Assembly: GCA_002269645.1 (NCBI GenBank)
Contig: NIVC01004883.1
Location: 1-32,443, forward strand
From: Macrostomum lignano
Taxonomy: Eukaryota
Direction of reading: 5' to 3'
Length of the DNA stretch: 32,443 nt
Shown here: positions 1 to 32,443 of the stretch, one piece after another
Layout: each line of letters starts with the position of its first letter
Position numbering within the stretch: position 1 is the stretch's first letter
Program-made: the position numbers and the translations under genes
Notes under the pieces: model-generated
Told to the model about the DNA's origin: nothing
What the model saw: the letters and a program-made list of their open reading frames with translations, nothing else
Databases searched by the model: none

Positions 1-170
1 CTCCCTCTCTTTTCCTGCCTCCCCCTTTTCCCCGCTTCCCCCCTCATTTCTCCGCCTCTCCTCTCTTTCCGCTCTCATTCTTCTCTTCCCGCCCCTCTTT
101 CCCCGCCTCCCCCTCTTTCCCGCCTCCCCCTCTTTCCCGCCTCCCCTTTTCCCTGCCTCCCCTCTCGTCC
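1..170. repeat. Pyrimidine-rich low-complexity / degenerate tandem repeat (CCCCTCTTTCCCGCCT-like)
   Basis: Almost purely C/T, with recurring CCCCTCTTTCCC(C)GCCT; probably continues 5' of the window. Confidence 0.8.
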
Positions 171-704
171 CTTAGGAAAGTTATCATTAACTAAGCGTAG
201 TTAGCTCAGTTTATACATAGTAATAACTAGTAGTTTAGTATATAACTATACCGTATACAGATGTAATTGAGAAGTTTTTGGTGGCACAGATCGCACTAAT
301 AGCGGGAACGCTTGGATTCAACCGCTGCATTGTGCCGTTATTCAAGCCGGTCCTACCGCAATACCAGCATTGATTGCACTGTATTGGGTAGGGGCGGGGC
401 TCCATATTGGTAGCATAGTCTAGCAAACCCTTTGGACAATTTTTCCAACATTTTTCCAATCGGGAACGGCTAGAACACGCAAGAATGCATAGGCCATACA
501 TTGTATGAACTAAGCGTTCTTTTCCTTCAGTACCTTACCCTCGCATCATCTGCATTTCGCTCTGATCTTTTTGTGTGCCTGCTTTTCTACTGCTTCTCTA
601 AGGGTTTGCGTTTTGTCGCTTGTGTTCCTTTGTGACTTTGGTAGTTTTTGAACTGGCTTTACCTCTCTGAGCTGGTTTAAATTACACCATGTCTATAGAG
701 ATTT

Positions 705-1757
705 GTCTGCCCTAGTGTCTGCCCTAGCGTCTGTCTCAGTGTCTGTCTGTCTCAGTGTCTGTGTCAGTGTCTGTGTCAGTGTCTGTCTCAGTGTCTGTTG
801 TCAGTTGTCTGTCTCAGTTGTCTTGTGTCAGTGTCTGTCTCAGTGTCTGTGTCAGTGTCTGTCTCAGTGTCTGTCTCAGTGTCTGTCTCAGTGTCTGTGT
901 CAGTGTCTGTCTCAGTGTCTGTGTCAGTGTCTGTGTCAGTGTCTGTCTCAGTGTCTGTCTCAGTGTCTGTCTCAGTGTCTGTCTCAGTGTCTGTCTCAGT
1001 GTCTGTGTCAGTGTCTGTCTCAGTGTCTGTCTCAGTGTCTGTGTCAGTGTCAGTGTCAGTGTCTGTCTCAGTGTCTGTGTCAGTGTCTTGTCAGTGTCTG
1101 TGTCAGTGTCTGTCTTCAGTGTCTGTGTCGTGTCTGTCTCAGTGTCTGTGTCAGTGTCTGTCTCAGTTGTCTGTGTCATGTGCTGTTCTCAGTGTCAGTG
1201 TCTTGTTGTCTCAGTGTCTGTGTCAGTGTCTGTCTCAGTGTCTGTGTCAGTGTCTGTCTCAGTGTCTGTGTCAGTGTTTGTCTCAGTGTCTGTTTCAGTG
1301 TCTGTGTCAGTATCTGTGTCAGTGTCTGTTTCAGTGTCTGTTTCAGTGTCTGTGTCAGTGTCTGTCTCAGTGTCTGTCAGTGTCTGTCTCAGTGTCTGTG
1401 TCAGTGTCTGTCTCAGTGTCTGTGTCAGTGTCTGTCTCAGTGTCTGTGTCAGTGTCTGTCTCAGTGTCTGTGTCAGTGTCTGTCTCAGTGTCTGTGTCAG
1501 TGTCTGTCTCAGTGTCTGTGTCAGTGTCTGTCTCAGTGTTCTGTCAGTGTCTGTCTCAGTGTCTGTGTCAGTGTCAGTCTCAGTGTCTGTGTCAGTGTCT
1601 GTCTCAGTGTCTGTGTCAGTGTCTGTCTCAGTGTCTGTGTCAGTGTCTGTCTCAGTGTCTGTGTCAGTGTCTGTCTCAGTGTCTGTCTCAGTGTCTGTGT
1701 CAGTGTCTGTCTCAGTGTCTGTTTCAGTGTCTGTCTCAGTGGCTGTCTCAGTGGCTT
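705..1757. repeat. 12-bp minisatellite (C/G)TCAGTGTCTGT, about 85 copies
   Basis: 12-nt periodicity with two alternating variants and a degenerate stretch at about 1080-1210; produces the SV/SQCL/CLSV ORFs. Confidence 0.95.
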
Positions 1758-2419
1758 GAGTGACTCAGCGCCCCCGAACTGTTCAGAGTGGATGCCAGCA
1801 GTCCATTTTAAGTTCCCAGTCAAGTCAGTAAATTTCTCGCAGAGCCAAATGGAACGGGGGCAATCACACAGAGCTGAAGTGACTGTAAAGTGGTTGCCCT
1901 GCCTCTGAGAGTGCCATGGTTAATTTCCGACATTGGGAAGAAACAACGGAGTTAAAAAGTTCCCCTGTCCAGCCTTTGGCCTCAACTGGAACTGACTGGC
2001 TGCTTGCCCGCCCAGCCGGCCTACCTCACTCCTCGTCCCTCCTCTCTAGACCTGGGAGAATGCTTGGGTGCCAATTTTTTTCAGCGAGACCTCTGTACCT
2101 CTTCTCTGTTACCTGAGTTGAGTTAGCCACTAGGTTCGCTACCCTATGACATGTCAGCCGAGAAAATAAATCAACAGTTTTGCAAGCCAATTAATGCCAA
2201 CAAACCTCGTCTTCTCGCCAATGCTCGCTCGTTGGGATTGTTGGGGGTTTCTCCCTAGGCTTTTCTCACCTTTGAGTCTTTTGTCGGCTCTTCTTTGTCG
2301 ATCGCGAATTGACTGAACAGCCAGGCGGTCACAGGCCGTTCACGGAGCTGGGGGGCTGAGCGCTTGGGAACTGACAGGATCCCAAGAGGATGGAGGTGGC
2401 GGACACGCAACAAAACAAG

Positions 2420-2458
2420 CATTGGTCCAATGGACGCTCGCTGCAGATTCCTATTGGT
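2420..2458 (+). promoter_or_regulatory. CCAAT-box cluster upstream of the SSUH2-like gene
   Basis: Palindrome CATTGG-T-CCAATG at 2420-2432 and a further ATTGG at 2454-2458, about 230-270 nt upstream of the candidate ATG. Confidence 0.3.
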
Positions 2459-2685
2459 CCTCTCCCACTGCTCCATAGCCCCTCCTCAGCCGCTATCAGG
2501 ACACAGTGTAGTATTATTAGAATGTCCCTTAGCGGACAGAGAGGAGAGGAAGAGGCGAGAGGCTCCAGAGCACAGCAGCAGCCTCAGAGCGGCACAATAG
2601 AACAGGAGCAGCCCCGGACCCGTATGAATGTCAGGCAGCCATAGCAGTTAGAAGCCATCCTCGCCTCCAAGCCAAGCCAGACCAA

Positions 2686-3361
2686 ATGAAAATTATGAGC
2701 CTAAGCCGACTGGACCAGCTGTTGCTGAAGCTCACCGAAGAGGAGGCTCGGGAGCTGATCGCCGATCACTGTTGACCAGGCAGTGCTGCTTCTCCGCCAG
2801 ATTATTGAAGACCCTGACGGTGAGTTAGCGTTGCCTCGCATGAGGCCTTTTTTACACTCTGATCAGCTGGTTCGAGCGGCACACCGTCAAGGAGCGGTTC
2901 GTGGCCTACCACGGCGGCCCGCTGGACAGCCGCTTGAACGGGCCGGAGCCGCCCCCTGGGACCTCAAACGGCCGATCCCTGCCGCGTTCACCGACGCCCA
3001 GTACAGCCTGCCGCTGCCGCACTCGGAGAAGACGCTAGGCTGTCCGCACTGCTTCGGCGTCGGCTACGTCAACTGCCGGCGCTGCCGACGGAAAGGCAAC
3101 GTGTCCTGCCTGGTCTGCCACGGTCACGGCGAGGAGCTGCCAGGTGCACCATGTGCGCCGGCAGAGGCACCGTCCGTGTGTCCGGCCTGCCGCGGCCGAA
3201 TCGGCGTCGAGTGTCCGGAATGCGCCGGCTCCGGCCGGTTGAAACGCTATCGAGTGGTTCAAGTCACGTGGGGAGTGGCCTTCGACTATGTTGTGCTGAA
3301 CGGGAGTGACCTGCCGTCCTACAGGCTTAGCGAGACCGACGGATTTGTTGTTCATCGACAG
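2686..3361 (+). CDS. SSUH2: SSUH2-family protein, exon 1 (DnaJ-like CxxCxGxG zinc-finger repeats); about 5 frameshifting indels in 2770-2955
   Basis: Reading across frames gives LTEEEARELIADHVDQQCCFS...FFYTLISWFER...YHGGPLD...PWDL...F...LPHSEKTLGCPHCFGVG..CRRCRRKG..CLVCHGHG...CPECAGSGRLKRYRVVQVTW, collinear with recalled SSUH2 motifs (AREALLSFVDSKCCYS, WDI, VPHS, repeated CxxCxGxG). Ends at donor CAG|GTGAGC. Start at 2686 or 2695 is uncertain. Confidence 0.8.
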
Positions 3362-3852
3362 GTGAGCCACTGAATTCTTCGCTGAGGACGGAGGGGGCTG
3401 AGGAGCGGAGGGCGGAAGGAGTCTAAGGAGGTGGACAGCGAAGGGCGGAAGGGGGCTGAGGACTGAGGAGCGTGGACAGCGGAGGCGGAAGGGGGCTGGA
3501 GGACTGAGGAGGTGGACAGCGAAGGCGGAAGGGGCTGAGGAGGTGGACAGCGGAGGTGGAACGGGGGCTGAGGAGGTGGACAGCGGAGGTCGGAAGGGGG
3601 CTGAGGAGGTGGACAGCGGAGGTCGGAAGGGGGCTGAGGAGGTGGACAGCGGAGGTCGGAAGGGGGCTGAGGAGGTGGACAGCGGAGGTCGGAACGGGGG
3701 CTGAGGAGGTGGACAGCGGAGGTCGGAACGGGGGCCGGGTCGAGTAAGAGCGCGAGTATGCACAATGCAGAATAAGACACACAATAGCGTGACAACAGCT
3801 TACTCTAACAACGCTACTACACGCCCCAGCTACTTCTTCCCATCAATCCTAG
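3362..3852 (+). other. 491-nt phase-0 GT-AG intron of the SSUH2-like gene
   Basis: GTGAGC donor at 3362 and TTCTTCCCATCAATCCTAG acceptor ending at 3852; splicing joins GFVVHRQ to VGPRV in frame. Confidence 0.75.
3385..3730. repeat. 33-bp G-rich intronic minisatellite CTGAGGAGGTGGACAGCGGAGGTCGGAAGGGGG
   Basis: Period 33 (e.g. 3601 and 3634); about 6 clean copies plus degenerate 5' copies. Confidence 0.9.
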
Positions 3853-4254
3853 GTCGGACCCCGAGTAGGTCTCAGCGAGGCGGCCTTCCCCCTGAGTCTG
3901 GTGATGGCCTGCGAGGTGCTGGTGAACCGGCAGCTGGCCACGGCCGGGCCGGACACGCGGGTGCTGCTGCAGAAGCACATTGTCCGGCTGATTCCGCTCA
4001 GCCAGTGCGACTACCGCTGGAGCGGCGCCGACCCGAAGCTGCGCCGGTTCTTTGTCTATGGCCGGGAGCGCCGGGTGCACCGGGAAAAAGCGCCGACTCC
4101 GCTGTGCACCCTGCGGGACGCCCTGCTAGACAGGGGCCTGCGAGCCAAGGCCGCCAAGGCCGCCGCCGTTGCCGCCCCGCCGTCGACGCAGCCGCAGCCG
4201 ACACCGGCGGCCGGGAATCCGACGCACAGCATCGCCGTCTGTTCGGTGCTCTGA
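3853..4254 (+). CDS. SSUH2: SSUH2-family protein, exon 2 (C-terminal), ending in CSVL-stop
   Basis: RVLLQKHIVRLIPLSQCDYRW...FFVYGRERRV matches the recalled SSUH2 C-terminal pattern RVLQQRQTIELIPLTEVHY...YIYGTDHQV; GC-rich codons; TGA at 4252-4254. Confidence 0.82.
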   Translation, partial: VGPRVGLSEAAFPLSLVMACEVLVNRQLATAGPDTRVLLQKHIVRLIPLSQCDYRWSGADPKLRRFFVYGRERRVHREKAPTPLCTLRDALLDRGLRAKAAKAAAVAAPPSTQPQPTPAAGNPTHSIAVCSVL

Positions 4255-4748
4255 GCGCACAAACTACTCTGTCAACTGATATAACTGCTATTGTACTACT
4301 CGTACTAATACTAATGATAAGATTCCAATTGAACCCGCACACACTATAGAATTTTTAACTATTGTCGACTGTCTTATTAGTCGTAATGATTTCCTGTAAG
4401 CTACTTGGCTAAATTTAGGCGTTACAAGTACACGGAGTCACTTTACAATAAGATTTTCATAACAGTTTTTATCCAACAATATTATATAGCGTTATAAAGA
4501 TAGATTTAAATTGTATTCGATTCCGGCAATTTTCCAATCCAAGAAGTCCTTGTTTGTATAGATGTAAATATATATTAAACAGCTGTGAATTGTAATGATA
4601 ATGTCCTCATGTTCTTCTAGCGCTAGAACTCCAGTACTGGATGCTTCAGAGTGATGCATTGTTAATTCAACTTAAATATACAATGGACTTTTAGATATAT
4701 TGTATTTTTTCATTGTTTCTGGTTGCTTTTTGCAGTTTTTTATTTTGA

Positions 4749-6146
4749 TAGGATCCCAGTTTCACTCCCAGTTTCACTACATTAGGATCCCAGTTTCACT
4801 ACATTAGGATCCCAGTTTCACTACATTAGGATCCCAGTTTCACTACATTAGGATCCCAGTTTCACTACATTAGGATCCCAGTTTCACTACATTAGGATCC
4901 CAGTTTCACTACATTAGGATCCCAGTTTCACTACATTAGGATCCCAGTTTCACTCCATTGGGATCCCAGTTTCACTACATTAGGATCCCAGTTTCACTCC
5001 ATTGGGATCCCAGTTTCACTCCATTAGGATCCCAGTTTCACTCCATTGGGATCCCAGTTTCACTTCATTAGGATCCCAGTTTCACTCCATTAGGATCCCA
5101 GTTTCAACTCATTAGGATCCCAGTTTCATTCCAATAGGATCCCATTTTTTCTCCAATGGGATCCCAGTTTCATTTCATTAGAATCCCAGTTTCAACTCAT
5201 TAGGATCCCAGTTTCATTTCATTAGGATCCCAGTTTCATTTCATTAAGATCCCAGTTTCACTCCATTGGGATCCCAGTTTCACTACATTAGGATCCCAGT
5301 TTCACTCCATTGGGATCCCAGTTTCACTACATTAGGATCCCAGTTTCACTCCATTGGGATCCCAGTTTCACTACATTAGGATCCCAGTTTCACTCCATTA
5401 GGATCCCAGTTTCACTCCATTAGGATCCCAGTTTCACTCCATTGGGATCCCAGTTTCACTTCATTAGGATCCCAGTTTCACTACATTAGGATCCCAGTTT
5501 CAACTCATTAGGATCCCAGTTTCATTCCAATAGGATCCCATTTTTTCTCCAATAGGATCCCAGTTTCATTTCATTAGAATCCCAGTTTCAACTCATTAGG
5601 ATCCCAGTTTCATTTCATTAGGATCCCAGTTTCATTTCATTAGGATCCCAGTTTCACTCCATTGGGATCCCAGTTTCACTACATTAGGATCCCAGTTTCA
5701 CTCCATTAGGATCCCAGTTTCACTCCATTGGATCCCAGTTTCACTTCATTAGGATCCCAGTTTCACTCCATTAGGATCCCAGTTTCACTCCATTAGGATC
5801 CCAGTTTCAACTCATTAGGATCCCAGTTTCATTCCAATAGGATCCCATTTTTTCTCCAATAGGATCCCAGTTTCATTTCATTAGGATCCCAGTTTCAACT
5901 CATTAGGATCCAGTTTCATTTCATTAGGATCCCAGTTTCACTCCATTGGGATCCCAGTTTCACTACATTAGGATCCCAGTTTCACTCCATTAGGACCCCA
6001 GTTTCGTTTCATTAGGATCCCAGTTTCAACTCATTAGGATCCCAGTTTCATTTCATTAGGATCCCAGTTTCACTCCAATAGGATGCTAGTTTCACTCGAT
6101 TAAGATCTGTGTCACTCCATTAATATTTCAGTTTCACTCCATTAGG
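4749..6146. repeat. 22-bp minisatellite ATTAGGATCCCAGTTTCACTAC, about 63 copies, with higher-order structure
   Basis: Period 22 (4801 and 4823); GGATCC in most units; a variant block recurs at 5101, 5497 and 5804. Confidence 0.95.
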
Positions 6147-6675
6147 TTTACTCGCAACTATTTACTATTTCGACTGTTAAGGCAAAGACAATTAGTTTAA
6201 AATGGCTAGAGAGAAACACACGCTGGGGGCCGCATTATGTTAGTAATGATGCATCATGATGAGGCAGATACCCAGCCAAGCAGATTCTGGCAAGTAAGCG
6301 TGTTCGGATTAGGAAGGCTGCTGCCACAGTGAGAGCGCCTTACATATATAGCTCGTAGTTCTAAGCTGAGTATAGTAAGACTCAGAGGATCTCAGCTGGA
6401 GATACTGCTTGCAGCTGCATACACACTGCTGCCCCCATCACTATACCCTCTCCAGTTTCATTAGATCACAAATTTGCCGCCAAATTTTCTTGGCTCCCCA
6501 GTGATCCCGCAGTGCCGCATACTCGTGAGAATGACAGAACCAATCATTAATCTAATTGCTTCGCTCACTGCGATTGGGGGGCCCAGCTTATCATTCAGTG
6601 TTTTTCATTCAGTCATACGGCCTCTCTTGATTTTTACTTTTACATCTCTTTTCTGACCTTTCCCGGTTCGTGCAT

Positions 6676-8535
6676 CTGGTGTGTTCTCCTCTCCCTGGTG
6701 TGTTCTCCTCTCCCTGGTGTGTTCTCCTCTCCCTGGTGTGTTCTCCTCTCCCTGGTGTGTTCTCCTCTCCCTGGTGTGTTCTCCTCTCCCTGGTGTGTTC
6801 TCCTCTCCCTGGTGTGTTCTCCTCTCCCTGGTGTGTTCTCCTCTCCCTGGTGTGTTCTCCTCTCCCTGGTGTGTTCTCCTCTCCCTGGTGTGTTCTCCTC
6901 TCCCTAGTGTGTTCTCCTCTCCCTGGTGTGTTCTCCTCTCCCTGGTGTGTTCTCCTCTCCCTGGTGTGTTCTCCTCTCCCTAGTGTGTTCTCCTCTCCCT
7001 GGTGTGTTCTCCTCTCCCTGGTGTGTTCTCCTCTCCCTGGTGTGTTCTCCTCTCCCTGGTGTGTTCTCCTCTCCCTGATGTGTTCTCCTCTCCCTGGTGT
7101 GTTCTCCTCTCCCTGGTGTGTTCTCCTCTCCCTGGTGTGTTCTCCTCTCCCTGGTGTGTTCTCCTCTCCCTGGTGTGTTCTCCTCTCCCTGGTGTGTTCT
7201 CCTCTCCCTGGTGTGTTCTCCTCTCCCTGGTGTGTTCTCCTCTCCCTAGTGTGTTCTCCTCTCCCTGGTGTGTTCTCCTCTCCCTGGTGTGTTCTCCTCT
7301 CCCTGGTGTGTTCTCCTCTCCCTGGTGTGTTCTCCTCTCCCTGGTGTGTTCTCCTCTCCCTGGTGTGTTCTCCTCTCCCTGGTGTGTTCTCCTCTCCCTG
7401 GTGTGTTCTCCTCTCCCTAGTGTGTTCTCCTCTCCCTAGTGTGTTCTCCTCTCCCTGGTGTGTTCTCCTCTCCCTGGTGTGTTCTCCTCTCCCTGGTGTG
7501 TTCTCCTCTCCCTGGTGTGTTCTCCTCTCCCTGGTGTGTTCTCCTCTCCCTGGTGTGTTCTCCTCTCCCTGGTGTGTTCTCCTCTCCCTGGTGTGTTCTC
7601 CTCTCCCTAGTGTGTTCTCCTCTCCCTGGTGTGTTCTCCTCTCCCTGGTGTGTTCTCCTCTCCCTGGTGTGTTCTCCTCTCCCTGGTGTGTTCTCCTCTC
7701 CCTGGTGTGTTCTCCTCTCCCTGGTGTGTTCTCCTCTCCCTGGTGTGTTCTCCTCTCCCTAGTGTGTTCTCCTCTCCCTGGTGTGTTCTCCTCTCCCTGG
7801 TGTGTTCTCCTCTCCCTGGTGTGTTCTCCTCTCCCTGGTGTGTTCTCCTCTCCCTGGTGTGTTCTCCTCTCCCTGGTGTGTTCTCCTCTCCCTGGTGTGT
7901 TCTCCTCTCCCTGGTGTGTTCTCCTCTCCCTGGTGTGTTCTCCTCTCCCTGGTGTGTTCTCCTCTCCCTGGTGTGTTCTCCTCTCCCTGGTGTGTTCTCC
8001 TCTCCCTGGTGTGTTCTCCTCTCCCTGGTGTGTTCTCCTCTCCCTGGTGTGTTCTCCTCTCCCTGGTGTGTTCTCCTCTCCCTGGTGTGTTCTCCTCTCC
8101 CTGGTGTGTTCTCCTCTCCCTGGTGTGTTCTCCTCTCCCTGGTGTGTTCTCCTCTCCCTGGTGTGTTCTCCTCTCCCTGGTGTGTTCTCCTCTCCCTGGT
8201 GTGTTCTCCTCTCCCTGGTGTGTTCTCCTCTCCCTGGTGTGTTCTCCTCTCCCTGGTGTGTTCTCCTCTCCCTGGTGTGTTCTCCTCTCCCTGGTGTGTT
8301 CTCCTCTCCCTGGTGTGTTCTCCTCTCCCTGGTGTGTTCTCCTCTCCCTGGTGTGTTCTCCTCTCCCTGGTGTGTTCTCCTCTCCCTGGTGTGTTCTCCT
8401 CTCCCTGGTGTGTTCTCCTCTCCCTGGTGTGTTCTCCTCTCCCTGGTGTGTTCTCCTCTCCCTGGTGTGTTCTCCTCTCCCTGGTGTGTTCTCCTCTCCC
8501 CGCTGTGTTCCCCTCTCTCCGCTGTGTTCCCCTCC
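6676..8535. repeat. 19-bp minisatellite CTGGTGTGTTCTCCTCTCC, about 98 copies
   Basis: Near-perfect 19-nt period; explains the 19-aa-periodic ORFs on both strands. Confidence 0.97.
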
Positions 8536-9296
8536 CCCACTGTTCCCCATTCCGCCCTTCAGTATCTATTTCTTGACCTCTCTAGCCGCGAGAGTCTGCT
8601 TATATTCCCGCCTTCTTCCAGTTTATTTTCATTGGATTTCTCCAATGAGAATCAATATTGATTAGAAAATCACAATTCCACACAGATGGACAGCTGCCAG
8701 AGAAGTCGGAGAAGGGCTGACATGCGGGTAATCTTGTTGAGAATCTGATGAGGCAAACTGGCAGCTGTCCAGGATGGGGCCGAGCAGATGCTTTGCTCAT
8801 GTGTGAGAACTTTCAGCCTACTCTCGGCTCGCGATTTTCGAGAAATCCGAGCTCCCGATGGGAGTTTCGGACTCGAACTGGCAAAGCCGGATCCCGTCAC
8901 CTGTCTTCCTCAGCCCCCGCGAATAAGCTTCTTTTTTATCCCAAGTCGTGCTGGCATCCCATTTGTGCCAGAATCTTTCCAACTCAAAGCTCCCCCACCG
9001 TAGGGATTGTGTCTATTTGGGGGACTTTCTTCCCAACTCCCTCGCAGGCGATGGAGTTGAATCCGATCCGATCCGACACCTGGGGGTGTCGCTTCATTTC
9101 TAAGCTTGAGTCGGACTTTCAGATTCATTAATATTGTTGGAGAAGATCTATCACATGGTAAATTGATGCAATAAAAATAAATGACTGATGAGCAAAACAA
9201 GATTCATAGGTAATCGGCATTCAGCTTTATCATTTTGGCGACTATACGTGACTTAAACTCTATTTCAATCACTGGTTTCCATTTCCAAATTTAGTA

Positions 9297-9478
9297 TCAT
9301 TTTCTAATTTGGTAGCATTCCCTTATTTGGAAGGATTTCCTAATTTGGTAACTTTTCCTAATTTGACAAGTATTTCCTAATTTGGTAGCATTTCCTAATT
9401 TGACATGATTTCTTAATTTGGCAAGCATTTCCTAATTTGGTAGCATTTCCTAATTTGGCATGATTTCCTAATTTGGCA
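9297..9478. repeat. Degenerate 18-19-bp tandem repeat TTTCCTAATTTGGTAGCA, about 10 copies
   Basis: Recurring TTTCCTAATTTG core with a variable tail. Confidence 0.85.
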
Positions 9479-10021
9479 CCCTGTCTTGGAATTCTGGCTC
9501 TCATTCTTAATTTGTCGCTTTGTTGGGGTTTTTGCGCGTTTTTAAATTTTGCATTTTACTTTTAAAATGCAAGGGTTACCGTATTATCATGATATATTAA
9601 AGGACGCCTGCAGGGTTACCGTAGGACCAGCTTGTCAGCCATATCGTCCATTGGGGCGTGCCGGTTGCTTCCCGCTTTCGAGCGCCACTCGAATGAGCCC
9701 GGGGATGCTGGCCCACTCCTTCATCATCTTTTCCTAAGGCGAGTTTTGCTTCGCCTCCCCAAAAATCAGCGGCTTGTTGCCGTCGCCATGCAAGAGAGCA
9801 AAATATATCATCCGGGCTACTCGAATGGCTCTTCCGTTGTCACAGCTTGCCACGGAATCGATAAAATATTGATTATAGCCGCAACCGAGAGGCTCAGATC
9901 TCAGGCTTCAGATAGTGGACTGGACATCCCACTGAGCTGTGCCGAAACTTTTTCTATCGGCTAAGATTTTTTGTGGGTTTGGTCACTGCTGCAATTGCGT
10001 TCTCGAATGCTCGATGCTACT

Positions 10022-10665
10022 TTGGACTCGGAATCTTAGGGCCTGAGTAGCTTGTGCTTGGACTCGGAATCTTAGGGCCTAAGTAGCTTGTGCTTGGACT
10101 CGGAATCTTAGGGCCTAAGTAGCTTGTGCTTGGACTCGGAATCTTAGGGCCTAAGTAGCTTGTGCTTGGACTCGGAATCTTAGGGCCTAAGTAGCTTGTG
10201 CTTGGACTCGGAATCTTAGGGCCTAAGTAGCTTGTGCTTGGACTCGGAATCTTAGGGCCTGAGTAGCTTGTGCTTGGACTCGGAATCTTAGGGCCTAAGT
10301 AGCTTGTGCTTGGACTCGGAATCTTAGGGCCTAAGTAGCTTGTGCTTGGACTCGGAATCTTAGGGCCTAAGTAGCTTGTGCTTGGACTTGGAATCTTAGG
10401 GCCTAAGTAGCTTGTGCTTGGATTCGGAATCTTAGGGCCTGAGTAGCTTGTGCTTGGATTCGGAATCTTAGGGCCTGAGTAGCTTGTGCTTGGACTCGGA
10501 ATCTTAGGGCCTGAGTAGCTTGTGCTTGGACTCGGAATCTTAGGGCCTAAGTAGCTTGTGCTTGGATTCGGAATCTTAGGGCCTGAGTAGCTTGTGCTTG
10601 GACTCGGAATCTTAGGGCCTAAGTAGCTTGTGCTTAGACTCGGAATCTTAGGGCCTGAGTATCTT
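10022..10665. repeat. 36-bp minisatellite CTTGGACTCGGAATCTTAGGGCCTAAGTAGCTTGTG, about 18 copies
   Basis: Period 36 (10022 and 10058), head-to-tail with no spacers; internal palindrome CTTAGG-G-CCTAAG. Confidence 0.95.
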
Positions 10666-11909
10666 GTTTACTAAAAATTGACTGGAGGGTTGTCGTTCGA
10701 TTCACACACCATGAGGGCACAGAGACTGTACATACCTGATGATTAGAGCGTGTGTATGTGTACATGTCTGTGTGACAGCATCGGCGCGCTTGTATGTGCT
10801 CAGGGAGTCAGCGGAATGGGCAGAATTGCCTCGCCACTGGTGATGGGATGAGTTCAACAAGCGGACCCCTACTTTCTCATCCGGCTCATCTCATGCTCTC
10901 ACCCCAGACTAAAAGAACTCACCCTAAAGAAGCGCACGTTTTCCTTGTCAGAAATTGTCTGAAGCGACGGGCCGCCGCGACCTGCGGAGCTACTTTTCAC
11001 CATCTATCTCCCTCTCCTCTCTCTCGAGGCGCGGGATCGAATCTAGCTCAGCTGACCCCCAAGGCCGCTGGCTAATCTCGTCAGTTAGCATTCATAATCA
11101 GGCTCCAACCCGCTCCTCAGTATTCGATGCTTTCATCTCGAGAGAAGAGCCAAAAATTCATTCGGAATTGCTAATTGTTTCTGAACGATTCCCTATTTCT
11201 CGGCCGCTTGGCAAAAGTCACGTTCGCACGCGTCGATCGTTCCAGCAAAGAGAAGGCGCGAGAGAGGTAGAGAGAGAGAGAGAGGGGGTGGGGGCAGCAT
11301 AGGCAGGGTTGGCGGGCCGGGTTAAGCCGAAAATTTCTCTTCCAACTGAATTTCGTTCGTGGGCACTATTACCGAATTAATGTAATTCTTGACTCCCTTG
11401 GGACTAGCGCGAGTTATATATAGGATTTGCTCAGCTGAGCATCCCTGCTCGTACGCTCGTAATGCGCTCGTAAGCCACTTCTTTAATACTCTAATCTGTC
11501 TCTCACCAATACACACTGTTTTATGCATCTCCGAGCGCGCATATCGCCTCGCGCATGCCGGATATTTTCCCAACCGCCCTGAGACGGAGACGGGCGCGGC
11601 GGCAGCTTCTTCTGGGGCCCACGACCCAACCCAACTGGGGAGAAATCGCGTGACTGACGGAGCTGACGGTGGGAGTTGATGAGGAAATTCGCCCCGGCAA
11701 AAATTCTGCGTGTCGCTTAGCTGCCTTCTTTTTTGCCTGCCTGCCTGCTGCTTCGGCTGCTGCTCTTCAAAAATAATGGGAAATGGGTGAGAGGACGAGG
11801 GGAGATTTCTTCCTGCTCCGGAGCTGCTGCTGGACTTTCAAAGCGCTTCAAGACTCGCTTCACTTTGTGTTGGCACGCTAGGGTTTTCGAGCCATGGCAG
11901 CTCTTTTCT

Positions 11910-13297
11910 CAGATCCCAGATCCAGATCCCAGATCCAGATCCCAGATCCAGATCCCAGATCCAGATCCCAGATCCAGATCCCAGATCCAGATCCCAGATC
12001 CAGATCCCAGATCCAGATCCCAGATCCAGATCCCAGATCCAGATCCCAGATCCAGATCCCAGATCCAGATCCCAGATCCAGATCCCAGATCCAGATCCCA
12101 GATCCAGATCCCAGATCCAGATCCCAGATCCAGATCCCAGATCCAGATCCCAGATCCAGATCCCAGATCCAGATCCCAGATCCAGATCCCAGATCCAGAT
12201 CCCAGATCCAGATCCCAGATCCAGATCCCAGATCCAGATCCCAGATCCAGATCCCAGATCCAGATCCCAGATCCAGATCCCAGATCCAGATCCCAGATCC
12301 AGATCCCAGATCCAGATCCCAGATCCAGATCCCAGATCCAGATCCCAGATCCAGATCCCAGATCCAGATCCCAGATCCAGATCCCAGATCCAGATCCCAG
12401 ATCCAGATCCCAGATCCAGATCCCAGATCCAGATCCCAGATCCAGATCCCAGATCCAGATCCCAGATCCAGATCCCAGATCCAGATCCCAGATCCAGATC
12501 CCAGATCCAGATCCCAGATCCAGATCCCAGATCCAGATCCCAGATCCAGATCCCAGATCCAGATCCCAGATCCAGATCCCAGATCCAGATCCCAGATCCA
12601 GATCCCAGATCCAGATCCCAGATCCAGATCCCAGATCCAGATCCCAGATCCAGATCCCAGATCCAGATCCCAGATCCAGATCCCAGATCCAGATCCCAGA
12701 TCCAGATCCCAGATCCAGATCCCAGATCCAGATCCCAGATCCAGATCCCAGATCCAGATCCCAGATCCAGATCCCAGATCCAGATCCCAGATCCAGATCC
12801 CAGATCCAGATCCCAGATCCAGATCCCAGATCCAGATCCCAGATCCAGATCCCAGATCCAGATCCCAGATCCAGATCCCAGATCCAGATCCCAGATCCAG
12901 ATCCCAGATCCAGATCCCAGATCCAGATCCCAGATCCAGATCCCAGATCCAGATCCCAGATCCAGATCCCAGATCCAGATCCCAGATCCAGATCCCAGAT
13001 CCAGATCCCAGATCCAGATCCCAGATCCAGATCCCAGATCCAGATCCCAGATCCAGATCCCAGATCCAGATCCCAGATCCAGATCCCAGATCCAGATCCC
13101 AGATCCAGATCCCAGATCCAGATCCCAGATCCAGATCCCAGATCCAGATCCCAGATCCAGATCCCAGATCCAGATCCCAGATCCAGATCCCAGATCCAGA
13201 TCCCAGATCCAGATCCCAGATCCAGATCCCAGATCCAGATCCCAGATCCAGATCCCAGATCCAGATCCCAGATCCAGATCCCAGATCCAGATCCAGA
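11910..13297. repeat. Perfect 13-bp tandem repeat AGATCCCAGATCC, about 106 copies
   Basis: Alternating 7+6 subunits; I saw no substitution or indel over about 1.39 kb. Confidence 0.98.
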
Positions 13298-14109
13298 TTT
13301 CCTGTAAAATTAATTGTCTCAGTCTGAATGAATAATTCAATAGCAATCTTTCTCTCCGAGTCGTCCCATCCCCAGTGCGCATCGGAGACAACTCAGCTGC
13401 TACTCAGCTTTCCTCCCTAGATTTCCCTAGTGCCAGGAGGACCTTTAATGCGATAATGCTTTGGCCCGGGGTGTTGTGTTGCTTGACAAAACCAGTCAAG
13501 AAGCTCTTCATTCTGGATTCTCTCCCCCCACTGCCCCTCTCTGCCTCTCCTGCGCTCAGAGGTAACATGAGAACAGCAGATAGAGCGAAAATTAATAAGC
13601 TCAATATCCAATATAGTGGGGGAACAGCACGGATAGCTGTAGAGCAGAGCTTTCTGAGCTCAAAGTCAACAACAGAATCCCGCTGGCGCATTCTGTCTCT
13701 CTTCTCTCTCCTTGTCTGTCTCCGCATGTTTTTTCGTTTTTTGAGTTTATAAAATGAAATTGGAGATTGGACTCGTTTAAATTTGATGCAGAACGAACTC
13801 ATTGGAATCTGAGGAAGATTTTGCTTTGCCACGTTCCCCAACTTTCTGGCGCCAGAAGCAGCAGAGCAAGGATAACAGGATAACAAGGACCGAAGCTAAT
13901 TCACTTTTTCCCCGCTTGCTCCGGGCCACTCGCATCCCTGACTTTCGTTTATTCCCTGCCTGATCCCCCCTTCTCTGCTGCTCTCGTAACGTTCCGCCAA
14001 CAGTCTTCGGTCATGTCCTTCTCAATACTCTTCCTATCATAACTTGCCAAATTAAATTTGTCATGCCAAAACCTGGCTGAACTCAGTAAAATGAGTGGGA
14101 GAAAATGCT

Positions 14110-14287
14110 GGGATAAATGGTAGATAAGTAGGAGATTAATGGGGGTATTTAGGCAAATGGGGATATGGGGGGCAAATGGGGAAAAGTAGGTATGAATTGG
14201 GATATATGGGGATAAATATGGGAAAAATGGGGATAAATGGGGTAAATGGGGATAAATAAGAATAAATAAGGATAAATATGGGATAAC
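14110..14287. repeat. Degenerate ~10-bp purine-rich repeat (GGATAAATGG-like)
   Basis: Recurring GGATAAATGG / GGATAAATAA motifs. Confidence 0.75.
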
Positions 14288-15143
14288 AGCCGGATCGATA
14301 AATAACTTTGCTCTTCCAAGTACTTTCTAGTGAGTTTGAGCCCTGGCGGCATGGGCTGGCTACTACTGGCAAGACAGGGCCAGATTGAGCAGTGGTCGGG
14401 CAGTTTTGGATAATGAGCGGAGGGAGAAGAGATCGAGAGCCTCAACCTCTAACGCCAGTCCCGTCTTCCTTCTTGTCCCTCGCAAGGCCCGCAGACTGGC
14501 TAGGACAAGAGGCTTCAGCGCTTTCTCCACCTCCCGTCATTTATCCCAAAAAGGGGAAGCGAGAAAGAGAGAGAGAGGAGTAGGAAGCCAGAGTAAGTTA
14601 TCCCGGGGGGTCGCCAGTCGCCCATGTCCTGAGAGCGCGGGGACGCAGCCTCCCCGCGGGCCCTTCATTCTGGTTTCATTGGCATGAGAATCGGAGAGTT
14701 GGCCTGAGTCGGATCCATGAAAAATTGCTCCCCAGATGGCTTCAGGAAGCATGTATTTGATGCTTTAAAGGCGTTCTAGAGACGTTATAGGTCTGCAATA
14801 AGAGAATGTTCTTTACGACCTGTGAACCTTATGGAGCGGTAGCCTTGGGCTTTTTCTTTTATATTTTTTACTGCTCTTTGAAAAATTAATCCGCGTGTTT
14901 TTGCTAAATCTCGACCACATGCAGATCAAAGCTTTGACGATTGGGCAATTTGCGTGACTGCATTTATGAGCTGGAATGATGACGAAGAAATGGGATGAGT
15001 AAAATGTATCCCCCACTTGCCCCGGGCGAACGTCTATGGTCTCTTTCTTCTTTCATTTTATGGTGTCTATTTTTGTTGATCTGTTTGGGCTTTCATTTTC
15101 CATTCTGAGCTAATCACTTTTACTTGTGCCACCAACCGATCGA

Positions 15144-17647
15144 TATATACTGGCACCGTGATCCCACCGCTGTCACCACCCTATCTATATACTGGCACCG
15201 TGATCCCACCGCTGTCACCACCCTATCTATATACTGGCACCGTGATCCCACCGCTGTCACCACCCTATCAATATACTGGCACCGTGATCCCACCGCTGTC
15301 ACCACCCTATCAATATACTGGCACCGTGATCCCACCGCTGTCACCACCCTATCAATATACTGGCACCGTGATCCCACCGCTGTCACCACCCTATCAATAT
15401 ACTGGCACCGTGATCCCACCGCTGTCACCACCCTATCAATATACTGGCACCGTGATCCCACCGCTGTCACCACCCTATCAATATACTGGCACCGTGATCC
15501 CACCGCTGTCACCACCCTATCAATATACTGGCACCGTGATCCCACCGCTGTCACCACCCTATCAATATACTGGCACCGTGATCCCACCGCTGTCACCACC
15601 CTATCAATATACTGGCACCGTGATCCCACCGCTGTCACCACCCTATCAATATACTGGCACCGTGATCCCACCGCTGTCACCACCCTATCAATATACTGGC
15701 ACCGTGATCCCACCGCTGTCACCATCCTATCAATATACTGGCACCGTGATCCCACCGCTGTCACCACCCTATCAATATACTGGCACCGTGATCCCACCGC
15801 TGTCACCACCCTATCAATATACTGGCACCGTGATCCCACCGCTGTCACCACCCTATCAATATACTGGCACCGTGATCCCACCGCTGTCACCACCCTATCA
15901 ATATACTGGCACCGTGATCCCACCGCTGTCACCACCCTATCAATATACTGGCACCGTGATCCCACCGCTGTCACCACCCTATCAATATACTGGCACCGTG
16001 ATCCCACCGCTGTCACCACCCTATCAATATACTGGCACCGTGATCCCACCGCTGTCACCACCCTATCAATATACTGGCACCGTGATCCCACCGCTGTCAC
16101 CACCCTATCAATATACTGGCACCGTGATCCCACCGCTGTCACCACCCTATCAATATACTGGCACCGTGATCCCACCGCTGTCACCACCCTATCAATATAC
16201 TGGCACCGTGATCCCACCGCTGTCACCACCCTATCAATATACTGGCACCGTGATCCCACCGCTGTCACCACCCTATCAATATACTGGCACCGTGATCCCA
16301 CCGCTGTCACCACCCTATCAATATACTGGCACCGTGATCCCACCGCTGTCACCATCCTATCAATATACTGGCACCGTGATCCCACCGCTGTCACCACCCT
16401 ATCAATATACTGGCACCGTGATCCCACCGCTGTCACCACCCTATCAATATACTGGCACCGTGATCCCACCGCTGTCACCATCCTATCAATATACTGGCAC
16501 CGTGATCCCACCGCTGTCACCATCCTATCAATATACTGGCACCGTGATCCCACCGCTGTCACCACCCTATCAATATACTGGCACCGTGATCCCACCGCTG
16601 TCACCACCCTATCAATATACTGGCACCGTGATCCCACCGCTGTCACCATCCTATCAATATACTGACACCGTGATCCCACCGCTGTCACCATCCTATCAAT
16701 ATACTGGCACCGTGATCCCACCGCTGTCACCATCCTATCAATATACTGGCACCGTGATCCCACCGCTGTCACCACCCTATCAATATACTGGCACCGTGAT
16801 CCCACCGCTGTCACCATCCTATCAATATACTGACACCGTGATCCCACCGCTGTCACCATCCTATCAATATACTGGCACCGTGATCCCACCGCTGTCACCA
16901 TCCTATCAATATACTGGCACCGTGATCCCACCGCTGTCACCACCCTATCAATATACTGGCACCGTGATCCCACCGCTGTCACCATCCTATCAATATACTG
17001 ACACCGTGATCCCACCGCTGTCACCATCCTATCAATATACTGGCACCGTGATCCCACCGCTGTCACCATCCTATCAATATACTGGCACCGTGATCCCACC
17101 GCTGTCACCACCCTATCAATATACTGGCACCGTGATCCCACCGCTGTCACCATCCTATCAATATACTGGCACCGTGATCCCACCGCTGTCACCACCCTAT
17201 CAATATACTGGCACCGTGATCCCACCGCTGTCACCATCCTATCAATATACTGACACCGTGATCCCACCGCTGTCACCACCCTATCAATATACTGGCACCG
17301 TGATCCCACCGCTGTCACCACCCTATCAATATACTGGCACCGTGATCCCACCGCTGTCACCACCCTATCTATATACTGGCACCGTGATCCCACCGCTGTC
17401 ACCACCCTATCAATATACTGGCACCGTGATCCCACCGCTGTCACCATCCTATCAATATACTGGCACCGTGATCTAACCGCTGTCACCACCCTATCTATAT
17501 ACTGGCACCGTGATCCCACCGCTGTCACCACCCTATCAATATACTGGCACCGTGATCCCACCGCTGTCACCATCCTATCAATATACTGACACCGTGATCC
17601 CACCGCTGTCACCATCCTATCAATATACTGGCACCGTGATCCCACCG
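15144..17647. repeat. 42-bp minisatellite ATATACTGGCACCGTGATCCCACCGCTGTCACCACCCTATCA, about 59 copies
   Basis: Period 42 (14-aa ORF repeats), with three recurrent point variants. Confidence 0.97.
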
Positions 17648-20029
17648 CCCGCCACAGTAAATTATCTTATACATGTAACGTACAAAAAAAAACTTAGTTT
17701 GATTGAAAGCGTAGCAATCGAAACTTTTCCAGAAATTCTTGTTTACAATGCCGATATTTTTTTCCTTAAATGCACATCTTTCTACTGCTCAGTAGTGTAT
17801 CATGAAAGTTTGTTTTCTCTTTACACTCCCGAGTCTTTAGGACAAACTGTACTGAACTTATTGGTAAATGAAGTACAATGTTCTGTTGTTCTGAGCTGGT
17901 AGTTTCGATATAAAAGCACACTATAAAAAACAAATCGTTACAAATATAACAATTTAAGTATGAAAATCTAAGAGGCCAAAGCTATTATTGTTGTCTACTT
18001 TTACAATTCCTTCAAGTCTGCTTTTTTGGGGACTACTTTAAAAAAAATCAGCCAGCTGAGCGCAGATAACAGCTCAGCGACTGAGAAATATCAAATTATT
18101 CGCCTTTGCCTTTCCTCGCCAAGCTTTTATTTGATTCTCGCCTGCTTGCCCGAGACGGCGCATCTGGCTCTCATTGTGCGACTTGCGCCCCTCTGCAACC
18201 CGCCCTTGGGATCCGGTTTCCGCTGCTGCCATTCTCCACCTCTTTCCCCCGTTATCCCAAGCAGAATCCCTAGGAGCCCCCCCCGCGTGTGCGCTCGTTG
18301 AAACTTCTCAGATCTCAGGCTCAGCTTGTTAATGCGAGGCGTAAAGAGGGAAAGCGATGGGAAGAAAGCTGGCGAGAAATTTCCCGAGGACGCAAATTTC
18401 CCAGTGCTACCCTCTCCGATATACTGCAGAGTTGAGAAAGAGTAGGATTGACTTTGTGGGATGCTATCCCTCTTTTATCCTGTCGGCTGCTGTCTCTCTG
18501 CCGTTTCCCTTCACATCTGCTTGGCACTTTCCTAATTCTTTGTGTGTCATCACCTAAAATTACTCTGCCTGTTTGTCCGCTTTTAAGAAGTTCCAGCTAA
18601 GAACTTTAAATTTGTGGGCAAGGGGATTATAATCTTATTTGGTTGGGGGGGGGGGCTGGCACACTCTCGCTAGATTATCCTGCCTGCAATACAATATTAT
18701 AAAAGTGCAGAGATGCCCTGCTGTGTGTGTGTTTTCGTTGATGACGCTCCAATGAAGGGATGCATTCCCATTACGCTTGACTGCCTCTGCGCCCTTCGCC
18801 TTGCTTCCATTTTTCCCTCTCCCTCTCTCTCTCTGGCAAAAGAAGACTGAAGCAGTATAGCTGCCCTCGCAGGCCTCGCGTTTTCGCTCAGCCCAAAGTA
18901 GCCGGTCGAGCGATTAATTTGAGCTTCGAATCCACAGCGCGGACAAACGCATCGATTGGTTTAGCAAGACATTAAATCTGCACTGCGTTCAAACTTCTAA
19001 AAGGGTCAAAATAAAGGTTAGCAGAGGTTGGCAGTGTTGCAATATTTTTATATCGAAATTTACTTTTCCAAGAATTTCAATAAATTATCAAATCAATTTC
19101 TTTCTACGACCAATGTAACAATATCGAATGATCTTATTTGAAACTGGATATCCCATTTTGTTTGAGCACACTGGCCAGGTGACCGGATGAGGGACTAGCT
19201 GACAAAGATTCATTGCCTTGATTAGCCCCGTGCCATGGCGCCCTGGGAGAGGTGAAGAACGGTACAAGATTTCCTGGAAAGTCGCGCACTTCCTTTGTAA
19301 GCCCTTTGTGAAGCTCTAATGCGAGCCCAGTCATCGTTGAGTTTCTATTTTGACATTGAGATCGGATGAGCTGTAGCTTAGATTTGCATCCGTTGATGCA
19401 CAACACGGACAATGTCCCGAGAAGCAAGGGCTTATCTGCTCTTGGATTTGCAGATCAAACAGCCTCCTGCAGGTAAGCAAGTCAAAGGGCTCACTTGCAA
19501 TGGAAATACTCGACAGACATTCGGACAGACACACTCAGAATTCTCCAACTGTCTATAGGGGAAAAATGAAAATTCCCTTTCCTACGAAAATCGAGCGGTC
19601 ACGCCATCGCTTCTCTTTTCCTCAAGGTCTTCTGGCCCGGCTTTCCTGTGTGTTTCAGAGGGGGGTTGAGGTGACCGACCCTCTCTATATTCTATACTGT
19701 GGGGGATCTTGCGAGGTCAATTATAATTTTACTTACCTGGCACATCTGGTCAGACTGCAGCGCGTGCTACCTGAGACCCTCTCTTCTCGTCTCCTTTACA
19801 AGATCGCGATAATGATGGCTCGAATGAAGACCATTAGGGGCATCGTGTCCAGCGTTAATTTTTTTGCTCGCTGCTTCCTTGTAACTTGAATTTATTATTC
19901 ACTCTTAATGCTTTATAGCTCACGTTAGCACTCAATAGGGCAGCCCATGCCATCAAACTCGCACTACCTTGTGCTCAGACGATTGAATGTGACTTCCATG
20001 CAGGTGACTCCGAACAAATCCGAGACTGT

Positions 20030-20980
20030 GCATCTCAGTGTCTCTATCAAAGTGTCATTTCACCTCAGTGTCTTCCATCTCATCTCATCTCAGAGTCTCT
20101 CATCTCAGTGTCTCTCATCTCAGTGTCTCAGTGTCTCTCATCTCAGTGTCTCAGTGTCTCTCATCTCAGTGTCTCAGTGTCTCTCATCTCAGTGTCTCAG
20201 TGTCTCTCATCTCAGTGTCTCAGTGTCTCTCATCTCAGTGTCTCAGTGTCTCTCATCTCAGTGTCTCAGTGTCTCTCATCTCAGTATCTCTATCAAAGTG
20301 TCATTTCACCTCAGTGTCTTCCATCTCATCTCATCTCAGAGTCTCTCATCTCAGTGTCTCTCATCTCAGTGTCTCAGTGTCTCTCATCTCAGTGTCTCTC
20401 ATCTCAGTGTCTCTATCAAAGTGTCATTTCACCTCAGTGTCTTCCATCTCATCTCATCTCAGAGTCTCTCATCTCAGTGTCTCCCATCTTAGTCTCTTAT
20501 CTCAGTGTCTCTCATCTCAGTGTCTCTCATTTTAGTGTCTCTCATCTCAGTGTCTCCCATCTCAGTGTCTCTCATCTCAATGTCTCTCATCTCAGTGTCT
20601 CCCATCTTAGTGTCTCTCATCTCAGTGTCTCTCATCTCAGTGTCTCTCATCTCAGTGTCTCAGTGTCTCTCATCTCAGTGTCTCAGTGTCTCTCATCTCA
20701 GTGTCTCCCATCTCAGTGTCTCTCATCTCAATGTCTCTCATCTCAGTGTCTCTCATCTCAGTGTCTCCCATCTCATCTCATCTCAGTGTCTCTCATCTCA
20801 GTGTCTCCCATCTCATCTCATCTCAGTGTCTCTCATCTCAGTGTCTCCCATCTCAGTGTCTCTCATCTCAGTGTCTCCCATCTCATCTCATCTCAGTGTC
20901 TCTTATCTCATTGTCTCTCATCTCAGTGTCTCCCATCTTAGTCTCTTATCTCAGTGTCTCTCATCTCAATGTCTCTCATG
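20030..20980. repeat. Compound repeat of CTCAGTGT / CTCAT(CT) submotifs (main unit about 15 bp, TCTCATCTCAGTGTC)
   Basis: Shuffled 5-8-nt submotifs; the block CTCTATCAAAGTGTCATTTCACC recurs at 20042, 20288 and 20411. Confidence 0.92.
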
Positions 20981-21509
20981 TCTGCTTTACCAGTCTCTCG
21001 TTATCCTTTATCTCTTATCTACCCCTTTTCTAAGCCTTTTGTGTCGGCAGTTTTAAGTCTATCTTAAAGAAAAACGATTTGAGTTCTTTTCCCTGCCCCA
21101 CTTCAATTCCATCCATCTGCCTTTCTTCTTTTCTTCTACTTTGATTTAGTCGATTAAAAATCCTCATCTTTTATATGGGGGTCATGTTCTTCATTCTCTT
21201 TGGCCAATTTAATCTCCCGCTAAACGCTTTCATTTCTAAAATTGGTGGCCTGGCACGAAAAAAAAACATAAAATATAACTATAACAAAATCTAAGCTTAA
21301 ATTTCTGAAATCATTTGCACGTGACTTCTCCCTTCTTCCGGGGCTTGGCCCTGGTATTAAAGTGTGGATTTAGAGCTGCCTTTTTCCACATGAATCTCTG
21401 TATGTATCTATCTTATTCTATCTTTAATCCTGGGTCTAAGAGATGTGTCGCATTTTTTCCACCTCAATTCCTGCACCTCGGGGTCATACTACGCTCATAC
21501 TTCAGGTCA

Positions 21510-22790
21510 CATCCTGTACTCAACCAAACATCCTGTGCTTGATCTTTTACCCTGTACTTAGCTAGCCACACATCCTGTACTCAATCTCACATCCTGTACT
21601 CAATCTCACATTCTGTACTCAATCTCACATCCTGTACTCAATCTCACATCCTGTACTCAATCTCACATCCTGTACTCAATCTCACATTCTGTACTCCATC
21701 TCACATTCTGCACTCAATCTCACATCCTGTACTCAATCTCACATCCTGTACTCAATCTCACATCCTGTACTCCATCTCACATCCTGTACTCAATCTCACA
21801 TCCTGTACTCAATCTCACATCCTGTACTCAATCTCACATCCTGTACTCAATCTCACATCCTGTACTCAATCTCACATCCTGTACTCAATCTCACATCCTG
21901 TACTCAATCTCACATCCTGTACTCAATCTCACATTCTGCACTCAATCTCACATCCTGTACTCAATCTCACATCCTGTACTCAATCTCACATCCTGTACTC
22001 AATCTCACAGGATCTGTACTCAATCTCACATCCTGTACTCAATCTCACATCCTGTACTCAATCTCACATCCTGTACTCAATCTCACATCCTGTACTCAAT
22101 CTCACATCCTGTACTCAATCTCACATCCTGTACTCAATCTCACAGGATCTGTACTCAATCTCACATCCTGTACTCAATCTCACATTCTGCACTCAATCTC
22201 ACATCCTGTACTCAATCTCACAGGATCTGTACTCAATCTCACATCCTGTACTCAATCTCACATCCTGTACTCAATCTCACAGGATCTGTACTCAATCTCA
22301 CAGGATCTGTACTCAATCTCACAGGATCTATACTCGATCTCACAGGATCTGTACTCAATCTCACAGGATCTGTACTCAATCTCACAGGATCAGTACTCAA
22401 TCTCACATCCTGTACTCAATCTCACACCATGTACTCAATCTCACATTCTGCACTCAATCTCACAGGATCTGTACTCAATCTCACAGGATCTGTACTCAAT
22501 CTCACAGGATCTGTACTCAATCTCCCATTCTGTACTCAATCTCACAGGATCTGTACTCAATCTCCCATTCTGTACTCAATCTCACAGGATCTGTACTCAA
22601 TCTCCCATTCTGTACTCAATCTCACACCATGTACTCAATCTCACATCCTGTACTCAATCTCACAGGATCTGTACTCAATCTTACAGGATCTGTACTCAAT
22701 CTCACATCCTGTACTCAATCTCACATCCTGTACTCAATCTCACATCCTGTACTCAATATCACATCCTGTACTCAATCTCACACCATATGA
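21510..22790. repeat. 19/21-bp minisatellite ACATCCTGTACTCAATCTC / ACAGGATCTGTACTCAATCTC
   Basis: Period 19 in the 5' part; the 21-bp variant appears from about 22008. Confidence 0.95.
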
Positions 22791-23282
22791 TCAAAGCAAG
22801 CTACATTCGACTCTGACGTTCACCGCACCCGTTAAATTACCCCCCCTCTCTTCAAGGTTAACTGAAGCCTTCTTATTAAACCAAAGCGTTTGCCGCTTCC
22901 CGCTCCAGAGCAGAAGCCCCATGGCTCCACTAGCAGACAGAAGCCACAACAGTGCGGCATCCCAGCTCAGCTATCGGTCAAAACTTGAGGCAACCCCAAC
23001 GAGCAGAGGGCGGACATGTTGCTTTCTAACGAGTTCAGTGTCCAAGAGCCCGCCTTTGAAATCCTTCGGGCTATCTAATTAGACCAGACGTGGCTCGGAG
23101 TCAGGCAATCAGATTTCCTTCCGCCTGCTTTCTGTTTCCTTTCTCCTTGTTTGTTGGCATGTCAAAGTAAAGACACGGCTAATTAGCCAGGTAGTGCGGC
23201 CAGGTTGATGCGCTGTCTTGGTCTTCTCCGTTTCTCTCCTCCCCTTCGCTCTCCCTTCTGTTCTTCCCTCTTTTCCACTGCT

Positions 23283-23920
23283 GTCCCCTCTCCTCCCCTC
23301 TCCTCTCCTCCCCTCTCCTTTCCTCTCCTCTCCTCTCCTCCCCTCTCCTCTCCTCCCTTCTCCTCTTCTCTCCTCCCCTCTCCTCTTCTCTCCTCTCCTC
23401 TTCTCTCCTCTCCTCCCCTCTCCTCTTCTCTCCTCTCCTCTCCTCTCCTCTCCTCTCCTCTCCTCTCCTCTCCTCTCCTCTCCTCTCCTCTCCTTTCCTC
23501 CCATCTCCTCTCCTCTCATCTCCTCTTCTCTTCCCTCCTCTCCTCTCCTCCCCTCTCCTCTCCTCTCCTCTCCTCTCCTCTCCTACCTTTCCTCCCATCT
23601 CCTCTCCTCTCCTCTCCTCCCCTCTCCTTTCCTCCCCTCTCCTCTCCTCTTCTCTCCTCTCCTCCCCTCTCCTTTCCTCTCCTCTCCTCTTCTCCCCTCT
23701 CCTCTCCTCCCTTCTCCTCTTCTCTCCTCCCCTCTCCTCTTCTCTCCTCTCCTCTTCTCTCCTCTCCTCCCCTTTCCTCTTCTCTCCTCTCCTCTCCTCT
23801 CCTCTCCTCTCCTCTCCTCTCCTATCCTCTCCTCTCCTTTCCTCCCATCTCCTCTCCTCTCATCTCCTCTTCTCTTCCCTCCTCTCCTCTCTTCCCCTCT
23901 CCCCTTCTCTCCTCTCTTCT
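23283..23920. repeat. (CTCCT)n polypyrimidine tract with an internal ~350-bp duplication
   Basis: Pentamer repeat; the interruption TTTCCTCCCATCTCCTCTCCTCTCATC occurs at about 23494 and 23838. Confidence 0.92.
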
Positions 23921-24860
23921 CTTCTGTTTCATAATCTCTCCCAACCAACCAAGTCACAAAGGTGAGGTACTGAGGCTCGCAGTAAGAGCGCCATCGCAGT
24001 AAAACTGTTTCCGTCACGAACTCCCGATATCGTCAAACTCTGACAACTTGACATCTGCTAAGCCAGCAATAAATCTGGTTTAATTTGAAACCCTTCAATT
24101 CTTAGCCGCACCTTTCGCCAATGGAACTGTTCCAAATTCCATCTTAAACCTCAAATGAGCAACTTCAGAAATTTATGAGCTGCCGTTCGAGTCCCGATTT
24201 CGAGGCCTACAGGGGATGGCACCTACTAAGCCATACTTGACCCTCTTCCTGTCTGCCTTCTATTCTCCCCTCTCCTTGTCTCCTATTCCAGCCGTCAGGG
24301 CTCGATCTTCCTCTCGAATGAGCCGCATCAATCACGCGAATTCCCTCCTCTCTGCTCCTCTCCTCGCTTCTTAGTTCTCCCCTTCAGCCCCTGTTGTCCC
24401 AGCAGCAGCTCAACTGAGCCCCTGATCGCTCGCCAATTGCTGCTGGCCAGAAGAAGAATGAACGGCGAAAAGCCTATTTTTTTCTTAGAAATCGTCTCCA
24501 AAGCTGCCCGAGCCGGAGCTTCTCCGGAGGAATGCAAAGGGGATTTCAGTCCCGAGGCTGAAATTAACCCCCTTCCTATAGGGGGAATAGCCGAGTGCTC
24601 ACTCTGCCCTCTGTGTGATCAGATTTTTTCCTACAGGAGTTTGTTGTTTGTTTTAAAGTGCGCCATAGAGAGAAGTGGTTAATGTTTTACTGAACAAATT
24701 TATTGAGCGAAAATAACTTTCGATACATATCGGCAAAGTAAAGTATCAACGAAAGTTCTAATTTTCACTTTTAGTGTCTTCACATAAAAATTATTTGCAT
24801 ATATTTACTCACGTTTTTCTAGACCACGAAGAGTTATTTGAGTGTGCATCAATTTATTAA

Positions 24861-24912
24861 GCCGAGGCACTGGAGATCGAACCTGGGACCTTTGGCACAC
24901 GAGTTCGACACG
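24861..24912 (-). mobile_element. tRNA-derived SINE-like fragment (Pol III B box)
   Basis: The minus strand reads AAGGTCCCAGGTTCGATCTCC, a tRNA variable-loop/T-arm-like segment with B box GGTTCGATC (24875-24883). There is no convincing A box or cloverleaf, so it is not called a tRNA. Confidence 0.4.
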
Positions 24913-26259
24913 AAATAAAGCATCCATTGCCTGCTGTCTCACGCATGGCTAGATATGCGATCTATCCAACCAGTTCAAACAGGTCGCTAAGGAAATGAAC
25001 TCGGGGCCTCATCAACTGTCATAAATCATTTCTTGCAGTCTCGGAAACTCAGCGATTGGCAACTTCCGCTTCTCTAGGATTTCTTCCCGTTTTTCCTCAA
25101 AAGACTCTTTTTTCACAGAGCGGCCGAATGCAGTGTAAGCGACTGGATAGCTGCATTTGCCTACTGACTGCAACTGCTTGACATTGTTCTTGACATTGAG
25201 CAAATTCTCACTATGAATTACGATGCCATGTAATATCTCTGTGGGCCTAAGCTGGTTCCCAATACGCATTATATCTGCTAATTGTATCTGTTTACCATTT
25301 AAACCCTATACTGTGTCTTTGGACTTTGAGCGCGCTAATCCTTCTTAAGTCATCTTCATGCGTGCTATAGCATTTCCGTTTATGCATACCAACTGTGGTA
25401 CTCAGCTATCTACCACTTCCCAGCTTTATATTACTACACTCCCTCCCTGGCGCTTTTTCTTCCCCTCTACAGTCACTATCCGGTCCCTGTTTTTCTTTCT
25501 AGCAGTTTATTCCCTGCTCTGGGCTGTCTCCATATCCTCTTCCTGTTATTGCAGCATTCACACTGCTATGTAAGATTTCTCATTCATGTTTTTAACAGTC
25601 AATTCTACCAACTGCTCAACAGCTTTTTTTTTACTTCAGGGTCTTTTGGACAGTCTGAAAATGATAACTTCTTTTGTAACAATAATTATGTTCACGAACT
25701 TTTCTAGCATAAAATCTTCCCTCTCCTCTCCACTCCTCTGCTATACTTGGAGTCGCATTTTCAGCAGCTCAAGCCTCAATGCTTAGTACTTGAGCTTGTG
25801 TAATCAGCTTTATCTTTCCGAGGCATTTTGCAGGCTTTAGAGTCGCATAGAGAGATCTGTGATGAAGGAGCAGTGGAGATGAAGCAGAGACGCTGAGCAA
25901 ACAAATCGTAAATAACGTTTCAATAACACCTCTCCACTACGCCAGGCCCTTTTGTTGGGCATTGGCCAGAGTACAGAGTGGACTCGGGCAGACTGGTCCA
26001 TCATGTTCTGTGTCTACCAGAGGGTCTGGTTCGCACAGAAAAACCCAAAACAGTCTCATCATGCTTGCTGGATGAACCGCATCCCATAACTCCCACAGTG
26101 TTTATTCGTATTTAATTACTTCATAAAGTTATTCACAGATTAAACATACGGCGGCAACATAACGAGACTGAGAAACAAAAAAATAGATGAATACAAGATT
26201 TTGCTTTAATATACTAGGCGTAGAAGCTGAGTTGAAGAAGAAATAGAAAAATATAGTGG

Positions 26260-26315
26260 ATTTAGTAGAAATTTAGTAGTAATTTAGTAGAAATTTAGTA
26301 GTAATTTAGTAGAAA
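26260..26315. repeat. 11-bp tandem repeat ATTTAGTAG(A/T)A, 5 copies
   Basis: Alternating ATTTAGTAGAA / ATTTAGTAGTA. Confidence 0.85.
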
Positions 26316-26322
26316 ATATTCA

Positions 26323-26570
26323 TTTGACCCGAATCGAGAGACGTAGAGTTAGAGAGAGACAGCTAGAAGAGATAAAGACACTCTAGAAAAGAGTCCTTTG
26401 ACCCGAATCGAGAGACGTAGAGTTAGAGAGACTGTCAGAAGAGATACTCTGGAAAAGAGATACTCTAGTAAAAACACTCTAGAAAAGAGTCCTTTGACCC
26501 GAATCGAGAGACGTAGAGTTAGAGGGACTGTCAGAAGAGATACTCTAGTAAAAACACTCTAGAAAAGAGT
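26323..26570. repeat. Three imperfect 74-96-bp tandem units
   Basis: TTTGACCCGAATCGAGAGACGTAGAGTTAGAG at 26323, 26397 and 26493, with shuffled ACTCTAG-containing linkers. Confidence 0.85.
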
Positions 26571-26941
26571 CACGTGCAATTCTTGGTGCGTCAATACTGG
26601 CTTCTAATGGTGTCATTGAATTGGTGCCCACAGCCTACACACATAGCTCGTACACAGTTCAAGCACAACAGCTCGCTAATCCACATAGTGTATACAGATG
26701 TTTATGCTCAAACGATGCAATGGTTTATGCCTAACGCTGCGAGGGTTCGGGCTGCGAGAGGGGAGTGATTGATAATTTAGAGCATTAGCACAACAAGCGT
26801 TAACGCAATTACACAACAATGCAATTAATGGCCGGTTGCCATTGTTTAGTTCAGATTTGGTTCCGCCCGGGTTTTAATATGTTCCACATCTCGACCTCGG
26901 CACCAATAGTTGAAGTCTTTGTTGCTGTGCCAGCCGCCTGC

Positions 26942-27904
26942 TCAATGCTTGAGCGTGTGCCACTTAGACACCTGCTGTCGCGGCCTGTTCATCATTTCTG
27001 TCCAGTGCTTGGACTCCTCGGTGCCGGACCTGGTGCCCAGCCGGATCTTGCCGATCGTGTCCGATCCGATGAAGTCTTTGTCCTTGACCACCAGCTCGAG
27101 CTGGTATTCGTGTATCTTATCCGGGCTGACCGTGAAGTTGAACGACTCGTCCCACTGCGGATTCAAGTTCTTGTAGATGACGGTGCCTTTCTTCTTGTCG
27201 CACTCTTTATTAGTCTTGCTGTGAATCAGCTTCACTACGCAATAGGGATCGGAGGTTCGGCCCAGATCCATAGCCTTTAGGTCGCGAGCTCGAATCGTCA
27301 CCAGGGTGAGCTGGCTGCTCTGCGGGTTGTAGCCGAGAGAGACCATCACGTCGCCTACGTAGCCTCGAGTTTTCTTATTTGGCTGCAGTTGGCGCCACAG
27401 GTTATAGGAGCGCTTCTTCTTGCTCTCATCGTACAGATACATCAGCGGGAACTGGATGTCTCCGATAGAGTCGTCCCGGCTGAACCTGTCGTAGTCGTAC
27501 ACCTGGATGAACAGCGTCCGATCCAGCAGTCTCTCGCCTGGGAAGTCCTCGAATACGAACACTTCGTTCCACTTGGGATTGAGTTTGCGCATTTTTATTT
27601 TAGTTTTCACCTTGTTGCCCTTGTCAGGCAAGATGCTGATCTTACAGTACGGATCTGACGTGCCCATTGGAAAGTCCATAGCGGGCAGCTTCTGGGCCTG
27701 GCAGATTTTTATTGTCAGATGTCGGTCGTTCCAATCGTAGCTGATAACAAAGTTCAAACGACCGAGGTTCTGCTCGGAGCCCTCTTCGAACACTTCGCCG
27801 TTGGTCTCGTGCTCCGGCCGCTTGTCCGCTCCGCTGTTCATCCCGGAGGCCGTGGCGCCCATCGCCTCGGCGCTTTTGGCCATCAAGCTGAACAGGCTGG
27901 TCTC

Positions 27905-27962
<58 letters not shown>

Positions 27963-28201
27963 CTTGGCGACCTGTGCTGTTGGTACTGCTGCTGGTAGTG
28001 CTGCTGCCTTTGCTGGTGGCTGTCCGGGAATCGCCTCGGCGACGCCCTGGCCGCACCGGCCCCGTTGCTGTAGCGCGACGCCGACGCTCCGGCGGAGGAC
28101 GCCGAGACGCCCGGCTTGCTGTCACCCGTCAGCGTTGACACGAGAAAGTCGGCGATGCCCTTGCCGCCCAGGCTGTTTGCGATGCTACCGGGGAGGTTCA
28201 T
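26942..28201 (-). CDS. SYT7: Synaptotagmin-7-like tandem C2A-C2B protein, 419 aa, single exon, polyQ N-terminus, no transmembrane segment in the ORF
   Basis: C2A NLGRLNFVISY...AMDFPMGTSDPY...LPDK..K..TK...KLNPKWNEVFVFEDFP...QVYDYDRFSRDDSIG; C2B ARDLKAMDLGRTSDPY...KKK...NLNPQWDESF...KDKD; C-terminus HWTEMMNRPRQQVSKWHTLK. These match recalled Syt7 signatures ([37 protein letters not shown]). ORF is intact from ATG to TGA. Confidence 0.9.
27905..27961 (-). repeat. Coding (CAG)17-CAA-CAG tract, 19 Gln
   Basis: Counted directly: on + it is CTG TTG (CTG)17. Confidence 0.95.
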
Positions 28202-28356
28202 AGCGACTGCTTCTAGCTTGGGAAGGCTAGTGTCTTGATATTCTAGCTCTGGGACTCCCGAGTAGCGCTCGTGCTGCTCGGTTGACCCTCGCGCTAAGCT
28301 TTATTCCCGCAGCTCAAGCCGGTTGAGCGGCTGAGTAGAGGGAATTTACTCTGCTC

Positions 28357-28395
28357 TCATTGGCTGTTCGACATGAGCAGCTGCAATCATGTGAC
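28357..28395 (-). promoter_or_regulatory. Candidate proximal promoter of the Syt7-like gene: CCAAT box plus E-box/M-box
   Basis: AGCCAATGA on - (core 28359-28363), CAGCTG at 28378-28383 and TCATGTGAC at 28387-28395, about 160-195 nt upstream of the ATG. Confidence 0.35.
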
Positions 28396-29551
28396 CGGTG
28401 TTTTATTTTTCCCTGGACACTTCAGCAATAAATCCCATTGAATAGTAAGCCAATGCTGGACCAGATCTAGATCATTCCCTATAGCTATTGCAGCCCAACT
28501 CTCAATCCCAAATGGCTAGGGCTTCTCCTTTGTAAAAATGCCACTAGAGCAAGCAGCTCAGCTCCGGCCGATGAGATGGAGCGCAGTGTTTCTTTCAGGA
28601 AAAAAATCAGACTAGCAAGCGTAAAAAGTGCAGCACACCGCGGGAAGAAAATCCCATAAGTTTTTTTACTTTGATATTCGATTTTTTTCGAAATGCCCCC
28701 CCACAAGATTTTTGCTGCATGCACGAGGGGAACAGACGGACGCTGAGGCGAATTTGCGCAGTGTCCAGTCAGTGTGCCCTTCAATGACAGAAAGAAGCAG
28801 AGGTAGCGAGGGCACGGGGAGAGACAGGCAGCCTGGCCAGCATACAATAGATACAATAGAGCTGCTTCTATCCTGCGCTGAGAGGCCCCGGCTAAAGAGA
28901 GGATTAGAGGCCGCTGAACCCCCCCCCCCTGCCTTGTTATTCGCCCGCCGTCTGGTGCTGCGCCTGAAGCGCCACGGGCTGCCTTTTCGACTCTTTCCGC
29001 TACACAGAGAAGCTCAGATCTGTCGAGCAAGGCTTTGAGACAGAGAAAAAAAACTAGTTGAGTCGAAATGCGCGGGCACACCCTTTTCCAGCCTCCTCCT
29101 TATTTCTGCTTCTGAGCTAGCAGATTCAGTCAGCAGGATCCCCTCGCCGCAGGGCGCACCTGCTCGCCCGACCTTATGAGCCGGCTCTGCAATCAGCAAC
29201 GGCGGCCAGGTGCTGTAACTCGGCCTGAAACTTGAGAGCGGAAGGCTCTTGATTCGCGAAGAATGATGCTAATTATCTCTGCGCACCTGCTGTCATGATG
29301 AAGCTTATTTTGATGAAACGAACAGTTCCAGACGAATACGCGACTGACAGGAGTGGCAAAACTTCAACGAGCGAACTGGATGTTTGACCGACATAGTTGA
29401 GGGAATTCTCGCGATGGCTTGTAGAACAATTTCTATATCAGGCGATGGCGAGCTGAGAGAAAGGAGTCAGGGTGAACGAATTGATAAAAAAATTTTGCGA
29501 GGGTGACAGATAAAGGCAGGGACGAAGTAAAAACGGCAGAGATGTTGAGAG

Positions 29552-30110
29552 GAAGGGAGACAGGGGAGAGGGAGACAGACAGGGGAGAGGGAGATAGGGG
29601 AGAAGGAGACAGGGAAGAGGGATATAGGGGAGAGTTAGACGGGGGAGAGGGAGATAAGGAAGAGGGAGATAGGGGAGAGTGAGACAGGGAGAGCGAGACA
29701 GGGGAGAGGGAGATAGGGGAGAGGGAGATAGGGGAGAGGGAAACAGGGAGAGCGAGACAGGGGAGAGTGAGACAGGGAGAGGGAGATAGGGGAGAGGGAG
29801 ATAGGGGAGAGGGAGACAGGGAGAGGGAGATAGGGGAGAGTGAGACAGGGAGAGGGAGATAGGGGAGAGGGATATAGGGGAGAGGGAGACAGGGAGAGGG
29901 AGATAGGGGAGAGGGATATAGGGGAGAGGGAGACAGGGAGAGGGAGATAGGGAGAAGGAGACAGGGAGAGCGAGACAGGGGAGAGGGGGGAGATGGGGGG
30001 AGGGAGATAGGGAGAGGGAGACAGGGAGAGGGAGATAGGGGAGAGGGAGATAGGAGAGAGGGAGATAGGGAGAAGGAGCTAGAAATGGACAGAGAGAAGT
30101 CAGAGAGCCT
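29552..30110. repeat. Purine-rich degenerate 14-15-bp repeat GGGAGAGGGAGA(T/C)AG
   Basis: Recurring GGGGAGAGGGAGATA / GGGAGAGGGAGACA. Confidence 0.9.
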
Positions 30111-30585
30111 ATGTAAACACAGACAGGCGAGCATTCTTAAATAGAATAAGTATATAAGGGATATCTTATAGCATCGGAAAGGAGCGCATGACTAATCGGG
30201 GTAGAGCCGGATAAACACAGAAACAAGAGAATATGGAGAAGCGCAACCGGAGAGTCGAGCGAATAAATTCTGGCTCTGCTGTAGCCGCAATATTGGGAAT
30301 CTTAGCTGTCGATCAATCTTTGTTAGAGAGACATTTTTGTAAGGGCCTGTGCCAACTGGAACACCAGCGAACTTGACACAGGCGGGGTGGCCTCAAACGC
30401 AGAGAGGAAATACTTATCTTGCCAGCCGAAATCCCCCGATCCCAGCGGCTTAGCGACCGTCTGCTAGCCGAAAATTGCCAGTCAAGCAAAGTTTTGGGCA
30501 ATTATCCGACGTCTTGTCGCTCATGCATCCCTCCATGATTGGTTGTGTCTGGGGTTGTCCCCGGTTCTGCCGAGATTAAGGGCAG

Positions 30586-30601
30586 AGTGAGAGAGAGAGG
30601 C

Positions 30602-30632
<31 letters not shown>

Positions 30633-30935
30633 AAGAGATAGAGAGAGAGAGAGAGATTGAAAGGCAGAGAGATTGAAAGGCAGAGAGAGTGAAAGGCAGA
30701 GAGATTGAAAGGCAGAGAGATTGAAAGGCAGAGAGAGTGAAAGGCAGAGAGAGTGAAAGGCAGAGAGAGTGAAAGGCAGAAAGAGTGAAAGGCAGAGAGA
30801 TTGAAAGGCAGAGAGAGTGAAAGGCAGAGAGAGTGAAAGGCAGAGAGAGCGAAAGGCAGAAAGAGTGAAAGGCAGAGAGATTGAAAGGCAGAGAGAGTGA
30901 AAGGCAGAGAGGGTGAAAGGCAGAGAGAGTGAAGG
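30586..30935. repeat. (GA)n microsatellite grading into a 16-bp repeat GAAAGGCAGAGAGA(G/T)T
   Basis: GA run at about 30586-30655, then about 17 copies of the 16-mer. Confidence 0.92.
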
Positions 30936-31661
30936 ACAAAGAGATTGAAGACAGTGGAAGACAGTGAACTTGCACTCATTTTTAACAATAACAAGAGCTG
31001 TAATTCATGAAGGCAACATCTGAAAAAGAATACTTTCTTGTTGAATAAAAGTTGCTATTGGCGTCAATGCAGTGCCATACATGGCGTGAGTCCTTGATGC
31101 TGTAGCTACAGCGCGCGTGAACAAGTGGCTCCCTTTTAATAAACTGTCTTCTCTCCTTTTCGGCTCCCGAGATGATGGATGAAGTGCCCAGCTCCAGTAT
31201 CCTAGTAATATGATTAGCGCCGCATTATCTGATCGCGCTTTGCAGCTACTTACCGAATTTTTATATAAAATGCGGCCTCAGATTTTTTGCTAAGTGCCCC
31301 AACTCTTCCGTGCTTCCAATAGCTCGACTATCCCCTATCCAGGCCAGACAAAGAGGCTTGCAATGCAGCGCAGTGCAAGGAGAAATTGATTGATCGATTG
31401 AAAATTCGCCTGGATGGGCACTCTTTGCCGGCCTCTTTTTGTGTTGCCCCAGCCTGTTTGCGACAGGCGGATAGCTCGTAGTGGTGAATCGATATCCTCT
31501 GCTCTATGCTTCCAGTGAAAGCGCTGATACAAAACCAGTTGTTGGCTTGAAAACTGCCCCGATCACTTTGTCAGTTCAGCTCTTGTCTTGACAAGATACA
31601 GAATAGAATCTACAGTTGTGTGACTTGCGAGTTTATATACAAAATAATCGGATACACATGA

Positions 31662-32000
31662 CAACCAACCACTCCATGCCGCCAGCACCCCATTAAAAAA
31701 CCACCCCACGCCGCAAGCACCCCATAAAACAACCACCCATGCCGCCAGACCCATGAAAAAACCACCCCACGCCGCAAGCACCCCATAAAACAACCACCCC
31801 ATGCCGCCAGCACCCATGAAAAAACCACCCCACGCCGCAAGCACCCCATAAAACAAACACCCCATGCCGCCAGCACCCATGAAAAACCACCCCATGCCGC
31901 AAGCACCCATAAAACAACCACCCCACGCCGCAAGCACCACATAAAACAACTACCCCACGCCGCAAACACCCCATAAAACAACTAGCCACGTCTCCAGCAC
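31662..32000. repeat. Degenerate ~31-32-bp repeat CACCCCA(C/T)GCCGC(A/C)AGCACCCATAAAACAAC
   Basis: About 10 copies with many small indels; lies just upstream of the GluN1-like acceptor. Confidence 0.85.
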
Positions 32001-32143
32001 CCTAAAAAACCAACCCCACCCACACAGCCAAATCCTGAAAACGACCGCACCACGCGGCCAACACTCGAAGAATCAACCACTCCACTTAATCTGCCTACAA
32101 CCGAAGCCAATCAATCAATCTCAACAACTCTCCATCCCAACAG

Positions 32144-32443
32144 AGCGTTCGCAACGAGAAACTAGACGCGTTTATCTGCGGACAGCGCCCGCCTAAACTA
32201 CGAGGCCGCGGCTGATGAAAAATGCGAGCTGATGACCGCCGGCGACGTTTTTTGGCCGGACGGCTACGGCCTGGCGATGCCTCAGGACAGCCGTGGATTG
32301 CCGAGATCTCGCAACTGGTGCTGAACTTTCACGAGAGCGGCTTCATGGAGAAGTTGCGACACCAGATGGATCTTGGTCAATGAAACTAACTGCAAGAAGG
32401 CCAACTCTTCGCCGGCCACTCTGGGCCTCACAAACATGGCCGG
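32144..32443 (+). CDS. GRIN1: NMDA receptor GluN1-like exon (S2 ligand-binding lobe to pre-M4), interrupted by 3-5 single-base indels; runs off the window
   Basis: After acceptor CTCTCCATCCCAACAG (ends 32143), the frame-corrected reading is SVRNEKLDAFIWDSARLNYEAAADEKCELMTAGDVFGRTGYGLAMPQDSPWIAEISQLVLNFHESGFMEKLDTRWILVNETNCKKANSSPATLGLTNMAG. This matches recalled GluN1/Nmdar1 motifs AFIWDS, GELFGRSGYG, SPW, FHESGFMEKLD and TLGLKNMAG. Confidence 0.85.

Follow-up and report, generated by a model that had tools for sequence, protein, structure and literature searches.

A Macrostomum lignano gene on contig NIVC01004883.1 (assembly GCA_002269645.1, Mlig_3_7; 32.4 kb) is a real, evolutionarily constrained single-exon gene for a synaptotagmin-7 (Syt7)-type double-C2 sensor from which the membrane anchor is apparently missing. 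The anchor is absent both from the open reading frame (ORF) and from the available upstream DNA. The explanation that we favor, with somewhat better than even confidence, is that this is a functional, lineage-specific Syt7-like paralog of Mlig004812 whose product, translated from the ATG at 28201, has no transmembrane helix. The stretch of DNA analyzed, called the window below, is this contig in full (32,443 nt), and its relevant features are collected in Table 1.

Table 1. Positions of the features of the Syt7-like gene and its surroundings in the window
Feature	Position	Strand	Details
Upstream DNA to contig end	28202..32443	(-)	4.2 kb; unique to ~29.5 kb, then three minisatellite arrays
TAA stop, in frame	28301..28303	(-)	33 sense codons, then ATG at 28201; no Met between
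Single-exon CDS, Syt7-like paralog	26942..28201	(-)	419 codons + stop, ATG start
N-terminal region	27767..28201	(-)	residues 1-145; 0 Cys, no hydrophobic segment
LVSTLTGDSKP block	28112..28144	(-)	residues 20-30; homologous to the LVSTLTSETKP of the Mlig004812 linker
Pure CAG tract	27905..27961	(-)	Q81-Q99, within Q/H/Y-rich residues 62-99
C2A domain	27389..27760	(-)	residues 148-271; acidic ligands D176, D183, D236, D238, D244
Codon boundary K187/I188 (SDPYCK/IS)	27640..27641	(-)	site of the paralog's only intron; continuous here
C2B domain	26954..27352	(-)	residues 284-416; acidic ligands D312, D318, D374, D376, D381
ATTAAA, candidate poly(A) signal	26873..26878	(-)	64 nt past the stop codon

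Coding signal and subfamily of the C2 pair

The frame is open throughout, giving the uninterrupted, intronless ORF of 419 aa that an earlier sequence-only reading had described, and the in-frame TAA that it placed 33 codons upstream of the ATG is present, with no intervening ATG. The locus is a called gene, and its recorded product is exactly the 419-aa ORF, from Met. In-frame GC3 is 0.6-0.94 over all 419 codons against ~0.41 in both flanks; it jumps exactly at the ATG, from 0.41 to 0.82, and returns to 0.41 past the stop. The gene's GC3 is 0.80, compared with 0.59 in the anchored paralog Mlig004812. Because the frame is intact despite a divergence from the paralog at which dS is saturated, and because the GC3 signal is frame-specific, the 419-codon ORF is far beyond chance. 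Neither the spliced leader of M. lignano nor its 3' 15-mer was found in the 32,443-nt window, as expected for a leader that is added in trans.

Comparison with the paralog over 275 C2AB codons gave dN=0.27 and dS~1.95, the latter saturated, for a dN/dS of ~0.14. This ratio, which the sequence-only reading had proposed as a check, reveals constraint in C2AB. Tajima relative-rate tests with 14 outgroups detected no acceleration of the Syt7-like copy. The copy is under purifying selection and is thus not a dead gene.

Pfam identifies two C2 stretches in the 419-aa protein (E=1.6e-50) and no other domain type. The best solved-structure match in a phmmer search of the PDB is the rat Syt7 C2AB (6ank, 261 bits), with scores of 206 for Syt1, 171 for Syt3 and 57-67 bits per domain for Doc2/rabphilin. 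The AlphaFold model likewise has 6ank as its first Foldseek match (E=4e-34), with identity to Doc2/rabphilin at 29-32%, and its C2B superposes on the Syt7 C2B (3n5a) with a TM score of 0.96 and an rmsd of 0.8 A. In a search of 5.8 billion proteins, the top matches that carry a name from their source are nearly all "synaptotagmin-7". The bit scores, the named matches and the Foldseek result together support a C2AB of Syt7 type; the grouping with Doc2/rabphilin that the sequence-only reading had considered as a challenge to its assignment is not what the scores give.

All ten acidic ligands of the C2 pair, five Asp in each domain as first read, were located. In an alignment of 45 Syt7 sequences, nine of the ten ligand columns are invariant and the tenth is D or E, and the ORF keeps 48 family-invariant positions in addition to all ten ligands. 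One-residue indels separate the protein from rat Syt7: an insertion in C2A loop 1 (DFPMGTSD), also present in the paralog Mlig004812, and a C2B loop 3 that is one residue shorter. The C2AB is predicted to be Ca2+-competent.

The N-terminal region and the anchored paralog

The N-terminus had been described as G/S/A/Q-rich and devoid of a transmembrane helix and Cys, and this holds over residues 1-145. The composition includes 29 Q, 19 S, 16 A and 14 G, and the highest Kyte-Doolittle mean over 19 residues reaches 0.84, where the transmembrane helix of the paralog gives 3.49. The ORF is thus missing the N-terminal single-pass anchor of Syt7. The juxtamembrane Cys cluster, the palmitoylation site of Syt7 (CDAGLGCC in the paralog), is missing as well. 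AlphaFold predicts disorder, with pLDDT <50 at residues 1-64 and 105-132. GC3 in the region is 0.82-0.94, a coding-like level that holds throughout residues 1-106.

The nearest relative, Mlig004812g1 (PAA83559.1), is encoded by the M. lignano genome itself: a paralog with 66% identity in C2AB, whose UniProt entries, A0A1I8IHD6 and A0A1I8F4E4, are annotated Synaptotagmin-7. The search for a transmembrane-bearing parent, suggested by the sequence-only reading, thus yielded a parent-like anchored gene. M. lignano is a hidden polyploid, yet neither a near-identical homeolog nor an ortholog from another Macrostomum species was found; nothing closer than 65% came up among the 5.8 billion proteins, and the exact 419-aa sequence is missing from the clustered protein collection. 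In Mlig004812 the transmembrane helix, the Cys cluster and the linker all lie in one exon, the linker is alternatively spliced with an optional segment, and the single intron (349 bp, phase 0, 10769-11117 of its locus) falls in C2A.

Both genes have the DFP[ML]GTSD loop 1, an HSKT insertion in C2B, the WHTLKH C-terminus and the LVSTLT..KP linker motif, and both are missing the ancestral C2B intron. Only Mlig004812 has the transmembrane helix, CDAGLGCC, a basic stretch, a longer Pro/Ser-rich linker with the optional segment and the 349-bp intron, whereas only the Syt7-like ORF has the polyQ tract. Relative to the paralog, the Syt7-like copy is without the first ~135 residues, which hold the transmembrane helix, the Cys cluster and the proximal linker. 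Homology begins at the LVSTLT block and is collinear onward, with none upstream of the ATG. Since the differences from the paralog within this block are mostly synonymous, the block is translated and constrained. The N-terminus is not the new one that had been proposed: from residue ~20 it is homologous to the paralog's linker, to which a CAG/polyQ expansion has been added. As the expansion has no counterpart in Mlig004812, it is lineage-specific.

Origin of the copy and structure of its transcript

Under the favored explanation, an old duplication, at which dS is now saturated, would have carried over C2A, C2B and the distal part of the linker but not the first ~135 residues, comprising the luminal tip, the transmembrane helix, the palmitoylatable Cys cluster and the proximal linker. 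The kept linker would later have gained the CAG/polyQ expansion.

The intronless state of the copy is largely a matter of ancestry. Syt7 is elsewhere a multi-exon gene with conserved intron positions. One ancestral C2B intron (phase 1, in the Asp codon of S/DPYVK) has the same position and phase in the fly Drosophila simulans and the leech Helobdella and is missing from both M. lignano copies, and the paralog has one intron only; intron poverty thus predates the duplication. Neither D. simulans nor Helobdella has a Syt7 intron at the position of the paralog's 349-bp intron, whose absence from the copy may therefore reflect loss here or gain in the paralog. M. lignano genes have a mean of ~2.6 introns (PMC8629364). 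We conclude that the intronless state was largely inherited from an intron-poor ancestor, and that retroposition is neither shown nor needed.

A different origin, which would leave the rest of the favored explanation in place, is a 5'-truncated processed retrocopy of the anchored gene's mRNA, inserted near a fortuitous promoter and later recruited. We consider it rather unlikely. The paralog's sole intron is missing exactly at K187/I188, an observation that is weakly informative when the parent has a single intron, which could moreover be a gain that followed the duplication. The loss of the 5' ~135 codons would fit incomplete reverse transcription, but a partial DNA-level duplication fits the data equally well. 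The copy lies on a separate contig from the paralog, isolated among satellites, and has kept the optional linker segment, so a long isoform could have been the source. Against this stands the absence of the C2B intron from both copies, which makes intron loss a trait of the lineage. No poly(A) tract and no flanking direct repeat or target-site duplication was found downstream of the stop or bracketing the gene, in agreement with the sequence-only reading; at dS~2 such remnants are expected to have decayed. Of that reading's proposal of a retrocopy or intron-lost paralog, the missing intron and 5' codons stand, while the intronless state is not diagnostic.

The structure of the transcript bears on whether the anchor is truly gone. 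The Mlig_3_7 annotation was built from transcripts (StringTie/TACO/TBONE/TransDecoder; PMC5730564). In it the Syt7-like product is complete from Met, while that of the paralog runs upstream of its Met as 'partial' (LYSQLII-M...); the form of the annotated product implies that the transcript is expressed and that its 5' part holds the upstream stop. The gene could nonetheless be a conventional anchored Syt7 paralog, with a transmembrane/Cys exon that lies in an assembly gap or past the end of the contig and is spliced to an acceptor close to the 5' part of the ORF or within it, in which case the ATG at 28201 would be internal or the start of a minor TM-less isoform. The upstream DNA extends for only 4.2 kb on a contig that is 42% minisatellite. 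A candidate CAG acceptor is present at 28207 (exon start 28206), with more inside the N-terminal region, but these are weak: close to the ATG, their polypyrimidine tracts are poor and they depart from the YTNCAG motif. In arthropods, one gene yields both TM-less and transmembrane forms of Syt7 through alternative first exons (PMC2823689), and the linker of Mlig004812 is itself alternatively spliced. In Mlig004812, however, a single exon encodes both the helix and the linker, and no intron is expected between them; the transcript-based product is the complete 419 aa, neither longer nor 5'-partial; and the GC3 coding signal begins at the ATG.

Searches of the upstream DNA also argue against an anchored form. 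A tblastn search of the whole window with the transmembrane/Cys N-terminus of the paralog returned chance-level matches only, and comparison of the 1.2 kb upstream of the gene with exon 1 and the 5' flank of the paralog (blastn and tblastx) detected no relic of its transmembrane coding sequence. Hydropathy in the three minus-strand frames of 28202-32443 revealed no credible transmembrane exon. Two candidates were rejected: hydrophobic frames at 30.6-32.0 kb are satellite-derived, and a weak hydrophobic segment at 28596-28652 (GIFFPRCAALFTLASLIFFLK) lacks Met, carries an Arg inside it and shows no homology. An anchored form therefore seems unlikely.

Translation could also start within the ORF, at M107, M114 or M121, following trans-splicing or initiation there; the product would be a bare C2AB of ~300 aa, similar to SNT-3, and the Q-rich head would be untranslated. 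An acceptor-like sequence, cctgttcag/CTTGATGGCC, can be read directly before M107, the proximal homology to the paralog is patchy, and spliced-leader trans-splicing is frequent, affecting about 30-39% of M. lignano genes (PMC5730564, PMC8629364). An internal start is nevertheless very improbable, given a GC3 of 0.82-0.94 over residues 1-106, the conserved LVSTLT..KP block with its mostly synonymous differences, and an annotated product that begins at M1. An unexpressed or decaying pseudogene, open by luck, would suit a lone gene on a satellite-rich 32-kb contig with no identical or near-identical protein in the collections, but is scarcely credible for 419 codons that are intact at saturated dS, with a dN/dS of ~0.14, no excess of unique substitutions over the anchored paralog, every one of the ten ligands and 48 family-invariant positions kept, strong codon-position GC structure and a gene model in a transcript-based annotation.

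Relation to known anchor-less C2 proteins

With translation from the ATG at 28201, as favored, the product would be a cytosolic protein made of a disordered Q/S/A/G-rich head of ~145 residues and a Syt7-type C2AB. It would be soluble at rest; upon a rise in Ca2+, the five-Asp loops of both C2 domains would bind Ca2+ and insert in acidic (PS/PIP2) membranes. Such a sensor would be free to diffuse and translocate, in contrast to one tethered to the vesicle or the plasma membrane. By analogy, this role may resemble those of SNT-3, Doc2 and the arthropod TM-less Syt7 isoforms.

TM-less synaptotagmins are common and occur either as separate genes or through alternative first exons (PMC2823689). Among the best 120 matches together with three M. 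lignano cluster members, 44 of the 123 proteins have no transmembrane helix. The sequence-only reading had assigned soluble double-C2 sensors to the Doc2/rabphilin lineage, an account that is incomplete, because TM-less synaptotagmins include SNT-3 (PMC7883739) and Drosophila Syt7 variants.

A close parallel is Caenorhabditis elegans SNT-3, which binds Ca2+ and the plasma membrane and acts as a slower secondary sensor (PMC7883739); it is a precedent for anchor-less function and the model for the role proposed here. SNT-3 is a stand-alone paralog of an anchored synaptotagmin, with no transmembrane helix and canonical ligands in both C2 domains, features that the flatworm gene appears to share. 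The ORF, the complete 419-aa product and the 4.2 kb of upstream DNA, past which the contig ends, all fit a gene of this type. SNT-3 differs in belonging to the Syt1 lineage and in its N-terminus of 11 residues, compared with a disordered, Q-rich head of ~145 residues on a Syt7-type C2AB.

The arthropod TM-less isoforms share both the Syt7 subfamily and a C2AB without a transmembrane helix (PMC2823689; RefSeq isoforms), but they derive from alternative first exons of one multi-exon gene, while the flatworm form is apparently a separate gene. Their conserved first exon (for example MF(E/D)G(L/F)KNN.ISKL..S(R/K)F(L/I)SQS(L/I)AQLE) was considered as a homolog of the flatworm N-terminus (SLGGKGIADFLVSTL) and rejected, since the HMM scored it no better than 4000 shuffles. 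The same HMM scored the N-terminus of Mlig004812 no better than 4000 shuffles.

Doc2 and rabphilin-3A, which also have tandem C2 domains, are soluble and move to membranes when Ca2+ rises, the analogy behind the putative Doc2-like role in the sequence-only reading. They belong to another C2AB lineage, however (57-67 bits per domain against 261, and 29-32% Foldseek identity). In the flatworm protein Pfam recognizes C2 alone, so that neither the Munc13-interacting domain of Doc2 nor the Rab-binding zinc finger of rabphilin is among its Pfam matches; the zinc finger is moreover impossible in an N-terminus without Cys. Syt17 (B/K protein) is a mammalian synaptotagmin that also has no transmembrane helix and is held at the membrane via an N-terminal Cys cluster. 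The flatworm protein differs in its ten ligands and in having no N-terminal Cys, and its C2A match to Syt17 is weak (63 bits). According to work cited in PMC7883739, Syt17 does not bind Ca2+.

The find is modest rather than surprising, as neither a synaptotagmin without an anchor nor a gene almost free of introns is new. M. lignano has many duplications and few introns, and a duplicated gene and an intronless one are both ordinary there. In addition, TM-less synaptotagmin variants have been catalogued as common, and the gene is already in the public annotation. Somewhat short of an even chance, in our estimate, is the fuller claim that a stand-alone cytosolic sensor of Syt7 type (the high-affinity class) has become fixed in this lineage, its linker turned into a polyQ-rich disordered head, as an independent counterpart of SNT-3. 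If so, self-association or partitioning into condensates through the Q-rich region could direct the sensor to its target, in place of a lipid anchor. If the protein is anchor-less, it would be the second independent case of a synaptotagmin with canonical ligands made diffusible by gene duplication, the first being nematode SNT-3 in the Syt1 lineage and the flatworm case falling in the Syt7 lineage. Transgenesis works in M. lignano, which would allow an anchored and an anchor-less Syt7 paralog to be compared within one animal, and such a comparison could show what part tethering plays in slow/asynchronous release or lysosomal exocytosis.

The synaptotagmin-7-type C2 pair

The window gene is an ATG-initiated, uninterrupted open frame of 419 codons, located in a unique island (~26.55 to 29.5 kb) of a contig that consists to ~42% of minisatellite arrays. 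Two C2 stretches were identified in its product by Pfam (E=1.6e-50). When searched against all PDB sequences, the protein matched the rat synaptotagmin-7 (Syt7) C2AB structure 6ank best (261 bits, residues 140-418), followed among synaptotagmins by Syt1 (206 bits) and Syt3 (171 bits), whereas Doc2 and rabphilin domains, families to which it does not belong, scored merely 57-67 bits apiece. Nearly all source-named top matches in a 5.8-billion-protein search are labelled synaptotagmin-7.

An AlphaFold model was generated from an alignment of 45 homologs. Foldseek ranked 6ank first (E=4e-34), and the modelled C2B superimposes on the Syt7 C2B structure 3n5a with a TM-score of 0.96 and an rmsd of 0.8 A. 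The acidic ligand positions are D176, D183, D236, D238 and D244 in C2A and D312, D318, D374, D376 and D381 in C2B; 9 of these 10 columns are invariant in the homolog alignment, the remaining one being D or E. The sequence-only reading had described an intronless frame with a Syt7-type C2 pair and five candidate Asp ligands per domain, and the open frame, the 6ank match and the alignment bear out each point. F177, F240 and R242 are also conserved; according to the 6ANK paper, the equivalent loop residues are reportedly important in tight membrane binding by Syt7 C2A.

Relative to rat Syt7, both the window gene and its M. lignano paralog have one extra residue in Ca2+-binding loop 1 of C2A (DFP[ML]GTSD vs DF-SGTSD) and lack one in loop 3 of C2B (DKDF[IL]GS[DE]T vs DKDKLSRND). 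Being common to both copies, these changes define a Macrostomum-specific Syt7 subclade.

The surrounding minisatellites form at least 15 different arrays with periods of 5 to 96 nt and up to 128 copies, several with 97-99% unit identity, and every long spurious ORF of the window stems from them. A 196-aa ORF followed by a 33-nt repeat array contains a Cys-rich stretch resembling CxxCxGxG (CPHCFGVGYVNCRRCRRKGNVSCLVCHGHG...). In Pfam it matches BSD2_CRD (18.4 bits) and zf-AtTam37 (18.8 bits), both below the cut-off of 27, and it could represent an exon of a DnaJ-CR/SSUH2-like gene.

Features of the window and of the contig carrying the anchored paralog (L002)
Feature	Sequence	Position	Strand	Details
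Window ORF	window	26942-28201	-	
C2A	window protein	residues 148-271	-	AlphaFold pLDDT > 90
C2A loop 1	window	27673-27696	-	
C2B	window protein	residues 284-416	-	AlphaFold pLDDT > 90
C2B loop 3	window	27058-27084	-	
In-frame TAA	window	28303-28301	-	
Candidate promoter elements	window	28290-28370	-	
Minisatellites	window	744-32019		e.g. 6676-8538, 11910-13298, 15145-17648
196-aa ORF	window	2783-3373	+	
33-nt repeat array	window	3404-3735		
Paralog gene	L002	10001-11816		
Paralog exon 1	L002	10001-10768		
Sole paralog intron	L002	10769-11117		349 bp, phase-0, after SDPYCK

The N-terminus and the anchored paralog

Residues 1-145 contain no Cys, reach a maximal 19-residue hydropathy mean of 0.84 and are 54% Q/S/A/G; AlphaFold pLDDT falls below 50 at residues 1-64 and 105-132, with a polyQ helix between them. 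The in-frame TAA is followed by 33 codons without Met and then the ATG. This agrees with the earlier description of a G/S/A/Q-rich N-terminus free of TM helix and Cys, closed off upstream by a stop.

Among the matches listed, the closest proteins are M. lignano 'Synaptotagmin-7' entries (63-65% identity), whose GenBank member is PAA83559.1 (P0121, Mlig004812g1). The suggested search for a spliced, TM-bearing parent found an anchored paralog with one intron in the same assembly. Its N-terminus, (LYSQLII)MEQTQAVLVVVLCAFVAVLFILVLSFYTPLCDAGLGCCFKRRRRR, combines a classical short luminal tip and a TM helix (hydropathy 3.49) with a Cys cluster and basic stretch. The whole gene fits into 1.8 kb; TM helix, linker and the beginning of C2A are encoded together in exon 1 and the remainder in exon 2.

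The first ~135 paralog residues have no counterpart in the aligned window protein. Collinear homology starts at window residues 20-30 (LVSTLTGDSKP vs LVSTLTSETKP), runs on through an A/S/G-rich stretch, is broken by a window-specific Q-rich/CAG tract and resumes before C2A. This indicates that the N-terminus is not new, contrary to the earlier proposal, but the distal part of the ancestral TM-to-C2A linker, from the LVSTLT block on, with a polyQ expansion. On direct reading, nucleotide differences within this block are mostly synonymous, so it is translated and constrained in both genes.

The main alternative is an anchor exon, used constitutively or alternatively, that falls into an assembly gap or lies past the end of the contig. 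The sequence available 5' of the ATG amounts to just 4.2 kb, and weak CAG acceptors at 28207 and within the N-terminal region speak for such an exon; it is nonetheless unlikely, since the TM helix and linker share one exon in the paralog, the annotated product is complete at 419 aa and the GC3 boundary coincides with the ATG. A relic of the paralog TM/Cys sequence was found neither in the window as a whole nor in the stretch immediately 5' of the ATG, and no minus-strand frame from the ATG to the contig end holds a credible TM exon. Translation from M107 following internal trans-splicing is improbable given the coding signature and conserved block upstream of it. The window protein is a Syt7-lineage C2AB that, as predicted, has none of the anchor features of canonical Syt7 in its ORF or available flank, and both C2 ligand sets are complete.

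The paralog linker is itself alternatively spliced: isoform P0123 fuses ...RRRRRSTA straight to PPAAAPASA, omitting ~105 codons of exon 1 between a donor (GCA|GTTACT) and an acceptor (GGTTCAG|CC) internal to it. This optional segment includes the LVSTLTSETKP block, kept by the window gene.

Constraint, expression and origin

Over 275 aligned C2AB codons, the window gene and paralog differ with dN=0.27, dS~1.95 and dN/dS~0.14, an upper bound since dS is saturated; the dN/dS check proposed earlier thus indicates constraint. The frame is intact despite this saturation, and Tajima relative-rate tests with 14 outgroup Syt7 proteins gave the window copy no surplus of unique changes, its rate being as slow as that of the anchored paralog or slightly slower. 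That the ORF is a pseudogene is very unlikely indeed. In-frame GC3 is 0.6-0.94 over all 419 codons, the N-terminal 145 included, and ~0.41 directly 5' of the ATG and past the stop.

The Mlig_3_7 annotation is transcript-based, combining StringTie/TACO assemblies, trans-splice and poly(A) evidence and TransDecoder ORFs (PMC5730564). The exact 419-aa product is on record as a called gene on NIVC01004883.1, the 32,443-bp contig of assembly GCA_002269645.1 that makes up the entire window, and begins precisely at Met 1, whereas the paralog is annotated as a 5'-partial CDS reaching upstream of its Met. This pattern suggests that the annotated transcript is expressed and extends over the upstream stop.

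By reading only, a CCAAT-box-like GCCAATGA lies ~165 nt 5' of the ATG, with a TATA-like AATAAA ~55 nt downstream of GCCAATGA, a candidate layout consistent with a promoter of its own just 5' of the ORF. The window gene has a GC3 of 0.795 and the paralog one of 0.593, a large shift within one genome for which local context, biased gene conversion or expression level may be responsible.

The M. lignano genome is intron-poor and duplication-rich; its 71,499 annotated genes share 187,627 cis-splice regions, or ~2.6 per gene (PMC8629364). A phase-1 intron within the Asp codon of C2B 'S|DPYVK' is common in position and phase to D. simulans Syt7 and Helobdella robusta syt7d (comparison loci L003 6174-7515 and L004), which makes it ancestral to protostomes; both M. 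lignano copies lack it. The single paralog intron occupies a position unused in fly or leech Syt7, and the intron difference may represent loss in the window gene or gain in the paralog. Of the earlier proposal, a 5'-truncated retrocopy or intron-lost paralog, the constrained paralog of an anchored gene stands; retroposition is not demonstrated, the ancestral C2B intron being absent from both copies. Origin by retroposition of a 5'-truncated mRNA is possible, if somewhat doubtful, and is not required. As reported earlier, neither a poly(A) remnant nor a target-site duplication can be seen at the window gene; with this much divergence, such marks are expected to have decayed. The initial observations were confirmed throughout and their interpretation partly supported: this is a real, constrained and probably anchor-less Syt7 paralog.

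Anchor-less synaptotagmins and the proposed role

The premise that soluble double-C2 sensors are confined to Doc2/rabphilin is too narrow. In Craxton's survey, TM-less variants 'are usually included' in animal synaptotagmin repertoires and are reported for D. melanogaster Syt7 (PMC2823689), and a hydrophobic segment is missing from 44 of 123 proteins (120 top Syt7 matches and 3 additional M. lignano cluster members). Many of the 44 are complete RefSeq isoforms whose alternative N-terminal exons are conserved.

Among the homologs (P0073, P0075, P0088, P0091, P0098, P0099, P0108, P0116 and P0021-23), insect and crustacean Syt7 genes have in common an alternative N-terminal exon without TM helix, M(F/L)(E/D)G(L/F)KNN.ISKL.(L/V)S(R/K)F(L/I)SQS(L/I)AQLE, and there is a second type, MWAAMTRSIEILVAFFEYY... 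The pattern suggests that anchor-less Syt7 isoforms have a conserved but uncharacterised targeting motif.

The nearest functional precedent for the window protein is C. elegans SNT-3, a TM-less synaptotagmin encoded by its own gene that drives delayed release and binds both Ca2+ and the plasma membrane (PMC7883739). Speculatively, the Q-rich disordered head could contribute self-association or partner binding. The M. lignano protein would be cytosolic at rest and recruited to PS/PIP2 membranes by rising Ca2+, acting as a diffusible secondary sensor.
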